This document shows positions 1-64,000 of a stretch of DNA of 64,000 nucleotides, one piece after another (positions within the stretch are counted from its first letter, which is position 1; each line of letters starts with the position of its first letter). The notes beneath the pieces were generated by a model. That model was not told the origin of the DNA, searched no databases, and saw only the letters and a program-made list of their open reading frames with translations. The DNA comes from Pirellulales bacterium. Lineage in GTDB: Bacteria; Planctomycetota; Planctomycetia; Pirellulales; JALHPA01. The stretch is taken from contig JBGSSS010000210.1 of the NCBI GenBank assembly GCA_041736895.1, positions 7,169 to 71,168 of the forward strand, in the 5' to 3' direction. The position numbers and the translations under genes were made by a program.

Positions 1-200
1 TCAAGTGGTCTGACGAGGCCATTTTCCACGATGCCCGACACGGCGATAGGGCGACGCTGAGTTCGAGGATGGAAGTGCTCCAACGGCATCGGCACCGAGC
101 CGGGTGGCAATTCGGGCCGGGGCATGGGAGGTTCGGCAGCGATTTTCTCATCGCGCGCGCGTCGTTCAGGACTTCGTGTGTCGATTTCGGGAGTAGACAT
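1..200 (-). CDS. hypothetical protein, N-terminal part only (continues past window start)
   Basis: Minus-strand ATG at 198-200, open to position 1 (MSTPEIDTRSPERR...VSGIVENGLVRPL). No family recognised. Confidence 0.25.
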   Translation of the reverse strand, partial: MSTPEIDTRSPERRARDEKIAAEPPMPRPELPPGSVPMPLEHFHPRTQRRPIAVSGIVENGLVRPL

Positions 201-322
201 GGTTTTGTAATCCTCAATTGATTAGTAAGCAGTGATCACAAAAATAGGCGACTCGCCGAAGATGTTGAACAATTCGTCATCTTCACGATCATAGCACCAA
301 ATCACGGTGATCCGAAGCCGAC

Positions 323-1120
323 TTATTTGGGAGGAGCAGTGATTACTTTTGCCCGGCTCAATTCATGCTGATCGAAATACTCTTCCAGAATCGGATAGGC
401 GATCGGCTGCAGCATGGGTTTCTTGTTTTCGCTGATCGTTTTGTGATAGGCGTCAATCTTCTTGATTACCTCTGCCGCGACCATGTCATTGGGATATTTC
501 TTTTGCAGTGCCGCTTTGTTGGCATCCAGAAATTTGAGCTGAATTTGATACAACTTCAAGTGATCTTCAGTCAAGAGTTTCTCGGCATTGGGGGTCTTGA
601 TGACGTCGTACAACTGGATCGATTTTTGATAGGGATTGGTCTCCTTCGCGGGGACATCCGCAAACGCTTGGTGGACCGGGAGTTCGATGATCAAGTGGGC
701 CAATCGCGCGGCGACTTCGCCGACACTGTGGTTGTAGATGAACTCGTTGTCGTTGATTGTGGAAACGCAATAGTCCGAACCGCTGATTCTCAAAAGCTGG
801 ACGACCAGCTCCTCGTTCGGATTTTTCGTCAGTCGATGAATTTCACCACGCACGCGAGCCTGCTCCTCCCAGGAAAAATCTCGGGAGATCGCGACGGTTG
901 GTTTTTCTCCGCCGTCGGGGTTATTTACCTTGGGCTCACGATTCTTGCTCGTGAGTTCCGTGCGGAGTTGAGCAACTTTCGGATCTTCTTGTTTGTCGCC
1001 GGCGAGTGTTATTGGCGCTTCGAACAGGAGAAAACAAGCAAGAAAAATCAAGCGCGATACAGAAATTGCTTGGCAACAAGTCATAGTGGCACCTTGCTTC
1101 GAGATGAGTTGAAGACGCAT
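323..1120 (-). CDS. hypothetical secreted protein
   Basis: 265-aa ORF with a signal-like hydrophobic segment (LIFLACFLLFEAPITLAG). Its ATG overlaps the TAA of the upstream VOC gene (TAATG). No recognisable domain. Confidence 0.6.
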   Translation of the reverse strand: MRLQLISKQGATMTCCQAISVSRLIFLACFLLFEAPITLAGDKQEDPKVAQLRTELTSKNREPKVNNPDGGEKPTVAISRDFSWEEQARVRGEIHRLTKNPNEELVVQLLRISGSDYCVSTINDNEFIYNHSVGEVAARLAHLIIELPVHQAFADVPAKETNPYQKSIQLYDVIKTPNAEKLLTEDHLKLYQIQLKFLDANKAALQKKYPNDMVAAEVIKKIDAYHKTISENKKPMLQPIAYPILEEYFDQHELSRAKVITAPPK

Positions 1121-1494
1121 TAACCTTGCGGCACGGAGTGCATGCCAAACATATTCCCATCCGGATCGGTCCCAAGGGCGATGAACCCGTATTGGCCGAT
1201 CGACATTTTTTCTTTAAAGATCTTCCCGCCCGCCGGCACGACCCGCGCCGCTTCGACCGCGCAATCGGCACAGCTAAAGTAGACGATCGTGCTGTTGCCG
1301 CCGGAGTGCATGCCGTCCATCTTCACGATCGCTCCGCCGGCACCCCATTGGCCCATCGCCATCGGAAACGCCCACATTTCGAGATCGCTTTGCAAGCGTT
1401 CGAGTTTTACCTGAAAGACGGTCTCGTAAAACTGCTTGGCCCGTTCGATGTCTTGCACATAGATTTCGAACCAGGCGACGGCATTGTGGGACAT
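1120..1494 (-). CDS. VOC family protein (glyoxalase/bleomycin-resistance fold)
   Basis: MSHNAVAWFEIYVQDIERAKQFYETVF...GFIALGTDPDGNMFGMH is typical of the small VOC family. ATG at 1494 was chosen over the upstream ORF-track start. Confidence 0.85.
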   Translation of the reverse strand: MSHNAVAWFEIYVQDIERAKQFYETVFQVKLERLQSDLEMWAFPMAMGQWGAGGAIVKMDGMHSGGNSTIVYFSCADCAVEAARVVPAGGKIFKEKMSIGQYGFIALGTDPDGNMFGMHSVPQG

Positions 1495-1528
1495 AGAGAT
1501 ACTCCTCAAAGTTGGACAAGAGTAGGCA

Positions 1529-1810
1529 TCAGTAAACTTCGTCGTGTGTGCCAACGCTCAATAAGAGAATCGTTTCCGTACCCGCATCGTCAACTAGATC
1601 GAAGACAATACGCAGATCATAAGCCACACTGCTCGCCCAGGAGTCCGCCAAGTCGCCTTTCAGTTTGTGCGTTCGCAACCGCGCATCAAAGGCGTCACTC
1701 TCCAAGAGCAGCAATGTTTCTTGCAGCGCCTCGCGCAGCTCGGGATTGCGTTTTACCAAGCGGCGGATAGCTCGCGCGAATCCCGGCGTTTGTTTCAGCG
1801 GGCGATTCAC
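1529..1810 (-). CDS. type II toxin, RelE/ParE superfamily (YafQ/RelE-like mRNA interferase)
   Basis: 93 aa. THKLKGDLADSWASSVAYDLRIVF...LLLSVGTHDEVY matches the RelE/YafQ C-terminal pattern. GTG start overlaps the antitoxin stop (GTGA). Confidence 0.8.
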   Translation of the reverse strand: MNRPLKQTPGFARAIRRLVKRNPELREALQETLLLLESDAFDARLRTHKLKGDLADSWASSVAYDLRIVFDLVDDAGTETILLLSVGTHDEVY

Positions 1811-2019
1811 TGGTCGAGCTCCTCCAGAAAATTTTTAGGATCGAACGGAGTAGCAAGACCCGCCTCAAAGTCGCGGCGGCCTTGCTGCACTTCCGTGATC
1901 ACACGCTGCCGCCCTTGTTCGGCCAAGCGTTTTTGAATCAAAGCCACCAGTTCAGCTTGATCTTCCAAGGGCAAAAGTTCGACGACGGAGAGGGCGTTAT
2001 TGAATGTTGTCGTGTTCAT
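1807..2019 (-). CDS. putative antitoxin partner of the RelE/ParE-like toxin
   Basis: 70-aa acidic ORF directly upstream with a 4-nt overlap onto the toxin. First ATG is at 2019; the ORF-track start at 2040 is TTG. Family not recognised. Confidence 0.6.
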   Translation of the reverse strand: MNTTTFNNALSVVELLPLEDQAELVALIQKRLAEQGRQRVITEVQQGRRDFEAGLATPFDPKNFLEELDQ

Positions 2020-2085
2020 CGAAAACTCGTTTCGTGGCAAAAGATGATATTCAAATTATACCATCGCCCGCACGTCCCGGAAGAT

Positions 2086-2523
2086 TTATTGATTCAGTAA
2101 CTCTAGCGTCCGCTCGTCCTCCGCGCCATCATAATATTTCGCCAGGAGCCATTCAAACACCGAACCCTGGTCGCTCACCGTGGCGAAGAGCGTTGCGCAC
2201 GAGCAGAGCTTCAAATCATCCGGCGCGCCGAGAATCTCGTTGATCGTGCGGCCGTTCACCGCTAGGACCAACTCCGCGCATTCGCGCAGCCGCGCGCCCA
2301 AAATCGAATGCGTCAAATACGCCCGGGCTTCGTCCGTCGATTGAATCGCGTAACGCTGGGCCAGCGAACCTGTGCCAAGGCCCGCGAACTGCGGAAAGAT
2401 GAACCACATCCAGTGCGACTGCTTCCGGCCGGCGCGCAGTTCAGCGAGAACGTCGTTATAGACGGACTCTTGCGCATCGAGGAAGCGTTGCAGGTTATGC
2501 GGGTCAGAGGCGCTGGATTGCAT
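2086..2523 (-). CDS. DUF1810 domain-containing protein
   Basis: DPHNLQRFLDAQESVYNDVLAELRAGRKQSHWMWFIFPQ is the signature N-terminus of DUF1810. ATG at 2523. Confidence 0.85.
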   Translation of the reverse strand: MQSSASDPHNLQRFLDAQESVYNDVLAELRAGRKQSHWMWFIFPQFAGLGTGSLAQRYAIQSTDEARAYLTHSILGARLRECAELVLAVNGRTINEILGAPDDLKLCSCATLFATVSDQGSVFEWLLAKYYDGAEDERTLELLNQ

Positions 2524-2603
2524 TATGTCCTCACACGATTTCTTGCTCAGCCGATTTCTGAATCGGAAGTTCCAGTTCATTTAAAAGCGCACCTGCACTC
2601 GGT

Positions 2604-2965
2604 TCATTTTTTTCTCTGTTGCGCCCAGCGCAACACCCCAGGAGCCTGAAAAACGGGGCAAAAAATGGGGAAAACGCGGGAAAAACCACCGAAAAAGCGC
2701 GGAAAAAACACGAAAAAATCGCAAAAAGATCAGAAAAAAACGCAAAAAGAACGAAAAAATTCAGAAAAAAACGCAACTGTGCGCGCCCCCGATTTCCGGG
2801 TTTAACGGAACACCGATTCGAGCCTTCGCCAGAATCTCGCGGGGAATACCGCAGTCCACGGCTCGCTCGGTCGGGCCAAAGCCGGACAAAGCGTGCGCCG
2901 CGCTATTTTTTTGTGTTGCCTTTAAAGGCAACCTTCGTTGGGCTTTTTCATTACTTCGTGCGCCC
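2604..2965 (+). repeat. phased-A-tract element, copy A
   Basis: About 360 bp, alignable by eye over its length with 44752-45110. 12 A-tracts at 2649-2771. Hairpins at 2618-2634 and 2915-2932. Confidence 0.85.
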
Positions 2966-3093
2966 TAGCAGCGCCTCACATTGCGGCTCTGCCCGGGGCA
3001 AGCCACGCGCGCAGCCCTACCCAACGCGCGCAGCACTGAGTGATCTCATGTATACTATATATGGAGATATTTGTCAAGCCCAGTATTTTTGTG

Positions 3094-3117
3094 CCAGTGC
3101 CACTGGCTCGGCCAGTG
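3094..3117 (+). repeat. CCAGTGCCACTGGCTCGGCCAGTG palindromic repeat
   Basis: Same 24-mer at 28340-28363. Hairpin CCACTGGC-TCG-GCCAGTGG. Confidence 0.6.
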
Positions 3118-3216
3118 CTCGCTTGGGCGCGGCGGTCAAATCCTAAATCGGCGCAGACCATCTGAATCTTGCGATTGCTTAGAATCCTACGCAAAGAACT
3201 TTTCGAACGACCTACC

Positions 3217-3651
3217 TCAACTCAACGGCGGCGGTGGATAGTGCCTGTTCTTATCGAGCTCTTGACGCGCGTTATATTCCGGCGGCTCGAGCGAAGGAAA
3301 TGGCAGCGAGGGGAGCAGCGAAAACGAATCACTCTGCGCCACACCGAACAGCATGGCAAACAGTTGCACGGCCAATCCGACAAGGAAGCCGACCAAGGTG
3401 CAGCCAAATAGAATCACCAAGGGGATCAAGACGAGCGCCATGACGGTGGAACGTTCACTCCAAGTGGCAGCGTAGATGACGATCGTGATGAACGCTCCGA
3501 ATCCGCCCATCTGAAGCCCAGCGACGATGCCTTGACGCAGGTATTTTGTGTGCGCGGCGGACGCCAATGTGGCGGCACTTGCCGACGGCCGCAGTTCGGC
3601 CTGCGGCGCGGCATAGGGATTCTCCTCCGCAGGTGTTACGTCTTGTGACAT
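3217..3651 (-). CDS. small membrane protein, NPYxxPQ N-terminal motif family (paralog 4)
   Basis: MSQDVTPAEENPYAAPQAEL followed by two hydrophobic helices. ATG at 3651. One of four tandem paralogs. Confidence 0.6.
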   Translation of the reverse strand: MSQDVTPAEENPYAAPQAELRPSASAATLASAAHTKYLRQGIVAGLQMGGFGAFITIVIYAATWSERSTVMALVLIPLVILFGCTLVGFLVGLAVQLFAMLFGVAQSDSFSLLPSLPFPSLEPPEYNARQELDKNRHYPPPPLS

Positions 3652-3664
3652 GGGAATTATTCTC

Positions 3665-4021
3665 TCAATCATCCACTTCAAGCAACTGGTACGGTCTTCG
3701 CCAGCCGAAATCTTGCAGCATGCGATCGGTGATGGCGGCGACCGCGCCGAGCAATAACCCGCCAACAATGCAGACAGGTAAGGCAACGATGATATAGACG
3801 AACGCCATCAATAGCCAATAACCCGGCAGTTGCCAGCCCATCCGCATGATGAGATACATTACCAGACAGCAGCCTGCTAGAAAGCCAAGCTGATAGCCGT
3901 GTTGCATGAAATACCAGCGAGTCTCGTTCGTCCGAGTCGGTGCGGCAGCATGTTCTGCGGCGATGAGCTGTGTCTGCGGGGAAGTATAAGGATTCTCCTG
4001 CGCATGTTTGGATTCATTCAC
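3665..4021 (-). CDS. small membrane protein, NPYxxPQ N-terminal motif family (paralog 3)
   Basis: GTG start at 4021 overlaps the stop of the upstream paralog (GTGA). MNESKHAQENPYTSPQTQL plus two TM helices. Confidence 0.65.
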   Translation of the reverse strand: MNESKHAQENPYTSPQTQLIAAEHAAAPTRTNETRWYFMQHGYQLGFLAGCCLVMYLIMRMGWQLPGYWLLMAFVYIIVALPVCIVGGLLLGAVAAITDRMLQDFGWRRPYQLLEVDD

Positions 4022-4389
4022 GAAGCACCTCGCACTTCTTCGTCGTTGCTTGCAGCAAGACTCGATTCAGCGAACGAATCCGGCATCACCAACACAAAAC
4101 AAGCATACGCGATTCCCCAGGCAAGCCCCAGCACCATCGTCACGACGATGAAGACGCCGGCAATCAACAACAAGTTCTGCGCATTGGCTTGATAGCCGCT
4201 GAGCAGGCGCGCCAGATACAGCAGGATCATCGAGAGCGACGCGACCAGCCCGGCGGTCAAGCCGCGAACCATGCCGCGCCAGAGATACTTCCCCGGGAAG
4301 CGCCGCACGTTGCGGCCATGCGGCTGCTCATTCGCCGCGCGAAGGTTGGTCGTCTGCGGAGCTTCGTAGGCGTTCACTTGTGCTTGCAT
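4018..4389 (-). CDS. small membrane protein, related to the NPYxxPQ family (paralog 2)
   Basis: MQAQVNAYEAPQTTNL plus two TM helices. An alternative in-frame ATG at 4494 would add a DUF1810-derived leader (MNPTPDPHNMQRFLDAQELVY). Confidence 0.55.
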   Translation of the reverse strand: MQAQVNAYEAPQTTNLRAANEQPHGRNVRRFPGKYLWRGMVRGLTAGLVASLSMILLYLARLLSGYQANAQNLLLIAGVFIVVTMVLGLAWGIAYACFVLVMPDSFAESSLAASNDEEVRGAS

Positions 4390-4477
4390 CGTTTGCCCCT
4401 GAGGTCGCGACGGAGAAATGATCGCGCCGCCATAGACCAGTTCTTGCGCGTCGAGGAAGCGTTGCATGTTGTGCGGG

Positions 4478-4819
4478 TCAGGGGTAGGGTTCATCTGTTG
4501 GCGGCTCGTCTTTTGAAGCAAATGATTGCTGTTGGACTCGGGTTCCAGACACGCTTCCTAGATAAAGTCCAATACTGGAACTTAGGATTCCGATCATCGT
4601 GAATGCGATGAGATAGTCGATCGTAGTTCGCGGGCTCGATCGGTGAGTTTTAACTTCAGGTAGATAGAGAGAGGACATTAGCGCGGCGATAAAAATTGCC
4701 GACCAAAACGCGATGCGGCCATTAAACTTGTTTGTGTAGATGACTTTGGGCGGAGCCTTTAGTAGTTCAGCCTGCGGCGCGGCGTAGGGATTATCGAGCG
4801 GAGCCGGTTCGTTGTTCAT
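4478..4819 (-). CDS. small membrane protein, NPYxxPQ N-terminal motif family (paralog 1)
   Basis: MNNEPAPLDNPYAAPQAELL plus two hydrophobic segments. ATG at 4819. Confidence 0.6.
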   Translation of the reverse strand: MNNEPAPLDNPYAAPQAELLKAPPKVIYTNKFNGRIAFWSAIFIAALMSSLYLPEVKTHRSSPRTTIDYLIAFTMIGILSSSIGLYLGSVSGTRVQQQSFASKDEPPTDEPYP

Positions 4820-4980
4820 GATGGTTATTTCAGGCGGACTAGATCATCAATGCGAGAACCGCAAAACCATTATAACTCTTCACGGGTACAGACTTGAGTC
4901 ACTTGATCCCCTAGTTCCGCCGCGTTTCGTCGTTTACCATAAGGAATTGCCCAGAATATCGCCAATTTGCCCCACACCCG

Positions 4981-5940
4981 ATGCTGCAAACCGAACGCCC
5001 CCGCGCCGAACCTGTGCCGATCCCCGCGAACCTGCGCAGCACGCAGCCCGGCGGCGGCAAGTGCTACGCGCTGGAGTTGGCTTGGGGCCGTTGGCGGCGG
5101 GCGTGGCTCAAGAAATTTCGCCCTGGTTACGTGCGCCGCATGGCGGAGACGATGACCGGCAGCGACGAAGGCGCGCCGCATGAAATTCTCGATCCGCGCG
5201 ACCTCAAGTACGCGCGCAATCAATGCACCGCCGCGTGGGCTTCCGAGCACGATCCGTTTCGCTGGCGCAATCACGTCGGCTTCGCACGCTGGGGCTTATG
5301 CGAACTGCTGATGATGGGTGGGTTCTGGCTCGCTGCGACAATTGGACTCGTGTTTCTGCCCGGCGCTTGGGCTTGGACGGCGCTCGTGCCGGGCATCGTG
5401 CTGGTGCTGATCGTCTGGTTCTTCCGCGACCCGCCGCGGCGGATTGCCACGGAGCCGGGACTGGTGGTTTCGCCCGCCGATGGAAAGCTGGTCGAGGTGA
5501 CACCGCTCGCGCATCATGATTTTGTCGGCGGGCCGGCGTATAGAATTGGCATCTTTCTTTCGATTTTCAACGTTCACATCAACCGCTCGCCCGTCAAAAG
5601 CCGGGTGATTCAATTACAATATTCTCCAGGCAAGTTCCTCAACGCGCTCGATCCCGAAAGCGCGCTGTTGAACGAGAACCTCTGGATCGGCCTCGAAGAA
5701 GAAGAAGCACCCCATCGCAAAATGGTTGTCCGGCAGATCTCGGGTTTGATCGCGCGGCGGATCGTGTGCGACTTGCGCCCGGGCGAAGTGATCGAGCGCG
5801 GGCAGAAGTTCGGCATGATCAAGTTCGGCTCGCGCACGGAGTTGATCCTGCCGCAAGCGGGGTTCGAGTTGCTCGTCAAACCGGGCCAGATGCTGCAAGC
5901 CGGCAGCACCGTGCTGGGGAAGTATGCGGAAGCGACGTAG
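4981..5940 (+). CDS. psd: phosphatidylserine decarboxylase family protein
   Basis: VVSPADGKLVEV...IFLSIFNVHINRSPV...GMIKFGSRTELILP (G-S autocleavage site region). About 110 aa of basic N-terminal extension plus TM segments; true start uncertain. Confidence 0.85.
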   Translation: MLQTERPRAEPVPIPANLRSTQPGGGKCYALELAWGRWRRAWLKKFRPGYVRRMAETMTGSDEGAPHEILDPRDLKYARNQCTAAWASEHDPFRWRNHVGFARWGLCELLMMGGFWLAATIGLVFLPGAWAWTALVPGIVLVLIVWFFRDPPRRIATEPGLVVSPADGKLVEVTPLAHHDFVGGPAYRIGIFLSIFNVHINRSPVKSRVIQLQYSPGKFLNALDPESALLNENLWIGLEEEEAPHRKMVVRQISGLIARRIVCDLRPGEVIERGQKFGMIKFGSRTELILPQAGFELLVKPGQMLQAGSTVLGKYAEAT

Positions 5941-5980
5941 TTCAATAGAGAAGTATGCTCCGAGTAGGAACGCTCCTAGC

Positions 5981-6012
5981 AGAAACGCTCCTCTTCGAGT
6001 CGCCGCTAAACG
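5981..6012 (+). repeat. 32-nt dispersed repeat (AGAAACGCTCCTCTTCGAGTCGCCGCTAAACG)
   Basis: Reverse-complement copy at 21218-21249 (CGTTTAGCGGCGACTCGAAGAGGAGCGTTCTT). Confidence 0.7.
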
Positions 6013-6043
6013 AAAGAATCATTAAGCATCACTGCCGCAGCAT

Positions 6044-6078
6044 CTCCAATCCCGAATCCCCAACCCCTAATCCCTCGC
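6044..6078 (+). repeat. C-rich heptanucleotide tandem array (CCCCAAT type)
   Basis: CTCCAAT CCCGAAT CCCCAAC CCCTAAT CCC. The last C-run ends 14 nt before the pssA ATG. Confidence 0.8.
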
Positions 6079-6088
6079 GCAGCGACAA

Positions 6089-7033
6089 ATGATTCGCCAG
6101 GAACCAACGCCGTTGAATGATCCGCCGTCCGGACGGCGGCGATTTGGGCGCGGGCCACGGCGCTTGCGGGCGGTGGCCGTGCTGCCGACGTTGTTCACGC
6201 TGGGGAATTTGGTCTGCGGTTTTTTTGCGATCGCCGTGACTTCGCGGATTCATAAACCGGAATCGGCCGAAACTCCGATTACTCAGAAAATCAATTTTCA
6301 AATTCCCTGGTCTCTGGAAATCCCTTGGACTCTGGATTCGACCGACCCGACGCACAACATGATGCTCGCCGGGTGGCTCATCTTTCTGGCGATGATTTTC
6401 GACGCGCTCGATGGTCACGTCGCGCGGCTGACCAAGGCTTCATCGCAATTCGGCGCACAGTTGGATAGTCTCTGCGATGCGGTGACGTTCGGCGTCGCGC
6501 CGGGATTATTGCTGGTAAAAATGGTTCCATCCTTTGAATATTATTACTCGGGGGCGGTGTGGATTATCGCTGCCGTCTACGCCTGTTGTGCGGTACTGCG
6601 GCTTGCGCGGTTCAATGTCGAGACGGGCGAAAAAGACGATCATTCGACGTTCCAGGGCTTGCCTAGTCCGGCGGCCGCGGCGAGTATCGCGGGGTTTGCG
6701 ATTTTGTTTTACACGCTGCGCGTCGAAACGCCACGGTATGAATGGAAGCCTTCGTTGGACACGGTGGTCCAGCATGTGTTGCCATTTTTTGCACTGGCCG
6801 TGGCGCTGCTCATGGTCTCGCGCATTCCCTATCCGCACATCGTCAACCGTATGTTCCGCGGCAAGAAAAGCTTCGGCCACTTGGTCGGCTTGATCTTTGG
6901 CATCGTCGCGATCGCCATGATCCGCGGCTATGCGGTGCCGCTCGTGAGTTGCGCCTTTGTCCTTGGCCCGCTGTTCATTTTTCTTTGGCGTCGCTGGCGC
7001 GAGCCGGAACCAGAGCCGGAGAGTTTGTTTTGA
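6089..7033 (+). CDS. pssA: CDP-diacylglycerol--serine O-phosphatidyltransferase
   Basis: CDP-alcohol phosphatidyltransferase motif DALDGHVARLTKASSQFGAQLDSLCD. Multiple TM segments. Adjacent to psd. Confidence 0.9.
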   Translation: MIRQEPTPLNDPPSGRRRFGRGPRRLRAVAVLPTLFTLGNLVCGFFAIAVTSRIHKPESAETPITQKINFQIPWSLEIPWTLDSTDPTHNMMLAGWLIFLAMIFDALDGHVARLTKASSQFGAQLDSLCDAVTFGVAPGLLLVKMVPSFEYYYSGAVWIIAAVYACCAVLRLARFNVETGEKDDHSTFQGLPSPAAAASIAGFAILFYTLRVETPRYEWKPSLDTVVQHVLPFFALAVALLMVSRIPYPHIVNRMFRGKKSFGHLVGLIFGIVAIAMIRGYAVPLVSCAFVLGPLFIFLWRRWREPEPEPESLF

Positions 7034-7173
7034 GTTGGGCCTTGGGCGCTGGCTATTGGGCGCTGGTCAGCATTTTGATGCAGAGTTCTCTCTCGAATAA
7101 TTCATTGGTTCTTGAAGCATCGTTTAACTTTGTAATTCTCCGACCAACGCCCAATCCCCAACGCCCACAACCC
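7034..7173. repeat. inverted pair of G-rich / C-rich heptamer arrays
   Basis: GTTGGGCCTTGGGCGCTGGCTATTGGGCGCTGG (7034-7066) and CCAACGCCCAATCCCCAACGCCCACAACCC (7144-7173) flank a 77-nt AT-rich spacer. The right arm ends at the ribE ATG. Confidence 0.75.
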
Positions 7174-7764
7174 ATGTTCACCGGTCTCGTCGAACATTGC
7201 TTGCCATTGACCGCGGTGATCGAAGAGCCGCCGGGGCGAAGGCTCGTGCTCGCCGTGCCGGCCTATCGCAGTGAGATTACGCTGGGCGAGAGCATCGCAA
7301 TTAACGGGTGCTGTCTGACCGTCGTCGAGATCGATGGGGACAAGCTCCATTTCCAAGCCGGACCCGAGACGCTCGCGCGGACGAACCTGGGCCAGCTTGC
7401 GACCGGCAGCCGGGTGAACATTGAGCGCTCGCTACGCTTTGGTGATCGGCTCGGCGGGCATTTGGTTACGGGGCACATCGATGGCGGCGGCACGGTCGCA
7501 AGGCGCGAGGATGTCGCCGATTGGTCGACGTTTTACTTCGCCGCGCCGCCGAACCTGCTCCGGCAAATGGCGAGCAAAGGCTCCATCGCCGTCGATGGCG
7601 TGAGCCTGACCTTGGTCGAGGTCACCGACCAACACTTCTCGGTCCAACTCATTCCGCACACACTCGCCGTGACGACACTCGGCGCGAAAAAGGTTGGCGA
7701 TGCGGTGAACCTGGAAACGGATCTGCTGGCCAAGTATGTCGAGCGGCAGTTGGTGTCCAAGTAG
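7174..7764 (+). CDS. ribE: riboflavin synthase alpha chain
   Basis: MFTGLVEH...INGCCLTVV...VNIERSL...GHLVTGHIDG...VDGVSLTLV is the duplicated lumazine-binding pattern. The ORF-track N-terminal extension (from 6742) is rejected. Confidence 0.9.
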   Translation: MFTGLVEHCLPLTAVIEEPPGRRLVLAVPAYRSEITLGESIAINGCCLTVVEIDGDKLHFQAGPETLARTNLGQLATGSRVNIERSLRFGDRLGGHLVTGHIDGGGTVARREDVADWSTFYFAAPPNLLRQMASKGSIAVDGVSLTLVEVTDQHFSVQLIPHTLAVTTLGAKKVGDAVNLETDLLAKYVERQLVSK

Positions 7765-7841
7765 TGTGGGCTTCAGCCCACACGTCAAAAAGCCATGGCA
7801 TAGCAATGAGCGCAAGTTTCAACGGCCACAACTGCCGCTGC

Positions 7842-8261
7842 TCATTTCTTCCTCGACACGAGTGGAAACACAAACTGCTTCTCGCCATCGGCCGTGACAT
7901 CGGCCGTCAGTTTGCTCTGCAGGTTGTACTCCGCGGGAAGGTATTGTTCGCGCGACCCCGTGGTTTCGCTATGGGGGTCCGACCCGGTTTTGTCGCGAAC
8001 GGCGGTGATCTCGACCCGCAGTTTGCCCAGCGGTTTGCAGTTCAGCGAGAACTTGCCGTCAATCACCTTGCCGATGCCGGCAGGGAGTTGGTCGCTGGTA
8101 AAGAATTTGATGTTTCCTTCGGGCAAGTTCACTCCGTCAAATGTCACGCTACCGCTGACCGGGACGGTGTCTTTCGGCCCGCAGCCGCTGAAGCATATCA
8201 GCGCGATGCAACCCAAGCTGGCCCAAATGCCCTGGTATTGCCGTAAGGCGTGACGCGCCAA
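7842..8261 (-). CDS. lipoprotein, carboxypeptidase-regulatory-like fold (usual DUF1559 companion)
   Basis: Lipobox LICFSGCG, then a beta-rich sequence (VSGSVTFDGVNLPEGNIKF). TTG start at 8261. Lies 40 nt downstream of the DUF1559 gene. Confidence 0.6.
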   Translation of the reverse strand: MARHALRQYQGIWASLGCIALICFSGCGPKDTVPVSGSVTFDGVNLPEGNIKFFTSDQLPAGIGKVIDGKFSLNCKPLGKLRVEITAVRDKTGSDPHSETTGSREQYLPAEYNLQSKLTADVTADGEKQFVFPLVSRKK

Positions 8262-8300
8262 GAGAACTCCTCAAAAAAGAAGATGGCTTCGATCTGCCAC

Positions 8301-9266
8301 CTAATATGAACCGATCGTTTCGCCGCCATTGCGCGAACCGAGCGCGCGATAGGCCAGCGGGTCCATCTCCGCTGCCAGGTAATGCACCGAGCCATCGACA
8401 AAGCAGGCATTCACGCCCGAGGTGTGCATGCTCCGGGCGACGAGGAACATGTTCGTGGCGTTGTACTCGCAAGGCGCTTCGGGGACCGGTTTTTTGGAGC
8501 ACCAATTGAAACGGTCCTCGATCAGCGTGTTGGGCGTGTGCAGCGTCGTGAAGTACACCCCGCCGTGGGCCGGATTGTAGTAGCGGCCGCGGATATCGTT
8601 GTCGGTTTCATCCGGCGTCAAAATGAGCTCGCTGACGGCCACCGTTTTCGAAGTGCCGTCGGTGATGTGACGGTATTTGGTTTTGGAAAGGGCGTAGATC
8701 GTGCCGTTGTTTTTCGCACTGCCCGCGGTGCCCCCTTCGTTCAGGTATTTACTCCCGGCGCAGACGACGTAGTTGCCGGAGAAACCCTGGTAACCGCCGG
8801 CGGAGCCCCCTTTGTTGAAGGTCACGGTTTTGGGATTCGTGGGATCGGCGGGGCACATGAGCACACTGATGATCTTGCCGCCGCCGGGAAAATTCAGCGA
8901 GGACGCGCCGGTGGCCATGTATTTTTCGTATTCTTTGGAGAGCTGTACCTCTTCGATAAAAGGCAAGATATCCTGCATCCAACTGCGGCGATCCTGTTTT
9001 TTGTTGTAGGGGCCGGTGTCGCCGCCGGTCGTGTCGATGTAGTTGTACGTCCCATGAGGGAAGCGCTTGTTGGCATCGGCGTAGTGGATCAAGCCGAGCA
9101 TCGCTTGCCGCATGTTGTTCTTGCATTGCGTTCGCAGCGCGGCGGCCCGGGCGGATTGAATCGCCGGGAGGAGCAGGGCGATCAAGATGCCGATGATGGC
9201 AATGACCACCAAAAGCTCAACCAACGTGAATGCGAACCGTTGCCGTCTCGCAGAAGTAACTGCCAT
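8301..9266 (-). CDS. DUF1559 domain protein with prepilin-type N-terminal cleavage/methylation domain
   Basis: [44 protein letters not shown] and C-terminal SMHTSGVNACFVDGSVHYL. ATG at 9266; GTG at 9278 is possible. Confidence 0.9.
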   Translation of the reverse strand: MAVTSARRQRFAFTLVELLVVIAIIGILIALLLPAIQSARAAALRTQCKNNMRQAMLGLIHYADANKRFPHGTYNYIDTTGGDTGPYNKKQDRRSWMQDILPFIEEVQLSKEYEKYMATGASSLNFPGGGKIISVLMCPADPTNPKTVTFNKGGSAGGYQGFSGNYVVCAGSKYLNEGGTAGSAKNNGTIYALSKTKYRHITDGTSKTVAVSELILTPDETDNDIRGRYYNPAHGGVYFTTLHTPNTLIEDRFNWCSKKPVPEAPCEYNATNMFLVARSMHTSGVNACFVDGSVHYLAAEMDPLAYRALGSRNGGETIGSY

Positions 9267-9484
9267 AATCCCCACCACGGTGAAAAGCCTTGCCGTTTAT
9301 GCCCCCGCCCGACTGAACGTGTTGTTTATTGTCATTTTCGGTTGACTGCGGGTCAAGCTCGAAATAGTTCGGCAATTCCCTGTTTCTGACCCTGGGGCTC
9401 AGGTTGAAGTGGCGAAGCGACAATGTTTCCGAATCCAAACGTGGCAAGCTGACTTAAACACTTCGGCTATGCTAAAATCGATTG

Positions 9485-10390
9485 ATGAGCACATCCCGTC
9501 AAACACTCTCGTTCTTGCGCAAGCGGCTGGAAGAAGTCGGCATCGAGCCGGTCAAGAAGCACGGCCAGAACTTTCTAATCGATTTGAATCTGCTCGAATT
9601 GCTCGTCGAGCGGGCCGATATCCAGCCCTGGGATGTGGTGCTCGAGATCGGCACGGGCACCGGTTCGTTGACAGGCTTGATGGCCCCGCGCGCGGCGCAT
9701 GTCGTGAGCGTCGAAATCGACGCGCGCATGCATCAGCTTGCTAGCGAAGAACTGATCGACGAACCCAATGTCACGTTGCTGCAACAAGACGCGCTCCGCA
9801 CGAAGAACGAACTCGACGACCGTGTGTTGGCCGAAGTGCGCAAGCAGCTCGCGGTCGATCCGAAGCGTCGGTTCAAGCTCGTAGCGAACTTGCCGTACTG
9901 TGTCGCGACGCCCATCTTGTCGAACTTGCTTTTGGTCGATCCGATTCCGCAGAGCATGACCGTCACGATTCAAAAAGAACTCGCCGACAGAATCACGGCC
10001 TCGCCGGGCGTCAAGGATTATTCGTCGCTCAGCATTTGGATGCAAAGTCATTGCCGCACGGAACTGGTGCGCGTCTTATCGCCGACAGTCTTCTGGCCGC
10101 GCCCGCAAGTTGACTCGGCGATTATCCATTTAGAGTTCGATCCCGAATTGAAGGCCCGGCTAGATGATCCGCGCGCGTTCCATGATTTCGTGCGCCAGTT
10201 GTTTCTCTATCGCCGCAAGCATCTCCGCGGCGTCTTGGTCAACGTCTACAAGGGCCAACTCGACAAGCCGGCGATCGATGCGATCCTAGCCGAGCTCAAT
10301 TGGCCGGCGACAACGCGCGCCGAGGAGCTCTCGGTCGAGAGTTTGATCGAGTTGCAGCGCGCGGTGGAGAAGGCGCTCGCGGCACACTAA
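9485..10390 (+). CDS. rsmA: 16S rRNA (adenine1518/1519-N6)-dimethyltransferase
   Basis: KKHGQNFLIDLNLLELLV...VLEIGTGTGSLT SAM motif, and ANLPYCVATPIL. Confidence 0.9.
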   Translation: MSTSRQTLSFLRKRLEEVGIEPVKKHGQNFLIDLNLLELLVERADIQPWDVVLEIGTGTGSLTGLMAPRAAHVVSVEIDARMHQLASEELIDEPNVTLLQQDALRTKNELDDRVLAEVRKQLAVDPKRRFKLVANLPYCVATPILSNLLLVDPIPQSMTVTIQKELADRITASPGVKDYSSLSIWMQSHCRTELVRVLSPTVFWPRPQVDSAIIHLEFDPELKARLDDPRAFHDFVRQLFLYRRKHLRGVLVNVYKGQLDKPAIDAILAELNWPATTRAEELSVESLIELQRAVEKALAAH

Positions 10391-10397
10391 GAAATGC

Positions 10398-10424
10398 TCC
10401 CAGGGGATGAACCCCTGGGCTTTG
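10398..10424 (-). repeat. CAAAGCCCAGGGG-N4-CCCCTGGGA palindromic repeat
   Basis: TCCCAGGGGATGAACCCCTGGGCTTTG, between the convergent rsmA and metallophosphoesterase genes. Confidence 0.7.
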
Positions 10425-10441
10425 CTTTATGTCGCTTTGCC

Positions 10442-11239
10442 TCACATTCCCGCTAGTTCCCATTCGCTCGGCAGCGGTTCCTCCCACCAGGCGAACGATT
10501 CGACCAATTGGTGGCTTGTAGGCAAGAGCGACGGAATCTCCGTGGTGGCAAGAGCCGGCCAGCGGTAGATCTTCGCCGCATCGTGGCGAATCCCGATGTA
10601 CCCGCAGGGCTGCTCGGTCCAGCAGCCGCTGTTCAGGTAATGCACCGTCTTCTGACCAGGGTCCGAGACCATCTCGTCTTCTTGAATATGCGTGTGGCCG
10701 AGGATGATGCCGTCGAAGCCGCGCTCGCGGGCGGCTTTGACCGCGGCGGTACGCAGGTTTTTCACCGCGCGGCAAAATGTCTTGCACTTGCGCTTCAGCG
10801 CCTTGGCCAAACGATGCGTCGGATCGAGCCATTGCGTGCCCGCATAGACCGCGTCGGCCATTGCGATCACGAGCGAAGGTAGTTCCATCGCCTTATCCCA
10901 GCCATGCCCGTGATAGACGAGATAGCGCGCGTCGCCAATGGTGATCGACAGTTCGTCTAGCACAGGCAATCCCAATACGCCGGGAAACCAGGCTTCTTCG
11001 GGATCGTGGTTGCCGCTCAAGAAAAGGACATCCGAGTAACGGGCATAACGACGCAACGCGTCGAGAACCTCGACATCGCCGGGCCGCAACCCGCGGAGCC
11101 ACGGGTCTTGAAACAAATCGCCGTTGACGATCAGTCGATCGGCTCGAATGGTTCGGAGGAAGCTGAGAAACTCGTCAGTGCGAGCGTTCCGTGCTCCTAA
11201 ATGCAGGTCGCTGACGACAACCGTGTCGAAGTGGCGCAT
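10442..11239 (-). CDS. metallophosphoesterase family protein (LpxH-like)
   Basis: VVVSDLHLG...NGDLF...LSGNHD...ILGHTH calcineurin-like metal-binding motifs. ATG at 11239. Confidence 0.8.
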   Translation of the reverse strand: MRHFDTVVVSDLHLGARNARTDEFLSFLRTIRADRLIVNGDLFQDPWLRGLRPGDVEVLDALRRYARYSDVLFLSGNHDPEEAWFPGVLGLPVLDELSITIGDARYLVYHGHGWDKAMELPSLVIAMADAVYAGTQWLDPTHRLAKALKRKCKTFCRAVKNLRTAAVKAARERGFDGIILGHTHIQEDEMVSDPGQKTVHYLNSGCWTEQPCGYIGIRHDAAKIYRWPALATTEIPSLLPTSHQLVESFAWWEEPLPSEWELAGM

Positions 11240-11484
11240 ATTCCCTCGCGTGGTGGAGTGGGGGGAACGAGTAGCTGTCCATGCCAAAGCGTGACATAAA
11301 CATTATCGTCTGCGTGAATGAGCGCGGGGCGAGCGCTTGATGAGAATTCGATGATTCTTGGGAAAGAAATTGCTTCTTCGAGCTCTGAGCCGTGGATGTT
11401 AATCCCCGGATGAGCGTCGCAAATCGTCGCGTCTCCTAGCACATCCGGGGACTTACGTCCCCGGCTCAGGATGCAACGCAGCGT

Positions 11485-12132
11485 CTATTTCCCCAACACG
11501 CCGCTCTTCACCACACGCGCCGGGACGCCTTGGACTTGAACATTGTCCGCGACATCGTGCGTCACGACGGAACCGGCGCCGACGACGCTCTGCGCGCCGA
11601 TACGAATCCGATCGAGGATCACCGCGCCCATTCCGATGTAGGTCGCGGTGCCGATGACCGTCGCGCCAGCCAAGTTCGCGCCGGGTTGCAGTGTGGCGTA
11701 GTCGTGGATCGTCGAATGGTGGCCGATCAATGCGCCGCGGTTAATGAAGACATGCCGTCCGATACGCGTGTGCGAGGCGACTTGCACGCCAGGACTAATC
11801 AGCGTCCCCGCGCCGAGCTGGCTCTTGCCCGAGACCCGCGCCGTGGGATGAACGAGGGTCGCGAATTTGCAGCCGAGCTGCGTGACTTGTTCGATGAATG
11901 TCACACGATGCGTCGTCGCGATCCCGCAAGCAAACAGATGGGACTTGGAAAGTTTTCCCAGGTCATCGATCCAACGCACGGGCAGGCCAGCGACTTTGAG
12001 CGTGCAGCGTTCGCGTTCCTGGTTCTCGACAAAGCCAGCGACTTCATAGCCAGGGATGTCGGCGATCCAATCCGCCAATTCCTCGGCCAAGAGGCGAGTG
12101 CCGAGAATCAGCAATGGCTTGGCCGTGGGCAT
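11485..12132 (-). CDS. NeuD/PglB-type sugar O-acyltransferase (hexapeptide repeat)
   Basis: N-terminal Rossmann-like LLILGTRLLAEEL, then left-handed beta-helix hexapeptide repeats (IGRHVFINRGALIGHHSTIHDYATLQPGANLAG). Confidence 0.8.
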   Translation of the reverse strand: MPTAKPLLILGTRLLAEELADWIADIPGYEVAGFVENQERERCTLKVAGLPVRWIDDLGKLSKSHLFACGIATTHRVTFIEQVTQLGCKFATLVHPTARVSGKSQLGAGTLISPGVQVASHTRIGRHVFINRGALIGHHSTIHDYATLQPGANLAGATVIGTATYIGMGAVILDRIRIGAQSVVGAGSVVTHDVADNVQVQGVPARVVKSGVLGK

Positions 12133-12166
12133 GCGGAAATGAACGGGAACACGTAATGCGCGACCG

Positions 12167-12193
12167 CAAAGCCCAGGGGTTCACCCCCTGGGA
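12167..12193 (+). repeat. CAAAGCCCAGGGG-N4-CCCCTGGGA palindromic repeat
   Basis: CAAAGCCCAGGGGTTCACCCCCTGGGA. Identical to 33491-33517. Confidence 0.7.
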
Positions 12194-12277
12194 TCTGAAG
12201 CTCGTAAACTGGATAGAGTTGTACCCGATATCGGGGTCTCAAAGCCAGAGCGGATTACACGGGTAAACAACGAGATT

Positions 12278-12496
12278 TTAATGTTTTACAATCCAATAAA
12301 GCGACATAAAAACGAGCAGAATCGCCGTAAAAATGACCCAGCCAGGATGTCGTGCTGCGGGCGAGGTTTCCTCGGATTGATAGCTACCGCAAGATGGGCA
12401 GCGCACCGTCTCGTCGTCGAACAGGTCCGCGCCGCAAGCACGGCAGCGGGGATAAACCTCGTCCTCGCTATCGTCGAAGTCATCATCGTCATGCAT
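12278..12496 (-). CDS. small zinc-ribbon membrane protein
   Basis: 72 aa. Acidic N-terminus, CRAC...CPSC zinc-ribbon pairs, C-terminal TM helix. Confidence 0.5.
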   Translation of the reverse strand: MHDDDDFDDSEDEVYPRCRACGADLFDDETVRCPSCGSYQSEETSPAARHPGWVIFTAILLVFMSLYWIVKH

Positions 12497-12609
12497 AGCG
12501 TTGGCGCGGAGCGAGTATCCCGATGATTTCGAACGTTAGGCATTCATGCCTAACCGCTTAGCCGGAGCGTCTACGCCCGGCGTGGCAGACTGGAAAGCCT
12601 GACCTCCGA

Positions 12610-14100
12610 TCAAGCGATCAATTCCTTGATCACCTTGGCATGTTCGACACCGGTGAGCTTGCCGTCAAGGCCCTGCGTTTTGAAGGTGAAGCGTTCGTGG
12701 TCGAGGCCCATGTTGTGGAGAACCGTCGCGTGGAAGTCGCGGATATGGACTGGGTCCTTGACGATGTTGTAGCTGAAGTCGTCCGTCTCGCCGTAGATCG
12801 TGCCACCCTTGAACCCGCCGCCGGCCATCCACATCGTGAAGCAACGGGGGTGATGGTCGCGGCCGTAGTTTTCCTTGCTGAGACCGCCTTGCGAGTAGAT
12901 CGTGCGGCCGAATTCACCGCCCCAGACGACGAGCGTGCTGTCGAGCAGGCCGCGTTGTTTGAGATCAGTGATCAAACCGTAAGTGGCTTGGTCAACGTCC
13001 ATGCACTGGCTCGGCAGCCGGACTTTCACGTTGGCGTGATTGTCCCAATTGTTGTGGTAAATCTGGACAAACCGCACGCCGCGTTCGACCAGCCGCCGCG
13101 CGAGCAACGCCGTGTTGGCAAAGTGCCCCGGCTTCTTGGCGTTTTCGCCATAGAGTTTGAACGTCTCTTCGGTTTCGGTGCCAAGGTTCGTCACTTCGGG
13201 CATGCTCCCTTGCATCTTGAACGCCATTTCGTACTGCTGGATGCGGGTGCGCGTCTCGGGATCGCCAAGTTCGGCGAGCGTCATCTCATTCAACTTGTTC
13301 AGTCCATCGAGTGTCTTGCGGCGGACTTCGCTGCTGACGCCCGGCGGATTATTGATGAACAAAATCGGATCGCCAGCGGTGCGGAACGACACGCCCGCAT
13401 GCTCGCCGGGGAGATACCCGCTCGACCAGATGCGGGCCGAGATCGCTTGAATCTGTTCGGTATTGGAGGGCTGCGCGACCATGACGACAAAGGTCGGCAG
13501 GTTGTCGTTGAGGGAACCGAGGCCGTAGCTGGTCCACGAGCCGAGACAGGGCTTGCCGGTGATTTGGTTGCCGGTCTGCATGTAGCTGACGGCCGGTTCG
13601 TGGTTGATCGCTTCGGTGTGCATCGAGCGGACGAAGCACATTTCGTCGGCGACCTTGGCGGTGTGGGGAAGGAGTTCGCTGATCCACATGCCCGACTTGC
13701 CGTGTTGGGCGAACTTGTACATCGACGGCGCGATGGGGAACCGCGCTTGGCCGCTGGTCATTGTCGTGAGCCGCTGGCCATTGCGAACCGATTCGGGCAA
13801 GTCCTTGTCGTACCAGTCGTTCATCTGGGGCTTGTAATCGAACAAGTCCAGCTGCGACGGCCCGCCGAGCATGTGCAGATAGATGACGTTTTTGATCTTG
13901 GCCGGGAAGTGCGTCGCGGGGAGCGCAGCGCGCTTGCCGATCGTCGCGGTCAGCGCAGGATCAATTTTATCGGATGTTTCTTTGCCAAACAGATGCGGCT
14001 GCATCAGCGCGGCCAATGCCGCGCCGCCAAGCAGGTGCGAACCTTGCGCAAAAAAGTGACGGCGAGTAAGGTTGAGGCCAAGTTGTTGGAGTGGGTTCAT
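12610..14100 (-). CDS. DUF1501 domain-containing protein (sulfatase-like fold, Tat signal)
   Basis: MNPLQQLGLNLTRRHFFAQGSHLLGGAALAAL Tat-like leader, then typical DUF1501 blocks (MLGGPSQLDLFDYKP; GGEFGRT; RDHHP). ATG at 14100. Confidence 0.9.
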   Translation of the reverse strand: MNPLQQLGLNLTRRHFFAQGSHLLGGAALAALMQPHLFGKETSDKIDPALTATIGKRAALPATHFPAKIKNVIYLHMLGGPSQLDLFDYKPQMNDWYDKDLPESVRNGQRLTTMTSGQARFPIAPSMYKFAQHGKSGMWISELLPHTAKVADEMCFVRSMHTEAINHEPAVSYMQTGNQITGKPCLGSWTSYGLGSLNDNLPTFVVMVAQPSNTEQIQAISARIWSSGYLPGEHAGVSFRTAGDPILFINNPPGVSSEVRRKTLDGLNKLNEMTLAELGDPETRTRIQQYEMAFKMQGSMPEVTNLGTETEETFKLYGENAKKPGHFANTALLARRLVERGVRFVQIYHNNWDNHANVKVRLPSQCMDVDQATYGLITDLKQRGLLDSTLVVWGGEFGRTIYSQGGLSKENYGRDHHPRCFTMWMAGGGFKGGTIYGETDDFSYNIVKDPVHIRDFHATVLHNMGLDHERFTFKTQGLDGKLTGVEHAKVIKELIA

Positions 14101-14108
14101 GATGGAAT

Positions 14109-14934
14109 GTAGCCTACTTGCCCCGCAAGTAGGCGAAACGGGGGAAGAGTTGATTTTACAAAACACGCGAGTAGTGAATTACTTGCCGATAATCAATCCC
14201 AGCTTCTTTCGGGTTTTCGATGATGTATCGACGTAAGCGAAAAAATTGCGCCTCGGTTCTGATCAAATGATCAAACGAATCTGGTTGCCAAAAACGTCCG
14301 TGCACATCAATTGCTTGATTGATCTGAAAGGCAGTCAAATGCTTCCAATTGCGGCAAATCTTCAGCAGCGAAACATCGTCAGGAAATGCTGCGATAAGAT
14401 GCACATGATTCGGCATAATGATGAAGTCATAGAGGATGTAATCTCGTTCATCGTCATGCTGCAATACATCCGCGACGATTTGAGCAATTCGCTTTTTGCG
14501 CAAGACGCATTCGCCATAAGCACGATCAAGCAATCGATTCCAACCTTGCGTCATTTTGCGTTTATATTCAGTTTGCAATGTTGGATTCAGTTGACTGACA
14601 TTGACCTGCAACTGTTTTCCCTGAACAACAATTCCCTTGTCTCGTAACCAAGCATTCCGTTTTTGCAGCCAACGATCCAGCACAGCCTGGGGAATCGAGT
14701 CCCAGGTGCGCCAGGTAATGAAACTCAGGGTCGCTGCTTGAGACCAGTGCGGCAATCTTCGCTGCACAACGGACTTTTCCGCAGCGTGATCATACGTGCG
14801 GAAAGGAATCGACAGTTTTGGAATGTCCGACATAAAGTCGTTGCTCTTTTGTGAAGACAAGCAAGGTTCGGAGTCTGAGAGTCTTTCTCGCCAACTTGCG
14901 GGGCAAGTTGGCTACATTCAGGCAAGTTGGCTAC
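14109..14934 (-). mobile_element. RAYT locus: transposase gene bracketed by inverted REP hairpins
   Basis: Left GTAGCCTACTTGCCCCGCAAGTAGGC (14109-14134). Right GCCAACTTGCGGGGCAAGTTGGCTAC (14890-14915) plus half copy GGCAAGTTGGCTAC (14921-14934). The arms are reverse complements apart from one compensatory base pair. Confidence 0.7.
14156..14833 (-). CDS. REP-associated tyrosine transposase (RAYT, IS200-like Y1/HUH family)
   Basis: HUH motif in IIMPNHVHLIAAF; RFWQPDSFDHLIR; catalytic-Tyr region LRRYIIENPKEAGI. ATG at 14833 (TTG at 14860 possible). Flanked by inverted GTAG-headed hairpins. Confidence 0.8.
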   Translation of the reverse strand: MSDIPKLSIPFRTYDHAAEKSVVQRRLPHWSQAATLSFITWRTWDSIPQAVLDRWLQKRNAWLRDKGIVVQGKQLQVNVSQLNPTLQTEYKRKMTQGWNRLLDRAYGECVLRKKRIAQIVADVLQHDDERDYILYDFIIMPNHVHLIAAFPDDVSLLKICRNWKHLTAFQINQAIDVHGRFWQPDSFDHLIRTEAQFFRLRRYIIENPKEAGIDYRQVIHYSRVL

Positions 14935-14944
14935 TCTTAGGCCG

Positions 14945-17900
14945 CTACTTGTTCAATACCTCGTCCAAATTCAGCAATTCATTGACCAGCATTGTCCATG
15001 CCGCGAGTTCTTCGGCCGCCAGCTTTTCATCTGGCTTCGAGTCGCCGACCGTGATGACTTGTTTCGCTTCGTCGGGCTTCCCTTTGTACGCCGCGCGGAG
15101 GTCCGCGAGCGACGCGGTGACGACTTCTTGTTCTGCCGGTTTCAATGAACGGGCGAGCAAGCGCCGCGCGATTTGATCGACCTTGGCCAAGTCATCCGGC
15201 GCGCCTGTCAGCAACACCGTTTGGGCCAAGTGCCGCGCGGATTCGACGAATTGCGGATCGTTAAGCGTTACGAGCGCTTGCAGCGGCGTATTCGTGCGAT
15301 CGCGGCGCACCGTGCAGAGCTCACGGTTCGTCGCGTTGAAGATTTCGAGCGATGCCGGCGGCGCGGCGCGTTTGACAAAGGTGTACATGCTTCGGCGATA
15401 GAGGTTCTCGCCCGTGTCTTGCTTGTAGCTGCGCGTGTCGCTGCCGGGCATCGCCACGGCTTCCCAAACTCCCGGCGGTTGATAGGGGCGAACGCTCGGG
15501 CCGCCGATTTTCGGCACCAAGATTCCGCTCGCGGCGAGCGCGTAATCGCGCACCATCTCGGCATCCATCCGGAACCGCGGGCCGCGCGAGAGCAAACGAT
15601 TCGCCGGATCCTTGAGCAACTTTTCCGGCGTCGCGACAGCCGCTTGGCGATACGTCGCCGACATGACGAGCTGTTTATAGAACTGTTTCATGTCCCAGTT
15701 CTTTTCGCGGAATTCGACTGCTAGATAATCGAGCAACTCGGGATGCGATGGCAACTCGCCGGCGATGCCGAAGTCGCCTGCCGTTTTCACAATCCCGGTG
15801 CCGAAGAGCTCTTGCCACATCCGGTTCACCGCGACACGTGCGGTTAGGGGATGCTCGGGCAACAGCAGCCACTGCGCGAGACCCAGGCGGTTCTTGGGAA
15901 GATCATCGGGGTACTTCGGCAGCGCGGCGGGAACTTGCGGCACGACTTCGTCCTTGCGCTGATCGTATTCGCCGCGATTGAGGACATAAGCTTTCGGCAT
16001 GCTCGGTTTTTCATTCATGACGTGGGCGATCGTGCCGCGCGATTTGATGGCGACTTCTTCTTGCCGCAGTTTTTCGAGCGCCGCGTTTTCTTGCTTGTAT
16101 GGTTCATCGAAATTGCTCAGCCAATAATCGCGCAGTTCATTGGTATCTTTGGCATCGCGTTTGTCGGCCGGTTTGGCAAAGATTTCGCGGAGCTTGGTGT
16201 TTTTGCTCAGGCCAGCAATTTCGGTCCCGGCCAGTTGCTTGGCGAAGATACGGACATCCTGGATTTGCAAGCCTGCGACACGGCTCGTGCTGCTGCGCTG
16301 GCCGAGTTTCCAGGGCACATCGGTTGCGAGTTCGCCGCTGAGTTTATCCGCTTCGACGTCGAACGGTTCGAGTACACCATTGATGTAAATCTTGATACCG
16401 CTGCTTTTCTTCGAGCCGTCATACGTCACAAAAACGTGGTACCACTGCTTCGGTTTGAGCTTCTGCTTGCCGACGACCTTGAGCGCGTTGTCGGGCCAGG
16501 CTGAAACGAGATGGGTTCCGATCCGGTCGTCTTGCAGCCAAAGGTCCCAGCCGCGAAAGTCTTTCTGATCATCCATCCGCGCAAACACGGCGCCCGTGAA
16601 GCCGCGCTTGGGAATTTGAATCCAGGCTCCGAAACTAAAAGCGTCCGCGGCTTTGAAGTTGCCGACTTGCGGCAGTTCCAGCGTGTTTTTCTGAGCCTCG
16701 ACCGCGAGCGCTTTATCAGTGAGCGTTTTGGGGTTTTTGCTCACGACCCATTTGTAGCCGTTGTTGAACTTGAGCTTGGTAGGCTCGTCGTTGACGGCAC
16801 AAGTCACATCATTTCCCTTGCCTTCGTCGAGCTTGAGCTGCAATTGCAGTTGGTCACGCGCTTCAGCGCCGAAAATCTTGTCAGCCGAGGCGCCCGCGAG
16901 CCAAATTTGGAACTCTGGTTCCGCGGCTTTTTTTCGGGCTTCGAGCTTGGCATTGGCCGCGTCCATCGCGACGAGCAATTTCTCGTAGCGCGGCTGATCG
17001 CTGAGTGACGGAACTTGGATGATCGGCGGCGTGTTGCGGACGTTGCCATCTTTGGCGGCTTGCGTCGTGTTGTTGAAGAACGCCGCGAGTTGATAGAACT
17101 CCTTTTGCGAGACGGGGTCGAACTTGTGATCGTGGCAGACAGCGCATTGCGTGGTTAACCCGAGCCAAATCTGCGACGTCGTTTCCGTCCGATCACGCGT
17201 GTAAAGGACCAGGTACTCTTCGTCGATGATCCCGCCTTCGTTGGTGGTGATGTTGCAGCGGTTGAACCCACTGCCGATCTTTTGCTCGAGCGTTGAATTG
17301 GGCAGCAGATCGCCCGCCAGGTTTTCGAGCGTGAACTGGTCATAGGTCATGTTGCGATTGAACGCCCCGATCAGCCAATCGCGGTACGACCACATCTCGC
17401 GATAGTTGTCAAAGTGAATGCCGTGGGTGTCGCCATAGCGCGCGTAGTCGAGCCAGTATCGTGCACGGTGTTCGCCCCATTGCGGGGTGGCCATCAATTT
17501 GTCAACGTAACGCTCGTAATAATCTGGCCGTGTGTCGGCGACAAACGCTTCAACCGCCTCGGGTGTTGGCGGCAAACCAGTTAGGTCGAGACTCAAACGC
17601 CGCGCGAGTGTCCGGCGATCGGCTTCGGCGGCCGGGGCGAGGCCCGCCTCTTCGAGCTCGGCAAGGATGAACTGATCGATGGGGTTGCGGACCCAGGCTT
17701 TGTTCTTCACCGCCGGCAGTTCGCCGCGCTTCGGGGCGATGAACGACCAGTGCGGCTGATACTCGGCCCCTTCGCTGATCCAGCGCTTGAGCAGCTCGCG
17801 CTCCTCGGGCTTCAGCTTCTTATGCGAAGCCGGCGGCGGCATGATCATCTCGGGATCGGTGCTGGTGATCCGCTCCCAGGCGGAGCTTTTCTCGAGCTTG

Positions 17901-18148
17901 CCCGGGACGATCGCGCCGGCTTCGATCGCCGCTTCACGTTTGTCGAGCCGGAGGTCGGCCTTGCGCGAAGCCGAGTCGGCCCCATGACAGGCGAAACAGT
18001 TCTCGACCAAGATCGGGCGAATGTCGCGGTTGTATTGCAGCGGCTTCTTGGTAGCGGTGGCTTCAGCCGCCGAGGCAAGAGAGATGCACGCCAGCGAAAA
18101 GCCTATGACGAGCGTGAACCGATCCAGTGTCTTTAGCGCATTCAACAT
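14945..18148 (-). CDS. PSCyt1/DUF1549/LamG-like/DUF1553 (PSD1) protein
   Basis: Signal peptide; planctomycete cytochrome-c motif ENCFACHG; DUF1549 and DUF1553 blocks; central concanavalin/LamG-like insert. Confidence 0.9.
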   Translation of the reverse strand: MLNALKTLDRFTLVIGFSLACISLASAAEATATKKPLQYNRDIRPILVENCFACHGADSASRKADLRLDKREAAIEAGAIVPGKLEKSSAWERITSTDPEMIMPPPASHKKLKPEERELLKRWISEGAEYQPHWSFIAPKRGELPAVKNKAWVRNPIDQFILAELEEAGLAPAAEADRRTLARRLSLDLTGLPPTPEAVEAFVADTRPDYYERYVDKLMATPQWGEHRARYWLDYARYGDTHGIHFDNYREMWSYRDWLIGAFNRNMTYDQFTLENLAGDLLPNSTLEQKIGSGFNRCNITTNEGGIIDEEYLVLYTRDRTETTSQIWLGLTTQCAVCHDHKFDPVSQKEFYQLAAFFNNTTQAAKDGNVRNTPPIIQVPSLSDQPRYEKLLVAMDAANAKLEARKKAAEPEFQIWLAGASADKIFGAEARDQLQLQLKLDEGKGNDVTCAVNDEPTKLKFNNGYKWVVSKNPKTLTDKALAVEAQKNTLELPQVGNFKAADAFSFGAWIQIPKRGFTGAVFARMDDQKDFRGWDLWLQDDRIGTHLVSAWPDNALKVVGKQKLKPKQWYHVFVTYDGSKKSSGIKIYINGVLEPFDVEADKLSGELATDVPWKLGQRSSTSRVAGLQIQDVRIFAKQLAGTEIAGLSKNTKLREIFAKPADKRDAKDTNELRDYWLSNFDEPYKQENAALEKLRQEEVAIKSRGTIAHVMNEKPSMPKAYVLNRGEYDQRKDEVVPQVPAALPKYPDDLPKNRLGLAQWLLLPEHPLTARVAVNRMWQELFGTGIVKTAGDFGIAGELPSHPELLDYLAVEFREKNWDMKQFYKQLVMSATYRQAAVATPEKLLKDPANRLLSRGPRFRMDAEMVRDYALAASGILVPKIGGPSVRPYQPPGVWEAVAMPGSDTRSYKQDTGENLYRRSMYTFVKRAAPPASLEIFNATNRELCTVRRDRTNTPLQALVTLNDPQFVESARHLAQTVLLTGAPDDLAKVDQIARRLLARSLKPAEQEVVTASLADLRAAYKGKPDEAKQVITVGDSKPDEKLAAEELAAWTMLVNELLNLDEVLNK

Positions 18149-18522
18149 CGCACGAACCTGATTACAGAGGCGGATACGAGGAAATCAACTAGCGGGTGAC
18201 GTCGACGAAGGTGGGATTGTGGACTGTCGAAGTCGTTTGCAGTAGCGAAGCAGAGGACCAGTCCTGCAATCGCGAAATGGCATCTCATTGTTCGGCAAAG
18301 CCAAACAACGCCCAATCGTTACAGGAAGAGTGCAGGGCAAGAACGTTAGACGTCAGCCCGGTCCATGAGATACCCTGCGGCCTTCAAAAAACTGAAGTAA
18401 CGCAGAGGTCGCAGGAAGTAACCGCCGGTAGCACTCTTCGCCACGACAGAATTTTAGTATAGTTTTGCGGAGGAAACTTGGCAAGGAAAATGACGAATCT
18501 GTTCTTAGCCGATTTTTGGCAT

Positions 18523-18585
18523 AAGGATAAAGGAACAAGGAAAAAGGTGGTTTTACCCCACCTTTTTCCTTATCCCTTTTTCCTT
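18523..18585. repeat. long imperfect palindrome (core GGAAAAAGGTGG-TTTTACC-CCACCTTTTTCC)
   Basis: Core stems at 18539-18550 and 18558-18569, extended by AAGGATAAAGGAACAA / TTATCCCTTTTTCCTT. Lies in the divergent promoter region between 18148 and 18612. Confidence 0.55.
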
Positions 18586-18611
18586 CGAATATAAGTGCGA
18601 ACATTTCAATT

Positions 18612-19877
18612 ATGGAAAAGCCGCATCCCATTGCGCTGCCCTCAGTTCTCATCATCGGCGGTGGCGTCATCGGCGCTGCTTCAGCGCATTATCTTTCGCA
18701 AGCTGGCTGCAAGGTCACCATCATTGACCGCGGCCGGTTCGCCGGGGCATGCTCGCACGCCAATTGCGGTCTCATCTCCCCGAGCCATGTCCTGCCGCTT
18801 GCCGAACCGGGGATGCTGAGCGCTGGGCTCAAAGCGATGCTCAACCCGGCATCGCCGCTGCGCATCAAGCCCCGTTTGGATTGGCAGTTCCTGAAGTGGC
18901 TATTCAACTTTGGCCGGCGCTGCAACTTCGAGGACATGCTAGAAAGCGCGCGCGGCATTCAACCGTTGCTCGATTCTTCGCGCGAATTGTACGATGAATT
19001 AGTCAAGGTCCAAGGGCTCGCCTGCGAGTGGCAGACGCAAGGGTGCTTGTTCGTCTACAAGACGAAGGAGGCACTCGACCACTTCGGCGCAACCGACAAA
19101 CTACTAGGCGAAGTTTTCAACGCCGGCAGCACGTTGATCCGCGGCCATGAACTCACGGACTTCGAACCGGCGCTCAAGCCGGGACTCGCCGGCGGCTGGT
19201 TTCACTCGCACGATGCGCATCTGCGCCCTGATGTGTTGATGAAGTCGTGGCGGGCGCACCTGGAACGCGGGGGCGTGACGATCCGCGAGCAGTGTGAGCT
19301 GCAAGATTGGATCATGACCGATGGCCGCGTGACCGGAGCGCGCACGTCGCAAGGGAACTACGAAGCTGATCAAGTTGTCGTCGCCACGGGCGCGCTGACG
19401 CCGCTCTTGCACAAACTCCTTGGCGTCAAAGTTCCGATTCAACCGGGCAAAGGTTACTCGATCACGATGCCGCGCCCGAGCATCTGCCCGACGCACCCGA
19501 TGCTCCTGCCCGAGGCGCGCGTCGCCGTGACGCCGTTCGACACCGGCTATCGTCTCGGGTCAATCATGGAACTCGCTGGGTACGACGACACGCTCGATCC
19601 CAAGCGCGTCGCGCTGCTCAAGAACGGCGCGCGGGATTACTTGCATGAACCGACTGCCGAACCGGTAGTCGAAACGTGGTTCGGGTGGCGGCCAATGACA
19701 CCCGACAGCCGGCCGATCATCGACCGCGCGCCGATCGCGGAGAATGTCTGGCTCGCGGCGGGCCACAACATGCTCGGCCTCAGCATGGCCCCGGCGACGG
19801 GTAAACTCGTCAGCGAATTGATCCTCGGCAAGCAACCGCACGTCAACCCGCGGCCGTATCGATTGGATCGGTTTTGA
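18612..19877 (+). CDS. FAD-dependent oxidoreductase (D-amino-acid dehydrogenase-like)
   Basis: VLIIGGGVIGAASAHYLSQAGCKVTIIDR dinucleotide-binding motif. DAO-family length and C-terminal GHNMLGLSMAPATG. Confidence 0.85.
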   Translation: MEKPHPIALPSVLIIGGGVIGAASAHYLSQAGCKVTIIDRGRFAGACSHANCGLISPSHVLPLAEPGMLSAGLKAMLNPASPLRIKPRLDWQFLKWLFNFGRRCNFEDMLESARGIQPLLDSSRELYDELVKVQGLACEWQTQGCLFVYKTKEALDHFGATDKLLGEVFNAGSTLIRGHELTDFEPALKPGLAGGWFHSHDAHLRPDVLMKSWRAHLERGGVTIREQCELQDWIMTDGRVTGARTSQGNYEADQVVVATGALTPLLHKLLGVKVPIQPGKGYSITMPRPSICPTHPMLLPEARVAVTPFDTGYRLGSIMELAGYDDTLDPKRVALLKNGARDYLHEPTAEPVVETWFGWRPMTPDSRPIIDRAPIAENVWLAAGHNMLGLSMAPATGKLVSELILGKQPHVNPRPYRLDRF

Positions 19878-20066
19878 TTTTGCTTGCGCGAAGGAATGCA
19901 ATTTTCCTTCGCGCTCCTCGCGGCTGCGCGCGAAATTAGCGTTATTTCTGTAAGAGTTGGGTTGCTGAACGGTAATCCTTATGATGCGTCATGAATTTGA
20001 CTTTTTCGCCTTTGCTGCAAAGATTCTGCGACGATTCCCAAGTCGAGCTCTCCCTTTTTAAATCTT

Positions 20067-21158
20067 ATGCCTGATCTCTTTTCTGAATTCGAACTCCGCG
20101 GCGTTCGTCTCAAGAATCGCATTGCGATGTCGCCGATGTGTCAGTATTCGGCCATCGATGGGGTGCCAAATGAATGGCATCATGTCCATCTCGGGTCGCA
20201 TGCGATTGGCGGCACGGGGTTGATCATTGTTGAGGCGACGGCCGTCTCGCCCGAGGGGCGGATCAGTCCGGGTTGCACGGGGCTCTGGAACGACACGCAG
20301 CGCGACGCATTTGTGCCGATCGTGAAGTTCCTTGAAAGCCAAGGTTCGATGCCGGGCATTCAACTGGCCCACGCGGGCCGCAAAGCCAGTGCCCAGCGGC
20401 CGTGGGAAGGGGACGCGCATCTGCCCGCCGAACATCCCGACGCCTGGGAACCGGTCGCGCCGTCGGCGCTGGCGTTCGGCGCAAATCTGCCGCGCGTGCC
20501 GCGTGAATTGACCATCCCCGAGATCACGAAGATTCGCGAAGACTTTGTCGCCGCGACGAAGCGCGCCGTGCAAGCCGGGTTCAAGTGGCTGGTTCTGCAC
20601 TTCGCGCATGGGTACCTGGGCCAGAGTTTCTTTTCGCCGCTGGCGAACAAACGCACCGATGACTGTGGCGGCAGCTTCGAGAACCGCGCACGGTTCTTGC
20701 TTGAGACGTTGCAAGCGGTGCGCGAAGTTTGGCCGGCCGAGTACCCGCTCACCGCGCGGCTCGGCGTGATCGATTATGTCGAGGGCGAACAGCCGCTCGA
20801 AGAATCAATTGAACTCGTGCGGCAAATGAAAGCCGCCGGGCTCGATCTGGTCGATGTCAGCATGGGCTTCAACACGCCGAATATCAGTAATGTGCCGTGG
20901 AAAGAACACGCCTTCCTCGCCCCGATCGCCGCGCGGATCAAGCAAGAGGTCGGTATCCCCGTCACGTCGTCTTGGAACTTCAGTGACACGGTGAAGATCA
21001 ACGAACTGATCCAAAACGGGTCGATTGACTTGGTCAATCTCGGCAAGACGCTGCTCAGTGATCCCAACTGGCCGTATCATGCGGCGCAGACACTCGGAAA
21101 AAATCGACCGCAGGATATTCTGGCGATACAATACGGGCATTGGCTGAAGCAACGCTGA
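20067..21158 (+). CDS. NADPH dehydrogenase / NADH:flavin oxidoreductase, Old Yellow Enzyme family (YqjM/NamA-like)
   Basis: LKNRIAMSPMCQYSA...WHHVHLGSHAIGGTGLIIVEATAV...HFAHGYLGQSFFSPLANKRTD. Confidence 0.9.
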   Translation: MPDLFSEFELRGVRLKNRIAMSPMCQYSAIDGVPNEWHHVHLGSHAIGGTGLIIVEATAVSPEGRISPGCTGLWNDTQRDAFVPIVKFLESQGSMPGIQLAHAGRKASAQRPWEGDAHLPAEHPDAWEPVAPSALAFGANLPRVPRELTIPEITKIREDFVAATKRAVQAGFKWLVLHFAHGYLGQSFFSPLANKRTDDCGGSFENRARFLLETLQAVREVWPAEYPLTARLGVIDYVEGEQPLEESIELVRQMKAAGLDLVDVSMGFNTPNISNVPWKEHAFLAPIAARIKQEVGIPVTSSWNFSDTVKINELIQNGSIDLVNLGKTLLSDPNWPYHAAQTLGKNRPQDILAIQYGHWLKQR

Positions 21159-21164
21159 GCAAAT

Positions 21165-21192
21165 GATAGTTGATAATGGACAATTGACAATG
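21165..21192 (+). repeat. AT-rich heptanucleotide tandem array (GACAATT/GATAATG type)
   Basis: GATAGTT GATAATG GACAATT GACAATG, between the OYE gene stop and the cupin gene start. Confidence 0.75.
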
Positions 21193-21217
21193 AATACGAG
21201 TCGTTGCTTCGTTCTCC

Positions 21218-21249
21218 CGTTTAGCGGCGACTCGAAGAGGAGCGTTCTT
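21218..21249 (-). repeat. 32-nt dispersed repeat, inverted copy
   Basis: See 5981-6012. About 30 of 32 positions match by eye. Confidence 0.7.
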
Positions 21250-21275
21250 CGGCTGATATTTCAAGAAAGATTTTT

Positions 21276-21746
21276 ATGAGCACGACCTCCCTCGCCGGTT
21301 CCGTCTACTCCGTCGTCGGCGACAAGTACGTCTTCCTGACCACCGGCGCGGAGACGAACGGCGCGTATGCCGTGTTCGAGTTCTTCATCCCGCCCGGCGG
21401 TGGTTCACCGCCGCACATGCATACGCGCGAGGACGAGGCGTTTGCGGTGATCGATGGTCAATTCGATTTTCATGTCGCCGGCAAAGTCGAACGTCGTGGC
21501 CCGGGGGAGTATCTCTTCGCGCCGCGGAACATCCCGCATTTCTTTCACAACGTTGGCAAGACGGTCGGGCACATGATCTGTATCGTGACGCCGGCCGGCT
21601 TGGAAAACTTCTTTGCGGAATTTGGGACGCGGCTGGCCTCGCGCGACGCGACGGCGATTCCACCCGGTCCGGAGGAAATCTCGCGGCTTAAGGCCGCCGC
21701 GCCGAAATATGGCCTCGAACTCTTGCCGCCGCCGGAGCAGGATTGA
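21276..21746 (+). CDS. cupin domain-containing protein
   Basis: GGGSPPHMHTREDEAFAVIDGQFDFHV...PRNIPHFFHN cupin motifs 1 and 2. Confidence 0.8.
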   Translation: MSTTSLAGSVYSVVGDKYVFLTTGAETNGAYAVFEFFIPPGGGSPPHMHTREDEAFAVIDGQFDFHVAGKVERRGPGEYLFAPRNIPHFFHNVGKTVGHMICIVTPAGLENFFAEFGTRLASRDATAIPPGPEEISRLKAAAPKYGLELLPPPEQD

Positions 21747-21753
21747 AGGGGCG

Positions 21754-22692
21754 TTAGTCCTTGAGCAATTCCGCCAGCGGAGTCAGCTTCGGGAATTTCT
21801 GGGCTTCTAGTTCGCGCAGATACACGGCCCCAAGTTTCTTGTCGCGCTCCAGCAGTTCCGCGGCGGTGATGTTGGGGAGCAACATGCGAACTTGCTCTTC
21901 TTTCTCTCCGCCCATCGCAATGATGCCTTTGGCAAACCACAGCCGATATTTCAACAAAATCTTGCTGGCAAAATCGCTGGCCCCTTCGTTCTCGGTGATC
22001 CGATCTTCATTCCAGCGCAGTTTGTCGCTGAATTTTTTCGGATCGGGAAACTGCAACAGTTCCGGCGGGATCTTTTCCCCAATTCGGGACGCACGGACCA
22101 CCAACTGCGGCTCTTCGTCGTCCGGACCAGTGCAGGTGTAACGAAACCAATCACGTTTCTTACGATCAAATTCCAACAAGTCGAGTTTCTTGTTCTCGCG
22201 TTTGGTCATGAGCTGCACATGATCTTGTTTCGTCTGGCCGCGGACCAAGTCTTTCGCTTCTTCAAATGTTTGGAATTCGATCTTGGGGAGACACTCGAGG
22301 AGTTTGTCGGCGTCCTTGCTGGCTCCGCCACGGAAGTTAAAGTAAAACGCTTTTTCTTCGGGCAAGTAGCGCAGATGAAAGCCAAAACAACTTTTCGGCA
22401 CCAAGGTCACTTGATCCTGTGCCAGGTCGTAGATCAGAGTCTCGTCCCCGTTCGAGATGAAGATGGGAACGTTATCCACGGCGTCGAAGATCGAGAACAA
22501 ATGTTTTTGGCCATCGGTCGCGACCCGATAGGCGAGACCGCGCTTGTTCGGGTCGATCACATAGCTCTCGACAACAAACGACGTTTTCCCCTCGGCCACC
22601 CGCAAGGCAGGCACGACCGGGAGCTGTTCCTCGGCAGACAAAGCGGTAGCCAGCGTTAGGATCGCGAGCATTACAAAGAACGGACATTTCAT
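21754..22692 (-). CDS. hypothetical secreted protein
   Basis: MKCPFFVMLAILTLATALSAEEQ signal peptide at the internal ATG 22692. The ORF-track 5' extension runs through a heptamer array and is rejected. No family recognised. Confidence 0.6.
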   Translation of the reverse strand: MKCPFFVMLAILTLATALSAEEQLPVVPALRVAEGKTSFVVESYVIDPNKRGLAYRVATDGQKHLFSIFDAVDNVPIFISNGDETLIYDLAQDQVTLVPKSCFGFHLRYLPEEKAFYFNFRGGASKDADKLLECLPKIEFQTFEEAKDLVRGQTKQDHVQLMTKRENKKLDLLEFDRKKRDWFRYTCTGPDDEEPQLVVRASRIGEKIPPELLQFPDPKKFSDKLRWNEDRITENEGASDFASKILLKYRLWFAKGIIAMGGEKEEQVRMLLPNITAAELLERDKKLGAVYLRELEAQKFPKLTPLAELLKD

Positions 22693-22895
22693 CGTCGCAC
22701 CCCGTGTCCAGAGATTGGCTGAAGACCATACAAGAATACGACAGCTCGAGGTTTTCGAACAATCCCGATTCGCCGAGCCTTTTCCGTAGTCCAAGCTGTC
22801 AGCATCGAGTATCTTGAGGAATTCCGCGCGGCGGGGAAGATCGCGCGGGCGATCCAGCGGGCGGAACCGCTGGGATTCGACAGGGCATGGGTATG

Positions 22896-22931
22896 CCCCC
22901 AACCCTCAATCCCGAACCCCCAATCCCGAAC
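22896..22931 (+). repeat. C-rich heptanucleotide tandem array (CCCCAAT type)
   Basis: CCCCCAA CCCTCAA TCCCGAA CCCCCAA TCCCGAA C. Ends 2 nt before ATG 22934. Confidence 0.8.
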
Positions 22932-22933
22932 TC

Positions 22934-25900
22934 ATGCCTCCGTCCCGTCCCGCTTGGCTGTGGTGGATGTTTGCTGGCACGATTGTGCTGAGCGCGTTTC
23001 TGCTCTTCTTGGTCCAGCCATTGATCGCCAAGATTCTCTTGCCCTGGTTCGGCGGGTCGACCGGCGTGTGGGCGACGTGTGTCGTCTTCTTTCAGGTCAT
23101 GCTTGTCTTTGGCTACGCTTACGCGCATGCGCTGACCACATACTTGACACCGAAGCAACAAATGCTGACGCATCTGGCATTGCTCGGGCTCGCGGTCCTT
23201 GCCGCCGGATGGTCGATCATGCCCGGCGATTCGTGGCGGCCCGAGAATAGTGATCTGCCGATTCTCAAATTGGGCTTGCTGCTGTTGCGTTATGTGGGGC
23301 TGCCGTATTTCGCGCTGGCGACGACGGGTCCGCTGGTCCAGGCTTGGTTCGCGCGATTGTTTCCGGGCAAGACGCCGTACCGGTTGTACGCGCTGTCGAA
23401 CTTCGGCTCGCTGGCGTCGCTGCTCCTGTTTCCGACGGTGTTCGAGCAGTTTTTTGGCCTGCGCTTGATGTCGACGGGGTGGTCGTTGCTGTTTGCGATG
23501 TTCGCGGCGTTGGCTGCGGGCGTGGCGTACTTGACCTGGCGTGAAGCGCCGCATCCTATTTCAGCAGTTCCAGCCTCAGCAACTGATGTTGTAGAAGAAC
23601 AAAACAGCAAGGGACAAAATCGCAAGCAAGTCAAACTCAAGCGGAATGAACTTCCAACTTCCGAAGCCGCCGCCGAACCGACTTGGGGCAGTTATCTGCT
23701 CTGGCTTGCGCTGCCGGCGTTTGCGTCGTACATGCTCGTCGCCGGCACGAATCACCTCTGCCAGGACGTCGCCTCGGTGCCGTTCTTGTGGGTGATGCCG
23801 CTGAGTTTGTATTTGATTTCGTTCATCATTTGCTTCGATCACGAGTATTGGTATCAGCGGCTGGTCTTCGCGGCGATCGCCTTGGCCGGGTTGTACATGT
23901 CGGCCGGCATGTACCAACTCGATTTCGAGCCGACGCTTTCCCAAGGGCTGCTGGTGCGCGGCACATGGCCCGTCACTCGGCCGCTGTATGAATCCATGGA
24001 TTGGTACAATCACCCCACCCGCAAGCACGAGATTCCGAATTATCAACAATGGCTTGCGGAGTTGGAGAAAACGAAAAAAGAGCAGCATGACAAGACGCCC
24101 CTGGTACAAGCCGACTTGCCTGCGATGTATCAAGATTATGTCAAAGTGAAAGATCAGGAGCGGTACGATGCTTGGCTGGCCGCAGAAAAAGAAGTCGACC
24201 CGCTCGTGAAGGCGAACCTTGAAAGCACGGAGTACATCAAAAAAAAGTACAAAGCCTGGCTCCAGCAACGCGCAAATATCAATTGGCTCGAGAATGAACA
24301 ACACGTCCCGCTGCTCAACGTCAATTTCATCGGCCAGATTCTCGCCCACTGCGTTGGGCTGTTTGGGTTGTTCATGATCTGCCACGGGGAACTGACGCGG
24401 CGCAAACCGCCGGCGCGCTACTTGACGTCGTTTTATATGATGATCGCGATCGGCGGCGCCATCGGCGGCGCGCTGGTCAGTTTGGCCGCGCCGTTTGTGT
24501 TCGATACCTATGCCGAGTGGTTCCTCGGTCTGATCTTGGCGCTGCTCTTGGTGGGCGGGCTGTTGTTGGATCAACCCGGCGGCGAATGGTACAAGTCGCG
24601 GTTCTTTTGCCTCGCGCTCCCCGCCGCGCTGGTTTCTCTCTATGTGATCTGGAAAATTTCCAACCTGCCCGAAGAGTACCTGAATTGGGCTGACCCCGAG
24701 GCGTATCAGAAGTATCTCGAAGAGAAAAAAGGAGTCGCCGCGCTCAAAGAGGTTTCTTTGCCCGAGGGAAAACTCTTCGGACTGCATTACGCGTTGCCCT
24801 TGATGGGACTGCTCTTTGCGATTATCGGCATCGGATTTTATGCGTTATGGGAGCGCGCCTGGCAGCGCGACAAACTGCGCTTCTGGGTCGTCAATTTGTC
24901 CATGTTGCTCTTGGTATGTTTTGCGGTTTGGGATGGCTTGAATTTTCTGGAACTAATCAGAGATGCCGAGGGTCAGGAAAAAGCGAATTGGAGCCTATAC
25001 AAAGACCTGCCCCCGATCCCGTTTGATTCCGACGAATCCTACCAGCAACTGATGGCCAGCGCTCGCGAAATCCGGAGCCAAAACACGAATGGTGCTGAAG
25101 AAGACGAGGACGACCCCTTCTATGAAAAGAAGATCTTCCAAGGCCGCAACTTCTACGGCGCTCTCTCGGTCCATGAACAGATTCACCTGATTAATCCCGA
25201 ATACAGTTTTCGCTATCTAATGCACGGGCGAATTCTACATGGAAATCAGTTCCTCGAAGGGCCGTTGCGTTATCAGCCGACGAGCTATTACCCGACCGAT
25301 AGCGGGGTAGGGTTGGCCATCGGGCATTTTGGCCGGACGAATAAGCTGGAGCTCGATGAGGTCAAGTTTGGCAACCCAAACTATGTTGCCTATGCCGCGT
25401 TTATCGCCAGTAAGATCGGTTTCACCAGCAAGTTAAGCCTTGTTGTGAAGTCGCCGGCTTTCACAGCGATGTTTATCGCTAACAATGTGTGTCTCGCCAG
25501 CAAAGTCAGTTTCTTTTTTTACGAATCTCAACGGAACATCAATCTGGATCTCGAAAAATTTTTAGCCGAGTCTGCGGCGCCTGCCTCTTATGCCGCGTAT
25601 ATCGCCAGCAATGTTGGTCTCGCCAGTAGGCTTGGTCTCGCGGCCAGCGAAGCTCGCCGGGATCGCAAGCTGAGTCTCGAAGAATTCAAAGTCATGTTCT
25701 TGAAGCCTGCCACCTATGGTGCGTTCCTGACTACCAACATCGGCCTTGCCATCGCGGATAAGATGCACATCGGCGCGATTGGGCTTGGCACTGGCACAAT
25801 TGCTGCTTATGGCAAACAGCCCGGCCAGCAATTCACGATCTACGAAATTAATCCGCTCGTCGAGCAACTCAGCGCGACGGATGACGGCTTTTTCAAGTAC

Positions 25901-26440
25901 ATTTCCGATGCCAAAAAGCAGTTTGGCTGTCTGGTCAAGATCGTGCTGGGCGACGCGCGGCTACAGATGCAACTCGAAGCGGATGCCGGAATCAAGCGCA
26001 ACTTCGACGTGTTGGTCGTCGACGCGTTCAGCGGCGACTCGATCCCGACACACTTGCTAACGCGCGAGGCGATGGATACTTATGTCAAGCACATGCGCTC
26101 CGACCAATCGATCATCGCGATTCATATTACGAACCGCTACTTGAATCTGCGGCCCGTCTGCCGCGGCCTGGCCGAATACGCCAAGCTCGACGGTTGCATC
26201 GTGCGCAATGAGCGCAAGGATAACGGCTGTTCGCCGTCAACCTGGGTGCTGCTCACGAACAATCGCGTGTTCCTTGATCAAACAGTACCAAGTGTTGGAT
26301 TTAATTACGGCCCCCTCTTCAACAAGAAAATCGACCGCATCCTCTGGACGGACGATTTCACGACGCTGATCAATATCCTGCACGGCACGGGAGGCAAACC
26401 CGAGGAAGATTCTGAAGACGAAGCCGTCGAGGATGATTGA
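22934..26440 (+). CDS. fused polytopic membrane / spermidine-synthase-like (class I methyltransferase fold) protein
   Basis: N-terminus LFLVQPLIAKILLPWFGGSTGVWATCVVFFQ and many TM helices. C-terminal IGLGTGTIAAYG...VLVVDAFSGDSIPTHLLT spermidine-synthase-like motifs. ATG at 22934 directly after a heptamer array. Confidence 0.8.
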   Translation: MPPSRPAWLWWMFAGTIVLSAFLLFLVQPLIAKILLPWFGGSTGVWATCVVFFQVMLVFGYAYAHALTTYLTPKQQMLTHLALLGLAVLAAGWSIMPGDSWRPENSDLPILKLGLLLLRYVGLPYFALATTGPLVQAWFARLFPGKTPYRLYALSNFGSLASLLLFPTVFEQFFGLRLMSTGWSLLFAMFAALAAGVAYLTWREAPHPISAVPASATDVVEEQNSKGQNRKQVKLKRNELPTSEAAAEPTWGSYLLWLALPAFASYMLVAGTNHLCQDVASVPFLWVMPLSLYLISFIICFDHEYWYQRLVFAAIALAGLYMSAGMYQLDFEPTLSQGLLVRGTWPVTRPLYESMDWYNHPTRKHEIPNYQQWLAELEKTKKEQHDKTPLVQADLPAMYQDYVKVKDQERYDAWLAAEKEVDPLVKANLESTEYIKKKYKAWLQQRANINWLENEQHVPLLNVNFIGQILAHCVGLFGLFMICHGELTRRKPPARYLTSFYMMIAIGGAIGGALVSLAAPFVFDTYAEWFLGLILALLLVGGLLLDQPGGEWYKSRFFCLALPAALVSLYVIWKISNLPEEYLNWADPEAYQKYLEEKKGVAALKEVSLPEGKLFGLHYALPLMGLLFAIIGIGFYALWERAWQRDKLRFWVVNLSMLLLVCFAVWDGLNFLELIRDAEGQEKANWSLYKDLPPIPFDSDESYQQLMASAREIRSQNTNGAEEDEDDPFYEKKIFQGRNFYGALSVHEQIHLINPEYSFRYLMHGRILHGNQFLEGPLRYQPTSYYPTDSGVGLAIGHFGRTNKLELDEVKFGNPNYVAYAAFIASKIGFTSKLSLVVKSPAFTAMFIANNVCLASKVSFFFYESQRNINLDLEKFLAESAAPASYAAYIASNVGLASRLGLAASEARRDRKLSLEEFKVMFLKPATYGAFLTTNIGLAIADKMHIGAIGLGTGTIAAYGKQPGQQFTIYEINPLVEQLSATDDGFFKYISDAKKQFGCLVKIVLGDARLQMQLEADAGIKRNFDVLVVDAFSGDSIPTHLLTREAMDTYVKHMRSDQSIIAIHITNRYLNLRPVCRGLAEYAKLDGCIVRNERKDNGCSPSTWVLLTNNRVFLDQTVPSVGFNYGPLFNKKIDRILWTDDFTTLINILHGTGGKPEEDSEDEAVEDD

Positions 26441-26446
26441 AAAAAT

Positions 26447-26514
26447 GGATAATTGACAATTGATTATTGACAATGTGCGAGACACTTGCATTGTCCATTG
26501 TCCATTATCAATTC
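26447..26514. repeat. inverted AT-rich heptamer arrays (hairpin-forming), 3' of the fur-family gene
   Basis: GGATAATT GACAATT GATTATT GACAATG, then a 13-nt loop, then CATTGTC CATTGTC CATTATC AATTC. Between convergent stops at 26440 and 26523. Confidence 0.8.
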
Positions 26515-26522
26515 GATTGCGG

Positions 26523-26969
26523 TTACTTCGGACAACTCCCGCAGTGCCCCTTGAGCAGCACCTCGGTCACTTCGAGCTTCTTCGCCGCTTTGTTCGTCGG
26601 CTTGATCGCGACGTTGACGTCCTCCAGGCACGTCACCTCGCCGCAATCGACGCAGACAAAGTGCGGGTGCTCGAGCGTGCCATCTTGATTTGGCCGCTTG
26701 AGTTCAAACCGATAAAGATGATCGCCGAGTTCGATCCGCGAGACAAGACCCGCGTCCGAGAGCTCGATCAAGTTGCGATAGATCGTCGCGCGGTCAAAGC
26801 CCTTGGACTCGAGCGCGTCAGCCATTTGCGCATGGGTCAGCGGCGAAAGCGCATCGATCAGCATTTGCATGACCCAAAGCCGCGCGGCCGTCGAGCGCAG
26901 ACCCGCCTCGCGGAGTTTCTTGCGGACAATGTCCAGCGAAGGTTCGGCGGCAGCAGGAGGTTTGGGCAT
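26523..26969 (-). CDS. Fur family transcriptional regulator
   Basis: GLRSTAARLWVMQMLID...THAQMADAL...ATIYRNLIELSDAGLV winged helix; HPHFVCVDCG...CGSC metal sites. ATG at 26969; upstream codons are a translated repeat. Confidence 0.85.
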   Translation of the reverse strand: MPKPPAAAEPSLDIVRKKLREAGLRSTAARLWVMQMLIDALSPLTHAQMADALESKGFDRATIYRNLIELSDAGLVSRIELGDHLYRFELKRPNQDGTLEHPHFVCVDCGEVTCLEDVNVAIKPTNKAAKKLEVTEVLLKGHCGSCPK

Positions 26970-26974
26970 CGGGG

Positions 26975-27067
26975 CAATGGATAATTGATAATGGACAATT
27001 GACAATTAAAAACAGCAGCAGCGACAGCTTCCATCATTGTCCATTATCAATTGTCAATTATCAATTG
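26975..27067. repeat. inverted AT-rich heptamer arrays, 5' of the fur-family gene
   Basis: CAATG GATAATT GATAATG GACAATT GACAATT, then a 24-nt spacer, then CATCATTGTC CATTATC AATTGTC AATTATC AATTG. Begins 6 nt upstream of the fur-family ATG. Confidence 0.8.
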
Positions 27068-27079
27068 CTATCCCTTGCG

Positions 27080-28246
27080 TTAATTGGCCTCAACGGCCAG
27101 CGCTGCCGCATAATTCAGCAAATCGCCCCGTTCGCGGCAGAGGGACTTGAGCGTCCCAAAGTCCCGGGCTTGCTTGGATAGTTCCAAAAGCGTTGGGGCG
27201 AAGCCGCCGGTTCGTGTGCCGGGCGGCAAGAGTTTGGCCGACGCGGCGATTGCGTCGCTCCAACGGCCCAGCCGTTGCAACAGGACGATGTACGTCTCGG
27301 CCGCGCCGGTGCCGATCACCAATTGATCGTCGGTTTCAGCCCGCGCGTGAAAAAAGGCAAGTGCTTTGTCAACATCCTGCCCGAGTTGCGCATTGAAATA
27401 GAGCAGGTGCGTGGAGTAGGTTTGCTCGAACGGCGCATCGCCCTCGAATTGGAATTGCTTGGCGAGCTTCAACCCATAAGCGCAAAGATCCGCCAAGAGC
27501 GACAAGACGGTGGCGTCTTCGACGATCCGCCCGATGCGCACGACCGAGTTGAGGTGTGTCGTATCGACGTGATAGTTGTTGTCGCTAAAGAGCCAATCGC
27601 GTTCGGCAACGAGTTCCGCCAGGCTCGTGGCTTGCGCTTCGCGTCCTTCGCGGCGATGGATTTCGGACCGGAGATTGCGGCTGAGTTCCTTGTACAGATG
27701 ACGAACCAAGAGCTCGGCGCAGCGCTGTTGGTCACGCGGCGCTGCATTGGCTAGCTGACTGTCGTAGACGGTGATCGCGTTACAGGTTCCGTGCCACTCC
27801 AGCAACAACTCGAACCCATACGCGGGGTCGATTCGTTCTTGCAGCCCCAGTTCGATCAGATCCTCGGCCGTGTCGTCATCGACTTCGACAGCGCGCAGCG
27901 CGGCGGCCATTTCTTTTGTTGAACCCGTGGGGCGAAGGTACATCCACGCTTCGCGGAGCTTGCCCGCGGCGAGCATTTTCGCGCCGATTTCCTGACACGC
28001 GGCGAGGTACGCCTGTTCGACCTTGTCGCGTTGTTCGTTCGGCAACTCATCGAGCGAGCCGCTGCCGACGGGCGGCAAACCGAGCTTGACGCGCGCCTGC
28101 ATCAAGCGCGTGTCGAAGAGTTCATGCAGCCGATTTTCGCGCGCGAAATGATCGGCGAGTGCGGCGAGCATCCCCTCGACGCCGCCTTGCGTCAATGCTT
28201 GATCCAAAGCATCTAACGAGGCAGTCGGGCTAGTGGCAGTAGACAA
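27080..28246 (-). CDS. hypothetical protein (alpha-helical)
   Basis: Long ORF with coding-like composition. The only ATG (28426) lies beyond a dispersed palindromic repeat. In-frame TTG at 28246 is preceded by GAGGAG. No family recognised. Confidence 0.55.
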   Translation of the reverse strand: MSTATSPTASLDALDQALTQGGVEGMLAALADHFARENRLHELFDTRLMQARVKLGLPPVGSGSLDELPNEQRDKVEQAYLAACQEIGAKMLAAGKLREAWMYLRPTGSTKEMAAALRAVEVDDDTAEDLIELGLQERIDPAYGFELLLEWHGTCNAITVYDSQLANAAPRDQQRCAELLVRHLYKELSRNLRSEIHRREGREAQATSLAELVAERDWLFSDNNYHVDTTHLNSVVRIGRIVEDATVLSLLADLCAYGLKLAKQFQFEGDAPFEQTYSTHLLYFNAQLGQDVDKALAFFHARAETDDQLVIGTGAAETYIVLLQRLGRWSDAIAASAKLLPPGTRTGGFAPTLLELSKQARDFGTLKSLCRERGDLLNYAAALAVEAN

Positions 28247-28339
28247 AGCGGAGGCTCCTCGAAAAGTTTCCTCGCCAGGAAGTTGGCGAGGAATCTTTAT
28301 TTTAGATGCCCCGGTGAACTGATGATAGGGAGCAGTCTT

Positions 28340-28364
28340 CCAGTGCCACTGGCTCGGCCAGTGG
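28340..28364 (+). repeat. CCAGTGCCACTGGCTCGGCCAGTG palindromic repeat
   Basis: Second copy. Lies inside the ATG-initiated 5' extension of ORF 27080-28426. Confidence 0.6.
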
Positions 28365-28566
28365 AATTTTTCAAATGCCAAATGTTCCAGATGTTCACGA
28401 GATACTGCTCGCGAAAAGGACAACACTTGAAAGTGTTTCCTAGAATCAGGTGTTTCTCAGCCGACCGAAAAGACACTCGCCGCGGCGAGTGGCACGATTC
28501 GGGCGTTTCAGAATCATTGCTGATCAGTCTGAATCAGCAACATCAGCCCAATCAGTGTCCAATTCG

Positions 28567-28761
28567 CTAGCCCACGGCGTCGAAGCCGTCGCCTTTGCCG
28601 GCGGCTTTGCTGAGATTGGCCGCGGTTTGCAAGAGCTGCACCACGGCCGCACCCTGAGCTTTCGCCGCGTCTTGCTGCTTCTTCAAGAGCGCAATGCCGA
28701 TCTGCTGCGAGAGGGCATCAGACTGCGCCGACGAAACACTGCTAGCGGCACTGGTGGACAT
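28567..28761 (-). CDS. YjfB-family small protein (putative motility protein)
   Basis: 64 aa. SSAQSDALSQQIGIALLKKQQDAAKAQGAAVVQLL resembles the YjfB_motility pattern (S-Q..Q..V...LKK..D.Q...A..LL). Confidence 0.55.
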   Translation of the reverse strand: MSTSAASSVSSAQSDALSQQIGIALLKKQQDAAKAQGAAVVQLLQTAANLSKAAGKGDGFDAVG

Positions 28762-28981
28762 TGGTTTTTAGAAGCCCGCGGCGTGAGCCAGGGAGTGAAA
28801 TCAAAGTCAAAAGTCGAAAGGCAAAAGGAATGGTTTTCATTTTTCATCGGCCAAAGCCGCGGCGAGTCATGCGGCAAATCGTCCAAGTGACGGATCTTGC
28901 CGACGGTAACGATTACGCAGGCCATTGCGGACCAGCAGGGGATGATTTATCACACTGAGCAGCGGCTTGCATCGAAAATAC

Positions 28982-29008
28982 TCCCAGGGGAAAATCCCCT
29001 GGGCTTTG
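28982..29008 (-). repeat. CAAAGCCCAGGGG-N4-CCCCTGGGA palindromic repeat
   Basis: TCCCAGGGGAAAATCCCCTGGGCTTTG. Confidence 0.7.
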
Positions 29009-29026
29009 CAGGTTTCATTTCGCATT

Positions 29027-29061
29027 CCCCAACCCCCAATCCCGAATCCCCAACCCCCAAG
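29027..29061 (+). repeat. C-rich heptanucleotide tandem array (CCCCAAT type)
   Basis: CCCCAAC CCCCAAT CCCGAAT CCCCAAC CCCCAAG. Ends 6 nt before ATG 29068. Confidence 0.8.
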
Positions 29062-29067
29062 CAACCC

Positions 29068-29529
29068 ATGTCCCCCGAAACACAACTCACCGCTCTTGGC
29101 ATTACCCTCGCGATCCCCGGCAAGCCGGCCGGCGTTTACAAACCGGTTGTGCAGGTCGGCAACCTGCTGTACCTCAGCGGGCACGGGCCGATTCAGACCG
29201 ACGGCAAGGGACTCTGCGGCAAAGTTGGGGCGGACCTGACGCTGGAGCAAGGCAAAGAAGCCGCGCGGCTGACGGGCCTATCGCTGCTCGCGACGCTGCG
29301 AGCGTACCTCGGCTCGCTCGATCGCGTCGTGCGGATCGTCAAAACGCTCGGCCTGGTGAACAGCGCGCCGGACTTCACGCAACACCCTGGTGTGATCAAC
29401 GGCTGCAGCGAATTGCTTCGCGATGTCTTCGGCGAAGACGCAGGGATCGGCGCACGGAGTGCGTTCGGCGCTGCAGCGCTGCCAGCCGGTTGGGCGACGG
29501 AGATTGAGTTGATTGTGGAAGTCGCGTAG
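29068..29529 (+). CDS. RidA/YjgF family protein
   Basis: VGNLLYLSGHGP...GKVGADLTLEQGKEAARL...ARSAFGAAALPAGWATEIELIVEV. ATG at 29068 after a heptamer array. Confidence 0.85.
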   Translation: MSPETQLTALGITLAIPGKPAGVYKPVVQVGNLLYLSGHGPIQTDGKGLCGKVGADLTLEQGKEAARLTGLSLLATLRAYLGSLDRVVRIVKTLGLVNSAPDFTQHPGVINGCSELLRDVFGEDAGIGARSAFGAAALPAGWATEIELIVEVA

Positions 29530-29550
29530 CTCGTAGCCATTGCTACGAGC
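29526..29550 (+). repeat. GTAG-headed REP-like hairpin
   Basis: GTAGCTCGTAGCCATTGCTACGAGC. The TAG at 29527-29529 is the stop codon of the RidA-family gene. Confidence 0.6.
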
Positions 29551-29568
29551 GAGATGTATCCCGTGTGC

Positions 29569-31242
29569 TCAATCACGCTCTTCGTGGTTTGGCATCTGCG
29601 CGCGATCGAGAATGCCTTCGGCGACGCCCATCAGGGCGTGGATTCGTTGAGTGACGGCCCACCTAGTCTTCGAATCATCCTCTTGAATTTTTGCATCGCT
29701 GCCGATCTGCTTCGCCCACGAGATGGCTTCTTGAACATCGCCGTGGGCCGCATGCGCGCGGGCGAGCGCTTGGATAATCTCGCTATTGATGACTTCTTCA
29801 AAGCTATCCGCATACGGCTCCGTCGGTTTTAACTCAAGAGTTTGTGCCAAGGTCATGGCGGCATACGCCACATCCGCGGTTTTCAGCACGGAAGTCAAAT
29901 AAGATGAAGTAGAATACGCGGCTCCGTGACCATAATTGATACCCCAGGTCGTAGGGTTTTTGTAATCAAAGGGAATGGCTTTTTTCAGGCGAATCGTACC
30001 CCCCTCGGCGGAAGTTAATTCGATGGTTTTCGCCACCTGATCCGCCATTTGACGATTTCCCTGCTTGGCGCAACTGGTCGCGATTTTGAGCTTCGTCACG
30101 ACTTTGAGCGACCAATCACGCATCGAATCCGCTAATTTCGCGGCTTCGATAAACTGTTGTTTCTCGGTAAGTGCCGTGATGAGTTGTTCCAGAACGTCGT
30201 CGCTATTTTGTCTGTTATCTTTGGCGGTCTTCCAAGTCTGCATCGCCGCCGCTAGATCGTTGGCATGAATCTGGGCCAGCGCGATGGCAACGTGAATCCT
30301 TCCCCGTTCGTCAATGCCATTGTGTTGCGAAAGTTTTTTCGCTTCGTCAAAGAGGCCGGCTTCGACTTGACTCAAGGCAATCCGCTCCAGCGCATTGAGT
30401 TTATTTCGATCGTCGACATCCTTCTGAGCGTCGATCGCGCACTGGAAGAGTTTCTTCGCCCCGTTCGTATCGCCCAATTTCGCCGTGATCACGGCCGCTT
30501 CTTTCAGCGATATGATCTTAATCCAAGGGTCAAATTTCTCGCAGGTATCGCACAATTGGAGCAACGTCGCCTTGGCCGCTTCGGGCGAACTTGCGGTTTT
30601 TTGTGCTGCGGCGACATCAGAGAAGACCTGGGATATTGCGTAGCGACTATCCTCATCGGCCGGGATGGCGAGGGTCAGCTTCAAGTATGTTTTCACCGCG
30701 TCTTGATTGCAAGCTTTGACATAGGCAAGTGCCACGGCGCGGTAGCCCCGTGCGCGCCAGCTTCCAACCTGCAAGGATTCGCAAGCCTTTGCGGCTTGCT
30801 CTAGCTGGTCATTGGAAATTAGGGCCTCAATCCAACTCAACTGAATGCTGTCGCTTAAATGGTCCTCGCTCCAGCCATGCTTCGGATCCAAGAGCTTCAA
30901 GATTTCAATCGCGCGTTCGCGCTTGCCTTGTTGCGCAGTAAGCCTTGCAAACTTGACGATCAAGGCATTGGCTTGGTAGTTGTTTTTCAGGTTCCGGACA
31001 GTAGCAACAGCCCCTTCGAGATCCTGGCCTCGCGCTTGCAGGTTCGCGACTTGGCAAACGACGCGCTCGGTCCAGAAGTTTTGATTTTCTTCCTGAAGCA
31101 GCGCTATCTCGCGAGCCGTCTTGAGCAGTGAATGGACATCCGCTGCGGCAGCATCCGAGAGTTTTGGCGCTGGTTCGCCAGCGCTGCAGACGGCGAAGCT
31201 ACCCAGAATGAGCTGCAAGCCAATTGTCAAAGTAGCGCGCAT
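29569..31242 (-). CDS. hypothetical secreted helical-repeat protein
   Basis: Signal peptide MRATLTIGLQLILGSFAVCSA. Repetitive alpha-helical (TPR/ARM-like) composition. No specific family recognised. Confidence 0.65.
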   Translation of the reverse strand: MRATLTIGLQLILGSFAVCSAGEPAPKLSDAAAADVHSLLKTAREIALLQEENQNFWTERVVCQVANLQARGQDLEGAVATVRNLKNNYQANALIVKFARLTAQQGKRERAIEILKLLDPKHGWSEDHLSDSIQLSWIEALISNDQLEQAAKACESLQVGSWRARGYRAVALAYVKACNQDAVKTYLKLTLAIPADEDSRYAISQVFSDVAAAQKTASSPEAAKATLLQLCDTCEKFDPWIKIISLKEAAVITAKLGDTNGAKKLFQCAIDAQKDVDDRNKLNALERIALSQVEAGLFDEAKKLSQHNGIDERGRIHVAIALAQIHANDLAAAMQTWKTAKDNRQNSDDVLEQLITALTEKQQFIEAAKLADSMRDWSLKVVTKLKIATSCAKQGNRQMADQVAKTIELTSAEGGTIRLKKAIPFDYKNPTTWGINYGHGAAYSTSSYLTSVLKTADVAYAAMTLAQTLELKPTEPYADSFEEVINSEIIQALARAHAAHGDVQEAISWAKQIGSDAKIQEDDSKTRWAVTQRIHALMGVAEGILDRAQMPNHEERD

Positions 31243-31393
31243 TTTGATCGTCCATGATCGAGTCTCGAAGTCAGCAATACTTTTTGTTTAGCAGATATTG
31301 ATTTCGAGAGATACGCGAATTGCGGGTGAGTTCCTCAATAGGAGACCACCCAGACGATAACTCATGCTAGCAGATCAGGAACTTCCTCTTTTC

Positions 31394-31417
31394 GCTCGAA
31401 GCACGGCTTCGAGCTAC
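31394..31417 (-). repeat. GTAG-headed REP-like hairpin
   Basis: GCTCGAAGCACGGCTTCGAGCTAC (minus strand reads GTAGCTCGAAGC...). Contains the TAG stop of the PQQ-propeller gene (31414-31416). Confidence 0.6.
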
Positions 31418-32700
31418 TTCCCAATGCAATAGATCGCTTCGTTCGACCGCAGAAATAACTCGCCGTTGCTGACTGCCGGACTCGCATTGCAGTCGCTGGT
31501 GTCGTCGCCGAGTTTGTTGGTGTGGAGAATCTTAAACTTGTCGCCGAGTTCATAGACGAATGTCCCGCTGTTGCGGCTCACGGCGTAGAGTTTGTCGCCG
31601 ATCAGCGAGACCGACGCGTAGAACGGCCGCCCGCGGAGGCCGCCGCTGCCGGAGCCCATGCGTTCTTTGTAGATCGACTCGCCCGTCTTGGCATCGACCG
31701 CGCAGGCGAGGCCCGCGTCGCTGACCCAGTACAGCCGGCCGTCGTGATAGACGGGTGTCGGAACATAGCTGCCGTTCCGGACGGACCAGAGGACGTTCGT
31801 TTTGGTGACGTCGCCTTTGCCGCCGACTTTCACCGCGGTCGTGCCAGCCGGACGTCCGCCGGTGACGTAGACAGTGTCGCCGTGCGCGATGGCGCTTGGC
31901 GAGGCGTTCCCCTCGACGTTGGTCTTGGCGTACCAGATCAACTTGCCCGTCTTGGGATTCATCCCCCAGACTTCGCCCGGAACCGAGACGATCATCTCGG
32001 TCTTCTCGGCGGTCTTGACCAGGATTGGCGTCGAGTAGGTCAGGTGCAGCGTATCGGCGGGCGACTTCCATTTGATCTCGCCAGTCAGCTTATCGAGACC
32101 GTAGATCGTCCGGCTTTCGATCGCCGCGTTGACGATGACGAGGTCCTCGAACAAGATCGGGCTCGCGCCGGAACCCCAGCGCGGCTGGCTCGTGCCGGTG
32201 CCGACGGAGGTCTCCCAGAGTTTCTTGCCGTTCAAGTCATACGCCAGGACGCCGCTCTTGCCGTAGAAGACATAGACGCGTTCGCCATCGCTCGTCGGTG
32301 TGCTGCTCGCGTAGCCGTGATCGTTGATGAAGCCTTCGGCTGGGTCTTCGGGCAGAATGGCTTTGACCTTTTGCTCCCATTGGATCGCGCCGGTCTTGCG
32401 GTCGAGGCAAATCAGCGAGCGTTCCAACTTGCTCGGCGACCCGCCGCTCGCGGAGTAGCCAATGAAGCTGGTCACGAACACGCGATCGCCCACGACGATG
32501 GGACTCGACGTGCCGGGGCCGGGCAGGGGGGTCTTCCAGCGCAGGTTTTCCGTCGCGCTCCAGGTTTCGGGCACGATTTCCGAACTGATTCCGCCGCCAT
32601 CCGAACCGCGAAACCGCACCCAATCCGCGGCCACTAGAGTGGTGAAGCCCAAGGAAAGAAAAGTGCCAAGCACGACGGCCCGGGCAAATGTAAGTCGCAT
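31414..32700 (-). CDS. PQQ-like beta-propeller repeat protein
   Basis: Signal peptide, then DWVRFRGSDGGGIS...WKTPLPGPGTSSPIVVGDRVFVTS and repeated blade motifs (G.LYAV, DG.LYWVS). Confidence 0.85.
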   Translation of the reverse strand: MRLTFARAVVLGTFLSLGFTTLVAADWVRFRGSDGGGISSEIVPETWSATENLRWKTPLPGPGTSSPIVVGDRVFVTSFIGYSASGGSPSKLERSLICLDRKTGAIQWEQKVKAILPEDPAEGFINDHGYASSTPTSDGERVYVFYGKSGVLAYDLNGKKLWETSVGTGTSQPRWGSGASPILFEDLVIVNAAIESRTIYGLDKLTGEIKWKSPADTLHLTYSTPILVKTAEKTEMIVSVPGEVWGMNPKTGKLIWYAKTNVEGNASPSAIAHGDTVYVTGGRPAGTTAVKVGGKGDVTKTNVLWSVRNGSYVPTPVYHDGRLYWVSDAGLACAVDAKTGESIYKERMGSGSGGLRGRPFYASVSLIGDKLYAVSRNSGTFVYELGDKFKILHTNKLGDDTSDCNASPAVSNGELFLRSNEAIYCIGK

Positions 32701-32828
32701 ATTAGAAAGATGTTAAGGTGATAAGTCCGGTCAAGAAAAGAGCCGCCGCGCGCAAACCATGGGCCGGGTTTCCGCGTAGAGGTTAGCAATGAAACCCCGG
32801 ATGAGCGGGGAAGTATCGCCCCTCACAT

Positions 32829-32905
32829 GTAGCCAAGGTCGTGAGACCTTGGATATGCAGACTAGGTCCAGAGGTTATCATCTGAAGTCTCACGACTTCA
32901 GCTAC
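32829..32905. repeat. REPIN-like inverted doublet of GTAG-headed hairpins
   Basis: GTAGCCAAGGTCGTGAGACCTTGG (32829-32852) and CTGAAGTCTCACGACTTCAGCTAC (32882-32905), heads pointing outward. Confidence 0.6.
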
Positions 32906-32928
32906 AAATCACTTACAAGCGACAACAC

Positions 32929-33465
32929 ATGTCCACGGAACTCGCAACTTTCGGCGGCGGATGTTTTTGGTGCATCGAGGCGGTCTTCGAACAACTGCGC
33001 GGCGTCAGTAAAGTCGAGTCCGGCTATGCCGGCGGCGCTTCTGAGAAGACGACCTACCGCGATGTCTGCAACGGTAACACGGGCCACGCCGAAGTGATTC
33101 AGGTCACGTTCGACCCCGCGGTGATTCCGTACCGCGACCTCCTGCAGATATTCTTCGGCATGCACGACCCGACGACGCTCAACCGCCAAGGTGCCGACGT
33201 CGGCACACAATATCGCTCGGCGATATTCACGCACTCGCCGGAGCAAGACAAGACCGCACGCGAAGTGATTGCCGAACTCAACAGCCAGCAACTGTGGGAA
33301 AAGCCGATCGTCACCGAAGTGACACCGCTGACGACGTACTGTCCGGCCGAAGATTATCATCAAGGCTACTTCCGCAACAATCCCGAGCAGGGGTATTGCC
33401 TGGCGGTGATCCCGCCGAAGCTGGCGAAGCTGCGGTCGAAGTACGGCAAGTGGGTGCAGGAATAA
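32929..33465 (+). CDS. msrA: peptide-methionine (S)-S-oxide reductase
   Basis: ATFGGGCFWCIEAVF active-site motif; GHAEVIQVTFDP; DYHQGYF. Confidence 0.95.
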   Translation: MSTELATFGGGCFWCIEAVFEQLRGVSKVESGYAGGASEKTTYRDVCNGNTGHAEVIQVTFDPAVIPYRDLLQIFFGMHDPTTLNRQGADVGTQYRSAIFTHSPEQDKTAREVIAELNSQQLWEKPIVTEVTPLTTYCPAEDYHQGYFRNNPEQGYCLAVIPPKLAKLRSKYGKWVQE

Positions 33466-33490
33466 ATCGCGAGAATCATCGAATCACGAG

Positions 33491-33517
33491 CAAAGCCCAG
33501 GGGTTCACCCCCTGGGA
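33491..33517 (+). repeat. CAAAGCCCAGGGG-N4-CCCCTGGGA palindromic repeat
   Basis: CAAAGCCCAGGGGTTCACCCCCTGGGA, between msrA and the hydrolase gene. Confidence 0.7.
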
Positions 33518-33586
33518 GCATTCTGGGCATGCAGCAACTCTCCTTTTCACGCACTCTCCCCCCGGTCATTGACCGGGGGCTAATTT

Positions 33587-34468
33587 ATGTCCAACGACAT
33601 CGCCGCTACTCCCCAACGTCCCAGTAAATGGAAGCGCTGGCTGCGGGGGCTGCTCTGCATCTACCTGGTCTACATGGGACTGATGTACTTCTTTCAGCGG
33701 TCGCTCATTTTCCCGGGGCAGTATCGCGCTGCCGAGCCGCCACTGCGCTTAAGCGATGGAATGGAGCAGCTCTGGATCGAAAACGACGGAGCCAAGGTCG
33801 AAGTCTTGCTCCTCGCGCCGCTGAAGACAGAGGATCAAGCCACAAGTGCCGGCGTGAAACCAGCTCCGGCGAAACATCCGGCCATCATCTACACGCACGG
33901 CAACGGCGAGCAGATCGATGATTGGCTGACTGAACTGCGGCCGTATCGCGAGTGGGGCTGTTATGTGGTCCTCGTTGAATACCCCGGTTATGGCCGATCA
34001 ACAGGCAAGCCTAGCGAAGCGGCGATTGCCGACATCGTGACGCGCGTTTATGACGAATTGCTCAAGCGGCCGGACATCGACTCGACCCGGATCGTCGCGC
34101 ATGGGCGATCGCTAGGCGGCGGCGCGGCGTGTTTGCTCGCCGCGCGGCGGCCCGTTGCCGCGCTCGTTCTCGAATCGACATTCACGAGCGTTCGCTCGAT
34201 GGCGGGGCGCTATGGGTTGCCCGGGTACTTTTGCAGTGACCCGTTCGACAATTTGCAGGTCGTCAACGAGTGGCAGAAACCGTTGCTGATCTTTCACGGG
34301 ACGAAGGACCGGGTTATCCCGTTTTCGCATGGCGAAGCGCTGGCCAAGGCGAATCCCAAGGCCGAGTTCATTCCTTGGAAAGACGCCGACCACAACGATT
34401 TCCCGCCGGCGATTAGTCGCAGTTGGCCCGCGGTGCGGGTGTTCTTGGAGAAGGCGGGAGTCTTGTAG
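33587..34468 (+). CDS. alpha/beta hydrolase
   Basis: N-terminal TM; IIYTHGNGEQIDDW; nucleophile elbow GRSLGGG; C-terminal DHNDF. Confidence 0.8.
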   Translation: MSNDIAATPQRPSKWKRWLRGLLCIYLVYMGLMYFFQRSLIFPGQYRAAEPPLRLSDGMEQLWIENDGAKVEVLLLAPLKTEDQATSAGVKPAPAKHPAIIYTHGNGEQIDDWLTELRPYREWGCYVVLVEYPGYGRSTGKPSEAAIADIVTRVYDELLKRPDIDSTRIVAHGRSLGGGAACLLAARRPVAALVLESTFTSVRSMAGRYGLPGYFCSDPFDNLQVVNEWQKPLLIFHGTKDRVIPFSHGEALAKANPKAEFIPWKDADHNDFPPAISRSWPAVRVFLEKAGVL

Positions 34469-34488
34469 CTCGAAGCCATGCTTCGAGC
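34465..34488 (+). repeat. GTAG-headed REP-like hairpin
   Basis: GTAGCTCGAAGCCATGCTTCGAGC. The TAG at 34466-34468 is the stop codon of the alpha/beta hydrolase gene. Confidence 0.6.
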
Positions 34489-34532
34489 GTTATTTGCTAA
34501 GTCAGTCATCGAGTAAAGCAGAGACACACAAA

Positions 34533-34711
34533 GTAGCCAACTTGATCTGCAAGTTGGAACTCGCTGAGTGCCATTTCAAGTTCATGCACTATTTGCGAGC
34601 GGCGCATCTTTCCTTCTCGCGGGGCGAGAGGTCCACTTTGAATAGCTAACACTCGATTCAATGCGTCTTGGCCGCGCAGCGGTCTTCCAACTTGCAGAGC
34701 AAGTTGGCTAC
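34533..34711. repeat. REPIN-like inverted pair of the RAYT-flank REP type
   Basis: GTAGCCAACTTGATCTGCAAGTTGG (34533-34557) and CCAACTTGCAGAGCAAGTTGGCTAC (34687-34711). Same stem as the REP at 14890-14915. Confidence 0.65.
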
Positions 34712-34718
34712 TCTTTTC

Positions 34719-34742
34719 GCTCGAAGCATGGCTTCGAGCTAC
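34719..34742 (-). repeat. GTAG-headed REP-like hairpin
   Basis: GCTCGAAGCATGGCTTCGAGCTAC. Contains the TAG stop (34739-34741) of the enoyl-CoA hydratase gene. Near-identical to 31394-31417, including the preceding CTCTTTTC. Confidence 0.6.
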
Positions 34743-35518
34743 GGCCAAACCGGCGGTCGTTTTTCGATAAAGGCCCGCAGCCCCTCGGCTGCGCTTTCGG
34801 TCGTGCGTGCCGCGGCGCTCACCGCTGCGCCAGCGGACAATTGCATCGACAGTTCTTCGCCGATCATTTCATTCAGCATTCGCTTGCTCATCAAGAGCGC
34901 CTCGGGCGCGTTGAGCGCGATCTCTTCGGCAATCAGCGTGGCCCGCGCCCAGAGCAGATCGTTGCTGACCAGCTCGTGAACCAATCCGATGCGAAACGCT
35001 TGATCGCCATCAATCACTCGGCCAGTTAGCAACAGCGGTGCGGCTTGGCCGGCGCCGATTCGAAACGCCAAGAGCGGACTGACGATCCCCGCGACAACGC
35101 CGCGGCGCGGCTCGGGCAAGCCGAACTGTGACTCGCTCGACGCGATCACGATGTCGCAGGCCAACATGAGCCCCAGCCCGCCAGCCACGGCGGGGCCGTT
35201 GACCGCGGCGATCAGTGGTTTGGGAAACCGGAGCATCATTTCGAGCAAATCGCGGTAGATTTCAGCATCTTCTTGGAGACGTTCCTGGGCATCTTCGCCC
35301 GTGCCGGCGGCTTGCATCTCGGCCAGGTCCATGCCGGCGCAGAACGCGCTGCCAGCGCCGGTGATGACCACGGCGCGGACCGGCTTCTCGCGATGAAGCG
35401 TGCGCAGGGCACCTTCGAAATCGGCGAGCAACTCGCGGCTCAGCGCGTTGCGCTTCTCGGGCCGATTCAGGACAATCGTGCCGGCGTGCTGGTGCGCCAT
35501 GATTTTGACAAGGGACAT
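34739..35518 (-). CDS. enoyl-CoA hydratase/isomerase family protein
   Basis: IVLNRPEKRNALS...VVITGAGSAFCAGMDL...AAVNGPAVAGGLGLMLACD crotonase motifs. Confidence 0.9.
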   Translation of the reverse strand: MSLVKIMAHQHAGTIVLNRPEKRNALSRELLADFEGALRTLHREKPVRAVVITGAGSAFCAGMDLAEMQAAGTGEDAQERLQEDAEIYRDLLEMMLRFPKPLIAAVNGPAVAGGLGLMLACDIVIASSESQFGLPEPRRGVVAGIVSPLLAFRIGAGQAAPLLLTGRVIDGDQAFRIGLVHELVSNDLLWARATLIAEEIALNAPEALLMSKRMLNEMIGEELSMQLSAGAAVSAAARTTESAAEGLRAFIEKRPPVWP

Positions 35519-35706
35519 GCAAAGCTCGCGTGCGAAGTGATCACGGATCGGACGGATGACACGGATTTTAACAGATTTTACTCAATGCGAAGCCCGAGCG
35601 TCCACGCCGAGCCCTTCAGCACGCCGGGCGTGGACGCTCCGGCTAAGCGGTTCGCTATGCGAAGCATTACTAAATGACTCCCTGGCTTACGCCGCGGGCT
35701 TCCAAC

Positions 35707-35740
35707 AAAAAAAGCCCCGCGATCAGCGCGGGGCTTTTTT
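35707..35740. terminator. bidirectional Rho-independent terminator
   Basis: AAAAAAA-GCCCCGCG-ATCAG-CGCGGGGC-TTTTTT, 26 nt downstream of the histone-like gene stop. Confidence 0.85.
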
Positions 35741-35765
35741 ACTTCTATTCCTTGCAACGCACAAC

Positions 35766-36266
35766 TTACTTCTTCTTCGCCTTCTTCACCGGCTTGGCTT
35801 TCGGGGCTGGCTTTTTTGGCGCTGCCTTTTTCGGGGCGGCCTTCTTGACTGGCGTCGGTTTCTTCATCGCGGCTTTCTTGGCGACGGGCTTCACGGCCTT
35901 GGTCAGTTCGGGCTTCTTGCTCATCGCGCCCGATTTGGTCGTGCCGGCTTTGGCATTGTGGGCGACGCTGCCGACAGAGCTGGTGATCGGCGAGCCGTGC
36001 GCGCTGCCGGGGGTCGGAATCGGGATGGGCATGCCTGGGAGTTGTATGCCTGGCGTTGGATCGACCTTGGTTCCTTCGTGGACGGCCATCTCGGAGGCGT
36101 ATTTTTTGGCCTCAACTTCGGCCTTGCTACGGCGCTTGATGTCCATTCCATGCGCTCGTTTGAATGTCTGAATGTCCTTGAACGTGCCATCGGCTTTACG
36201 GACGGCGTAGAGCTTGGTCCCTTTGCTGGTTCGGAGCGTTGTGCGTTGTGCTTTTTTCTTGGCCAT
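35766..36266 (-). CDS. lysine/alanine/proline-rich histone-H1-like protein (putative nucleoid-associated)
   Basis: ATG at 36266. N-terminus MAKKKAQRTTLRTSKGTKLYAVRKADGTFKDIQTFKRAH. C-terminal tail KKPELTKAVKPVAKKAAMKKPTPVKKAAPKKAAPKKPAPKAKPVKKAKKK. Followed by a perfect terminator. Confidence 0.65.
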   Translation of the reverse strand: MAKKKAQRTTLRTSKGTKLYAVRKADGTFKDIQTFKRAHGMDIKRRSKAEVEAKKYASEMAVHEGTKVDPTPGIQLPGMPIPIPTPGSAHGSPITSSVGSVAHNAKAGTTKSGAMSKKPELTKAVKPVAKKAAMKKPTPVKKAAPKKAAPKKPAPKAKPVKKAKKK

Positions 36267-36690
36267 GTGCCGATGTTCTCGCGAAAAATTCGACGCGCGC
36301 GGCGTCCTGAAACGTCCTACGACCGTGGCGGAATCGCTCCCTCGGCTTCCGCCCGAACGGCTGACGAAATGCCGTCCGTCAAACTTGTCGTAGGTTGTAC
36401 TCTCCGCCGGAACAGCTAGCAACGGTTTTTGGAGTGGGAGGGGTGATTTTTGCGAAAAAGGCAGGAAATCCATAATGCGGCGGCCACTCGTGGGACGCAG
36501 AGGAATTGGCAGTTTTATAAAAATCCAGTTTTTTCACGGACGAATCCGTGCGCTTGGCAAGGTTTCAGCGTTTCCCTCTCTAAGGTCTGCTATTCAAAAC
36601 TCAACGGCTTGAGTTGTGTCCGCGGCAAGGATTAACAGACCGAGGCCATTTTTCCACAATCATTCTCATTTCCACAAAGGTTCATTTCCC

Positions 36691-37104
36691 ATGTTTCTCA
36701 AGAAAATCATCGCGTCTTTCTGCATGCTGATTGTTGTTGGTGGCGTGGCTTCACTCGCTCAGGCGCAGCATTATTATGCTGTACCGCAGCCGTTGGGCAT
36801 GCACCAAGTTCACCACATGGTTGCCCCACAACAAGTCTCCGGTAGTGGGATGACCGTCCTCAGTAACGGCAGTACGTATTCCGGCAACTATGGCTATCCA
36901 GGAGGTTCGAGTTTTCCGGGAAACCCTGTTCCGACGGGCAGTTTCCTCGGAGGCGGGACACTGTCGGGATCGTGGAATGGTCCGTTCAACCCCAACAACC
37001 AATATCACGGGTCGATCAATTCCCAAGGGATTCATTGGGGCTACAACAACCCACTGACTGGACGCGGAGCCGAGATTTACTTCAAGCCGAAGAAAGGTCC
37101 GTGA
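36691..37104 (+). CDS. small secreted Gly/Pro/Asn-rich protein
   Basis: MFLKKIIASFCMLIVVGGVASLAQA signal peptide at ATG 36691. Low-complexity mature part. Confidence 0.5.
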   Translation: MFLKKIIASFCMLIVVGGVASLAQAQHYYAVPQPLGMHQVHHMVAPQQVSGSGMTVLSNGSTYSGNYGYPGGSSFPGNPVPTGSFLGGGTLSGSWNGPFNPNNQYHGSINSQGIHWGYNNPLTGRGAEIYFKPKKGP

Positions 37105-37194
37105 CATTAGAAAGTGTCGCCGCGCGGAGTGAACTCCGCGCGGCGACGTTATTTTTAGTGGTCCATGCTTTTATCGCGTGGGTTAAAACCCATG

Positions 37195-40100
37195 TTACTG
37201 ACTCACCGCCCGTCGGCTGCTCAGATTCCGCGCCGGGGGCGTGCCGAGGTACTGGAACAGGTCCGCGATCTCTTCGAGTGTCAGCGTGTTGAGCAACCCC
37301 GCTGGCATCGCCGAGATCTTGCTCGGTTGGAGCGTGTCGATTTGGTCCTTGGCGATCGGCATCTTTTGGCCGGTGCTCGTCAGGACGACGATGCTTCCGT
37401 CGGGCTGCGGCGAGACGAGGCCGTTGATCGTGCGGCCGTCTTGCAGTTGCACGATCTGGCTCGCGTACTGATCCGAGATCGTCTGCGAGGGGTGCAGGAT
37501 CGATTCGAGGATTTCCTTCTTTTGGAAACGCTTGCTCACGGTGCTTAGGTCTGGCCCGATCCCTTCGCCGCGATCGCCGTAGCGATGGCAGTCGGCGCAC
37601 TTGGCCTTGGCAAAGAGTTTCTCGCCGCGCGTGGCGTCGCCGTGCGCGCCTTCGGGGCTAGCGAGGAACGTCGCCAACTCGTCGAGCGTCCATTTGGCCG
37701 TCGCGTCATCGATCGGCAGTTTCGCCGCCGGCTCGTTCGGATACGTCGTCGCGAACCAGTTTTGCCACTTGCCGAGTGTCGCCATGACGGGTTCGCCCGC
37801 TGCGTTGACCGATTGGCCGGTCCAGCGTTCGAGCAAGGCAATCGCCGGCCGCCCGCCGCTCTCGCCGAGACGGAGGCCGCGGAGGATGACCTGGCGAATC
37901 GCTTCCGGTTTTTCCGGCTTACGATCGACGCCGGCGAGCTTGATGAGGACTTCTTGCGCGAAGAGACCTTCGACGCTGCCGATCGATTGCACCAGCAGCG
38001 GCCAGTTCTCGCCCGAAGGCTTTTGGGCCAACGACATCGCGATGTAACCGCGGCGATTCGGGTCGCGCTCGTAAACTTCGCGGAGGTAGGCCTGTGCCTT
38101 GGCGTCGGGACAGCGGCCCATGATGGCGATGATACCGATGCCAAGTTTCTTGGCCGCTTCGCCTTCGGTGGCGGGCAAGCGGCGATCAAGGGCGATAATT
38201 TGCTCGAGCAGTTCGTCGTTCAATTGCGGCGGCAACTTGGCAAGGACCGACAATGCGCTCGATGGCCACTTCGTCCCTTCGGCGAGGACCATCTGGCGTT
38301 CGCTTTCGCTGAGACCGACGAAGAAATCGCGCGAGACGTTTTCGATATAGCCCTGGTAGCTGTGGCCTCCTTCGAGGGTCCGTGCGAATTCCAGGTACGT
38401 CAGCAACTCTAACTTCTGCGGCGTCGTCCAGGCGGTCAGGAACCGCGCATGGAGAGCGACGTGCAACTTTTCTTCATGCGGCGCATTGCCGCGGAGTTGT
38501 TCTAGGAACAATTCGGTCGCGCGGGGCTCTTGCAGGTACGCCATTAGCCGGACCAACTCGCGATTCATGCGCGAATCCTTGGTCGGATACTCGTCGGCGA
38601 TCTTTGCGCGGAGTCCGGCGACTTCTTCAGGGGCGATCTTGCCTTGGGCAAGCGCTAGCTCACTGAGCCGCAACACGCTAAGGAAATCAGCATCGTTCAA
38701 AAAACCCCCGAGCAAGCGCAGGTTGCGATTCAAAATGGCCATACAGGTAGCCTTTTCCGGCGCTACACGAATCAGTGCCAGTCCTCCTTGCAGGAACACG
38801 CGCGTATTTTCGTGTTTTAGGATTGCGTCCTGCCAATCGGCGACGGGCAACGTTTCGAGCACGCGCGTCGCAGCCCAGGCGACTTGTGGCGAGGTTGAAT
38901 TCAAGAGCGGCAGCAGATCCTTTAGCGGCGGCAGCACGTCGGCGCGGACCAGCGATTCGCACGCGACTCGCTGGACGTTTGGATCCAGGTCGCGCAGCAA
39001 GCGGAGCAGCTTCGGCTCAAGGCTCGCATCGTAATGAAGGCCCATCAATGCCGCAGCCTTCATTCGGATTTGTTCTTGCGGATCGACGGCCAGCTTCGTG
39101 AGCAGTTCTGGCGTCGGGAACGGGCCCATCAACTGCATCAAGTCGAGCCCGCGCAGCCGGTGTTCCAATTTCGTGTCCGTGCTGAGCACAGCCGCAGGCA
39201 GTTCGGCGTCCCACTGTGCGCCCATCGACTGCCGTACGATCGCACATTGTTGGCGAGCGTAGGCGCTGTCGAATTGCGGCTGTTTGAGGGCCACTTCGAG
39301 GCCCTTGCCTAGATCGGTCATCGACGGCGGAACTTTGCCGTTCCAAGTCACACGGTAAATCCCGCCGTCCGTCGCGCGGCCGCCAGTGCAGAAATACAGC
39401 CAACCATCGGGTCCGACGGCGAGGTCAGTGATGTTCAGCGGTTTGCCTTCGACAAACGTTTCACCTTCGATCGAGTAGCCGCCGTTGTTTGGCTTGAGTT
39501 TTAGTGCGACGATCCGCCCACGGCCCCAATCGCCCATGAACAACGCGTCATGATATCGGCGCGGGTACATCACATGGTTGTACGTCGCGATGCCGGTCGG
39601 CGAGCCGCGGCCCGTGTCGGCGACGCCGGGAATGCTGTCGTAGTAATACTCTGGCCAGACGGACCAACCGCTGCGCCAGCCGCAATCGCCGCCGGCAAGC
39701 ATCTGGAAGACACGCGTCGGACGATACCACGGCGTGCCAACGTCCCATTCCATGTCGCTGTCGTAAGTGAACAAGTCGCCGTTCCGCGTCCAGACCATGT
39801 CATACGCGTTACGCATCCCGCCCGAGTAGCACTCCAGGAAACTCGCATCGGGATCGGTGCGGAGAATCCGTCCGCCAGGGGCTTTGATGCCCACGGCATG
39901 GCCGCGCGGGTCTTCGTACTTGGGGGTGAGGAGATCGGCATCGTAGTAGTTGCGGTAAGGACTCGATTTGGCGACTTCGCGCTCCGGTTCGGTCTTGTTG
40001 CCGAGCATGATGTAGACCAAGCCATCGGGTCCGAGCGACAGTCCGTGCGGCCCATGCTCGCCCATCTCGCCCTTGAATTTGAGCAAGAGTTCGATCTTCT

Positions 40101-41250
40101 CGGCCTTGCCATTGCTGTCTTCGTCGCTGAGGCGATACAGCCCTGGCCCCTTGGGTCCGGCGGCGATGACCAGGACTTGTCCGTTGAGCGGCAAGATTCC
40201 TTGGCAGGCACGAATCTGATCGCAGAAGACGGTCGCCGTATCGGGTCCGCCGTCTTTGTTCGTGTCACGGAGCAGCAAGAGCCCGCCATCTTCGCGGCTG
40301 GCTAAAAGTTCGCCGAACTCGTTAAAGGCAAGGCAGATCACCGAGCCGGTTTGCTCGTTGCTGAGGATTTGCTCGACGGTGAAATCTTTTTGCGTCTTGA
40401 ATCGGCTGGCCATGCCGCCGCCGGCGAGGACGACCTCGTCGAACCACGGCTTGGTCGAGCCAAACGGACCAATCACACGTGCGGCGAGCCATTGCCGATC
40501 ATCGGCGTTGACCTTGTTCCATTGCGGCAGTTCCTTTTGGGCCGTCTTCCACGTCGCATCGCTCGGATAGCCGACATAAGTTCCGCCGGCTCCTTTGACG
40601 ACGACGCGGGCGACGAGCGCGGCGTCGGCACTCGAGACGTTGGTGCACTTCACGGCGATCGTGTTGCGGCCGCTGAGGAGAAACTTGGTGATGTCGTGTG
40701 TATCGAGTTGTTGCCACTTCTGGCCCGTCGCGACACTGCGGCCGTTGACGAAGAGTTCGTAGGTGTCGTCGGCAGTGATTTGTATTTCGCCGCTCTCGGG
40801 CAGGTTCACGTCAAACGACTTGCGGAAATAGCACGCCGCGTCAGCCGGGATTTCGCCCTGCTGTGCCGGCGACCAGATCCATTGCGGCTCGTTGGCGGCA
40901 TAAGCTGAATTGCTGAGCAGCAAGCCAAAAGCGAGCACCAGAGTGTATTTTGCCAGTGAAGCATGGCCCAGCGTCCCGTGGCGTTTGGGCGATTCCGAGA
41001 GGCGCGTCGCGGTGTCGCGCACGGAGCTGCACGCCGCCTTGCGGGGGGCGATTTGTTGCGCCGTTGGCTGTTCGCCGTTACTAGCCCGCGCTAGCTCGCC
41101 GAGCATCCGGACGCCGGTAAAGACACGGGTGATTTTCCCGAGCAACGAACGAACCATCCCAACCATCGGCCGCGCATCCATGCGGATCATCTCGATAAAG
41201 GAACGAGCAGTGGGGCAGGGACTTCGCGCGGCACGTTCCATGCGCCGCAA
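37195..41250 (-). CDS. PVC-type heme-binding CxxCH protein (membrane-bound dehydrogenase-like beta-propeller + HEAT repeats + cytochrome c)
   Basis: C-terminal KCADCHRYGDRGEGIGPDLS...ISAMPAGLLNTLTLEEIADLFQYL; central HEAT-like repeats; N-terminal QWIWSP...TADDTYELFVNG galactose-binding-like domain and propeller. Start uncertain (TTG 41250, ATG 41241 or later). Confidence 0.85.
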   Translation of the reverse strand: MRRMERAARSPCPTARSFIEMIRMDARPMVGMVRSLLGKITRVFTGVRMLGELARASNGEQPTAQQIAPRKAACSSVRDTATRLSESPKRHGTLGHASLAKYTLVLAFGLLLSNSAYAANEPQWIWSPAQQGEIPADAACYFRKSFDVNLPESGEIQITADDTYELFVNGRSVATGQKWQQLDTHDITKFLLSGRNTIAVKCTNVSSADAALVARVVVKGAGGTYVGYPSDATWKTAQKELPQWNKVNADDRQWLAARVIGPFGSTKPWFDEVVLAGGGMASRFKTQKDFTVEQILSNEQTGSVICLAFNEFGELLASREDGGLLLLRDTNKDGGPDTATVFCDQIRACQGILPLNGQVLVIAAGPKGPGLYRLSDEDSNGKAEKIELLLKFKGEMGEHGPHGLSLGPDGLVYIMLGNKTEPEREVAKSSPYRNYYDADLLTPKYEDPRGHAVGIKAPGGRILRTDPDASFLECYSGGMRNAYDMVWTRNGDLFTYDSDMEWDVGTPWYRPTRVFQMLAGGDCGWRSGWSVWPEYYYDSIPGVADTGRGSPTGIATYNHVMYPRRYHDALFMGDWGRGRIVALKLKPNNGGYSIEGETFVEGKPLNITDLAVGPDGWLYFCTGGRATDGGIYRVTWNGKVPPSMTDLGKGLEVALKQPQFDSAYARQQCAIVRQSMGAQWDAELPAAVLSTDTKLEHRLRGLDLMQLMGPFPTPELLTKLAVDPQEQIRMKAAALMGLHYDASLEPKLLRLLRDLDPNVQRVACESLVRADVLPPLKDLLPLLNSTSPQVAWAATRVLETLPVADWQDAILKHENTRVFLQGGLALIRVAPEKATCMAILNRNLRLLGGFLNDADFLSVLRLSELALAQGKIAPEEVAGLRAKIADEYPTKDSRMNRELVRLMAYLQEPRATELFLEQLRGNAPHEEKLHVALHARFLTAWTTPQKLELLTYLEFARTLEGGHSYQGYIENVSRDFFVGLSESERQMVLAEGTKWPSSALSVLAKLPPQLNDELLEQIIALDRRLPATEGEAAKKLGIGIIAIMGRCPDAKAQAYLREVYERDPNRRGYIAMSLAQKPSGENWPLLVQSIGSVEGLFAQEVLIKLAGVDRKPEKPEAIRQVILRGLRLGESGGRPAIALLERWTGQSVNAAGEPVMATLGKWQNWFATTYPNEPAAKLPIDDATAKWTLDELATFLASPEGAHGDATRGEKLFAKAKCADCHRYGDRGEGIGPDLSTVSKRFQKKEILESILHPSQTISDQYASQIVQLQDGRTINGLVSPQPDGSIVVLTSTGQKMPIAKDQIDTLQPSKISAMPAGLLNTLTLEEIADLFQYLGTPPARNLSSRRAVSQ

Positions 41251-41558
41251 CTCCGAGTGCCGCTACTGTCTTACCCGCGCGCACTCAGTCCCCGCCGGAC
41301 GAATCCAGGGCGAACCATACGAGAGGCGGGGAAATCGGACAAGAGGTGTTTTGCTAGCGAGTTTTAACGATTACGCATCCCAACTTCGAAACGATTAGAT
41401 TTTTCCAATGTAAAAATGCTGATGACACACCCTGTAAAATCTTTCCATTCATAAACTATCAACCCATCACAATTACCAGTCATACCAGCCCTATCATTTT
41501 ATAATCTGCGTCAAAAGCCTGAGATGATTGAGCATCGCCAGAACGGTTGCTCCTAATC

Positions 41559-41591
41559 AAAAAAAGACCCGGCGAATTTTCGCCGGGTCTT
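41559..41591 (-). terminator. Rho-independent terminator of the PEP-CTERM gene
   Basis: Minus strand reads GACCCGGCG-AAAATT-CGCCGGGTC-TTTTTTT. Confidence 0.8.
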
Positions 41592-41643
41592 GGTGATTCA
41601 ACATCTCGCATGACTTGCCTGCGAGCAAATTTCAGCCTGGAGT

Positions 41644-42342
41644 TTAGCGGCGGCGACGGCGGAGCAGCAATCCACCGACGCTGGCAGCCGCGCCGAGCAC
41701 GCACAAGCCTGGTTCGGGAACCGCTACCGGGGTTTGGCGAATCGTAAACGAGGTGACCCCGGGTGGCAGATCGGGCACATCGATCCGAAACTGATACGTT
41801 TCCGAACCGGTCGACTGCAGACCATTGGAATAGACCAGTAGATCTTCGTTCAACGCCACATTAGTAAAGGCGCTCGAAGTCGGAGGCGTGTCAAAGTTGG
41901 GAAAGTCGAAATCGAGGCCATCAAGCGCACCGCCGATATTGGTGAACCCCGCCCCGAACCCATAACCCAACTGCATCGTGTAGCTTGACCAAGGCAGAAA
42001 CGTATTGTTGTCAACCGATTCAAAGACCTTGTATTCGGTCGTGCCGCCAGTATTGGCGACATTGAAAACAATGTCGATGTAACCGACATTGTCAAAGCGT
42101 TTGACTGGCACCGTGATATTATTGTCCGTAATACCGCCGGCGATGTTGTCGTTATTCATATTCAGCGTCAAGATAGCTGGCACTGAAACAGTTCCCAATC
42201 CGGGACCAGTGCCAGCTTGACTGCCGAAAATTTGGGCGCTCGTGATCATCCCCGCATGAGAAATCGCGGCACACGAGAAGAATGCGATAAGAGTGGAGAC
42301 AAGCTTAGAGCTTGCGGTAAAGCGACTGATTTTAGCCAACAT
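41644..42342 (-). CDS. PEP-CTERM sorting domain-containing protein
   Basis: Signal peptide. C-terminus VAVPEPGLCVLGAAASVGGLLLRRRRR. Confidence 0.8.
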   Translation of the reverse strand: MLAKISRFTASSKLVSTLIAFFSCAAISHAGMITSAQIFGSQAGTGPGLGTVSVPAILTLNMNNDNIAGGITDNNITVPVKRFDNVGYIDIVFNVANTGGTTEYKVFESVDNNTFLPWSSYTMQLGYGFGAGFTNIGGALDGLDFDFPNFDTPPTSSAFTNVALNEDLLVYSNGLQSTGSETYQFRIDVPDLPPGVTSFTIRQTPVAVPEPGLCVLGAAASVGGLLLRRRRR

Positions 42343-42874
42343 TAGCTACCCCTTCTTGAAAGTTCTGCAAACAGGGTGTCTTAGGGAGTTTCAATCCAAC
42401 GAGTCATACTTTATTCCCCCCAACTGGCAAGGTCAAGCAAATAGACGTTAATTTCAGAGGAAAATACCCAAATATTTTCTAAATGAAATCCAAACATTCG
42501 CCTATTAGTCGGCCACTAATTCCATAGGCAATAAGCACTTGTGTCGCGCTATTGCATCCAGACAAGTGCTCTTCTTGTCTGGTCGTTCTTCCCAAAAGCG
42601 GTCATTGAGATCAAACACCTTTCATTTCAGTGGTTCGAGATTCCCACCGCGTGAAGACGGGAGGGGTTTGAAAAGCGAAGCTCCTTCGCTATCACAAATG
42701 TTCAAAAAACGGGCTTTCCCTGCGAGTTGAACCCACAGAATCCTGGGCGTTTCGCCATCTGGGGGTGAAAATGAACCAATTTCTCGCCGCGTTAGTATAA
42801 TATGACTACGGGCATTCCCCCCGAACGATCATCTTCATCCAACTCCGCAACTTGGCCCAACCGAACGAACGACC

Positions 42875-43108
42875 ATGAGACTTATGGATTTCCACAGCAT
42901 CGAAGAAATTGAGTTAGCCGAAAAAGTTCAAGCCGTTTATCCCACCGCCCACTGCATCAACGTCTTGGATGACGAACGTCATCGCTATCGGGTGGTGTCC
43001 GATGAAAAGGAATGGCCGCTTGCGGCCGATCCCGTCGGTGCCTGGAGTGCGGTGCTGCGTGAGATCGGCGCGACGCTGCAAAAGCTCAAAGGAAATCACA
43101 AGACTTAA
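42875..43108 (+). CDS. hypothetical small protein
   Basis: 77-aa ORF in an otherwise empty region, followed by a strong terminator at 43143-43191. No family recognised. Confidence 0.4.
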   Translation: MRLMDFHSIEEIELAEKVQAVYPTAHCINVLDDERHRYRVVSDEKEWPLAADPVGAWSAVLREIGATLQKLKGNHKT

Positions 43109-43142
43109 TAACGAGAAGCCCCAGATCTTGTTGGAAAAAATC

Positions 43143-43191
43143 AGCAGCGAGGGAACTGCTCCGCGCGAGCAGCCCCTCGCTGCTGCTTTTT
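43143..43191 (+). terminator. Rho-independent terminator
   Basis: AGCAGCGAGGG...(inner hairpin CTGCTC-CGCG-CGAGCAG)...CCCTCGCTGCT-GCTTTTT. Confidence 0.75.
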
Positions 43192-43415
43192 CCTGGCATC
43201 GAGTCTGATTATTCGGAAAAACGAAGGCGTTCATGAAATATTTGTAATTCTCCGATCTTTTGGTAAGGTAAAACTCGTATTGTTCAAGGGCAGCGCTTCT
43301 CTATCGGTTGGACTAAGACTTGGCATAACGGTTGATTTGCTGCTCGGTCTTGTCCAAGGTCCGTTTGAATTCTTGAAGGTCGCACCAGGCAGCTTCTCTG
43401 TGGGAAGAGAATCCG

Positions 43416-44678
43416 ATGTCTCGCCGTGGGTTTACCCTAGTCGAACTGCTCGTCGTCATTGGGATCATCGGAATCCTCGTGGCGCTGTTGTTGCCCGCCG
43501 TGCAATCGGCCCGCGAATCGAGCCGCCGTTCCCATTGCGCCAACAATGTCAAGCAACTCGGCGTAGCGCTGCACAACTTTCATCAGACCCACCGCCAACT
43601 GCCGACCTACAACGGCATCTTCCCCCTCGCCAAAACCTCGCTCCAATCGGCCAACACCAAACGCGTCTATGGCAGTTGGTTCGTTCATCTGCTCCCGTTT
43701 GTCGAGGAAAAGGCGCTCTACGACAGCATCGCCAACGACGTCCAGAAGTATTCCAACTCCGGCGCGAAGCAAGTCGTCCCCAGCACGCCCGCCTCGGCCG
43801 GCCACTACGAGCCTCCTTGCAAAACTATTAAGGGCGTCCCCGCCACCTACAACCAGTACACGGGCTCGCTCCAACCTGTCACCACCACCAACGGCAACGG
43901 CTACACGATCACCGAGATGAAATGGGTTCCGCCGCGCACCCCGGATCCAGGCACCGGGACACCCGATACCAAGGACTGCACCAACAGCAAGTGGATTCCC
44001 GGCACCTCGGCCGGTCCGCCGATCGAGAACAACGGCTACGTCGGCATCTGGCGGCCGGCTCATCGCAAGCGCACCTTTGCCATCCTCCGCTGCCCCACCG
44101 AACAAACGTCGCCCGATGGCTTGGTCTACAAAGGCGAATGGGGCGCGACGAACTACCTGGCCAACTGGAACTCCTTCACCAATCGGATTGCCAAAGACGG
44201 CTACAAGGCCAAGAACACCAACTTCTCGAAATACGCCGACGGCACCAGCAAGACGCTCCTCCTCGGCGAAGGCTACGCCGTCTGCGAGACCAAAGAGCGC
44301 ACGGCGTTCCTTGCCTGGCACAAAGGCTCCGACGGCGGCTTCTCGAACTACGGCGGCGTCCACAACTTTGGCCTGACCTTTAGCTTTACCGCGGCCCAAC
44401 AGGTCGACAACGGCACCGGCCCGGTCAAAGTTGCCTCGACCAACGGCTTTCCGAACCCCTCGCTCAGCCCCTACCTCGTTTTCCCGATCCAAATCCAACC
44501 GAGCCCCACCGCCACGGGCGACAACGGCTGCACCAGCCTTACCGCCCAGACCCCGCATCAGGTCATGAACACCCTCTATGCCGACGGCTCGGTCCACACG
44601 ATCACCGGCGACATCGACCGCGACCTCTGGGCCACGATGATGCTGCCGAGCGACGGAAAAATCGCAGCGGCCAAGTAG
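43416..44678 (+). CDS. DUF1559 domain protein with prepilin-type N-terminal cleavage/methylation domain
   Basis: [50 protein letters not shown]-terminal ADGSVHTI. Confidence 0.9.
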
Positions 44679-44751
44679 CTTGTTCCAAGGGACCCAACCG
44701 CAGCCTTCCGCCTCCTCAACATTCGTCCGCGTCCAGACAGCCGCGAAAGTG

Positions 44752-45110
44752 TCATTCTTTTTTCCTGTTGCTCCCGGCGCAACACCGCCAGACTCTCGAA
44801 AAACCGGGCAAAGCTGGGAAAAATCCGGGAAACACCACCGAAAACGCGCGAAAAAACCCAAAAAAATCGCAAAAAGATCGGAAAAAAACGCAAAAAGAAC
44901 GAAAAAAATCAGAAAAAAACGCAAATGTGCGCGCCCCCAATGTCCGTGTTTAAACGAACACCGCTTCGAGCGACTACCACAATCCCGCGGGCAAACCACA
45001 CTCGCCGCGCGCCGGGTCAGGCCCAAGCCGGACAAAGCGCGCGCCGCCCGATTTTGGGGTGTTGCCTTAAAAGGCAACACTCGCGGGGCTTTTGGGTCGT
45101 TCGTCGCCGC
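44752..45110 (+). repeat. phased-A-tract element, copy B
   Basis: Same orientation and architecture as copy A. A-tracts at 44799-44919. Hairpins at 44767-44783 and 45061-45078. Confidence 0.85.
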
Positions 45111-45112
45111 CT

Positions 45113-45217
45113 GTAGGTCCCGCGGTCCTCCGCGGGACCTGGTGCGGGGGGACGCGTGACGTGTCCTCTCGCGGCGTCCAACGCCGCACCGGGTCCCGGT
45201 CTCCGACCGGGACCTAC
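45113..45217. repeat. REPIN-like inverted doublet (GTAGG head)
   Basis: GTAGGTCCCGCGGTCCTCCGCGGGACC (45113-45139) and GGTCCCGGTCTCCGACCGGGACCTAC (45192-45217). Confidence 0.55.
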
Positions 45218-45729
45218 AACGTGCCTGCGCGCGCCTATTCCGGCCATTCTCTTTACACGCAGTATTCATATGAACACAACCGCTGGCCCAAAATCAACCC
45301 CCCACGGAGGTAAAAAAGGGGTTCAAGGTAAAAAAGGAAGGTAAAAAAGGGGTCAGAATGTCTGCCCCCTTACTCGCGGGGAAAGAGCCTTAAATCCAAG
45401 GTTATTTCCCACGATGTCATGGAGAAAAAAGAGGGCAGAACTATTTCATCAATTTTTCGGACTTCTTTTCTCCTCCGCCAAATTTCTAGAAGCCTTTGGG
45501 TTTTCCGCCTGAAATATTGTTCGATTTGCCAACGGGGCCTGTCTATAATCAAGCTTTCTCAAGGCGGCAAGGGAGCGATGCGGCAGAATCATTTCGGAGT
45601 GAAACAAGGTTAGGTGGAGCGCGAGGGGAAGCGTTTCCAGAGTGCCGGATCTGAGAATCGCCGCGCAGATGCTGCAACACAATTACGCGCTGGTCAAGTA
45701 CAACACCTAGGACTTGGGCTGGTCAGGAG

Positions 45730-48700
45730 ATGACGATGAGAATCACTTGCAATTCTCTGTTCAGGAACAGCACCTTATTTGTAGGGTGTATTTTATTTTG
45801 GGCTTTGTTCGTTGGAATTTCGAGCCAGGGACTTGCCCAACAAGTTCGCCCCAACATCATCCATATCTTGGCCGACGATCTCGGCTGGGGGAGCGTGGGG
45901 TTTAATAATCCGACAACCTACATTCAAACACCAAACCTCGATGCCTTGGCCATTGGCGGGATGGCGTTGTCGCGTTCTTACGCACCGACAGTTTGTTCCC
46001 CGACACGCGCTAGCCTGATGACGGGCTTCCATAATGGCCGGGCTTTCAACGATCGGAATGGGAATATTGCCGCGGGTCTTCGTGCTGAGGATGTCACGGT
46101 AGCCAACGTCTTGAATGATGCTGGCTATCGGACGGCGGTTGTCGGCAAATGGGGTTGGGGAGCGGACAATGCCGCTTCCCCCGCAATCAATAATTCAGGG
46201 ACTCTCCCAGCGAATCAGGGGTTCGATCAGTTCTATGGCTACTTGAATCACACCAGTGCCCATGATTACTACTATCCTCAGATGTGGCAATCCTCGGCGT
46301 TGGGCGGTCCCACGGTCACAAGCCCCAACAATGGCGGACCAGGCGGCGCGGCGCAATATACCCACGATCTCTTCACGCGCAGCACCGAAGCCTTTGTTCG
46401 GGATAACGCGACGGCGAGCCAGCCATTCTACCTGCAAGTCAGTTACACGATTCCCCATTTCAGTTTGAGCGACGTGGATGCCGCGCCGGCGCTGGTCAAT
46501 CTCGCGAACCAAACGATCTATCCCGGCGGTCAGGCACAATACGCGGCGAACGCCAGTCTGAGTACGGCCGAGAAGCGGCACGCCGCCATGATCTCGAGGA
46601 TGGATGCCTCGATCGGCTCCTTGATGCAGCGCTTGCAAGATCCGAACGGAGACGGCAATACGGCCGACTCGATCCTGAACAATACACTGATTCTCTTTAC
46701 CTCGGATAATGGCGCGTCGGCCGAAGGACTCGGCGCAACGGCCGCGGCGAGCAATGCGATTTCCGGCGGTTTGCGCGGCGGGAAACGGGATTTGTATGAA
46801 GGTGGAATTCGAATGCCCACGATTGCCTTTTGGCAAGGAACGATTGCCGCCGGTTCGAGTTCCGCCATCACAACGGACGTCGCCGACTTCCAGGCAACCG
46901 CTGCGGAACTGGCTGGCGGAAAAGCTCGCGTCGGCACCGATGGCGTTTCCATCCTGCCAACTCTGCTGGGAACTCCGGGGCAGCGCAATCGCGGCGGTTT
47001 GCTGTTCGAGAACTTTGAAAACAGCCAGTACGGGCAAAAGAATTCCGATTGGGCCGTGGTGCGGGATGATTACAAGTTGATCAAGTTTCGCGACGGCACC
47101 TTCGAACTCTACAACGTCACGACGGATCAAGGCGAAGCAGCCCCACTCAATCTAAGCATTCCGGCCAATGCAAACCTGCGCGCTGAACTCGAAGCTTTTG
47201 CGCTCCGGCAGGGAGCAGGCCAAGCCGACAGCTATGCGGTGGGTTTTCGTGATTGGAAAGGCGCGAATGGCGCGGACCTGGCGAGCCCTGCCAACTACGA
47301 AGTCACCAATGATCCGACGGCCAGCGTGGGGCCAGTTGCCGAAACATGGTCGGCACTCATTGAAAACCGCTCGGGTTCGCCGCAGTCTGCCAGGATGTCG
47401 AGCAGCGTCACGGTTCTCGGCCTCGAGGTCAGCGGCACAACACACCAGCAAGAGGTCGACATTCGCCCCAGCACGATCTTGACCGGCCGCAACGAGGTTC
47501 GAATTGGCAGTCATGGCAAGATTCAACTGACCAACGCCGAACTCCAATCGGATCGTTGGCTCGATCTGCAAGCGGGCGGCGTGCTGACAGGTCAGGGGAC
47601 GATCCGTGGGGATGTTTATCACAGCGGCACCATCAAACCGGGGTTCGATGGCGTCATGGGAACTCCTCCGCCGCCGCCGGTAACTGGCGGAACATTTAAT
47701 GTCGCGCTCGATTTTTCTGCAATCGATAATCGAGCCGGCAAAGACCTCGTCTACACCCCGCTGATCAGAACAATCGATCAGGGGGTGGTGAGCTTGGATT
47801 ACGGTCCATCCATCGGCTCCCGGCTCCTCGATCGCGGCTTCAACGATTTTGCCAGTGAGTTCAATCTCCAGAATTGGACAGTCGGCGGGACGCTGCAAGA
47901 TGCGATCAACGACAATGCTTTTGTAAGCATCACGGTCGATCCCACGGAGGGTCTGGCGGTATCGTTGCAGTCGGTCAAATTCAACTTCTGGAGGAATGGC
48001 GCCAACTCTCCGTCGCAATACGCCATCTCAACCAATCTCGACGGCTTTAATGCAAGCTCGCCTTTGGCAACCACCTCGGTAACAACTTCTGGCTCGGCAA
48101 ACACCGTTCAATTTCAGGCCAGCGGAACCGGTTTGTCGACCCGCGAGCAACTGGCGGTACGCCTGTATGGCTGGGGAGCAGGAAACATCAATGGCCATAC
48201 GCATTTAACCGGCGCAGCCCTCGATCTCCTCTTTACGACGGTCTCGGAAATCCCGCTAGCGCCCGCCGGCGTACTCACCATCGAAGGCGATTTGATCCAT
48301 ACGGCCTCGAGCAAGATCGAAATCGGCGTGGGAGGGTTCGACAACTCGAATATCAATGCGCGCGAGTTCGACTTGATTCAAGTGATGGGCGATGTCAATT
48401 TGCTCGGGGAGCTAATGCTCTTTGCTGAGGACGGCTTTGTTTTGGCTGGCGAGTCCCAGTTTACTTTCCTCACCGCCGATGCCGTTACCGGGAGTTTTTC
48501 CAGCTTCGAAGCCATCGGCTTTGATGGTTACAACGTCTCGCTGGTATACGGAAGCAATTCGGTATCCGCCAAGTTTACCCCAGTCCCCGAACCAAGCACC
48601 GTCCTGCTCGTGCTCGCCTGCGGCGGTTACTTGATCGTCAAACGACGTCGCGGATTAGAAAAAGGGGTCAGGCCCCTTTTTCTTGTTGACCGCGGCGGTG

Positions 48701-48762
48701 CGGCACTGCGTGCAGCGCGGCTGTCCCTAGGGCAGCACGGAATGGCGGGAGCAGACCAGTGA
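45730..48762 (+). CDS. sulfatase (formylglycine type) with long C-terminal domain and PEP-CTERM anchor
   Basis: PNIIHILADDLGWG, then CSPTRASLMTG (CxPxR). TPVPEPSTVLLVLACGGYLIVKRRRG near the C-terminus, followed by 36 extra codons. ATG at 45730 or 45736. Confidence 0.85.
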   Translation: MTMRITCNSLFRNSTLFVGCILFWALFVGISSQGLAQQVRPNIIHILADDLGWGSVGFNNPTTYIQTPNLDALAIGGMALSRSYAPTVCSPTRASLMTGFHNGRAFNDRNGNIAAGLRAEDVTVANVLNDAGYRTAVVGKWGWGADNAASPAINNSGTLPANQGFDQFYGYLNHTSAHDYYYPQMWQSSALGGPTVTSPNNGGPGGAAQYTHDLFTRSTEAFVRDNATASQPFYLQVSYTIPHFSLSDVDAAPALVNLANQTIYPGGQAQYAANASLSTAEKRHAAMISRMDASIGSLMQRLQDPNGDGNTADSILNNTLILFTSDNGASAEGLGATAAASNAISGGLRGGKRDLYEGGIRMPTIAFWQGTIAAGSSSAITTDVADFQATAAELAGGKARVGTDGVSILPTLLGTPGQRNRGGLLFENFENSQYGQKNSDWAVVRDDYKLIKFRDGTFELYNVTTDQGEAAPLNLSIPANANLRAELEAFALRQGAGQADSYAVGFRDWKGANGADLASPANYEVTNDPTASVGPVAETWSALIENRSGSPQSARMSSSVTVLGLEVSGTTHQQEVDIRPSTILTGRNEVRIGSHGKIQLTNAELQSDRWLDLQAGGVLTGQGTIRGDVYHSGTIKPGFDGVMGTPPPPPVTGGTFNVALDFSAIDNRAGKDLVYTPLIRTIDQGVVSLDYGPSIGSRLLDRGFNDFASEFNLQNWTVGGTLQDAINDNAFVSITVDPTEGLAVSLQSVKFNFWRNGANSPSQYAISTNLDGFNASSPLATTSVTTSGSANTVQFQASGTGLSTREQLAVRLYGWGAGNINGHTHLTGAALDLLFTTVSEIPLAPAGVLTIEGDLIHTASSKIEIGVGGFDNSNINAREFDLIQVMGDVNLLGELMLFAEDGFVLAGESQFTFLTADAVTGSFSSFEAIGFDGYNVSLVYGSNSVSAKFTPVPEPSTVLLVLACGGYLIVKRRRGLEKGVRPLFLVDRGGAALRAARLSLGQHGMAGADQ
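48658..48682. repeat. GAAAAAGGGGTCAGGCCCCTTTTTC hairpin repeat
   Basis: Lies inside the last 36 codons of ORF 45730-48762, just after the PEP-CTERM motif. Confidence 0.65.
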
Positions 48763-48814
48763 AAAACTCGGCCTGGAATCGACCCTCCGCCCCCGCGGCC
48801 GACCCAAGAAACCC

Positions 48815-48838
48815 GAAAAAGGGGCCTGACCCCTTTTC
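48815..48838. repeat. GAAAAAGGGGCCTGACCCCTTTTC hairpin repeat
   Basis: Inverted relative to 48658-48682. Between convergent genes. Confidence 0.65.
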
Positions 48839-48871
48839 CTCCCCCTTTCCGTTTGTTCCGTTTGAGCGTGT

Positions 48872-49828
48872 CTAGCAATTCGCTCTCCAACGCAACGCCG
48901 TCGCTAGTCCACCAACGGTCAGCAGCAACAGCGGAAACAAAGTCGGTTCGGGGACCGCAGCGACTACCGTGAATCGATAGCTTTGCATCCGTCCCTCACC
49001 TTCCAGACGACCAAACGCGACCCCGTCATCGTTGAGGTTCAACGCAAAATTGCCCTCGCTTAACTCGAACACATCGGCGTTCGACGGGATAGCAAATCCA
49101 TCGCCGTACTCGGTCAATGCCCCGCCTAAGGCGATCACATAGTCTCCGGGCGCGAGGTCGGCGTTGATTAGACTGGCAAACTCGTCGTCGCCGAAGAAGC
49201 GGTTGTCGTCGAACTCGTCATCGCTCTGGGCAAGCAGCGTGCCGTCAATCGTGTACAAGGCGATGCTCGTATCCATAGTGCTGCCGAGCGTGTCAATCGA
49301 CATGGCGCCCGCGTTGAATGACCCGAGGTCGATTAGCGGCGTCGGGGGAGACCCGATGCCTCCCGCATGCTCGCGGAGCACCAACCGGGTGAGTATGTCC
49401 CACCGGGCGTCAGCGCCGGGGCCATCATCGAAGTCTTCAAACGCTTCAAAGCGAAACTCGTCGTCTTGCTGGGCGAAGACGAGCAACTGCGGAGTCGTGA
49501 CGATGGTGACGCTGGTCGAGTCGTCAAAATCGCCTTCTTCGTCCGTTGCGATCTGGACCGAGAAATCGTAGCCCTGCGTGACGTTCGTGATTTGGAAGAA
49601 TGCCTCGTCAAGTCGAGAGTCGTCGAGCACTCGTCGCCAACGGCCGAGAAAGTTCATCTCGGTGAAGATCGTCGTCGGGCCGCCGTAGTTTGCCGAAGCC
49701 GACCCGTTGCCGGCTTCGCCGAAAGCGCCGATCGAGTCGAGGACCTGATTGTCGATTCGTACCTCAGCGGCGTCGGCTCCAATCGAGGCCAGGAGTAATA
49801 GAGTGGCGAGCAGGATTATTCGCGTCAT
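48872..49828 (-). CDS. PEP-CTERM sorting domain-containing protein
   Basis: MTRIILLATLLLLASIGADA signal at ATG 49828. C-terminus AAVPEPTLFPLLLLTVGGLATALRWR. Confidence 0.75.
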   Translation of the reverse strand: MTRIILLATLLLLASIGADAAEVRIDNQVLDSIGAFGEAGNGSASANYGGPTTIFTEMNFLGRWRRVLDDSRLDEAFFQITNVTQGYDFSVQIATDEEGDFDDSTSVTIVTTPQLLVFAQQDDEFRFEAFEDFDDGPGADARWDILTRLVLREHAGGIGSPPTPLIDLGSFNAGAMSIDTLGSTMDTSIALYTIDGTLLAQSDDEFDDNRFFGDDEFASLINADLAPGDYVIALGGALTEYGDGFAIPSNADVFELSEGNFALNLNDDGVAFGRLEGEGRMQSYRFTVVAAVPEPTLFPLLLLTVGGLATALRWRANC

Positions 49829-49999
49829 ATTCTGTAGTTCCGGGGTGCAGCAAGAGCCAAGGTAGGTTACGATGTCCACGAGTTTAATCTGCTGTTTACC
49901 GGGTCGCTTGTCCAAAAGTGCTCCAAACCCGTACACATGCACGAACTCGATCACTCGCGGACAAGCAGATTGGCTAGTGAGACGCCAGAAACATAACCG

Positions 50000-50917
50000 A
50001 TGAAATCAACGCCTTCCAATGAGACTCGCCGCCGCGTGCTCGACGCCGCGATCGCGGCCGAGCGGGACTCCTCCCCCGACCTAACCGTGGAGCTGATGGC
50101 CGAGTTTGTGGGGCTTTCTTTAAAGCACTTTCAGCGTGCTTTTCTTGCTGTGCTCGGTGAGACACCAAAGGAGTACTTGCGTAGGGTCCGCTTACAACGC
50201 GCCGCCTACTTGTTGAAATGGTCGGATCTGCTTGTGATCGACATTGCCATCGAGTCGGGCTTTCACACTCACGCTGGTTTCACTCACGCATTCGCCAAGG
50301 CCTACGGGTGTTCACCCCTCGTGTTTCGGCAAGAGGAGGGCATAGCGCCGTTCCTGAGGCGGCGTACCCATGTGCCAGGCCCCAACGGCCTCCAGTCCGG
50401 AAACTTCGACACGTCGCGGCTGGTGGTTCGCGTTCAAAAGCTTGATGCGGTACGAGTCGCCGCAATGAGGCACATCGGCTCCGTTGAGAGTTGCGCCCGG
50501 GTCTGGGTCGCTATGAGAACGTGGGCGAGAGAGGTTGGTCTTGCGAACCGCAACACTGAGTACTTGGGAATCCACAACGACTACTGGGACCCACTCGCCG
50601 AAGACAAGTATCGCTACGATGCAGCGGTGGTGATCCCTCCAGGATTCGAACACCGCCTCGTTAATGACAATCGAGTCAACTTCTTCACCATCCCCGGCGG
50701 CGCCGTCGCGAAGACAGAGTTTGCGGGCTCGTTGGCAGAAGCAGACGCCACCTGGCGGCGGTTCGTGGACCAATGGCTACCGATCAGCGGATATCGACCG
50801 CGGACCGCCTACGCGTACGACACCTACCCACCCAGCCTCATCCAGGCCGGTGCGCTCCAGAGGATCCTTCAGGCTTTCACTGGAATTCGGGCAACGCTTT
50901 GTCTGCCGATTGAGTGA
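50000..50917 (+). CDS. AraC family transcriptional regulator with GyrI-like effector-binding domain
   Basis: HTH region LSLKHFQRAFLAVLGETPKEYLRRVRLQRAAYLL...IAIESGFHTHAGFTHAFAKAYGCSP. C-terminal GyrI-like half. Confidence 0.85.
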   Translation: MKSTPSNETRRRVLDAAIAAERDSSPDLTVELMAEFVGLSLKHFQRAFLAVLGETPKEYLRRVRLQRAAYLLKWSDLLVIDIAIESGFHTHAGFTHAFAKAYGCSPLVFRQEEGIAPFLRRRTHVPGPNGLQSGNFDTSRLVVRVQKLDAVRVAAMRHIGSVESCARVWVAMRTWAREVGLANRNTEYLGIHNDYWDPLAEDKYRYDAAVVIPPGFEHRLVNDNRVNFFTIPGGAVAKTEFAGSLAEADATWRRFVDQWLPISGYRPRTAYAYDTYPPSLIQAGALQRILQAFTGIRATLCLPIE

Positions 50918-50930
50918 ATGGCCGAACCCA

Positions 50931-50953
50931 ATAAAGGGGCCTGACCCCTTTTC
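50931..50953. terminator. AAAGGGG-CCTGA-CCCCTTTT hairpin (terminator-like dispersed repeat)
   Basis: 14 nt after the AraC-family stop. Same hairpin at 48658-48682 (inverted loop) and 48815-48838. Confidence 0.65.
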
Positions 50954-51064
50954 TTCTCAAAGCTGCCTCAAATTCAAGGTTAATTCCCACGATTTCAAAC
51001 GTCCGCGGGAATATACTAATAGTCTGCCTGAATTCGGCCTGCCGCGGAGCAACTCGCCGCGCGG

Positions 51065-54000
51065 TTGGCGTTCCCACCTTGCTCGAATCGCCTTGCGGAG
51101 GCGTCCTTGATTTTGCTTGCTCGTTGCCGTTTTGCGCTCGCGCTCTTCACGCTACTGCTCGCGGTCTTGCTTCGCGCTGGCGTAGGCGCCGAGCCCGAAC
51201 GAAAACCGCTTGCCGCCGCGCCGGCCGACATGGCCGGGCTGCAAACTTTGTTCACGCGCTACTGCGTCGAGTGTCATGGCGCCAAAACAGCCGAAGCCGA
51301 ACTACGGTTCGAGGCCGTGGCCGGGCTGGGTCTGGAAACGCGGCTCGATTTTTTGAACCGCGCGCAGGAGCAAATCGTCATCGGCGAGATGCCGCCGGCC
51401 GAGGCCCAACAGCCGACGGAAGCCGAACGCCGCCGGTTGTCTGATTTGATCGGCACGGAACTGCGTAGGCACAACGCGTCGAAGCTCGAAGACAAACTTC
51501 GCAAACCGGAATACGGCAATGTCGTCGACCACGAGAAGCTGTTCTCCGGCCAATACAAAGATCTTCCCGGCGCGACACCCGACCGCCGCTGGCTGATTAG
51601 CGAATACATCTTCGACGCCAAGTTCAACACGCTCCTGGGTTACGTCGGCCAGCGCGATATCGACGGCAAGCGTTACCAGATCATCGGCGACAACAACCGG
51701 AACGGCGCACGGGTGAATCTGACGAACCCGTTTTTGTTGCCGACGCTGAGCGGCGTGCGGTATTACGATACGGCTTCCTTGGATGGCGGCCATCTGTTGA
51801 CGATGCTGACCAATGCCAAGGAAGTGTCGGCGTACTTGCTGATGCGCGCGAGAAATAAGGGCTTCATTCCCGCAGTCGATACGATCATGAAGCTAGAATG
51901 GGAACATGAAAAGATTCTCGCGGCGCGCGAAGGGTATTTGAAGCTGAATATCGAGCCGTTGCTCAGCGAGCTCTACCCTGAGCAGCACGAGCGTTTGCTG
52001 CCGAAGTTTACGGCAAGCAAATACACGCCGCCTCCGGTCGCTCTGGGTGCTGACGGCAAGCCGCTCAAGAAGCCGGTCTTCGATACGGCGAAACCGTCGA
52101 ATGATGAACTGAATGAGATCTGGTCAGGCATCCGCAGACACTCGCCCGATGGGGCCGCGGACCCGGCGCTGATCGAGAAATGCGAGCGCGACTGGTTTTA
52201 TTTTGGCGTGAACGAGCGAACGATCCAAGCACGGTTCTCGTTCATGCACGCCTACCTGGAGGACCTGCTCAAGAAGATGCCCAAGGCGAGCGCCGTGAAG
52301 CTCAAACCGCAGGCGGATGCCGAGCTGGCGATCATCCGCGCCGCGCTGCTCAAGCACCGCCAAGCGGGTGATACCTTCGCGGCGATCATTGCCAAATGCA
52401 TGGCCGAGTGGAGCGACGAATTCCGCCGCGAGCGCGAAAAAATTAGCGTCACCGACGAGACGCTGAGCGCGCTCGTGGACCAACTTTTTGTCAAGATTCT
52501 GGAGCGTTCGCCGACGCCCGAGGAACTGACCGAGTACCTAGCCCTGACGAAATCGTACCTGCCCCAGTTGGGGAACGCAAAAACGATCGAGCGGCTGCTG
52601 CAAACATTGATCCTGCGCACCGATTTCGTCTATCGCCAAGAGTTTGGCGTCGGCGAAGCGGACGAGCACGGGCGGAAGCTGCTCTCGCCTCGTGATGCCA
52701 GCTACGCGCTCGCTTACGCGCTCACCGACAGCAGCCCCGACAAGGAACTGCAAGAAGCGGTCAAGAACGGTAAGCTCAACACGCGCGAAGACTACCGCCG
52801 CGAAGTCGAGCGGATGCTCAATAATCGCAGCCAGTATTACCTGATTGAGGAAGCCGTCGACCGCAGCGGGCACGACAGCCTGACCAACCTGCCCATTCGC
52901 AAGCTCCGGTTCTTTCGCGAATTTTTCGGCTATCCCGGGATGCTCGCGATCTTCAAGGATAACAAACGCTTCGGCGGCAATTATACCGATGCCGCGGGGC
53001 GCTTGGTGAGCGAAGCCGATATGCTGGTGGAGCTGATCCTCAAAGAAGACAGAAATGTCTTCGAGCGACTGCTCTCTACCGAGGAGTTCTACGTCTATCA
53101 CAGCGGCAACAATGCGGCGATGGCCGCGGCCACCGATCGCATTCGCAAAATCTATGATCACTTCAAAGATCTCGATTGGCAAAACTTCGATGCGGAACAA
53201 TTGATCGCGCATGTGCCGTTTCTCAAAGAGAATCCCATGCCCGGTCTGAATTTGGACGTGATCGGCAAACCGGGCGGCCGTTCGGATCAGGTCAAGATAT
53301 TCAAAGGAATGATGACCAACTACACGCAACGGCTGGGGACCAAGCAAACGGTGACCGCGCCTTTCTCCTCGGTCTTCGGAGTCCCGAGCGCCGCGAATAC
53401 GCGCACCGGGAAAAGACTCGGCGGCGCCGAGGTGGCCAAGGCGTTCAATCTCGATATGCTGAGTTGGGACTATCCAACGACCCAACCCGCCAAGATGGAA
53501 CACCGTCGCGGCCTCTTGACGCATCCCGCTTGGCTCATCGCGTTTGCCGGCAACACGGCGACCGACCCCGTCCGCCGCGGCAAGTGGGTGCGCGAGAAAT
53601 TGCTCGCCGGCACCATCCCCGATGTGCCGGTGACGGTCGATGCCGTGATCCCCGAGGATCATCACAAGACCCTGCGCCAGCGGCTGGAGCTGAAGACGTC
53701 GGACAGCTACTGCGCGAAGTGCCATGACCGCATGAATCCGTTGGGCGTGGCTTTTGAAATGTACGATGACTTTGGCCGCTTTCGCACCGAGGAATCGCTC
53801 GAACACCCCGATAACCTAGTCAAGAAGATGCCCGACAAAGGCGCGCCGCACGACGACCTCCGCGACATTTACAAGACACTCCCGGTGAACGCCGCGGGCA
53901 AGCTCACAGGCACGGGCGACCCGAAATTGGATGGCGAACTGCGCGATGCGCTGGACCTTGCCCAGCGGCTGGCGAAGTCCGCAAAGGTCCGGCAATCGAT

Positions 54001-54172
54001 CATTCGCCACGCGTTTCGCTTTTTCCTGGGCCGCAACGAAGTTTTATCCGATTCCAAAACGCTGATCGATGCCGATAATGCTTATGTCCAAAGCGGCGGC
54101 AGCTTCGACGCGGTCATCGTTTCGCTGCTAACATCAGATTCGTTCATTTACCGCAAACCTGCGACCAACTAA
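51065..54172 (+). CDS. DUF1592/DUF1588/DUF1585-type planctomycete cytochrome-domain protein
   Basis: YCVECHG near the N-terminus and CAKCHDRMNPLGVAFEMYDDFGRFR near the C-terminus. Followed by its usual DUF1552 partner. TTG start at 51065 is uncertain. Confidence 0.85.
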   Translation: MAFPPCSNRLAEASLILLARCRFALALFTLLLAVLLRAGVGAEPERKPLAAAPADMAGLQTLFTRYCVECHGAKTAEAELRFEAVAGLGLETRLDFLNRAQEQIVIGEMPPAEAQQPTEAERRRLSDLIGTELRRHNASKLEDKLRKPEYGNVVDHEKLFSGQYKDLPGATPDRRWLISEYIFDAKFNTLLGYVGQRDIDGKRYQIIGDNNRNGARVNLTNPFLLPTLSGVRYYDTASLDGGHLLTMLTNAKEVSAYLLMRARNKGFIPAVDTIMKLEWEHEKILAAREGYLKLNIEPLLSELYPEQHERLLPKFTASKYTPPPVALGADGKPLKKPVFDTAKPSNDELNEIWSGIRRHSPDGAADPALIEKCERDWFYFGVNERTIQARFSFMHAYLEDLLKKMPKASAVKLKPQADAELAIIRAALLKHRQAGDTFAAIIAKCMAEWSDEFRREREKISVTDETLSALVDQLFVKILERSPTPEELTEYLALTKSYLPQLGNAKTIERLLQTLILRTDFVYRQEFGVGEADEHGRKLLSPRDASYALAYALTDSSPDKELQEAVKNGKLNTREDYRREVERMLNNRSQYYLIEEAVDRSGHDSLTNLPIRKLRFFREFFGYPGMLAIFKDNKRFGGNYTDAAGRLVSEADMLVELILKEDRNVFERLLSTEEFYVYHSGNNAAMAAATDRIRKIYDHFKDLDWQNFDAEQLIAHVPFLKENPMPGLNLDVIGKPGGRSDQVKIFKGMMTNYTQRLGTKQTVTAPFSSVFGVPSAANTRTGKRLGGAEVAKAFNLDMLSWDYPTTQPAKMEHRRGLLTHPAWLIAFAGNTATDPVRRGKWVREKLLAGTIPDVPVTVDAVIPEDHHKTLRQRLELKTSDSYCAKCHDRMNPLGVAFEMYDDFGRFRTEESLEHPDNLVKKMPDKGAPHDDLRDIYKTLPVNAAGKLTGTGDPKLDGELRDALDLAQRLAKSAKVRQSIIRHAFRFFLGRNEVLSDSKTLIDADNAYVQSGGSFDAVIVSLLTSDSFIYRKPATN

Positions 54173-54191
54173 CGATAGAAAGCTCGCCAAC

Positions 54192-55583
54192 ATGAAAACC
54201 CGTCGCGATTTTCTCAAAACGACTGCCCTGGGCGCTGGCGCGTTGGCGCTGACTCCGAGCTTTGCTGCATTTGGTGCGGCACCCGCCGTAGGCATCCCCA
54301 AGCGGTTTGTGTTTATTCGCAAATCGAACGGCGAGCGGCCGAACGAAGTCGCGCTGCCGACGCTGGCTGCCAAAGAAAAAGCGCTCGAGGAAAAGAAGGA
54401 AGCCTTTGAGGTCGACCTGCACAACCACGAGCTGCCCGTCTATCTCCGCGCGTTGGAAAAGCACAAAGCCAATCTGGGCATCCTGCAGGGCTTGTCGTGC
54501 ATGATGAGCGAGAACGGCCACTTCTCGTACTCGTCGATCATGGGCGCGTTCAAATCGAACCGCAATTCGCTGAGCGGCATCAAGCGCGCCACGATCGATT
54601 TCGAATTGGCCAAGCTTTTTCCCTCGCCCTTTGGCCATGTCGAACTCTCGCTCACCGGCGACTACAACACCTATCGCACCGGTATTGTTTCCGGGTATTC
54701 GGCGTCGGGCCCTCATCAGCGCAACTATTGCTACGCCGATCCGCAGACCGCGTTCAATGAGCTGTTCCAGGCGGTGACCAATCCGGGCGCGGTGAACTCG
54801 GACAATGCGATGCTGAACTTTCTGGAGCGCGAAGAGTCGTTCAAGGAGCGCATCCTCGTCGGCTACGAGAAGCAAAAACTCAGCAACCACATTAGCTCGA
54901 TCGAAGCGATCCAAGCCCGCAACCAGAAACTCGCGCAGATGGCCGGCTCCATCGAGAAGCACATCCCCGCGCTCGCCAAGGTCCACGCCAACGGCGGACC
55001 GACCGCTAGTTACCCAGAAAAGCAAGAGGCGATGACCGACATCCTCATCGCCGCGCTCGTCACGGGTCTGACGAATGTCGTGACCTACACGATCGACGAG
55101 CTCTCGACGCCCGTGCGCGGACTCCCCGGCAACGAAACGGATCGCATCTCGATCCACGCCATCGGCCACAACGAAAGCTACAGCGGCGTGCCGGCCGACA
55201 AGATCCGCGAGAACATCCGCATCGGCCAAATCGCCCAGGTCGCCAAAATCGTCGAACGACTCAAGGCCACACCCGAGGGCAGCGGCACCATGTTCGACAG
55301 CACGATGATCATGTATTTCCCCGAGGGGGGCGAAACGCATCACGGCTGGGGCTATGAAGCGCCGTTTGTGATCCTGGCCGGGGACAAGTGCAATCTGAAC
55401 ATCGCCGGCCGTTACCTCCGCCTGCCCTACCACGGCACCGCGGGTCATAAAACCATTGGCAATTGGTACACGACGCTGCTGAACGCCCACGGCAACCCGC
55501 TCAAACATTACGGCGACCTCGATCTCGAGATGTCGCGCAAGAAGCTGGATCAACTCGGCGCGATTCAACCGTTGCTGGGGTAA
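54192..55583 (+). CDS. DUF1552 domain-containing protein (Tat signal)
   Basis: MKTRRDFLKTTALGAGALAL twin-arginine leader. Family-typical length and position after a DUF1592-type gene. Confidence 0.85.
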   Translation: MKTRRDFLKTTALGAGALALTPSFAAFGAAPAVGIPKRFVFIRKSNGERPNEVALPTLAAKEKALEEKKEAFEVDLHNHELPVYLRALEKHKANLGILQGLSCMMSENGHFSYSSIMGAFKSNRNSLSGIKRATIDFELAKLFPSPFGHVELSLTGDYNTYRTGIVSGYSASGPHQRNYCYADPQTAFNELFQAVTNPGAVNSDNAMLNFLEREESFKERILVGYEKQKLSNHISSIEAIQARNQKLAQMAGSIEKHIPALAKVHANGGPTASYPEKQEAMTDILIAALVTGLTNVVTYTIDELSTPVRGLPGNETDRISIHAIGHNESYSGVPADKIRENIRIGQIAQVAKIVERLKATPEGSGTMFDSTMIMYFPEGGETHHGWGYEAPFVILAGDKCNLNIAGRYLRLPYHGTAGHKTIGNWYTTLLNAHGNPLKHYGDLDLEMSRKKLDQLGAIQPLLG

Positions 55584-55659
55584 GGGATCACTCAAAAATG
55601 AGTTCCGCATTTTTTGTCGCCCGCAGAGTTACAACATGATGCAACTGCTATCACGGAAT

Positions 55660-55761
55660 AGCTCCGAAGGAGCGGCATTGTGTAGCCAGGGGTGTAAGCC
55701 CCTGGTTGACTTCACCAGGGGCTTGCACCCCTGGCTACATTCCTTCGCTCCTTCGGAGCTT
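55660..55761. repeat. nested ~100-nt palindrome containing a GTAGCC-headed doublet
   Basis: AGCTCCGAAGGAGCG...GTAGCCAGGGGTGTAAGCCCCTGG...CCAGGGGCTTGCACCCCTGGCTAC...CGCTCCTTCGGAGCT. Confidence 0.6.
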
Positions 55762-56070
55762 TGCCAGCAGATGTAGAATGTTGGTTAGCGAGGGCGACAA
55801 TAAACTTATGACGCCCTCGCTAACGCTACGGGCTATAAATTCCTCACTCACGGCAGGTGCCTGGGGTTGAGCAAGCGGTCCTCCGCACCAGGAAGACAGC
55901 GAACCCCCAGCGAGTTCAAGCTTGCGCTAAAAAAACAATAAAGCTGGGGGCCGCGCGATTGCGCTCCGACCCCAGTCACCCGTTGTTTTTAAAGAATTTC
56001 AAGCTTTTTTCTCGCTTGGTGTCGAATCATGTCGCGGCACTGTGTTTGTCTTGGTAAGGAGACATGACAA

Positions 56071-56682
56071 GTGACAAATAACGACAGCCAATTCCCGGAG
56101 ACCGCGGCCAGCTTGCTGCTGCAATTGCAAGCGGGCGGCGATCACGAAGCCTGGCTCGAATTTGTCTCGATCTATCGCCCGATCATTTATCGCCTGGCGC
56201 GCCAGCGCGGCTTGCAAGATGCGGATGCCCAGGACTTGGCTCAGCAGGTTCTGCTGTCGATCTCCCGCTCGATCGCGCAGTGGCAGAAAAATGACGAGTC
56301 CGTGCGCTTTCGCCACTGGCTGCGCCGCGTTGCCAAGAATGCCATCTGCAATGCCCTGACTCGCCAGCCCCGAGATCGCGCTGCCGGCGGGACTTCGGTG
56401 CTAAACCTGCTCGCAGAACAAGCCGAGCCCGGCGAAGATGTTACCCGCGAACTGGAACTCGAACATCGCCGCGAGCTCTTCCTGCGCGCGGCGGCTATCG
56501 TGAAGATGAGCGTGGCGGCGGAGACCTGGCAGGTGTTTCAGTTGGCCGTGATCGAAGGTCTCCCCATCGAACAAGTCGCGGCGCGCTTGAACAAATCCGT
56601 GGGGGCTGCCTACGCGGCGCGCGGCCGGATCATGAATCGTTTACACCAAACTATTGAGCAATTGGAGCTGAATGAATCATGA
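56071..56682 (+). CDS. ECF-type RNA polymerase sigma-70 family factor
   Basis: Region 2 (YRPIIYRLARQRGLQDADAQDLAQQVLL) and region 4 HTH (IEGLPIEQVAARLNKSVGAAYAARGRIMNRL). GTG start 8 nt after AAGGAG. Stop overlaps the next gene (ATGA). Confidence 0.85.
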   Translation: MTNNDSQFPETAASLLLQLQAGGDHEAWLEFVSIYRPIIYRLARQRGLQDADAQDLAQQVLLSISRSIAQWQKNDESVRFRHWLRRVAKNAICNALTRQPRDRAAGGTSVLNLLAEQAEPGEDVTRELELEHRRELFLRAAAIVKMSVAAETWQVFQLAVIEGLPIEQVAARLNKSVGAAYAARGRIMNRLHQTIEQLELNES

Positions 56683-59099
56683 AAGTATCTCCCTGTGAAA
56701 AAGACCGCATCAACGAGTTCTTTCAGAGCGAGAGTAGCTGTGCGGAAGTTGAATTGGCCCAGCACCTTGAAGCCTGTGAATCGTGCCGTCAGTACTTCGA
56801 CTACCAAGCTGCTCCGCCGTACCGGTGGCGGGAAGCCACGCAACTGCTCCAACCCACCGAATTCGATCAGGCCAGCACCGCGGAGTTTTCCGCCGCAGCC
56901 CTGGGCCAGCGCGCGCCGCATCAGCCGTTGATGATTCAGTCGGTGCTCGATAGTCTCGCCCCCACGGATGATCCGCATCGCCTCGGGCGCTTGGGCGGTT
57001 ATGAGATTTCTGGCGTGATTGGGGTCGGAGGGATGGGCGTCGTGCTCAAAGCTTTTGATCCGGCGCTGGATCGTGTGGTGGCCATCAAAGTGATGGCTCC
57101 CCATCTGGCCAATAACGGCAGCTCCCGCAAGCGATTTACGCGCGAGGCGCGGGCGGCCGCGGCAGTGCTCCACCCCAACGTGATTCCCATCCACAGTGTG
57201 TCCAGCGATGCAGCGCTGCCGTACTTGGTCATGGCCTACATTCGGGGCGGCTCGCTGCAAAAACGGCTGCAACAACAGGGACCATGCACGACGGTCGAGT
57301 GTTTGCGGATCGGCGCGCAGATCGCAGCGGGCTTAGCTGCGGCCCATGAACAAGGGCTAGTGCATCGCGACATCAAGCCGGAAAACATCCTGCTCGACGA
57401 AGGGGTCGAGCGCGTCACGCTCACCGATTTCGGCTTGGCCCGCGCGGTGGACGATGCTTCGGTCACGCGCGATGGGACGATCGCCGGCACTCCCCAATAC
57501 ATGTCGCCCGAGCAAACACTCGGCAAATCGATTGATCAGCAGAGCGATTTGTTCAGTCTGGGATCCGTGCTCTATACTCTCTGCACGGGACGTCCGCCGT
57601 TTCGCGCGGATTCCTCTTATGCCGTGATGCGCAAGATCAGCGATGAAGCGCCGCTGCCGATTCGTGAATTGAATCCAGAAATCCCGGCGTGGCTCTGTGC
57701 CATCATCGGCAAGCTGATGGAGAAGAACAAAATCCACCGCTATAAAACTGCCCGCGAAGTTCATGAACTGTTGGAAGCGTGCTTAGCCCATGCTCAGCAG
57801 CCGACGGTCTTTCAACTGCCTGCTCCGCTCCGTGCTGGCAACAACAGCGCCGGCCGATTCCTGAAATTGGCGGCCGGATCACCGAGATTGCTGACTGTTT
57901 CCGCGGCTTTGGCCATCTTTCTAGGGATTGGCATCGACGCGGCATTTTTTGCCCCACCCCCGGCCAATCAGGCGGCCAATGAAATCCCCGGCGAGGGCGA
58001 AGCCCTGGGCTTTAGCTACACGCGCAAGGGCGACTTCATCTACTATAACGGCCGGCGCATCGACCAAGCTGGCAAAGAAACCCTTCTGCGGGCATCGTTG
58101 CGCCTGGGGCAAATGCTGAAACTTGCCCAAGACGTCGATGCCGCGAGCTTCAAAGTCCTGAGCGATGAATACACCAAGGACAAGAACAAGGTCTATTACA
58201 AATGGAACAGCCCTGATGGGCAATTTTGGGTGGTTGAACTGCCGAAAGCCGAGGCAATGAGCTTCGAAGTCATTGGCTTTAACCTTGGCAAGGACAACAA
58301 ACAGGTCTGGTGGTATGGCAGTCCGATGCCCGGCGTCGATCCCAAAACTGTCGAACTGGTGAACGATGGTTTCGTCTGGAAGGATGCTAAGAATGTCTGG
58401 TACCAGGATGAACAAATTGTCGAGGCAGATCCCCGGACATTTCGGCACCTGGAGCAAGCGTTTTATTCCGACAAGAGTCATGTTTATTGGTCGGGTACCC
58501 GCCTGAATGGCGCGAACCCTGTCCTCTTTCGGACGTTTGGCGACGAGAGTCCTTACGGCGCTGATCTGAATTGTGTGTGGCGGGGCTCCGAGCAAATTTT
58601 CAATGTTGATGCGCCATCCTTCGAGACGGTTCACCAGTCGGTCTATCTCGACAAGAATGGCGTTTACGCTAGCGGGAATCCCCTGGACAACGCCGATCCG
58701 AAAACCTTTCGCAAGTTAGTTAACCTGGACATCCATTTCACCGCGTTGCTGGCGGATGCGAATCAGCACTACGTCTATCTGCCGTATCGCGGCGAAGTCT
58801 ATCGCGTCTGGTTGGAAGACAAGGCGCTGAAAGTCGAGCGGCGGATTTGGTCTCTCAAGGACCCGCGAAAACCGGCCGCTGGATATAAATCCGTAGGGAT
58901 CTTCTCGGCAGAACTTGGAGCCAATGGCTGGATCAACCCCGTCTTCGCCTCGGACCTTCCGCCGAAAGAAAGTCAGTCGTTTGTGGATGAAGATATTCGA
59001 CTGCTCAAGCTCTACGACGGCCGATTCGCGAAAGCAAAGGAGATCCTGAGTAAAAAGCCCGATGCCAAAGAGGATGTTCCAAAAGAAGGCAATCAGTAA
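56679..59099 (+). CDS. anti-sigma (zf-HC2)-Ser/Thr protein kinase fusion with TM helix and DKNYY-repeat periplasmic domain
   Basis: HLEACESCRQYF zf-HC2. Kinase motifs GVGGMGVVLKA, HRDIKPENILL, DFGLA, GTPQYMSPE. TM segment LLTVSAALAIFLGIGI. Repeats DKNKVYY / DAKNVWY / DKSHVYW / DKNGVYA. Confidence 0.9.
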   Translation: MKVSPCEKDRINEFFQSESSCAEVELAQHLEACESCRQYFDYQAAPPYRWREATQLLQPTEFDQASTAEFSAAALGQRAPHQPLMIQSVLDSLAPTDDPHRLGRLGGYEISGVIGVGGMGVVLKAFDPALDRVVAIKVMAPHLANNGSSRKRFTREARAAAAVLHPNVIPIHSVSSDAALPYLVMAYIRGGSLQKRLQQQGPCTTVECLRIGAQIAAGLAAAHEQGLVHRDIKPENILLDEGVERVTLTDFGLARAVDDASVTRDGTIAGTPQYMSPEQTLGKSIDQQSDLFSLGSVLYTLCTGRPPFRADSSYAVMRKISDEAPLPIRELNPEIPAWLCAIIGKLMEKNKIHRYKTAREVHELLEACLAHAQQPTVFQLPAPLRAGNNSAGRFLKLAAGSPRLLTVSAALAIFLGIGIDAAFFAPPPANQAANEIPGEGEALGFSYTRKGDFIYYNGRRIDQAGKETLLRASLRLGQMLKLAQDVDAASFKVLSDEYTKDKNKVYYKWNSPDGQFWVVELPKAEAMSFEVIGFNLGKDNKQVWWYGSPMPGVDPKTVELVNDGFVWKDAKNVWYQDEQIVEADPRTFRHLEQAFYSDKSHVYWSGTRLNGANPVLFRTFGDESPYGADLNCVWRGSEQIFNVDAPSFETVHQSVYLDKNGVYASGNPLDNADPKTFRKLVNLDIHFTALLADANQHYVYLPYRGEVYRVWLEDKALKVERRIWSLKDPRKPAAGYKSVGIFSAELGANGWINPVFASDLPPKESQSFVDEDIRLLKLYDGRFAKAKEILSKKPDAKEDVPKEGNQ

Positions 59100-59182
59100 T
59101 CGACCTGCCGATCGCGATGCGACGTATCTGCGTCAAAAAAGGGGGCAGAACGGCTCTGGTGAAAAAGGAGTCCCAACTGAAG

Positions 59183-59488
59183 ATGAGCATGTTCAGACAA
59201 AACACAAAGTCCGTCGACCCCCAGGAGCTGCTGCCGCTCGAATTTCAGGCGCAGTGGGCGGTTGTCCCCAAGTTCGAACTCTATCAATTATTCGTGGCCG
59301 GCTTCGTAATCGGCGCTGGGGCCATGGCCTCGATTCTCGACATCACCGTGGGCCCGGCGTACCTCTGGTATGGGTTTCCCTTGGCTCTGGCGTATTGTGT
59401 TCTTCAGGCCATGATCCTGGGCCGGTTCGCCGATCGCCGGCTGCGGGAACTCGACGAGAGCCGCGCGAAGAATGAAAAAGAGAAATGA
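59183..59488 (+). CDS. small membrane protein
   Basis: ATG 59183 preceded by AAAAGGAG. Two hydrophobic helices and a basic C-terminus. No family recognised. Confidence 0.45.
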   Translation: MSMFRQNTKSVDPQELLPLEFQAQWAVVPKFELYQLFVAGFVIGAGAMASILDITVGPAYLWYGFPLALAYCVLQAMILGRFADRRLRELDESRAKNEKEK

Positions 59489-59602
59489 TGGCTCTGTAGG
59501 GAACTAAGGGTAAAGAAAAGGTGTCAGTAATGCATGGCACTTGGAGAAAAAGGGGGGGACAGAACTATTTGTTAGATTGTGCTAACCTCGTTTAGCCCAT
59601 TC

Positions 59603-61513
59603 CTACTCCACCTCCAGCGGCACCAGCTGGTCCCCGCCGCGCGGCGTCAGCCACGGCAGGAGTTCCGCGAGCGTCACGTTTTTGCGGATCGCCCGGATGT
59701 CGCCGCTGGCCATGATCACGCGCGCGAGCGGCTGGCTCTTGAACCCGAGTTCCGGCAATGGCTGCGCGTCGTCGATCAATAGATCGTCGGGCTTAGTCCA
59801 CGGGATCTCGGTCGCCGTTTCCAGGATCGCGATCGTCTTGCTGGTGCCGTCGTAGAAACGCTGTTCCGAAAAACCGAACTTCACGGGGATTTCGGGGCAC
59901 ATCGACTTGGGATGGACCGGCATGACATAGCACGTTGTGTTCGATTTCGGGTCCGAACCCGGGGCGCGGTACATGTTGGGCATTTGCGCGAGAACTTTGA
60001 GATTCGTTTCGCTATCCCACGGTTCGTCTTGATTGTATTTTTCGTACAGCGATTGTTCGCCGAGGAATGGCAGCAGTTGCACGCGCCAACTGACGGGCTG
60101 GCCTTCTTTGGACAGCGTCGTGGCGGGGTAAGTGCGCTTCGCGCGCACATGCTCGCGCATCGCTTCGCTGACCCAGCGGATGCCTTGCAATTCTCTTTCC
60201 ATTTGGACGAGCGTGGCGAGCGATTTTTTCACGGCCGCTTCCCACACGGCGGCGGGGATCGTGAGATTCAGCGAAATGACGCGGCCCTTTTGCGTGAGCT
60301 TGAGATCTGTGAGCGCCGCTTGCAACTCGCGGCCCAGCAACGCGCCGCCGCCGGGAATCAGGCGATTGATCTCGCTCAGGAACGGCAGCGCCAGCCCAGG
60401 TGCCTTGGCGCGCAGTTTTTCGAGCAGCGTGAGCGCCTGTTTCGCGGCGTCTTCGTCAGCAGCTTCGAACCGGCCGTAGAGTTTCAACCCCTCGGCCGTG
60501 TCCACGGCGACGAGCGCCAAATCGAGCTGCTCGATCAAGTCGCGCAGCGTTTGCTGTACCTCGGGCTGCAACTCGGAGAGGTAGCGGACGTTGACATAGC
60601 TCTTGGCGTAGTCGCGCACTTGCGCGAAATTGACCGCGGCGGAGAACGGGTAGCCCGCGATCTTGGCGTAGTCGGCGGCCCAGGCGGGGCCGTTTTTGGC
60701 GTCGAGCATTTGTGCGACGATCTGCCCGCGATACGAAAAGAGCAGCGTCCGGTCGCCCTCGGTGCAGATGGTCGCGGCATATTTCCATTTCTCTTCGGTG
60801 GGGAGCGGCTGGCGGTCTTCTTCCTCCTCCAGATTGCGCCGCGGGGGCGGCGCGGGCTTGCGGGGAGGAAGCGGTTCGCCCTTGACCGGCGGCGTTTCGT
60901 ATTCTTCGACCTCGACACGCGCTTTGTATGCGACCGGGTTAAACGGTTTTTCATGTTGCAGCGTCGAGACGCTGTGTTCCTGCTGCAAGACTTCGCGCGT
61001 GAAAGCCGGAACGGTTGCCGGTTTGTAATCCTGCTTGGCGTAGTTCAGCGCACGGTTGAATTGCGCGGCGTCCTTGTAGCGATAGACACGGCCTTCGAAG
61101 GGAGTCAGCAGATCTTTCTTGTGCGAGATGCGCGAGCAGAGGTGCCGGGTGTACGATTCGAGATCCAGGAACCCGGAATGTTCGCCGCCGGGAAAAATCC
61201 AGCGGCTATTGCGGTTGAAGTACATTGATTTCTGCCGCTCGCGTTCCTCGTCCGCTTTGGCGGCTTTGGTCAAGTGGTCATACAATTGCCGCACGGCCGG
61301 TTGTTGCAGCAACTCCGCCGGCCGCGCGGTCATGGTCATGTAGGCCGTCGCGGGGAGGAACTCGGGCGTTTGCGCCGCGCGGGTGCCGCCGGGGGTGGTG
61401 CTAGTTTCAGTAATTTCAGAAGCAGGAGTTGCTGGCGGTTTTTCTCCGCAGCCCGAGTTTCCCATACAGAAACTACCGACGACGAATGCCAAAAAGATTG
61501 CCCGCCAAAGCAT
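59603..61513 (-). CDS. lipoprotein with DUF1559-like C-terminal domain (no prepilin N-terminus)
   Basis: Lipobox MGNSGCG. C-terminal SWRVQLLPFLGEQSLYEKYNQDEPWDSETNLKVLAQMPNMYRAP...YDGTSKTIAILE matches the DUF1559 core. Confidence 0.7.
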   Translation of the reverse strand: MLWRAIFLAFVVGSFCMGNSGCGEKPPATPASEITETSTTPGGTRAAQTPEFLPATAYMTMTARPAELLQQPAVRQLYDHLTKAAKADEERERQKSMYFNRNSRWIFPGGEHSGFLDLESYTRHLCSRISHKKDLLTPFEGRVYRYKDAAQFNRALNYAKQDYKPATVPAFTREVLQQEHSVSTLQHEKPFNPVAYKARVEVEEYETPPVKGEPLPPRKPAPPPRRNLEEEEDRQPLPTEEKWKYAATICTEGDRTLLFSYRGQIVAQMLDAKNGPAWAADYAKIAGYPFSAAVNFAQVRDYAKSYVNVRYLSELQPEVQQTLRDLIEQLDLALVAVDTAEGLKLYGRFEAADEDAAKQALTLLEKLRAKAPGLALPFLSEINRLIPGGGALLGRELQAALTDLKLTQKGRVISLNLTIPAAVWEAAVKKSLATLVQMERELQGIRWVSEAMREHVRAKRTYPATTLSKEGQPVSWRVQLLPFLGEQSLYEKYNQDEPWDSETNLKVLAQMPNMYRAPGSDPKSNTTCYVMPVHPKSMCPEIPVKFGFSEQRFYDGTSKTIAILETATEIPWTKPDDLLIDDAQPLPELGFKSQPLARVIMASGDIRAIRKNVTLAELLPWLTPRGGDQLVPLEVE

Positions 61514-61612
61514 TGGGGTTGCCCCTGGTAGATGTGATGAAGTGAATGCCTCAATCTTAAAAAGATCGTACTCCGTCGTCTTACTATATCAGTCGTTAGA
61601 GGCGAATGCGCG

Positions 61613-61695
61613 CAAAAAACGGGCGACGGATTCCAATATGAAATCAGTCACCCGCATGGTTTTTTGTCAGTTTGCTAAGCGGCGAAGCGGCGGGG
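61613..61695 (-). repeat. ~85-bp repeated terminator-containing element, copy 1
   Basis: CAAAAAACGGGCGACGGATTCCAATATGAAATCAGTCACCCGCATGGTTTTTTGTCAGTTTGCTAAGCGGCGAAGCGGCGGGG, downstream of the stop at 61786. Confidence 0.7.
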
Positions 61696-61785
61696 ACTTT
61701 TGCTCGTTGCTTTACTTGCTCCCTTTTTTGAACCACGGACTGGCGCCGTGATCATGCGAGACGGACGGGTTGCATGGAGATTGAA

Positions 61786-63597
61786 TCAAGGCGCTTTGTT
61801 GCTTGGTTGTTTAGCAGAAGCTTGTTTTTCCCACTTCGCGATTTCGGCGGCAACCTGTGCACGATAGGCCTCCCACTCTTCGTCGGTGCTTTCTTCCTTG
61901 GGATCCTCGATATCCAATTCGAGCCACTTCGCCCATTGCAGATGCAAATAATTTCGCATCGTGATCTCGTCGTGCATGTGGCCGGCGAAGAAGCCCGAGG
62001 GTTGCTTGCCCCGCAGCACCTGACTATCTTGGTAGGGCTTGTCGAGCTGGCGAAACCGGAGCATGCCGGCGGGATTCGGCTCCAAACAATAAATGAGTTC
62101 CATCGCAATAATCGGTTCGACGCGTTTTAACGAGGCCTCGAATTCTTGCCAGAGTACCTCGCTGCTGCTCTCGCCCACCATTCCTGCCAACCCGACATTT
62201 TGCCTGATGACGTCTTCTCCTTTTTTCTCGACGTGCGGCGGAATATGCTGCAACAAGTCGAGCAAAATTTTTTCTCCAGCCCGTCGATCGATTTTGAGCA
62301 ACTGCTCTAGCGCAGCATTGCGGTGAGCTGGCCGCTTGGTCGCAATTCCGGCCAAGAGCAACTCGTGTTTTTGCTTGTCCGAAATGGCTTTGCTCGCCAT
62401 CAAATACTTCAGCACTTGCTCGCTGTACTCGTCGGTTTGCAAAAGTCGCAGGTACATTCCCGGCAGGCTTTCGGGATACCGTGTACGTGCCAGGTAGAGC
62501 AGCGGAGAGCTGATTCGACATTGGCCGTCTCCCTCTTGCTGGATGGTATATTTTTTAACGTACTCCTGCTCGCCCATCGCCGCAGCTCGTTCCCACCACA
62601 AGTCGAATTCCTTGTCGAAGCGTTTTTTATCTTCCTCATCATCTTCGTTCGGTCTCGCGAATTGTTCGTTGGCGAGGTCTTGCAGATGACCCTGAATCGC
62701 TTCGGCCGCGTTCCAGCGATGCCCGATAATATTGTTGATCGTGGGCGTATAGAAGTTGGTAAACCGCGGGGAATGGCGTTGCTTGAGCAGTGTCGGCACC
62801 GCTTGAAAGCCAAACTTGAACAGATTTTCTTCGCCCGGCCAACAATCGTTGACGATCAGTTTCGCCGTTTCGCTATGACGCGCGCCGCTCAGCAGATATT
62901 CATCGATCGCGCGTTCAACCGAATGGGGCGGAGAAACGGGATGCGCGACGCTTGCTTGTAACGAAGCTAGAAGTTCTTTGTAGATCGCTTGATTGATGGG
63001 CACATCGGCCAGAACGCGCTCGATGCGCTGTTTGCACTGCGCGAGGTTCGGCCGGGGCTTGTATAGTTCTTGATCGAACTGACACACAAAACAATGCGCC
63101 AACAAGGCTTCAAGCGAAGTATCCGGGAGGGAGACATACCCGTGGCGATTTTCAATGTTGATGGATTTCTCAAGCAACTTTTGTGCGGCTTTCTGTTGGC
63201 CGCTCCGGAGCAATTGAACCGCGACGAGCAACCCATGCAAGTTGTCGTTCTCACCGCAAATTTGCTCGAACGGCAAGCTATCGGGATCATCAACGGGGGC
63301 GACTTTTCTGAATTTGCCTAGCTCTTTAAGTTCGAAGCCGACGCGCATTTGCGGCGGCTTGCCCGGCTCGCGATAGCCGAGGATATATAAATCGGTAGCG
63401 GGCTCATCGCCGACCCGAAAGGAGCCATTTTCAATCAGGTATAGTTGCGAACTAGGCCGGAGTGGCGGCAGCCCCCATTTGTCCGCCAGCTTGACGAGCT
63501 TCTGCATCAGTTCGTCCGTGACGGGCTGCGGCTTTGGTTCCGCTGCCAAGCAGCTGGCTGTGAAGGCGAGCAAGCAGAGCACTGTTTTCATCGCCAT
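61786..63597 (-). CDS. hypothetical secreted protein
   Basis: MAMKTVLCLLAFTASCLAAEP signal peptide. 603 aa, helical. No family recognised. Confidence 0.65.
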   Translation of the reverse strand: MAMKTVLCLLAFTASCLAAEPKPQPVTDELMQKLVKLADKWGLPPLRPSSQLYLIENGSFRVGDEPATDLYILGYREPGKPPQMRVGFELKELGKFRKVAPVDDPDSLPFEQICGENDNLHGLLVAVQLLRSGQQKAAQKLLEKSINIENRHGYVSLPDTSLEALLAHCFVCQFDQELYKPRPNLAQCKQRIERVLADVPINQAIYKELLASLQASVAHPVSPPHSVERAIDEYLLSGARHSETAKLIVNDCWPGEENLFKFGFQAVPTLLKQRHSPRFTNFYTPTINNIIGHRWNAAEAIQGHLQDLANEQFARPNEDDEEDKKRFDKEFDLWWERAAAMGEQEYVKKYTIQQEGDGQCRISSPLLYLARTRYPESLPGMYLRLLQTDEYSEQVLKYLMASKAISDKQKHELLLAGIATKRPAHRNAALEQLLKIDRRAGEKILLDLLQHIPPHVEKKGEDVIRQNVGLAGMVGESSSEVLWQEFEASLKRVEPIIAMELIYCLEPNPAGMLRFRQLDKPYQDSQVLRGKQPSGFFAGHMHDEITMRNYLHLQWAKWLELDIEDPKEESTDEEWEAYRAQVAAEIAKWEKQASAKQPSNKAP

Positions 63598-63686
63598 TGT
63601 TTCGTCTCCGCCGAATGAAAGCTATTGAGTTGAAGCTCGTTGCCAGCGTTCCCGAAAAATTTTATAGTTTCCTAGGTCATTCTACA

Positions 63687-63778
63687 CAAAAAATGGGCGA
63701 CTGATTCCAATATGAAATCAGTCACCCGCATAGTTTTTTGACAGATTGCTAGGCGGCGAAACGGTGGGTGCATTGACG
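63687..63778 (-). repeat. ~85-bp repeated terminator-containing element, copy 2
   Basis: CAAAAAATGGGCGACTGATTCCAATATGAAATCAGTCACCCGCATAGTTTTTTGACAGATTGCTAGGCGGCGAAACGGTGGG, downstream of the stop at 63794. Confidence 0.7.
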
Positions 63779-63793
63779 GTAGATTGATGCGGT

Positions 63794-64000
63794 TCAAGTT
63801 TGCGTAGCTCGGCGCTTGCGACGCAACAGCGTCACCCCCATGAGCCCGCAACCGACGAGCGCAAGCATTCCCGGTTCGGGGATCGCGGTGACGCTGAGAC
63901 TGCCCGTGCTGTACAACTGGCTCGTGTTCCAAGCGAGGCCCGAGCCGAGTGTGGGCAAACTGAGCGTGTCAAAGCTGCCCGTCGTGTTGCCATCGAGCAG
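63794..64000 (-). CDS. PEP-CTERM sorting domain-containing protein, C-terminal part only
   Basis: Hand translation of the minus strand: ...LAWNTSQLYSTGSLSVTAIPEPGMLALVGCGLMGVTLLRRKRRATQT, stop at 63794-63796. Truncated by the window end. Confidence 0.75.
   Translation of the reverse strand: MLDGNTTGSFDTLSLPTLGSGLAWNTSQLYSTGSLSVTAIPEPGMLALVGCGLMGVTLLRRKRRATQT

Follow-up and report, generated by a model that had tools for sequence, protein, structure and literature searches.

The STRR1 heptamers, CCCCA(A/G)T, were reportedly defined in heterocystous cyanobacteria, and STRRs are often long perfect arrays, reaching up to 26 units in Nostoc. A leader of viral origin, TMV omega, is said to enhance translation in E. 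coli without a Shine-Dalgarno (SD) sequence, via protein S1. Heptamer repeats of the type GGGNATC/GGGGA(C/T)T were described from Xanthomonas and Nostoc by Rehm et al. 2015 (PMC4692102); they preferably comprise four units and lie on the non-coding strand, 0–50 bp ahead of ORFs. A subset of these repeats occurred as convergent inverted pairs, the associated genes were unrelated housekeeping genes, oligonucleotides of the Xanthomonas and Nostoc units formed G-quadruplexes (G4) and i-motifs in vitro as judged by CD, and no functional class or regulatory role was found (PMC4692102).

By their sequence, the four arrays in the window (the whole 64-kb stretch of DNA analysed here) belong to this published strand-asymmetric heptamer SSR class (GGGNATC/GGGGAYT; cyanobacterial STRR1 type). 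Like the repeats of Xanthomonas (GGGAATC/(GGGANTN)n) and Nostoc PCC 7120 (GGGGA(C/T)T), they consist of tandem G3+/C3+ units in a non-coding location, lie 0–14 nt upstream of genes with a C-rich sense strand (a G-rich arm also follows the pssA stop), echo the four-unit preference with their 4–5 G3+ tracts, and include an inverted pair, at one of the four window sites. They differ in their Pirellulales host, in their mixed units, in reaching the start codon itself in an SD-poor genome, and in that the corresponding sites in relatives hold non-G4 units. With STRR1 they share tandem heptamers, including exact CCCCAAT, in non-coding DNA near gene ends, whereas they are short (4–6 units) and heterogeneous, and their host is Pirellulales/Pirellulaceae by its closest named homologues. 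The likeness to TMV omega, a G-less CA-rich enhancer, is a functional analogy only: both are G-poor, C/A-rich, repeat-containing, unstructured leaders without an SD, but the sequences are unrelated, omega comes from a virus and the arrays are known here from DNA sequence. The earlier note knew of no such repeats in Planctomycetota; we likewise found no description from the Pirellulales in the literature consulted, but the class and its positional bias had already been published (PMC4692102). The present arrays extend the range of the class to Planctomycetota and, by pattern scan, also to Acidobacteriota, Gemmatimonadota and many Lysobacterales.

Heptamer arrays and their genes in the window

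Direct reading and TRF confirmed the earlier note's claim that four C-rich heptamer arrays stand before four unrelated plus-strand genes, with the C-rich strand as the sense strand at all four (Table 1). Their description as STRR-like was borne out by tandem units of period 7/14 (TRF, 2.5–4.9 copies at 6042–6074, 7144–7174, 22897–22931 and 29027–29060). The units CCCCAAC, CCCCAAT, CCCGAAT, CCCTCAA and CGCCCAA are mixed within the window; exact CCCCAAT units are present in arrays 3 and 4, and the majority are variants (CCCCAAC, CCCGAAT, CCCTCAA). The arrays are 31–46 nt long and contain 52–62% C and 3–6% G. No arrays of opposite orientation were found in the 64-kb window. An Rfam scan at gathering score matched no family at the arrays and hit only Acido-Lenti-1 (55660–55760) elsewhere in the window. 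We found no sigma-70-like promoter close to the arrays, a result that means little in a planctomycete. A fifth candidate array at 41945–41972 (G4 motif at 41947–41968) was rejected as coding, since it lies inside a minus-strand PEP-CTERM gene.

Table 1. Heptamer arrays, the inverted arm and adjacent genes in the window.
Feature	Position	Strand	Sequence or identification	Gap to ATG (nt)	Remarks
Array 1	6042–6078	+	ATCTCCA ATCCCGA ATCCCCA ACCCCTA ATCCCTCGC	10–14	Solitary; 5' of pssA-like ATG
pssA-like CDP-alcohol phosphatidyltransferase gene	6089–7033	+	Pfam PF01066 (CDP-OH_P_transf), E = 1.4e-17		
G-rich arm	7034–7068	+	GTTGGGCC TTGGGCG CTGGCTA TTGGGCG CTGG		Inverted partner of array 2
Array 2, C-rich arm	7142–7173	+	GACCAACGCCCAATCCCCAACGCCCACAACCC	0	Touches ribE ATG
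ribE (riboflavin synthase) gene	7174–7764	+	Pfam PF00677 (Lum_binding), E = 2.9e-47		
Array 3 (focal site)	22895–22933	+	GCCCCCAACCCTCAATCCCGAACCCCCAATCCCGAACTC	0–2	Solitary; ends at ATG
Fused MFS/spermidine synthase gene	22934–26440	+	1168 aa		Database protein P0001 100% identical, same start (22934)
Array 4	29023–29067	+	CATTCCCCAACCCCCAATCCCGAATCCCCAACCCCCAAGCAACCC	0–6	Ends at ATG
RidA/YjgF-family gene	29068–29529	+	Pfam PF14588, PF01042		Orthologue starts conserved

All four arrays lie in non-coding DNA, 5' of verified start codons. Conservation among orthologues starts exactly at the four ATGs, and the differences in spacer length are not multiples of 3, which rules out a protein-coding extension of the PNPQSP type. 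The pssA-like orthologues share the start MIR(Q/H)EPTP, RibE homologues are 196–199 aa long and start with MFTG, and homologues of the product encoded downstream of array 3 are named fused MFS/spermidine synthase and come from Pirellulales/Pirellulaceae.

Leaders without Shine-Dalgarno motifs

The arrays occupy the position of an SD, as had been claimed: no GGAG, GAGG or AGGA is present at −20 to −4 of any of the four genes, and the stretches that separate array from ATG, of 14, 0, 2 and 6 nt, are by direct reading free of GGAG-like motifs. An SD-like motif was found in only 18 of 100 genes of the clade, whose leaders show a modest general depletion of G (21% vs 29% in bulk sequence). Planctomycetes are a low-SD phylum, and non-SD genes are weakly structured near the start (PMC5397173). 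In a comparison of 104 genes, the predicted structure of the array leaders ranks among the weakest (unpaired probability of 0.65–0.94 vs a mean of 0.52), and that of array 4 is the weakest of all (predicted MFE of 0.0), a trivial consequence of their G-poor composition.

In relatives whose RibE is 88–93% identical, the same leaders hold other G-poor repeats (CTCACAA, TTCTAACTCC and CTTCTTCCTCC), the arrays of which contain two to three G3 tracts in the case of CTCACAA and none in the case of TTCTAACTCC and CTTCTTCCTCC. Tandem repeats of this kind in orthologous leaders are CTCACAA in relative L124, TTCTAACTCCNNNN (two copies) in L128, L130 and L131, CTTCTTCCTCCTNA (two copies) in L004 and CCCCAACGCCTAAA (two copies) in L130. 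Position and strand asymmetry are kept despite the changed unit. Since the G-poor repeats of the relatives cannot form a G4, the conserved property, as judged from the leaders compared, is a G-poor, pyrimidine/A-rich, putatively unstructured leader and not quadruplex potential. Array 1 is conserved at 43 of 50 positions (86%) relative to L128, cf. 63% identity at third codon positions/synonymous sites. In L128, psd and pssA are separated by just 56 nt, most of which is array, so this array has to be part of an operon transcript. The leaders orthologous to that of array 3 are pyrimidine-rich but different from array 3, and a degenerate array homologous to array 4 is present in L125. A metagenome scan with the pssA-like protein yielded only two relatives, and copy number did not vary between L001 and L002, two sequencing runs of one population.

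We consider it most likely, with a probability of roughly 0.45, that the arrays are SD-independent translation initiation sites, with coupling at ribE. Slippage of 7-nt (or 14-nt) units would create the arrays and drive their turnover, and the arrays would lie in transcribed leaders or intercistronic spacers, the mRNA having the sequence of the C-rich strand. The tract would sit where an SD would be, selection would keep it G-poor and pyrimidine/A-rich, and thus unstructured, and the 30S subunit, probably via protein S1, would load on the start codon without SD pairing. Because asymmetry and adjacency to starts and stops are kept while the units are replaced, some of them by non-quadruplex units, the question shifts from DNA quadruplexes to roles at the level of the mRNA, namely SD-independent initiation and coupling.

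Polarity at gene boundaries and the pssA-ribE pair

The array detector required at least seven exact rotated heptamers. A census took in 220 arrays, drawn from Lysobacterales, Planctomycetota, Acidobacteriota, Gemmatimonadota and other taxa. Genes were called by GC3 phase; in high-GC DNA, calls by ORF length are distorted by long ORFs that are spurious. Matches of the pattern scan came mostly from Lysobacterales, Planctomycetota and Acidobacteriota, and from just one cyanobacterium. Position and orientation were polar across these 220 arrays from several phyla. The C-strand had its 3' end next to a same-strand start in 95 of 220 arrays (median 15 nt); in 85 it was next to the stop of an opposite-strand gene (median 3 nt, IQR −1 to 6). 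Only 11 arrays were intragenic, and the G-arm lay 5' of the C-arm in all 71 inverted pairs. By nearest gene boundaries in 166 kb of the clade, C outnumbered G on the sense strand in each of the 12–13 start-proximal period-7/14 arrays, whereas G outnumbered C in each of the 8–9 stop-proximal ones. Linking the arrays to start codons alone, as the earlier note did, thus overlooked that the class also adjoins stop codons in the opposite orientation. This counts against a role in initiation, which does not explain the stop-adjacent arrays, and a model of pure tolerance therefore fits much of the data.

Under such a model, the arrays would be slippage-prone microsatellites, neutral or selfish, without a positive role, and selection would merely purge orientations that do harm (G-rich RNA close to a start codon would block initiation, and intragenic repeats would disrupt genes), leaving survivors that look polar. 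Unit sequence and copy number indeed change fast between relatives and arrays are degenerate or absent at 62–68% protein identity; the associated genes are functionally unrelated, no functional class or regulatory role emerged for the repeats of Rehm et al., and heptamer SSRs are over-represented in bacteria generally (PMC4692102). Avoidance, however, leaves unexplained why array ends lie 0–6 nt from stops and 0–15 nt from starts but keep a distance of ~60 nt to the neighbour on the other side, as well as the 71:0 order of the arms. Nor does it account for G-poor repeats that persist at the same leaders across lineages in which synonymous sites are near saturation, or for the lack of SD motifs at precisely those places where an array extends to the start. 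In SD-using Lysobacterales, an SD-like motif accompanied 2 of 33 arrays at ≤12 nt from the start and 6 of 6 arrays at 13–19 nt, and ATG was the start codon in 36 of the 39 cases with an array within 20 nt. We regard purely neutral turnover as somewhat unlikely.

SD-independent initiation would be combined with coupling at ribE. The array there is present but not solitary: its G-rich inverted partner, which begins one base after the pssA stop codon (7031–7033), had been overlooked in the earlier note. An inverted-repeat search gave arms of 33 nt (7036–7068 and 7142–7174) that are 79% complementary and 73 nt apart, and found no partner for arrays 1, 3 and 4. In the predicted RNA fold of this site, the region of the pssA stop codon is paired with that of the ribE start (−56.3 kcal/mol, z = −5.15). 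The same pair architecture is present in L129 (z = −6.8) and, with another unit, in L124. The ribE hairpin is absent from three close relatives (L128, L130 and L131), so coupling of pssA and ribE is not conserved. In classical translational coupling, e.g. in RNA phage MS2, a downstream start that is sequestered in long-range mRNA structure gets unmasked. The pssA stop and the ribE start resemble this arrangement in lying at the base of one stem, whereas the stem, a predicted fold, is built from complementary heptamer arrays and is missing in some relatives. The ribE start would be buried at the base of the long stem in the pssA-ribE transcript, and a ribosome terminating on pssA would open the stem, so that translation of ribE would be coupled to that of pssA. 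In the census, 47 of 55 classifiable inverted pairs lay between co-directional genes, and 23 of these 47 bridged a stop (≤8 nt) and a start (≤20 nt).

A broader proposal, distinctly unlikely in our estimation, is that heptamer arrays of any unit are a cross-phylum polar device at ORF boundaries that provides SD-independent coupling. A purine/G-containing arm 0–6 nt past the stop and a pyrimidine/C-rich arm 0–12 nt before the next start, in place of an SD, would form a stem that brings stop and start together; the terminating ribosome would unmask, or be handed to, the downstream cistron, and solitary C-arms would act as stand-alone SD-free landing pads.

Quadruplexes, hairpins, Rho and gene annotation

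The earlier note gave weight to the capacity for G4 or i-motif formation. On this reading, a DNA quadruplex on the template strand or an i-motif on the coding strand would modulate transcription or promoter melting. The note was right that the array complements satisfy the G4 sequence rule: all four match (G3+N1-7)x4, each with 4–5 G3+ tracts, in agreement with the published four-unit preference, and loops of 2–5 nt. The window contains five such motifs, more than chance would give (0.78 ± 0.98 expected from Markov resamples), of which four are the arrays, all G-rich on the minus strand. Oligonucleotides resembling the arrays adopt G4 and i-motif structures in vitro (PMC4692102), and an excess of G patterns has been reported for the planctomycete Isosphaera pallida (PMC4060949). 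This capacity is not, however, the feature that is conserved, since orthologous leaders have G-poor repeats without C3 tracts and relatives with too few G3 tracts keep position and asymmetry. Other heptamer families in the window (TTGAYAA and AAGGAAA) show the same geometry without G-tracts, and the mRNA holds the C-rich strand, which is incapable of forming an RNA G4. The G4 potential of the complement looks like a by-product of a CCC-containing unit in this lineage, not a selected property, and a quadruplex or i-motif role is improbable.

We consider it quite improbable that the arrays are REP-like structural RNA, i.e. halves of intergenic hairpins that would terminate transcription, protect 3' ends or direct cutting between cistrons by RNase III, with a G-arm after the stop, a C-arm before the next gene, and solitary arrays as decayed halves. 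Like REP, BIME and REPIN elements, the arrays are abundant in intergenic DNA and often form inverted pairs past stop codons between co-directional or convergent genes (71 pairs among the 220 arrays, with G-arms that begin a median of 3 nt past stop codons). A conserved head motif (GCTCTTGCG) and a conserved tail motif (CCCGGC) also mark the arrays of Lysobacterales, and the ribE site and its orthologues in L129 and L124 are predicted to fold into long stems. Unlike these elements, the arms are tandem heptamers of variable number in a polar order, and a hairpin, being symmetric, cannot account for a G-arm that is always 5'. Three of the four window arrays are non-palindromic and lack a partner, and no U-tract follows the stems. 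A RAYT-like transposase gene at 14156–14860, an orthologue of which has a weak match to PF01797, was ruled out as a partner of the arrays, as its flanks are hairpins of the GCCAACTTGC-GGGG-CAAGTTGGC type and not heptamer arrays; with these unrelated hairpins there is no sign of REP-type mobilisation.

A rut site is C-rich, G-poor, unstructured RNA of roughly 60–80 nt upstream of a termination zone. The least probable account, very unlikely in our judgement, is that the arrays load Rho, which would end untranslated transcripts entering an ORF in sense (after failed initiation) or antisense from its 3' end: the composition and the predicted lack of structure are rut-like and the model would cover both the start- and the stop-adjacent geometry, because polymerases that enter an ORF, whether at its start or at its end, would make RNA with the sequence of the C-rich strand, but the arrays are shorter than typical rut regions and the U-rich units of relatives (TTCTAACTCC) are less C-rich.

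The arrays also bear on annotation, as gene callers that read through them produce false N-terminal extensions or wrong starts. Such extensions, described in the earlier note, are real for ribE, for which the Logan call is a 244-aa product from TTG 7030 and the JGI call for an orthologue is 240 aa, but the gene at the focal site was called correctly at 22934.

Four heptamer arrays and their published class

All four C-rich heptamer arrays of the earlier note were found where it had described them, each called as a period-7/14 repeat by Tandem Repeats Finder, and the genes that follow are as unrelated as it had stated: a CDP-alcohol phosphatidyltransferase (pssA-like), riboflavin synthase (ribE), a 1168-aa fused MFS/spermidine synthase (the focal gene) and a YjgF/RidA-family protein. 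A composition scan of the window found no oppositely oriented arrays. The four ATGs are well supported, since the 100% identical database protein P0001 begins at 22934, conservation in orthologues sets in exactly at the four ATGs, and upstream spacer lengths differ by non-multiples of three. Gene callers had been expected to read through the arrays; they did so at ribE, where the Logan call (244 aa from TTG 7030) and the JGI call (240 aa for database protein P0122) are too long, but not at the focal gene.

Repeat features and associated genes in the window
Feature	Position	Strand	Sequence or match	Context
Array 1	6042-6078	+	...ATCTCCAATCCCGAATCCCCAACCCCTAATCCCTCGCGCAGCGACAA, then ATG	ATG at 6089; pssA-like gene, 6089-7033
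G-rich heptamer arm	7034-7068		GTTGGGCC TTGGGCG CTGGCTA TTGGGCG CTGG	begins at first base after pssA stop codon
Array 2	7142-7173	+	...GACCAACGCCCAATCCCCAACGCCCACAACCC, then ATG	ATG at 7174; ribE, 7174-7764
RAYT-like gene	14156-14860	-	weak PF01797 Y1_Tnp match in syntenic L004 orthologue
TTGAYAA/TGGAYAA family	21168-21193; 26444-26475 / 26489-26515; 26975-27007 / 27036-27067
Array 3 (focal)	22895-22933	+	...GCCCCCAACCCTCAATCCCGAACCCCCAATCCCGAACTC, then ATG	ATG at 22934; MFS/spermidine synthase, 22934-26440
Array 4	29023-29067	+	...CATTCCCCAACCCCCAATCCCGAATCCCCAACCCCCAAGCAACCC, then ATG	ATG at 29068; RidA-like gene, 29068-29529

The arrays belong to the heptamer repeat class of Rehm et al. 2015, with which they agree in every sequence-level criterion. 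That study described G-rich repeats with a preference for four units: GGGAATC/(GGGANTN)n in Xanthomonas, where one of two genomes examined had 186 arrays and the other 183, and GGGGA(C/T)T in Nostoc PCC 7120. Of the Xanthomonas arrays ~90% were intergenic; arrays favoured the non-coding strand 0-50 bp ahead of ORFs, mean distances to neighbouring ORFs were 28 nt on one side and 160 nt on the other, and many arrays formed convergent inverted pairs. The repeats formed G-quadruplexes (G4) and i-motifs in vitro and were mostly transcribed, and no function was found for them (PMC4692102). Rehm et al. cited the Calothrix heptamers (short tandemly repeated repetitive sequences, STRRs) as a prior report (PMC4692102). 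The likeness to STRRs that had been proposed is supported in that the window arrays are STRR1-like in unit, with exact CCCCAAT copies in arrays 3 and 4, most units being variants. A G-pattern excess was reported in one planctomycete, Isosphaera pallida, by Huang and Mrazek 2014 (PMC4060949), and in the literature that we searched these arrays are not described from Pirellulales. The present loci widen the phyletic range of the class and add evidence for dispensable quadruplex potential, for arrays replacing the Shine-Dalgarno (SD) sequence and for a stop-stem-start arrangement.

Polar placement and unit turnover

One genome per species was scanned with the pattern CCCGAAYCCCCAAYCCC, which fits all but one of the four window arrays, and at least 118 loci were recovered. 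The matches listed came mostly from Lysobacterales (Xanthomonas, Rhodanobacter, Luteimonas, Dokdonella, Aquimonas), with others from Planctomycetota (Phycisphaerae, Tepidisphaerales, Gemmatales, Thermoguttaceae, Planctomycetaceae), Acidobacteriota and Gemmatimonadota, and only one from cyanobacteria. At such loci 220 arrays were classified in C-strand orientation, with coding calls by GC3 phase; gene and start calls are heuristic and the loci were picked by one sequence pattern. Placement was polar. The 3' end of the C-strand adjoined a same-strand start codon in 95/220 arrays (median 15 nt, first quartile 3 nt, distances biased low because the nearest downstream start-like codon was used) and the stop codon of an opposite-strand gene in 85/220 (median 3 nt, IQR -1 to 6, stop distances being unambiguous); the 5' end lay ~60 nt from its neighbour, and 11/220 arrays were intragenic. 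Array-adjacent start-like codons in the Lysobacterales listed were ATG in 36/39 cases. By the same rule, the Planctomycetota arrays listed comprised 9 start-proximal (median 3 nt) and 6 stop-proximal (median 0 nt). The G-arm stood 5' of the C-arm in 71/71 inverted pairs listed, the reverse order in 0; 47 of the 55 pairs with both flanks classified lay between co-directional genes, and 23 of these 47 spanned stop to start (≤8 nt after the stop to ≤20 nt before the start).

The same polarity was found when TRF was run for all period-7/14/21 arrays over 166 kb of the clade and the nearest gene boundary was counted for each: C exceeded G on the sense strand in all 12-13 start-proximal arrays (≤26 nt), and G exceeded C in all 8-9 stop-proximal arrays (≤16 nt), whatever the unit. 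That the arrays are neutral microsatellites, simply tolerated, is unlikely. In Lysobacterales (L006-L121) the arrays have conserved ends, a head GCTCTTGCG/GCTTTTNCG preceding the first unit and a tail AATCCCGGC following the last, and so look more like a defined element than like free microsatellites.

Units turned over among relatives while the strand asymmetry was kept. In the syntenic loci of relatives, RibE is 88-93% and PssA 88-92% identical, with third codon positions at only 54-71%. Upstream of pssA, L128 retains four of five units nearly unchanged (43/50 identity in -50 to -1 vs 63% for third codon positions), L123 carries CTCCCCAATCTCTAACCCCCATCCCCCAATCCCC, L129 a C/A-rich array of CACAATC/CCCAAAA type, L130 two copies of CCCCAACGCCTAAA, and L124 units of CTCACAA type together with an inverted arm, TTGTGAG. 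Ahead of ribE, the paired architecture persists in L129; in L124 a TGGGTTGTGAGT arm that starts 0 nt after the pssA stop accompanies (CTCACAA)n; and in L128, L130 and L131 the spacer is short, holds two copies of TTCTAACTCCNNNN and is G-free from -43 to -3. The focal gene is preceded by two copies of CTTCTTCCTCCTNA in L004 and by pyrimidine-rich leaders without arrays in L125 and L127, which are more distant. At the RidA-like gene the leader contains a degenerate array in L125 and a pyrimidine-rich tract in L127. L126 lacks the array at both genes. What persists across these leaders is thus a G-poor, pyrimidine/A-rich, tandemly repeated tract abutting the start codon.

The proposed G4 capacity stood only by sequence rule, (G3+N1-7)x4: the arrays make up 4/5 canonical G4 motifs in the window (0.78 expected), all with the G-rich strand on the - strand, but neither the four G-tracts nor the CCCCAAT unit is conserved in relatives. 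Regulation through DNA G4 or i-motif is improbable, since orthologous arrays without G4 capacity weaken this reading. The fifth motif is no array but coding sequence of a - strand PEP-CTERM gene.

Translation context and the pssA-ribE spacer

The reported lack of an SD sequence was borne out, with a GGAG-like motif absent from the array-ATG interval at 4/4 sites. Only 18/100 genes of these loci have an SD-like motif, and leaders contain 21% G vs 29% in bulk DNA. Planctomycetes are among the low-SD phyla, for which leaderless or S1-dependent initiation has been proposed, and non-SD genes fold more weakly around start codons (Nakagawa et al. 2017, PMC5397173). The four array leaders were among the least structured of 104 genes (predicted unpaired probability 0.65-0.94, mean 0.52; predicted MFE 0.0 for array 4) because of their composition, which is exactly what is conserved. 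Among the matches listed from SD-using Lysobacterales, an SD-like motif accompanied 2/33 arrays lying ≤12 nt from the ATG and 6/6 lying 13-19 nt away; therefore, many genes are expressed with an array in place of the SD. The L128 array probably lies within an operon transcript, since it makes up most of a psd-pssA spacer of just 56 nt. In function the arrays may most resemble G-less, CA-rich, SD-independent leaders such as TMV omega.

Site 2 had been described without a partner, which overlooked the G-rich arm; it is an inverted pair whose arms are 79% complementary over 33 nt. As RNA, the spacer has a predicted fold of -56.3 kcal/mol (z = -5.15), with the pssA UGA and ribE AUG region at the base of one stem, and the orthologous L129 spacer is predicted to fold likewise (-58.5 kcal/mol, z = -6.8). 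REP-like terminator, stabiliser or RNase III hairpins are quite improbable; no inverted partner was found at sites 1, 3 and 4. No Rfam family matched the arrays.

We tentatively favour, at a probability of roughly 0.45, slippage-born arrays kept as landing sites. Slippage would give rise to the arrays, and selection would keep the landing site poor in G and free of structure, so that initiation could proceed without an SD, probably with the help of S1. In the case of ribE, the ribosome terminating on pssA would open the stem base and either expose the ribE start or be passed on to it. Rho loading at rut-like sites that guard the entry to ORFs is very improbable. No single one of these explanations covers everything, in particular why arrays near stop codons are oriented G-rich and why the arm order is 71:0.

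Other repeats and minor observations

REP/REPIN elements were ruled out because the hairpins flanking the RAYT-like gene (~14108-14140 and ~14888-14935, type GCCAACTTGC-GGGG-CAAGTTGGC, REP-like) bear no relation to the heptamer arrays. Another family of heptamers, TTGAYAA/TGGAYAA (complement TTRTCAA), contains abundant GATAAT and is in this sense Fur-box-like. Its inverted pairs lie on both sides of fur (26523-26969, - strand), where they are conserved in L004, L125 and L127, and one occurrence lies 10 nt after a stop at 21158. The geometry is that of the C-rich arrays: one arm follows a stop codon by a few nt, and the other precedes the fur ATG by 6 nt. The family could be Fur operator arrays, a boundary element like the C-rich arrays, or both.

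Start miscalls occurred near repeat-bearing leaders (L126 10001, L127 10001, L001 1046, L129 3001): the calls for the MFS/spermidine synthase miss 36 nt in two relatives, and those of two pipelines make ribE 44-48 codons too long. Upstream of array 3, block 22810-22890 is conserved with L004 9805-9880 (a relative at 85% protein identity) and has small hairpins (GATCGC-GCGG-GCGATC; ATCCAGCGG...CCGCTGGGAT), without an Rfam match. Two further small hairpins, CCCAGGGG-N5-CCCCTGGGCTTTG and CCCCCCGGTCATTGACCGGGGG, recur in several leaders and spacers, both here (28983-29010, ~12170-12192, ~33557-33578) and in relatives (L125, L126, L127, L130, L131); one lies 24 nt ahead of array 4. A ~30-bp hairpin of AAGGAAA units and their complement TTTCCTT (18523-18590, 5-nt loop), also present in L130 at 697-758, has its pyrimidine arm ending 27 nt before the ATG at 18612. 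Two intergenic Acido-Lenti-1 RNA motif matches above gathering score (55660-55705, -; 55715-55760, +) are inverted and 10 nt apart. Phased A-tract arrays at 2648-2772 and 44798-44925 (GAAAAACGCGG / AAAAAACCCAA types, period ~10.5-11 nt) bear the sequence signature of putatively curved DNA of the intrinsic kind.

Follow-up and report, generated by a model that had tools for sequence, protein, structure and literature searches.

Bacteria have been known since 1990 to contain heptameric repeats, for which no function has, to our knowledge, been accepted. REP/BIME, ERIC and the Neisseria Correia/NEMIS elements are small palindromic intergenic repeats or MITEs, which are co-transcribed and form hairpins as RNA. 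REP elements have been summarised (PMC3733652), and described heptameric SSRs include the cyanobacterial STRR of Calothrix and Anabaena, GGGGA(T/C)T in Nostoc and GGGAATC in Xanthomonas (PMC4692102). Heptameric SSRs are over-represented in bacterial intergenic DNA, and polymerase slippage has been proposed as the explanation (PMC4692102). TAACTGA repeats (Beggiatoaceae, Cyanobacteria and Bacteroidetes; PMC4679880) are positioned shortly before start codons, whereas the GAYAATK arrays described here lie past stops.

The locus was analysed within a 64-kb window, by which we mean the whole stretch of planctomycete DNA under study; including 3.2 kb beyond it, about 67 kb of the genome was examined. 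Read directly, the sequence has two imperfect hairpins, one on either side of a Fur-family gene, with arms that are inverted arrays of GAYWATK heptamers. The features are as follows.

18523 to 18585, no strand assigned: second heptamer-armed hairpin, consisting of AAGGAWA arrays, a 7-nt loop and TWTCCTT arrays
20067 to 21158, plus strand: OYE-family (Oxidored_FMN) gene, with the solo arm in its 3′ UTR
21159 to 21194, plus strand: solo arm, GCAAATG then GATAGTT GATAATG GACAATT GACAATG
22936 to 26440, plus strand: convergent gene for a large membrane protein with a weak spermidine-synthase-like domain, probable start ATG at 22936
26441 to 26475, plus strand: left arm of hairpin 1, AAAAAATG then four GAYWATK units
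26476 to 26488, no strand assigned: loop of hairpin 1, 13 nt, TGCGAGACACTTG
26489 to 26514, plus strand: right arm of hairpin 1, CATTGTC CATTGTC CATTATC (three MATTRTC units) and AATTC
26523 to 26969, minus strand: gene for a Fur-family transcriptional regulator of 148 aa (PF01475, E=1.2e-12)
26974 to 27007, plus strand: left (fur-proximal) arm of hairpin 2, GCAATG then four units
27008 to 27034, no strand assigned: spacer of hairpin 2, 27 nt, unrelated to the loop of hairpin 1
27035 to 27069, plus strand: right (distal) arm of hairpin 2, four units and AATTGC
27080 to 28426, minus strand: gene for a 448-aa protein with no assigned function, with hairpin 2 in its 3′ region

The left-arm region of hairpin 1 opens 1 nt past the TGA stop of the convergent 1208-aa gene. 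Its units, GATAATT GACAATT GATTATT GACAATG, occupy 26448–26475 with AATG just before them, and within the loop lies a small apical stem that includes GC (TGCGAG/CTTGCA). On the minus strand the hairpin begins 8–13 nt past the TAA stop of fur, with CCAUUUUUUCAA after it, so that it is flanked by an A-tract and, at the opposite end, by a U6 tail. Hairpin 2 comes within 6–10 nt of the fur ATG (26969, minus strand) with its proximal arm, whose units GATAATT GATAATG GACAATT GACAATT lie at 26980–27007. The units of its distal arm, CATTGTC CATTATC AATTGTC AATTATC, lie at 27035–27062, and on the minus strand this arm begins about 11–17 nt past the TAA stop of the 448-aa gene. It also carries the best promoter-like match, TTGATA-17-GACAAT (9/12), directed at fur. 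RNA folding gave hairpin 2 z-scores of -4.7 (minus strand) and -4.85 (plus strand); for hairpin 1 they were -3.06 (plus strand) and -1.41 (minus strand). The Fur-family protein itself was not assignable to a subfamily.

A three-unit pattern, allowing up to two mismatches, matched the window 12 times, where 100 dinucleotide shuffles averaged 0.02 matches, and all 12 fell at hairpin 1, hairpin 2 and the solo arm; TRF also picked up the heptamer arrays. In each of two independent assemblies of short reads (Logan SRR28170465 and SRR28170467) both hairpins were identical base for base, and they are thus not an assembly artefact. These results bear out the sequence-only reading, which had described inverted AT-rich heptamer arrays on both sides of the Fur-family gene and a single four-unit array at 21165–21192; the sole discrepancy in its description of the arrays is the spacer of hairpin 2, given as 24 nt where the sequence has 27.

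The solo arm is in the sense orientation, 6 nt past the stop of the OYE gene and upstream of that gene's own GC-rich hairpin (21197–21233). Its identity to the proximal arm of hairpin 2 is 89%, flanks included; this favours copying over independent slippage. All arms in the window are intergenic, have three or four head-to-tail 7-nt units each, and are related at 89–96% identity. Around fur, complementarity of the inverted arms reaches 91% across 32 nt for the outer pair and 96% across 24 nt for the inner one. Whether the fur segment had flipped between these arms was considered; no evidence for it emerged, as both assemblies share the orientation of the window and of the relatives.

Heptamer arrays in this DNA extend beyond one unit. 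Nine period-7 arrays were found in the window against 0.1 in shuffles, while periods 5, 6 and 8–12 gave 0–1. The nine comprise several unit types, and C-rich AATCCCC-type arrays are also present, identical to the Nostoc/STRR1 unit (AATCCCC/GGGGATT, PMC4692102). The hairpin at 18523–18585 has the same architecture with a different unit, reflecting inverted heptamer arrays as a generic design in this genome. The three array loci (hairpins 1 and 2 and the solo arm) all lie within 5.9 kb around fur, with p ~0.02 under uniform placement across the ~67 kb. This clustering could be due to local copying, and a local regulatory role would predict it likewise.

Compared with heptameric SSRs, the arrays share the head-to-tail 7-nt units, usually in three to five copies and intergenic, the variability between close relatives, the admixture of related unit variants, and a patchy spread across phyla that is centred on Cyanobacteria and Bacteroidota. 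They differ in their unit, GAYAATK, in their planctomycete host, and in being typically paired as hairpins of fixed polarity past stop codons; among heptameric SSRs, inverted pairs have been noted occasionally in Xanthomonas. Against the STRR2 unit TT(G/T)GTCA, ATTGTCA here differs at one position (6/7). REP, ERIC and Correia elements resemble the arrays in being short (60–210 bp), with terminal inverted arms, located at gene ends or between genes, and repeated several times in a genome in either orientation, at times nested, with a presence that varies between relatives; the roles proposed for them are termination, mRNA stabilisation or processing. Unlike these elements, the arms here are tandem heptamer arrays of imperfect complementarity, so that pairing can slip in 7-nt steps, and have no associated transposase or RAYT and no target-site duplication. 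REP, ERIC and Correia elements are also lineage-restricted, whereas the GAYAATK arm sequence is common to several phyla and phages.

The resemblance to a Fur box (GATAATGATAATCATTATC or TGATAATNATTATCA) lies in the GATAAT hexamers and the AT-richness, and one copy in the window adjoins the fur start. The arrays differ from it in that their units repeat directly, in a 7-nt register, and form no dyad. Neither the 19-bp Fur box GATAATGATAATCATTATC nor the 7-1-7 dyad TGATAATNATTATCA was found in the 64-kb window at up to three mismatches, the dyad because direct 7-nt repeats do not form the dyad that a Fur dimer reads. E. coli Fur reportedly binds synthetic arrays of at least three GATAAT hexamers, as Escolar et al. 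are said to have found in 1998, and by analogy incidental Fur binding to arrays containing GATAAT may occur.

Next we consider the same arrays outside this locus. GTDB genomes and viral contigs each had more than 120 stretches with four-unit arrays of the GAYAATK kind. Such arrays occur in at least ten bacterial phyla; the genomes, some of them GC-rich, belong to Cyanobacteria, Bacteroidota, Clostridia, Planctomycetota (L068, L104), Acidobacteriota, Chloroflexota, CPR groups and others. The same array-bearing loci also contain about 100 other heptamer types. The element can be multi-copy or nested, as in a Gemmataceae MAG, Crocosphaera and L238; L068 has two copies and Crocosphaera three, and those of L238 are nested. 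The phage contig L243 has 5–6 copies, each 2–29 nt past a stop codon inside the structural module, with a spacer that contains GTCGCC-TTCG-GCGAC followed by TATTTT. No consistent target-site duplication was found in the window or at multi-copy loci elsewhere, the only candidate being a 5-nt GATTG flanking hairpin 1. All-against-all clustering of 1,880 ORFs from 120 other array-bearing loci gave no shared neighbour family in more than six of them, on which ground an associated transposase, RAYT or regulator gene was rejected, and no Fur gene was near the arrays in any of the 120. An Rfam covariance search assigned no family; its single hit, to a miRNA model, was a chance one below threshold (24 bits, gathering threshold 135, E=0.26). 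A search of the accessible literature for the repeat sequence itself found no relevant paper.

The arrays outside the window are regular in polarity and position. All 68 close inverted pairs (15/15 in genomes and 53/53 in viral contigs) have one polarity, 5′-(GAYAATK)n...(MATTRTC)n-3′, denoted X...X′, which is also that of hairpins 1 and 2. An array lay within 20 nt of 81 of the 160 stop codons in viral contigs (median 18 nt); the same was true of 42 of the 164 starts (median 66 nt). The four stop codons next to arrays in the window are all 6–17 nt away from one. Solo arrays located 1–60 nt past a stop were in the sense orientation 56 times and antisense 21 times (p=8e-5). In the genome set alone this bias was 23 to 11, which is weak (p=0.058) and comes from crude ORF-based gene maps. 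Since the sense strand of most GAYAATK units contains TAA or TGA and the antisense strand neither, unit-borne stops can bias such maps, and a recount was therefore restricted to stops outside the array. The idea that the polarity provides stop codons in all three frames was rejected, as (GACAATG)n arrays and several arms have none or one.

A GC hairpin with a T-rich tail was enclosed by 26% of pairs against 3.5% of control segments, a 7.5-fold excess. Like intrinsic (Rho-independent) terminators, including bidirectional ones, the window hairpins are stem-loops directly past stops, and arrays in other genomes and phages enclose canonical modules of GC hairpin and T-tract. The stems in the window differ from such terminators in being long, AU-rich and mismatched, and were not called by a consensus terminator scan. 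A U-tract follows hairpin 1 on the fur strand only; hairpin 2, and hairpin 1 on the plus strand, have none. Of its two possibilities, the sequence-only reading had favoured STRR-type arrays doubling as terminators. In substance this holds, given the period-7 enrichment, the recurrence of the unit set in cyanobacteria and many other phyla, the position of the arrays 6–17 nt past four stops, and the frequency with which pairs elsewhere enclose terminator-like hairpins; it needs qualifying in that the match to STRR2 is 6/7 and that terminator features are limited to hairpin 1 on the fur strand.

At orthologous fur loci the arrays are absent. No GAYAATK arrays were found near fur at any of 84 such loci, consisting of L001 (the syntenic orthologue, 93% amino-acid identity), L002–L004, and 80 further loci, whose 570 kb had no GAYAATK array anywhere. 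The syntenic coding DNA of L001 is 78–86% identical at the nucleotide level, yet lacks the arrays, and in L001, L002 and L004 the 448-aa gene is conserved as the partner upstream of fur. Unrelated hairpins occur at the same positions in relatives (z=-6.65 in L001 and z=-2.53 in L004), and another lies past the OYE gene in L001 (z=-4.31), suggesting that a hairpin at these positions is useful. In 25 of 79 orthologues GTGTAGACT, a -10-like motif, is located 6–12 nt upstream of the ATG; it was not found in the window.

The window arrays are best read as two diverged copies and one solo arm of an intergenic element of the heptameric-SSR/STRR-type class. On balance we consider it somewhat probable that this element is a generic, lineage-specific, MITE/REP-like hairpin with heptamer arms that acts as a transcript-end stem-loop and is not Fur-specific. 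It occupies the first ~20 nt past stop codons with fixed polarity, so that a transcript from either side would meet the GAYAAUK arm first and its complement next. Once transcribed, the element would fold into a long AU-rich stem-loop, and this may mark or insulate transcript ends as a weak or bidirectional terminator, a 3′-end stabiliser or an RNA-processing hairpin; we infer this function at the RNA level from placement, polarity and folding. Hairpin 1, with its U6 tail, would be the fur terminator. Hairpin 2 would replace the unrelated GC-rich hairpins that relatives have downstream of the 448-aa gene and, incidentally, would have overwritten the region where orthologues have a leaderless-type -10 box. 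With that region overwritten, fur would be expressed by read-through or from the AT-rich promoter-like site in the array.

The strongest alternative is that the arrays have no function, being neutral slippage on 7-nt units or tolerated insertions of a passive MITE, with incidental hairpin and promoter properties. We judge this unlikely, though it deserves serious weight. It is consistent with the absence of the arrays in close relatives, with the ~100 other heptamer types at the same loci, and with the intergenic excess of heptameric SSRs for which slippage has been proposed (PMC4692102). Neighbouring units are mostly alike (199 T,T and 103 C,C against 114 mixed), as slippage predicts. However, neutral slippage does not predict the X...X′ polarity of 68/68 pairs, the close placement past stops, the sense bias of 56 to 21, or the 7.5-fold excess of enclosed terminator-like hairpins. 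The other hairpins that relatives have at the same positions also argue against it.

A bolder form of the transcript-end reading is that GAYAATK-armed hairpins are a single, undescribed, cross-phylum family of mobile gene-end modules, often with an intrinsic terminator between the arms and possibly spread by phages, in whose genomes they are abundant, and that insertions flanking fur rewired its transcription. We put this forward speculatively and think it slightly less likely still than the absence of function. Mobility in this genome and an effect on fur expression would both be implied. The two hairpins in the window have unrelated loops and no convincing target-site duplication, so that mobility in this genome is a conjecture.

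It is improbable that the arrays are portable sigma-70 promoters, with TTGACA from unit i and GATAAT from unit i+3 spaced 17 bp apart, that here drive fur. The distal arm of hairpin 2 does place TTGATA-N17-GACAAT (9/12) facing the gene, and the window lacks the ancestral leaderless -10 box, so that a new promoter would be needed unless there is read-through. However, matches reach just 8–9/12, and among 114 arrays the order expected of a promoter, C at unit i and T at unit i+3, was in no excess over the reverse (18 vs 19); on these grounds a designed sigma-70 promoter was rejected as the organising principle. In pairs, moreover, the promoter-like reading faces inward, to the spacer; the arrays are nearer stops than starts, and they are common in Bacteroidota, where the promoter consensus is different.

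Least probable of all, judging from sequence, is the proposal, also made in the sequence-only reading, that the arrays are operators at which the encoded Fur-family protein would polymerise and autoregulate, possibly also controlling the OYE/cupin locus: the GATAAT hexamers, the end of hairpin 2 lying 6 nt from the fur ATG and overlapping the only promoter-like site (9/12), and the clustering of the three known array loci around fur (5.9 kb, p ~0.02) are in its favour, but the arrays are absent at 84 orthologous fur loci, including the syntenic relative with 93% amino-acid identity, the classical Fur box and the 7-1-7 dyad are missing from the window, hairpin 1 is downstream of fur, the solo arm is in a 3′ UTR before a terminator-like hairpin and not in a promoter position, and identical arrays in at least ten phyla and in phages, including the 120 other loci, have no Fur gene nearby and no link to Fur or metal genes.

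For the fur locus, the tempting story of autoregulation thus loses support, and a generic repeat would have overwritten the ancestral promoter region. If the bolder reading of a cross-phylum family is true, the element would be a natural portable terminator or insulator cassette, and possibly an RNase III-type processing site. The arm polarity, the placement past stops, the enclosed terminators, the many copies in phage operons and the single unit shared between distant phyla provide testable handles on the heptamer class, and these regularities also hint at how the class spreads. If the arrays are portable transcript-end modules, they would be relevant to the annotation of operons in SD-poor phyla and may be useful as parts.

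Fur-family gene (fur) is bracketed by two hairpins built of inverted arrays of an AT-rich heptamer (GAYWATK or GAYAATK), and a single array, the solo arm, follows the OYE gene. The arrays lie where the sequence-only reading had placed them; for hairpin 2 its arms were right, while the spacer measures 27 nt and not the 24 nt it gave.

21165-21192: solo arm, 6 nt past the OYE-gene stop and ahead of that gene's own GC hairpin
26448-26475: left arm of hairpin 1, four GAYWATK units, then a 13-nt loop between the arms
26489-26514: right arm of hairpin 1, three complementary units plus AATTC
26523-26969, minus strand: Fur-family ORF (PF01475, E=1.2e-12)
26980-27007: left arm of hairpin 2, four units
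27008-27034: spacer of hairpin 2, 27 nt
27035-27062: right arm of hairpin 2, four complementary units

A three-unit pattern with up to two mismatches had 12 matches in the window, all at these three loci, compared with 0.02 expected from shuffles. Both hairpins were identical in two independent Logan assemblies; one Logan contig breaks inside hairpin 2, the usual effect of repeats. The solo arm and the proximal arm of hairpin 2, flanks counted, share 89% identity. RNA folding gave z of about −4.8 for hairpin 2 on both strands, and −3.06 and −1.41 for hairpin 1. All four neighbouring stop codons have an array 6-17 nt away, and every neighbouring gene meets a GAYAATK arm first. Hairpin 1 is downstream of fur and, on the fur strand, is directly followed by U6.

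Period 7 is enriched in the window, with 9 arrays against 0.1 in shuffles; periods 5, 6 and 8-12 gave 0-1. Several unit types are represented: GAYAATK, C-rich CCCCAAY/CCCGAAT, AAAGTCA and AAGGAWA.

6042-6076: C-rich array, ATG at 6089
7144-7174: C-rich array, ATG at about 7174
18523-18585: AAGGAWA hairpin, inverted arrays with 28-nt arms, 89% complementary, 7-nt loop
22897-22931: C-rich array, ATG at 22936
29016-29065: C-rich array, ATG at 29069

The AAGGAWA hairpin is ~27 nt upstream of a DAO-family gene (start 18612). The C-rich arrays, with units AATCCCC, AATCCCG and AACCCCC, are of the Nostoc STRR1/GGGGATT type, and each stops 3-15 nt before the ATG that starts a long, co-oriented ORF. Possibly they serve as leader elements in a host without visible Shine-Dalgarno sequences; the one ahead of the YjgF-family gene is missing in L001, a syntenic Pirellulales locus. 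For the 1208-aa gene, the longest-ORF start, TTG 22814, is doubtful and probably wrong; the C-rich array ends shortly before ATG 22936, and 22814-22936 translates into repeat-derived sequence rich in arginine and serine.

Related Pirellulales loci carry other heptamers, among them the reverse complement of TAACTGA. The TCAGTTA/TCAGTCG and AACTGAY arrays of the relative L002 (2350-2389 and 3080-3113) are TAACTGA heptamers, so this repeat reaches Planctomycetota. Scanning the species genomes of GTDB for runs of four GAYWATK units returned at least 120 loci, and those listed include filamentous and unicellular Cyanobacteria, many Bacteroidota, Clostridia, two Planctomycetota MAGs, Thermoanaerobaculia, Anaerolinea, CPR bacteria and others. 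Several of the listed loci are 60-70% GC, four unit variants are common to all, and ~100 further heptamer types occur within them. No recurrent protein family was found beside the listed arrays (maximum 6 of 120 loci), and a Fur HMM run against their 1,880 neighbouring ORFs matched the window's own gene only. The same scan of IMG/VR gave at least 120 matches, and some phage contigs among those listed hold 5-19 arrays per 10 kb. The enrichment of period 7, the variety of units and the wide occurrence with no Fur gene nearby uphold in substance the earlier suggestion of a generic heptamer array; the arrays are very likely a generic repeat with no specific tie to Fur.

Among the matches listed, every inverted close pair reads 5'-(GAYAATK)n...(MATTRTC)n-3' (15/15 in genomes, 53/53 in viral contigs), as do hairpins 1 and 2. 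By crude ORF maps of the listed viral contigs, 81 of 160 adjacent stop codons were within 20 nt of an array (median 18 nt), and 42 of 164 adjacent starts (median 66 nt). Solo arrays 1-60 nt past stops outside the array, counted among the listed matches on crude ORF maps, were biased to the sense orientation: 33 vs 10 antisense in viral contigs, 23 vs 11 in genomes and 56 vs 21 pooled (p=8e-5). The spacer between paired arms had a median of 36 nt among the matches listed, and 26% of spacers held a GC hairpin with a T-rich tail, compared with 3.5% of length-matched control segments. The phage contig L243, a structural-gene module on a single coding strand, carries 5-6 copies of a four-unit array, 51 nt and a second four-unit array. 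Each copy starts 2-29 nt past a stop codon and holds GTCGCC-TTCG-GCGAC then TATTTT; both orientations occur. Elements with unlike arms in this contig are:

1832-1937
3856-3962
7960-8066
8620-8725

Here (GACAATG)n faces the complement of (GACAATT)n, so every seventh base pair is a G·A (or U·C) mismatch, and this regularity may protect long palindromes from cleavage. Copies recur elsewhere: two in a Gemmataceae MAG with arms and loop in common, three in Crocosphaera with a common 88-nt interior, and nested copies in L238. The IMG/VR contig L236 has seven tandem copies (523-988) of a 73-nt higher-order unit, a four-unit array (GACAATG GATAATG x3) plus a 45-nt GC-rich segment.

Neutral slippage or selfish DNA would suit arrays that are not conserved and whose adjacent units are alike, but it predicts neither the polarity, nor the stop-codon adjacency, nor the enclosed terminators, and we give it perhaps one chance in a few. 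That the arrays are promoter donors is unlikely, the TTGACA-then-GATAAT order, three units apart, being flat at 18 vs 19.

The Fur-family ORF reached no NCBIfam subfamily cut-off. Fur and PerR come closest among its solved relatives (~1e-8), and it has >1000 homologues, the named ones assigned to Pirellulales. L001 is syntenic with the window from 17.3 kb to 35.6 kb (coding DNA 78-86% identical in nucleotides, Fur protein 93% identical), and has no GAYAATK arrays beside fur or after the OYE gene; none were near fur in L002-L004. With 80 further loci from a metagenome scan using the Fur alignment, the count across 84 fur loci (570 kb) was zero. In 25 of 79 orthologues (L136-L195 and L004), GTGTAGACT (or GTGTAGAAT) stands 6-12 nt ahead of the start codon, and the motif is absent from the window. 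Its sequence and position suggest a conserved extended −10 box of a leaderless or near-leaderless fur mRNA in this Planctomycetota group, an ancestral motif that is lost in the window. The upstream partner of fur encodes a protein of ~390-470 aa that matches nothing in Pfam or NCBIfam:

window 27080-28426, minus strand
L001 8646-9818
L002 8758-9924
L004 8483-9889

Its retention upstream of fur in several Pirellulales suggests a functional pair or operon. In relatives the equivalent positions are taken by unrelated GC-rich hairpins: L001 (z=-6.65) and L004 (z=-2.53) have one separating fur from its partner gene, and L001 has a further one following the OYE gene (z=-4.31).

That the arrays are Fur operators giving autoregulation, as also proposed from the sequence, is very improbable given their absence from the 84 fur loci, L001 included, the lack of any match in the window to the 19-bp Fur box or 7-1-7 dyad (up to 3 mismatches), direct repeats in a 7-nt register that give no dyad of the kind a Fur dimer reads, and the placing of hairpin 1 downstream of fur and of the solo arm in the OYE-gene 3' UTR, not a promoter. 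Because the three array loci cluster within 5.9 kb (p ~0.02 under uniform placement, ~67 kb of genome examined), putative incidental Fur binding keeps a small probability.

On the generic-repeat reading, the window arrays would be copies of a heptamer-armed gene-end hairpin, probably mobile or copy-propagated. Once transcribed, it would form a long AU-rich stem-loop, with a presumed role at transcript ends, as a weak or bidirectional terminator, a 3'-end protector or a processing site. Hairpin 1 with U6 would be the fur terminator, and hairpin 2 would substitute for the relatives' GC hairpins after the 448-aa-protein gene. As hairpin 2 replaced the ancestral −10 box region, transcription of fur probably now relies on read-through or on a modest TTGATA-N17-GACAAT site within the hairpin's distal arm. 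We take REP/BIME, ERIC and Correia, co-transcribed palindromic repeats, to be the nearest functional analogues. Generic repeat and transcript-end function together make an explanation that we favour slightly; the two hairpins do bracket fur, conspicuously so, and local copies of the generic element explain this best.

Other repeats also occupy the window. Its intergenic regions hold at least six families of dispersed GC-rich REP-like palindromes, for example AATGCTCCCAGGGG..CCCCTGGGCTTTGC; one copy (21212-21246) directly follows the solo arm.

REP-like: 10393-10426, 12166-12193, 28977-29009, 33489-33522, 57982-58015
REP-like: 14105, 14888, 34530, 34685
REP-like: 31393, 34465, 34718
REP-like: 48657, 48810, 50925
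REP-like: 5984, 21212
REP-like: 12545, 35620
REP-like: 55655-55765
Duplicated ~270-nt region: 2648-2947 and 44798-45093, 81-82% identity, 42 kb apart

The duplicated region has A-rich 10-11/21-nt tandem repeats (GAAAAACGCGG-like) first, then a conserved 87-nt segment.

Intergenic DNA of bacteria is enriched in heptameric SSRs, such as GGGGA(T/C)T in Nostoc and GGGAATC in Xanthomonas, some as inverted pairs; these were described without function, and polymerase slippage was proposed (PMC4692102). TAACTGA repeats of Beggiatoaceae, Cyanobacteria and Bacteroidetes, missing from close relatives, were put forward as post-transcriptional sites (PMC4679880), and a Nostoc preprint reports that heptamer repeats affect recF and recO expression (10.1101/2022.06.06.494920). 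The class is already known, and GAYAATK arrays are a variant within known kinds. No paper with the GAYAATK array sequence was found in the literature searched; the unit, its paired arms with absolute polarity, gene-end placement, frequent enclosure of terminators, phage abundance and presence in Planctomycetota appear undescribed. The Fur story is unsupported, and the family-level regularities of the arrays are unexpected and testable.

Follow-up and report, generated by a model that had tools for sequence, protein, structure and literature searches.

GTAG-headed hairpins of several stem families at gene ends and beside a RAYT-like gene in a Pirellulales-type planctomycete

The gap between two convergent genes at 34465-34742 of a 64-kb stretch of planctomycete DNA (the whole stretch analysed, hereafter the window) holds four short hairpins, each headed by GTAG. 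What are these hairpins, why do their stems differ while their heads stay the same, and why are they found at gene ends? An earlier note on the same DNA had read them, together with others in the window, as REP- or REPIN-like elements belonging to several families, only one RAYT of which was visible, or else as the outcome of selection for structure alone.

Number, geometry and arrangement of the hairpins

We scanned the window for hairpins with a perfect stem of at least 7 bp and a loop of 3-6 nt, using dinucleotide-preserving shuffles as the control. The scan returned 60 perfect hairpins, compared to 20.6 ± 4.5 in the shuffles, and 15 of the 60 were GTAG-headed, compared to a shuffle mean of 0.17 and a shuffle maximum of 1. 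GTAG was the commonest 4-mer at hairpin heads, though it is rare as a 4-mer across the window. Both the shuffle comparison and the ranking of head 4-mers, by which the earlier note had proposed that its reading be judged, came out, within the window, in favour of that reading. The 15 hairpins comprise the 14 that the note had listed, all of which we found where it had placed them and with the stems it had given, and one more at 7761. A looser energy-threshold scan of all GTAG sites was non-discriminating and yielded no additional convincing units.

Individual units are 23-28 nt long, with perfect stems of 7-11 bp and loops of 3-6 nt (Table 1). Their density is 15 per 64 kb (0.23 per kb), and copy numbers per stem family are low in the window, at 1-5. 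Family A follows the stem pattern CC(A/T)ACTTGC and family B the pattern CTCG[A/T]AGC; the exact family B pattern has five matches in 185,579 species genomes, a set outside which the source genome lies. The bodies of Pfam-supported genes are free of units, and the unit at 14109 may run into a DUF1501 ORF, whose 5' end is uncertain. Among the Pfam matches in the window, those to DUF1501, DUF1549/1553, planctomycete cytochrome c, DUF1559, and sulfatases indicate a planctomycete source.

Table 1. Positions in the window of the GTAG-headed hairpin units, read here as probable REPs, and of the genes discussed with them
Feature	Coordinates	Strand	Head(s)	Remarks
Singleton unit (TGTGGGC ttca)	7761..7783	+		family assignment uncertain
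Unit, family A variant (GTAG CCTACTTGC ccc GCAAGTAGG C)	14109..14134	+	14109+	3' side of RAYT gene, head outward
RAYT-like HUH/Y1 transposase gene, 225 aa	14156..14833	-		Pfam Y1_Tnp, motifs, profile matches
Unit, family A (GTAG CCAACTTGC ccc GCAAGTTGG C)	14890..14915	-	14915-	5' side of RAYT gene, head outward
Half unit GTAGCCAACTTGC (head and 5' arm only)	14922..14934	-		adjoins full unit 14890..14915
YjgF-like gene	28897-29529	+		stop is TAG of family B unit 29526
Unit, family B variant (GTAG CTCGTAGC catt GCTACGAG C)	29526..29550	+	29526+	
Unit, family B (GTAG CTCGAAGC cgt GCTTCGAG C)	31394..31417	-	31417-	
PQQ_2 gene	31414-32700	-		stop is TAG of family B unit 31417-
Head-outward doublet, family C (CCAAGGTC gtga / CTGAAGTC gtga)	32829..32905	both	32829+, 32905-	between divergent PQQ_2 and msrA
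Alpha/beta-hydrolase gene	33587-34468	+		stop is TAG of family B unit 34465+
Unit, family B (CTCGAAGC)	34465..34488	+	34465+	hydrolase gene end
Unit, family A (CCAACTTG[C]; 8-bp stem, 5-nt loop)	34533..34557	+	34533+	
Unit, family A (CCAACTTG[C])	34687..34711	-	34711-	
Unit, family B (CTCGAAGC)	34719..34742	-	34742-	exact inverted copy of 34465-34488
Enoyl-CoA hydratase (ECH) gene	34739-35518	-		stop is TAG of family B unit 34742-
Head-outward doublet, family D (GTCCCGCGG tcct / GTCCCGGTC gga)	45113..45217	both	45113+, 45217-	
Head-outward doublet, family E (GTAG CCAGGGG)	55660..55760		55682+, 55738-	

Five head-outward pairs are present, counting the nested outer pair at 34465-34742. Four of them (32829/32882, 34533/34687, 45113/45192, and 55682/55715) have the orientation that had been claimed, and each type of doublet was seen once within the window. 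The four units of the gap at 34465-34742, also reported before, form two nested inverted pairs between the convergent hydrolase and ECH genes. The arms of the outer pair (GTAGCTCGAAGCCATGCTTCGAGCG) are 25 nt long and 100% complementary, and those of the inner pair (AGTAGCCAACTTG...) are 28 nt long and 96% complementary. Both units of the family D doublet carry a common (T/C)GGTGCGG tail, and each arm of the family E doublet is lengthened by a GCTCC-GGAGC hairpin.

A RAYT-like gene bracketed by family A units

The ORF at 14156-14833(-) scored 29.4 bits against Pfam Y1_Tnp (PF01797; cut-off 23), and its HUH motif (MPNHVH) and Y..NP tyrosine motif do not vary across 23 homologues. It matched the NCBIfam family REP_Tyr_transpos (NF047646) with an E value of 7e-16 and 58 bits, below the cut-off of 80, and a profile built from its family matched PDB 4ER8 (E. 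coli TnpArep) at an E value of 1.3e-4. The homologues are named from Pirellulales and Pirellulaceae MAGs, and certain of them carry the JGI name RayT. Family A units 14109+ and 14915- bracket this gene head-outward, which is the classical REPtron arrangement of a Y1/HUH gene between inverted REP copies. The bracketing in the window involves family A only. No second RAYT copy was found within the 64-kb window, and no RAYT of families B, C, D, or E was seen there. These results fit the earlier proposal of several families with one visible RAYT, and the CC(A/T)ACTTGC family is most likely the partner of the RAYT at 14156-14833(-).

The same arrangement was found in other genomes. On L001, a related metagenome contig, a RAYT gene 74% identical to that of the window occupies the same position between PSD1 and DUF1501 genes. 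Both of its flanking 26-nt units are identical to those of the window, including the A/T difference between left and right, and the upstream half unit is kept too, despite divergence of the neighbouring non-coding sequence. When the RAYT alignment was used to scan metagenome contigs, 80 further loci were recovered, and nearly all of those with readable flanks have single or doublet hairpins on both sides of the gene. The heads of these hairpins are GTAG, GTAC, GTGG, or GTCG, their loops are mainly TCC/GGA, and their stems are specific to the locus; the stems of families B, C, D, and E were on none of the 80 loci. The REP- or REPIN-like reading of the earlier note is supported by the two units that bracket the RAYT gene, by the GT(A/G/C)(G/C)-headed doublets that bracket its homologues, and by the presence/absence differences described below.

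Stop codons and gene ends in the window and in related genomes

Seven units lie at the ends of Pfam-supported genes, and five of these genes, including both that flank the gap at 34465-34742, use the TAG of the head as their stop codon. All four family B units of the window serve in this way (Table 1). The head TAG of the 7761 unit is the stop codon of a riboflavin-synthase-like gene (7764), at whose orthologous end in L001 the unit was not found. ORFs of at least 100 codons are terminated by 8/15 heads (three of these eight ORFs being spurious or unsupported) compared to 8.8% of all TAGs (p 1.3e-5), and by 7/13 heads in syntenic relatives (p 1.7e-4). A reading of the units as intrinsic terminators was rejected, because the T tails 3' of the hairpins are weak and the window has a canonical bidirectional terminator nearby, at 35708-35740.

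We compared gene ends with those of eight related genomes, which represent species-level lineages rather than strains and whose hydrolases are 70-87% identical to that of the window. At the hydrolase end, CTCGAAGC/cat directly follows the TAG in the window, and L003 has CACGAAGC/cat, with one compensated pair relative to the window. The same end carries CTCATAGC/catt in L006, CACGAGA/ccgtga in L095, CACGAGAC/catt in L094, a family D stem in L004, and a degenerate hairpin in L002 and L097. L092 has no hairpin at this end; its gene is one codon longer and finishes with ttg caa TGA, and GTAG is absent. Among the compared genomes, the position of the hydrolase stop shifts by 1-2 codons.

The ECH end consists of TAG and a family B variant in most genomes, and a composite of B and A units is common to the window and L095. 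The ECH gene of L004 retains TGA, and a family D unit there brings its own GTAG 3 nt downstream. Besides the window, L095 also has the family A unit 34711, which L006, L094, L003, and L002 lack. Comparison of the filled site of the window with the empty site of L006 places GTAG within an insert of ~25 nt; L094 was also considered as a clean empty site for this unit, but a longer segment is missing there and the alignment is ambiguous. The other family A unit of the gap, 34533, is in the window only and was absent from every related genome examined. At the PQQ end, the window has a family B unit, L003 and L004 have CTCGAGTC, and L092 has a tight family A dimer; the corresponding end of L002 was considered as an empty GTAG site and is better accounted for by a decayed family A unit (GTAGCCGACCTC). 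Upstream of msrA, both stems of the family C doublet are unchanged in L002, where the left head is GTCG. Presence/absence differences, as expected of mobile REPs and as the earlier note had suggested looking for, were therefore seen, in this case between species-level lineages rather than strains.

Pairing is maintained through these changes. When fourteen family B units are aligned, pairing stands at 95.6% and 4/9 pairs show compensatory changes, well above shuffled and slid controls. Within one genome, units at different sites tend to have one stem, unlike the stem at the same site in other genomes, which suggests copying or replacement, not only drift in place. Several units are kept at orthologous positions, though the encoded proteins are only ~75-87% identical, and this conservation of position fits host function or slow decay equally as well as ongoing mobility. 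Compared as sequences, the same gene ends with their differing stems and families indicate repeated insertion, replacement, and decay, with pairing maintained. Selection for structure alone is not needed as a separate explanation, though pairing of the hairpins is clearly under maintenance.

Alternative explanations and relation to known systems

The units are short palindromic stem-loops, within the 20-40 bp range of the superfamily, with a GTAG end, and they are extragenic, mostly downstream of ORFs, and often arranged as inverted dimers, as are GTAG-tagged REPs. We conclude that they are very probably GTAG-tagged REPs, several of them as head-outward (REPIN-like) dimers, in an uncultured Pirellulales-type planctomycete. 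Each unit, as single-stranded DNA, would fold into a hairpin that the RAYT of the HUH/Y1 family would take as its substrate. By extension from the enzymes of E. coli, Stenotrophomonas, and Marinomonas, the RAYT would read GTAG plus the hairpin and cut at a nearby dinucleotide. The families with CTCG..., CCAAGGTC/CTGAAGTC, GTCCCG..., and CCAGGGG stems probably either depend on RAYT paralogues encoded outside the window or have persisted as relics. Gene 3' ends accumulate units, and the TAG of the head often turns into the stop codon there. A hairpin of this kind has its start within the stop codon and is probably transcribed as an RNA hairpin at the 3' end.

This last point bears on an alternative that we consider improbable, that the units are 3'-end RNA hairpins selected by the host as terminators or mRNA stabilisers, which evolve in place by compensatory change and are associated with the RAYT incidentally. 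The seven units at Pfam-supported gene ends (five of them starting inside the stop), the positions kept in relatives, and the maintenance of pairing by compensatory changes would all be accommodated by such hairpins, and RNA-level roles for REPs have been proposed in the literature. However, some units are found away from any expected transcript end, to either side of the RAYT gene and between the divergent genes upstream of msrA, and the T tails of the hairpins are weak compared to the canonical terminator. Moreover, identical units stand at unrelated loci of one genome while other variants or families occupy the orthologous sites elsewhere, a pattern which suggests that units are copied or replaced and do not simply drift in place. 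A role at the RNA level, at gene 3' ends, may coexist with identity as REPs. Far less credible still, and of next to no probability, is the idea that the hairpins are artefacts of chance or composition, or that they act as recoding signals for stop-codon readthrough. Chance is refuted by the shuffles (15 GTAG-headed hairpins against 0.17). The one observation that favours recoding is the closeness of hairpins to UAG, and readthrough was rejected because units lie on both strands and away from stop codons and because orthologues show no conservation of coding sequence 3' of the stops.

IS608 uses TTAC as its insertion target, and GTAG could likewise be a target that existed beforehand, with bare hairpin cassettes inserting just 3' of G+TAG stops. 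Such insertion would account for one stop codon being followed directly by different families from genome to genome, and for the L004 family D hairpin that is followed by an apparent 3' remnant of a family B unit (TTGAGCGAGAAAGA); a G precedes 9/12 TAG stops in the window. Nevertheless, we hold this explanation to be very unlikely. The REP-less hydrolase end of L092 and the L006 site that is empty for the family A unit are both without GTAG, the stop position moves by 1-2 codons among genomes, and the L004 unit at the retained ECH TGA supplies its own GTAG. Biochemical work has also shown GTAG to be part of the REP itself, where it acts as a recognition and guide motif (Corneloup et al. 2021, PMC8266576). 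Returning to the reading of the units as GTAG-tagged REPs, we tentatively propose, as a possibility that we rate below even chances by a good way, that they are preferentially inserted or retained at translation stops as portable TAG-plus-hairpin modules, with families repeatedly replacing one another and with the Acido-Lenti-1 motif, as a corollary, being one arm of a REP dimer. If this preference for stop sites is true, REP turnover would be linked to the formation of 3' ends or to translation termination, and would not be a matter of random intergenic insertion.

The GTAG-tagged REP superfamily comprises 24 families in >80 species, Planctomycetes included, and Rhodopirellula baltica has coexisting REP families and many tyrosine transposase genes with matching flanking repeats (Di Nocera, De Gregorio, Rocco 2013, BMC Genomics 14:522, PMC3733652). 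REPs of this superfamily form subfamilies set apart by complementary stem residues and HH dimers with their GTAG termini outside, favour the 3' ends of convergent and co-oriented ORFs, and donate TAG stop codons from the GTAG terminus (PMC3733652). The units described here share with them the terminal GTAG, stems within the superfamily's 6-13 bp, short loops, several families per genome, complementary stem subfamilies, HH dimers, locations at ORF 3' ends, TAG stops, and a RAYT flanked by repeats. The earlier note had regarded a constant head with differing stems as unusual. It is the published norm of the class and not an oddity, because coexisting families and complementary stem subfamilies have been described (PMC3733652). 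The match to this superfamily and its R. baltica families is one of described features, and the source of the window is an uncultured relative.

This class of repeat is therefore already described, planctomycetes included, as are the several stem families within it and the TAG stops that it donates. Two points are modestly new: families turn over while the gene ends that carry them stay the same, and one doublet matches the Rfam Acido-Lenti-1 model. Knowledge of the REP mechanism is unchanged by these findings. They add to the documented REP/RAYT systems one from an uncultured lineage of Pirellulales, and they supply a small comparative set of four gene ends in up to nine genomes, in which REP variants or families are exchanged at the same stops and pairing is kept. 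They are also of use in annotation, since REPs here shape TAG stops, gene 3' ends, and spurious antisense ORFs.

Group 3 REPs have perfect 8-bp palindromes with 3-nt loops, and RAYTs cleave at CT or CA dinucleotides (PMC8266576). The units resemble those of the group 3 REPtrons of Stenotrophomonas maltophilia (SMAG/REPSm) and Marinomonas (REPMb), which have a perfect 8-bp palindrome, a 3-nt loop, a GTAG head, and a length of ~23 nt, and whose genomes hold many families and several RAYTs each. By contrast, the RAYT of the window is divergent (58 bits against the NCBIfam cut-off of 80), and its N-terminal half is longer. REPIN-RAYT systems of Pseudomonas fluorescens, reportedly described by Bertels and Rainey in 2011, share with the window the inverted REP doublets and the single-copy RAYT, whose conserved syntenic position is suggestive of vertical inheritance; unlike in those systems, each doublet was seen once here, and the insertion difference that stands out most clearly is that of a single 25-nt unit. 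E. coli REPs and BIMEs likewise have a GTAG head, alternating orientation, a 3'-UTR location, and two stem types per doublet (as in Y and Z REPs). The stem of E. coli REPs is bulged and imperfect, and this imperfection is needed for activity, whereas the stems in the window are perfect.

Finally, both arms of the doublet at 55660-55760 match the full 46-nt Rfam model RF01687, Acido-Lenti-1, with 46.3 and 39.3 bits (gathering score 37). This RNA motif, reportedly introduced by Weinberg et al. in 2010, is entered in Rfam as a candidate sRNA of Acidobacteria and Lentisphaerae. In contrast to that entry, the two matches here are inverted relative to each other, one on each strand, with the model and the GTAG head falling on different strands, and so have the look of a REP dimer. 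Judged from this arrangement of the sequence, the Acido-Lenti-1 motif is probably REP-derived.

Hairpins and repeats without a GTAG head

Besides the GTAG-headed units, the window holds a second hairpin repeat family without this head, GCAAAG-CCCAGGGG-N5-CCCCTGGG-AGCATT, whose members lie immediately 3' of several genes and are also present in related genomes. Hairpins of a third family, in which CTAATT comes directly after CCCCCGGTC-att-GACCGGGGG, are found again in relatives close to the same genes as in the window. A further family, GT(C/T)AGGC(A/T)-ttct, carries a GTAC head, at times with CTAC on the opposite side, and could represent REPs whose head is degenerate. The hairpin AAAAGGGG-(t/c)c(a/t)g(g/a)-CCCCTTTT, of which the window has three copies, looks like a terminator. 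AT-rich repeats of TTGATAATGGACAATTGACAAT-like words directly follow the stop codons of four adjacent genes.

Coordinates of the features in the window and in the other loci compared
Feature	Window	Other loci
GCAAAG...AGCATT hairpins	10399-10419, 12172-12192, 28983-29003, 33496-33516	L001 12665, 16200; L002 7031; L006 360
CCCCCGGTC-att-GACCGGGGG hairpins	33559-33579	L002 7591, 7717; L003 5515, 5690
GT(C/T)AGGC(A/T)-ttct hairpins	12535-12554	L001 12256; L002 6909, 11958, 12173, 17423; L003 14887; L004 11896
AAAAGGGG...CCCCTTTT hairpins	48657-48683, 48817-48837, 50933-50951	
AT-rich TTGATAATGGACAATTGACAAT-like repeats	21159-21200, 26441-26480, 26985-27079	
GCCGCGCGCAAACCATGGGCCGGGTTTCCGCGTAGAGG...AAACCCCGG block	~32745-32805	
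CCTTCTCGCGGGGCGAGAGGTCCACTTTGAAT	~34610-34645	
Shadow ORFs stopped by the TAG of a REP head (opposite DUF1501, msrA)	12640-14112 (+), 32902-33363 (-)	
Further shadow ORFs (opposite DUF1559, DUF1552)	43437-45269 (-), 54144-55610 (-)	
RAYT stop in the TAG of a downstream REP head		L018 823; L055 4686; L056 1205; L087 4686; L091 4587
Family B unit GTAGCTCGAAGCCATGCTTCGAGCGA		L008 4778-4803 (-); L009 1670-1695 (-)
RF01687 matches	55660-55705 (-), 55715-55760 (+)	

Conserved non-coding blocks

The non-coding block GCCGCGCGCAAACCATGGGCCGGGTTTCCGCGTAGAGG...AAACCCCGG, which separates the divergent PQQ_2 and msrA genes, is conserved in three related-genome loci (L002, L003 and L004) despite its intergenic position, and was without a match in Rfam. 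The centre of the 34465-34742 gap is occupied by CCTTCTCGCGGGGCGAGAGGTCCACTTTGAAT, which is conserved in three other such loci (L006, L094 and L095). There, an upstream CTCAAAGTGGCC...GTGAGCAGG arm pairs with it to form a longer inverted repeat, of which the window retains one arm only.

REP heads as stop codons

Long antisense shadow ORFs run opposite the real genes DUF1501, msrA, DUF1559 and DUF1552; those opposite DUF1501 and msrA stop at the TAG of a REP head, which could mislead gene callers. At several RAYT loci the RAYT gene itself stops at a TAG that belongs to the GTAG head of a REP lying downstream of it. An identical 26-nt family B unit, GTAGCTCGAAGCCATGCTTCGAGCGA, occurs in two further MAGs of Pirellulaceae, including an Anatilimnocola, preceded in both by the same gggaaac context; the L009 copy terminates a 267-codon ORF.

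The GTAG-CCAGGGG doublet and Acido-Lenti-1

Each arm of the GTAG-CCAGGGG doublet fits RF01687 (Acido-Lenti-1) over the full 46-nt model, the two scoring 46.3 and 39.3 bits (gathering score of 37). The matches lie on opposite strands as an inverted pair, and the GTAG head is read from the strand complementary to the model match. RF01687 is entered in Rfam as an sRNA candidate from Acidobacteria and Lentisphaerae. Because both arms match in this inverted arrangement, with the head opposite the model strand, the sequence suggests that the Acido-Lenti-1 motif is the arm of a REP dimer and not an sRNA.
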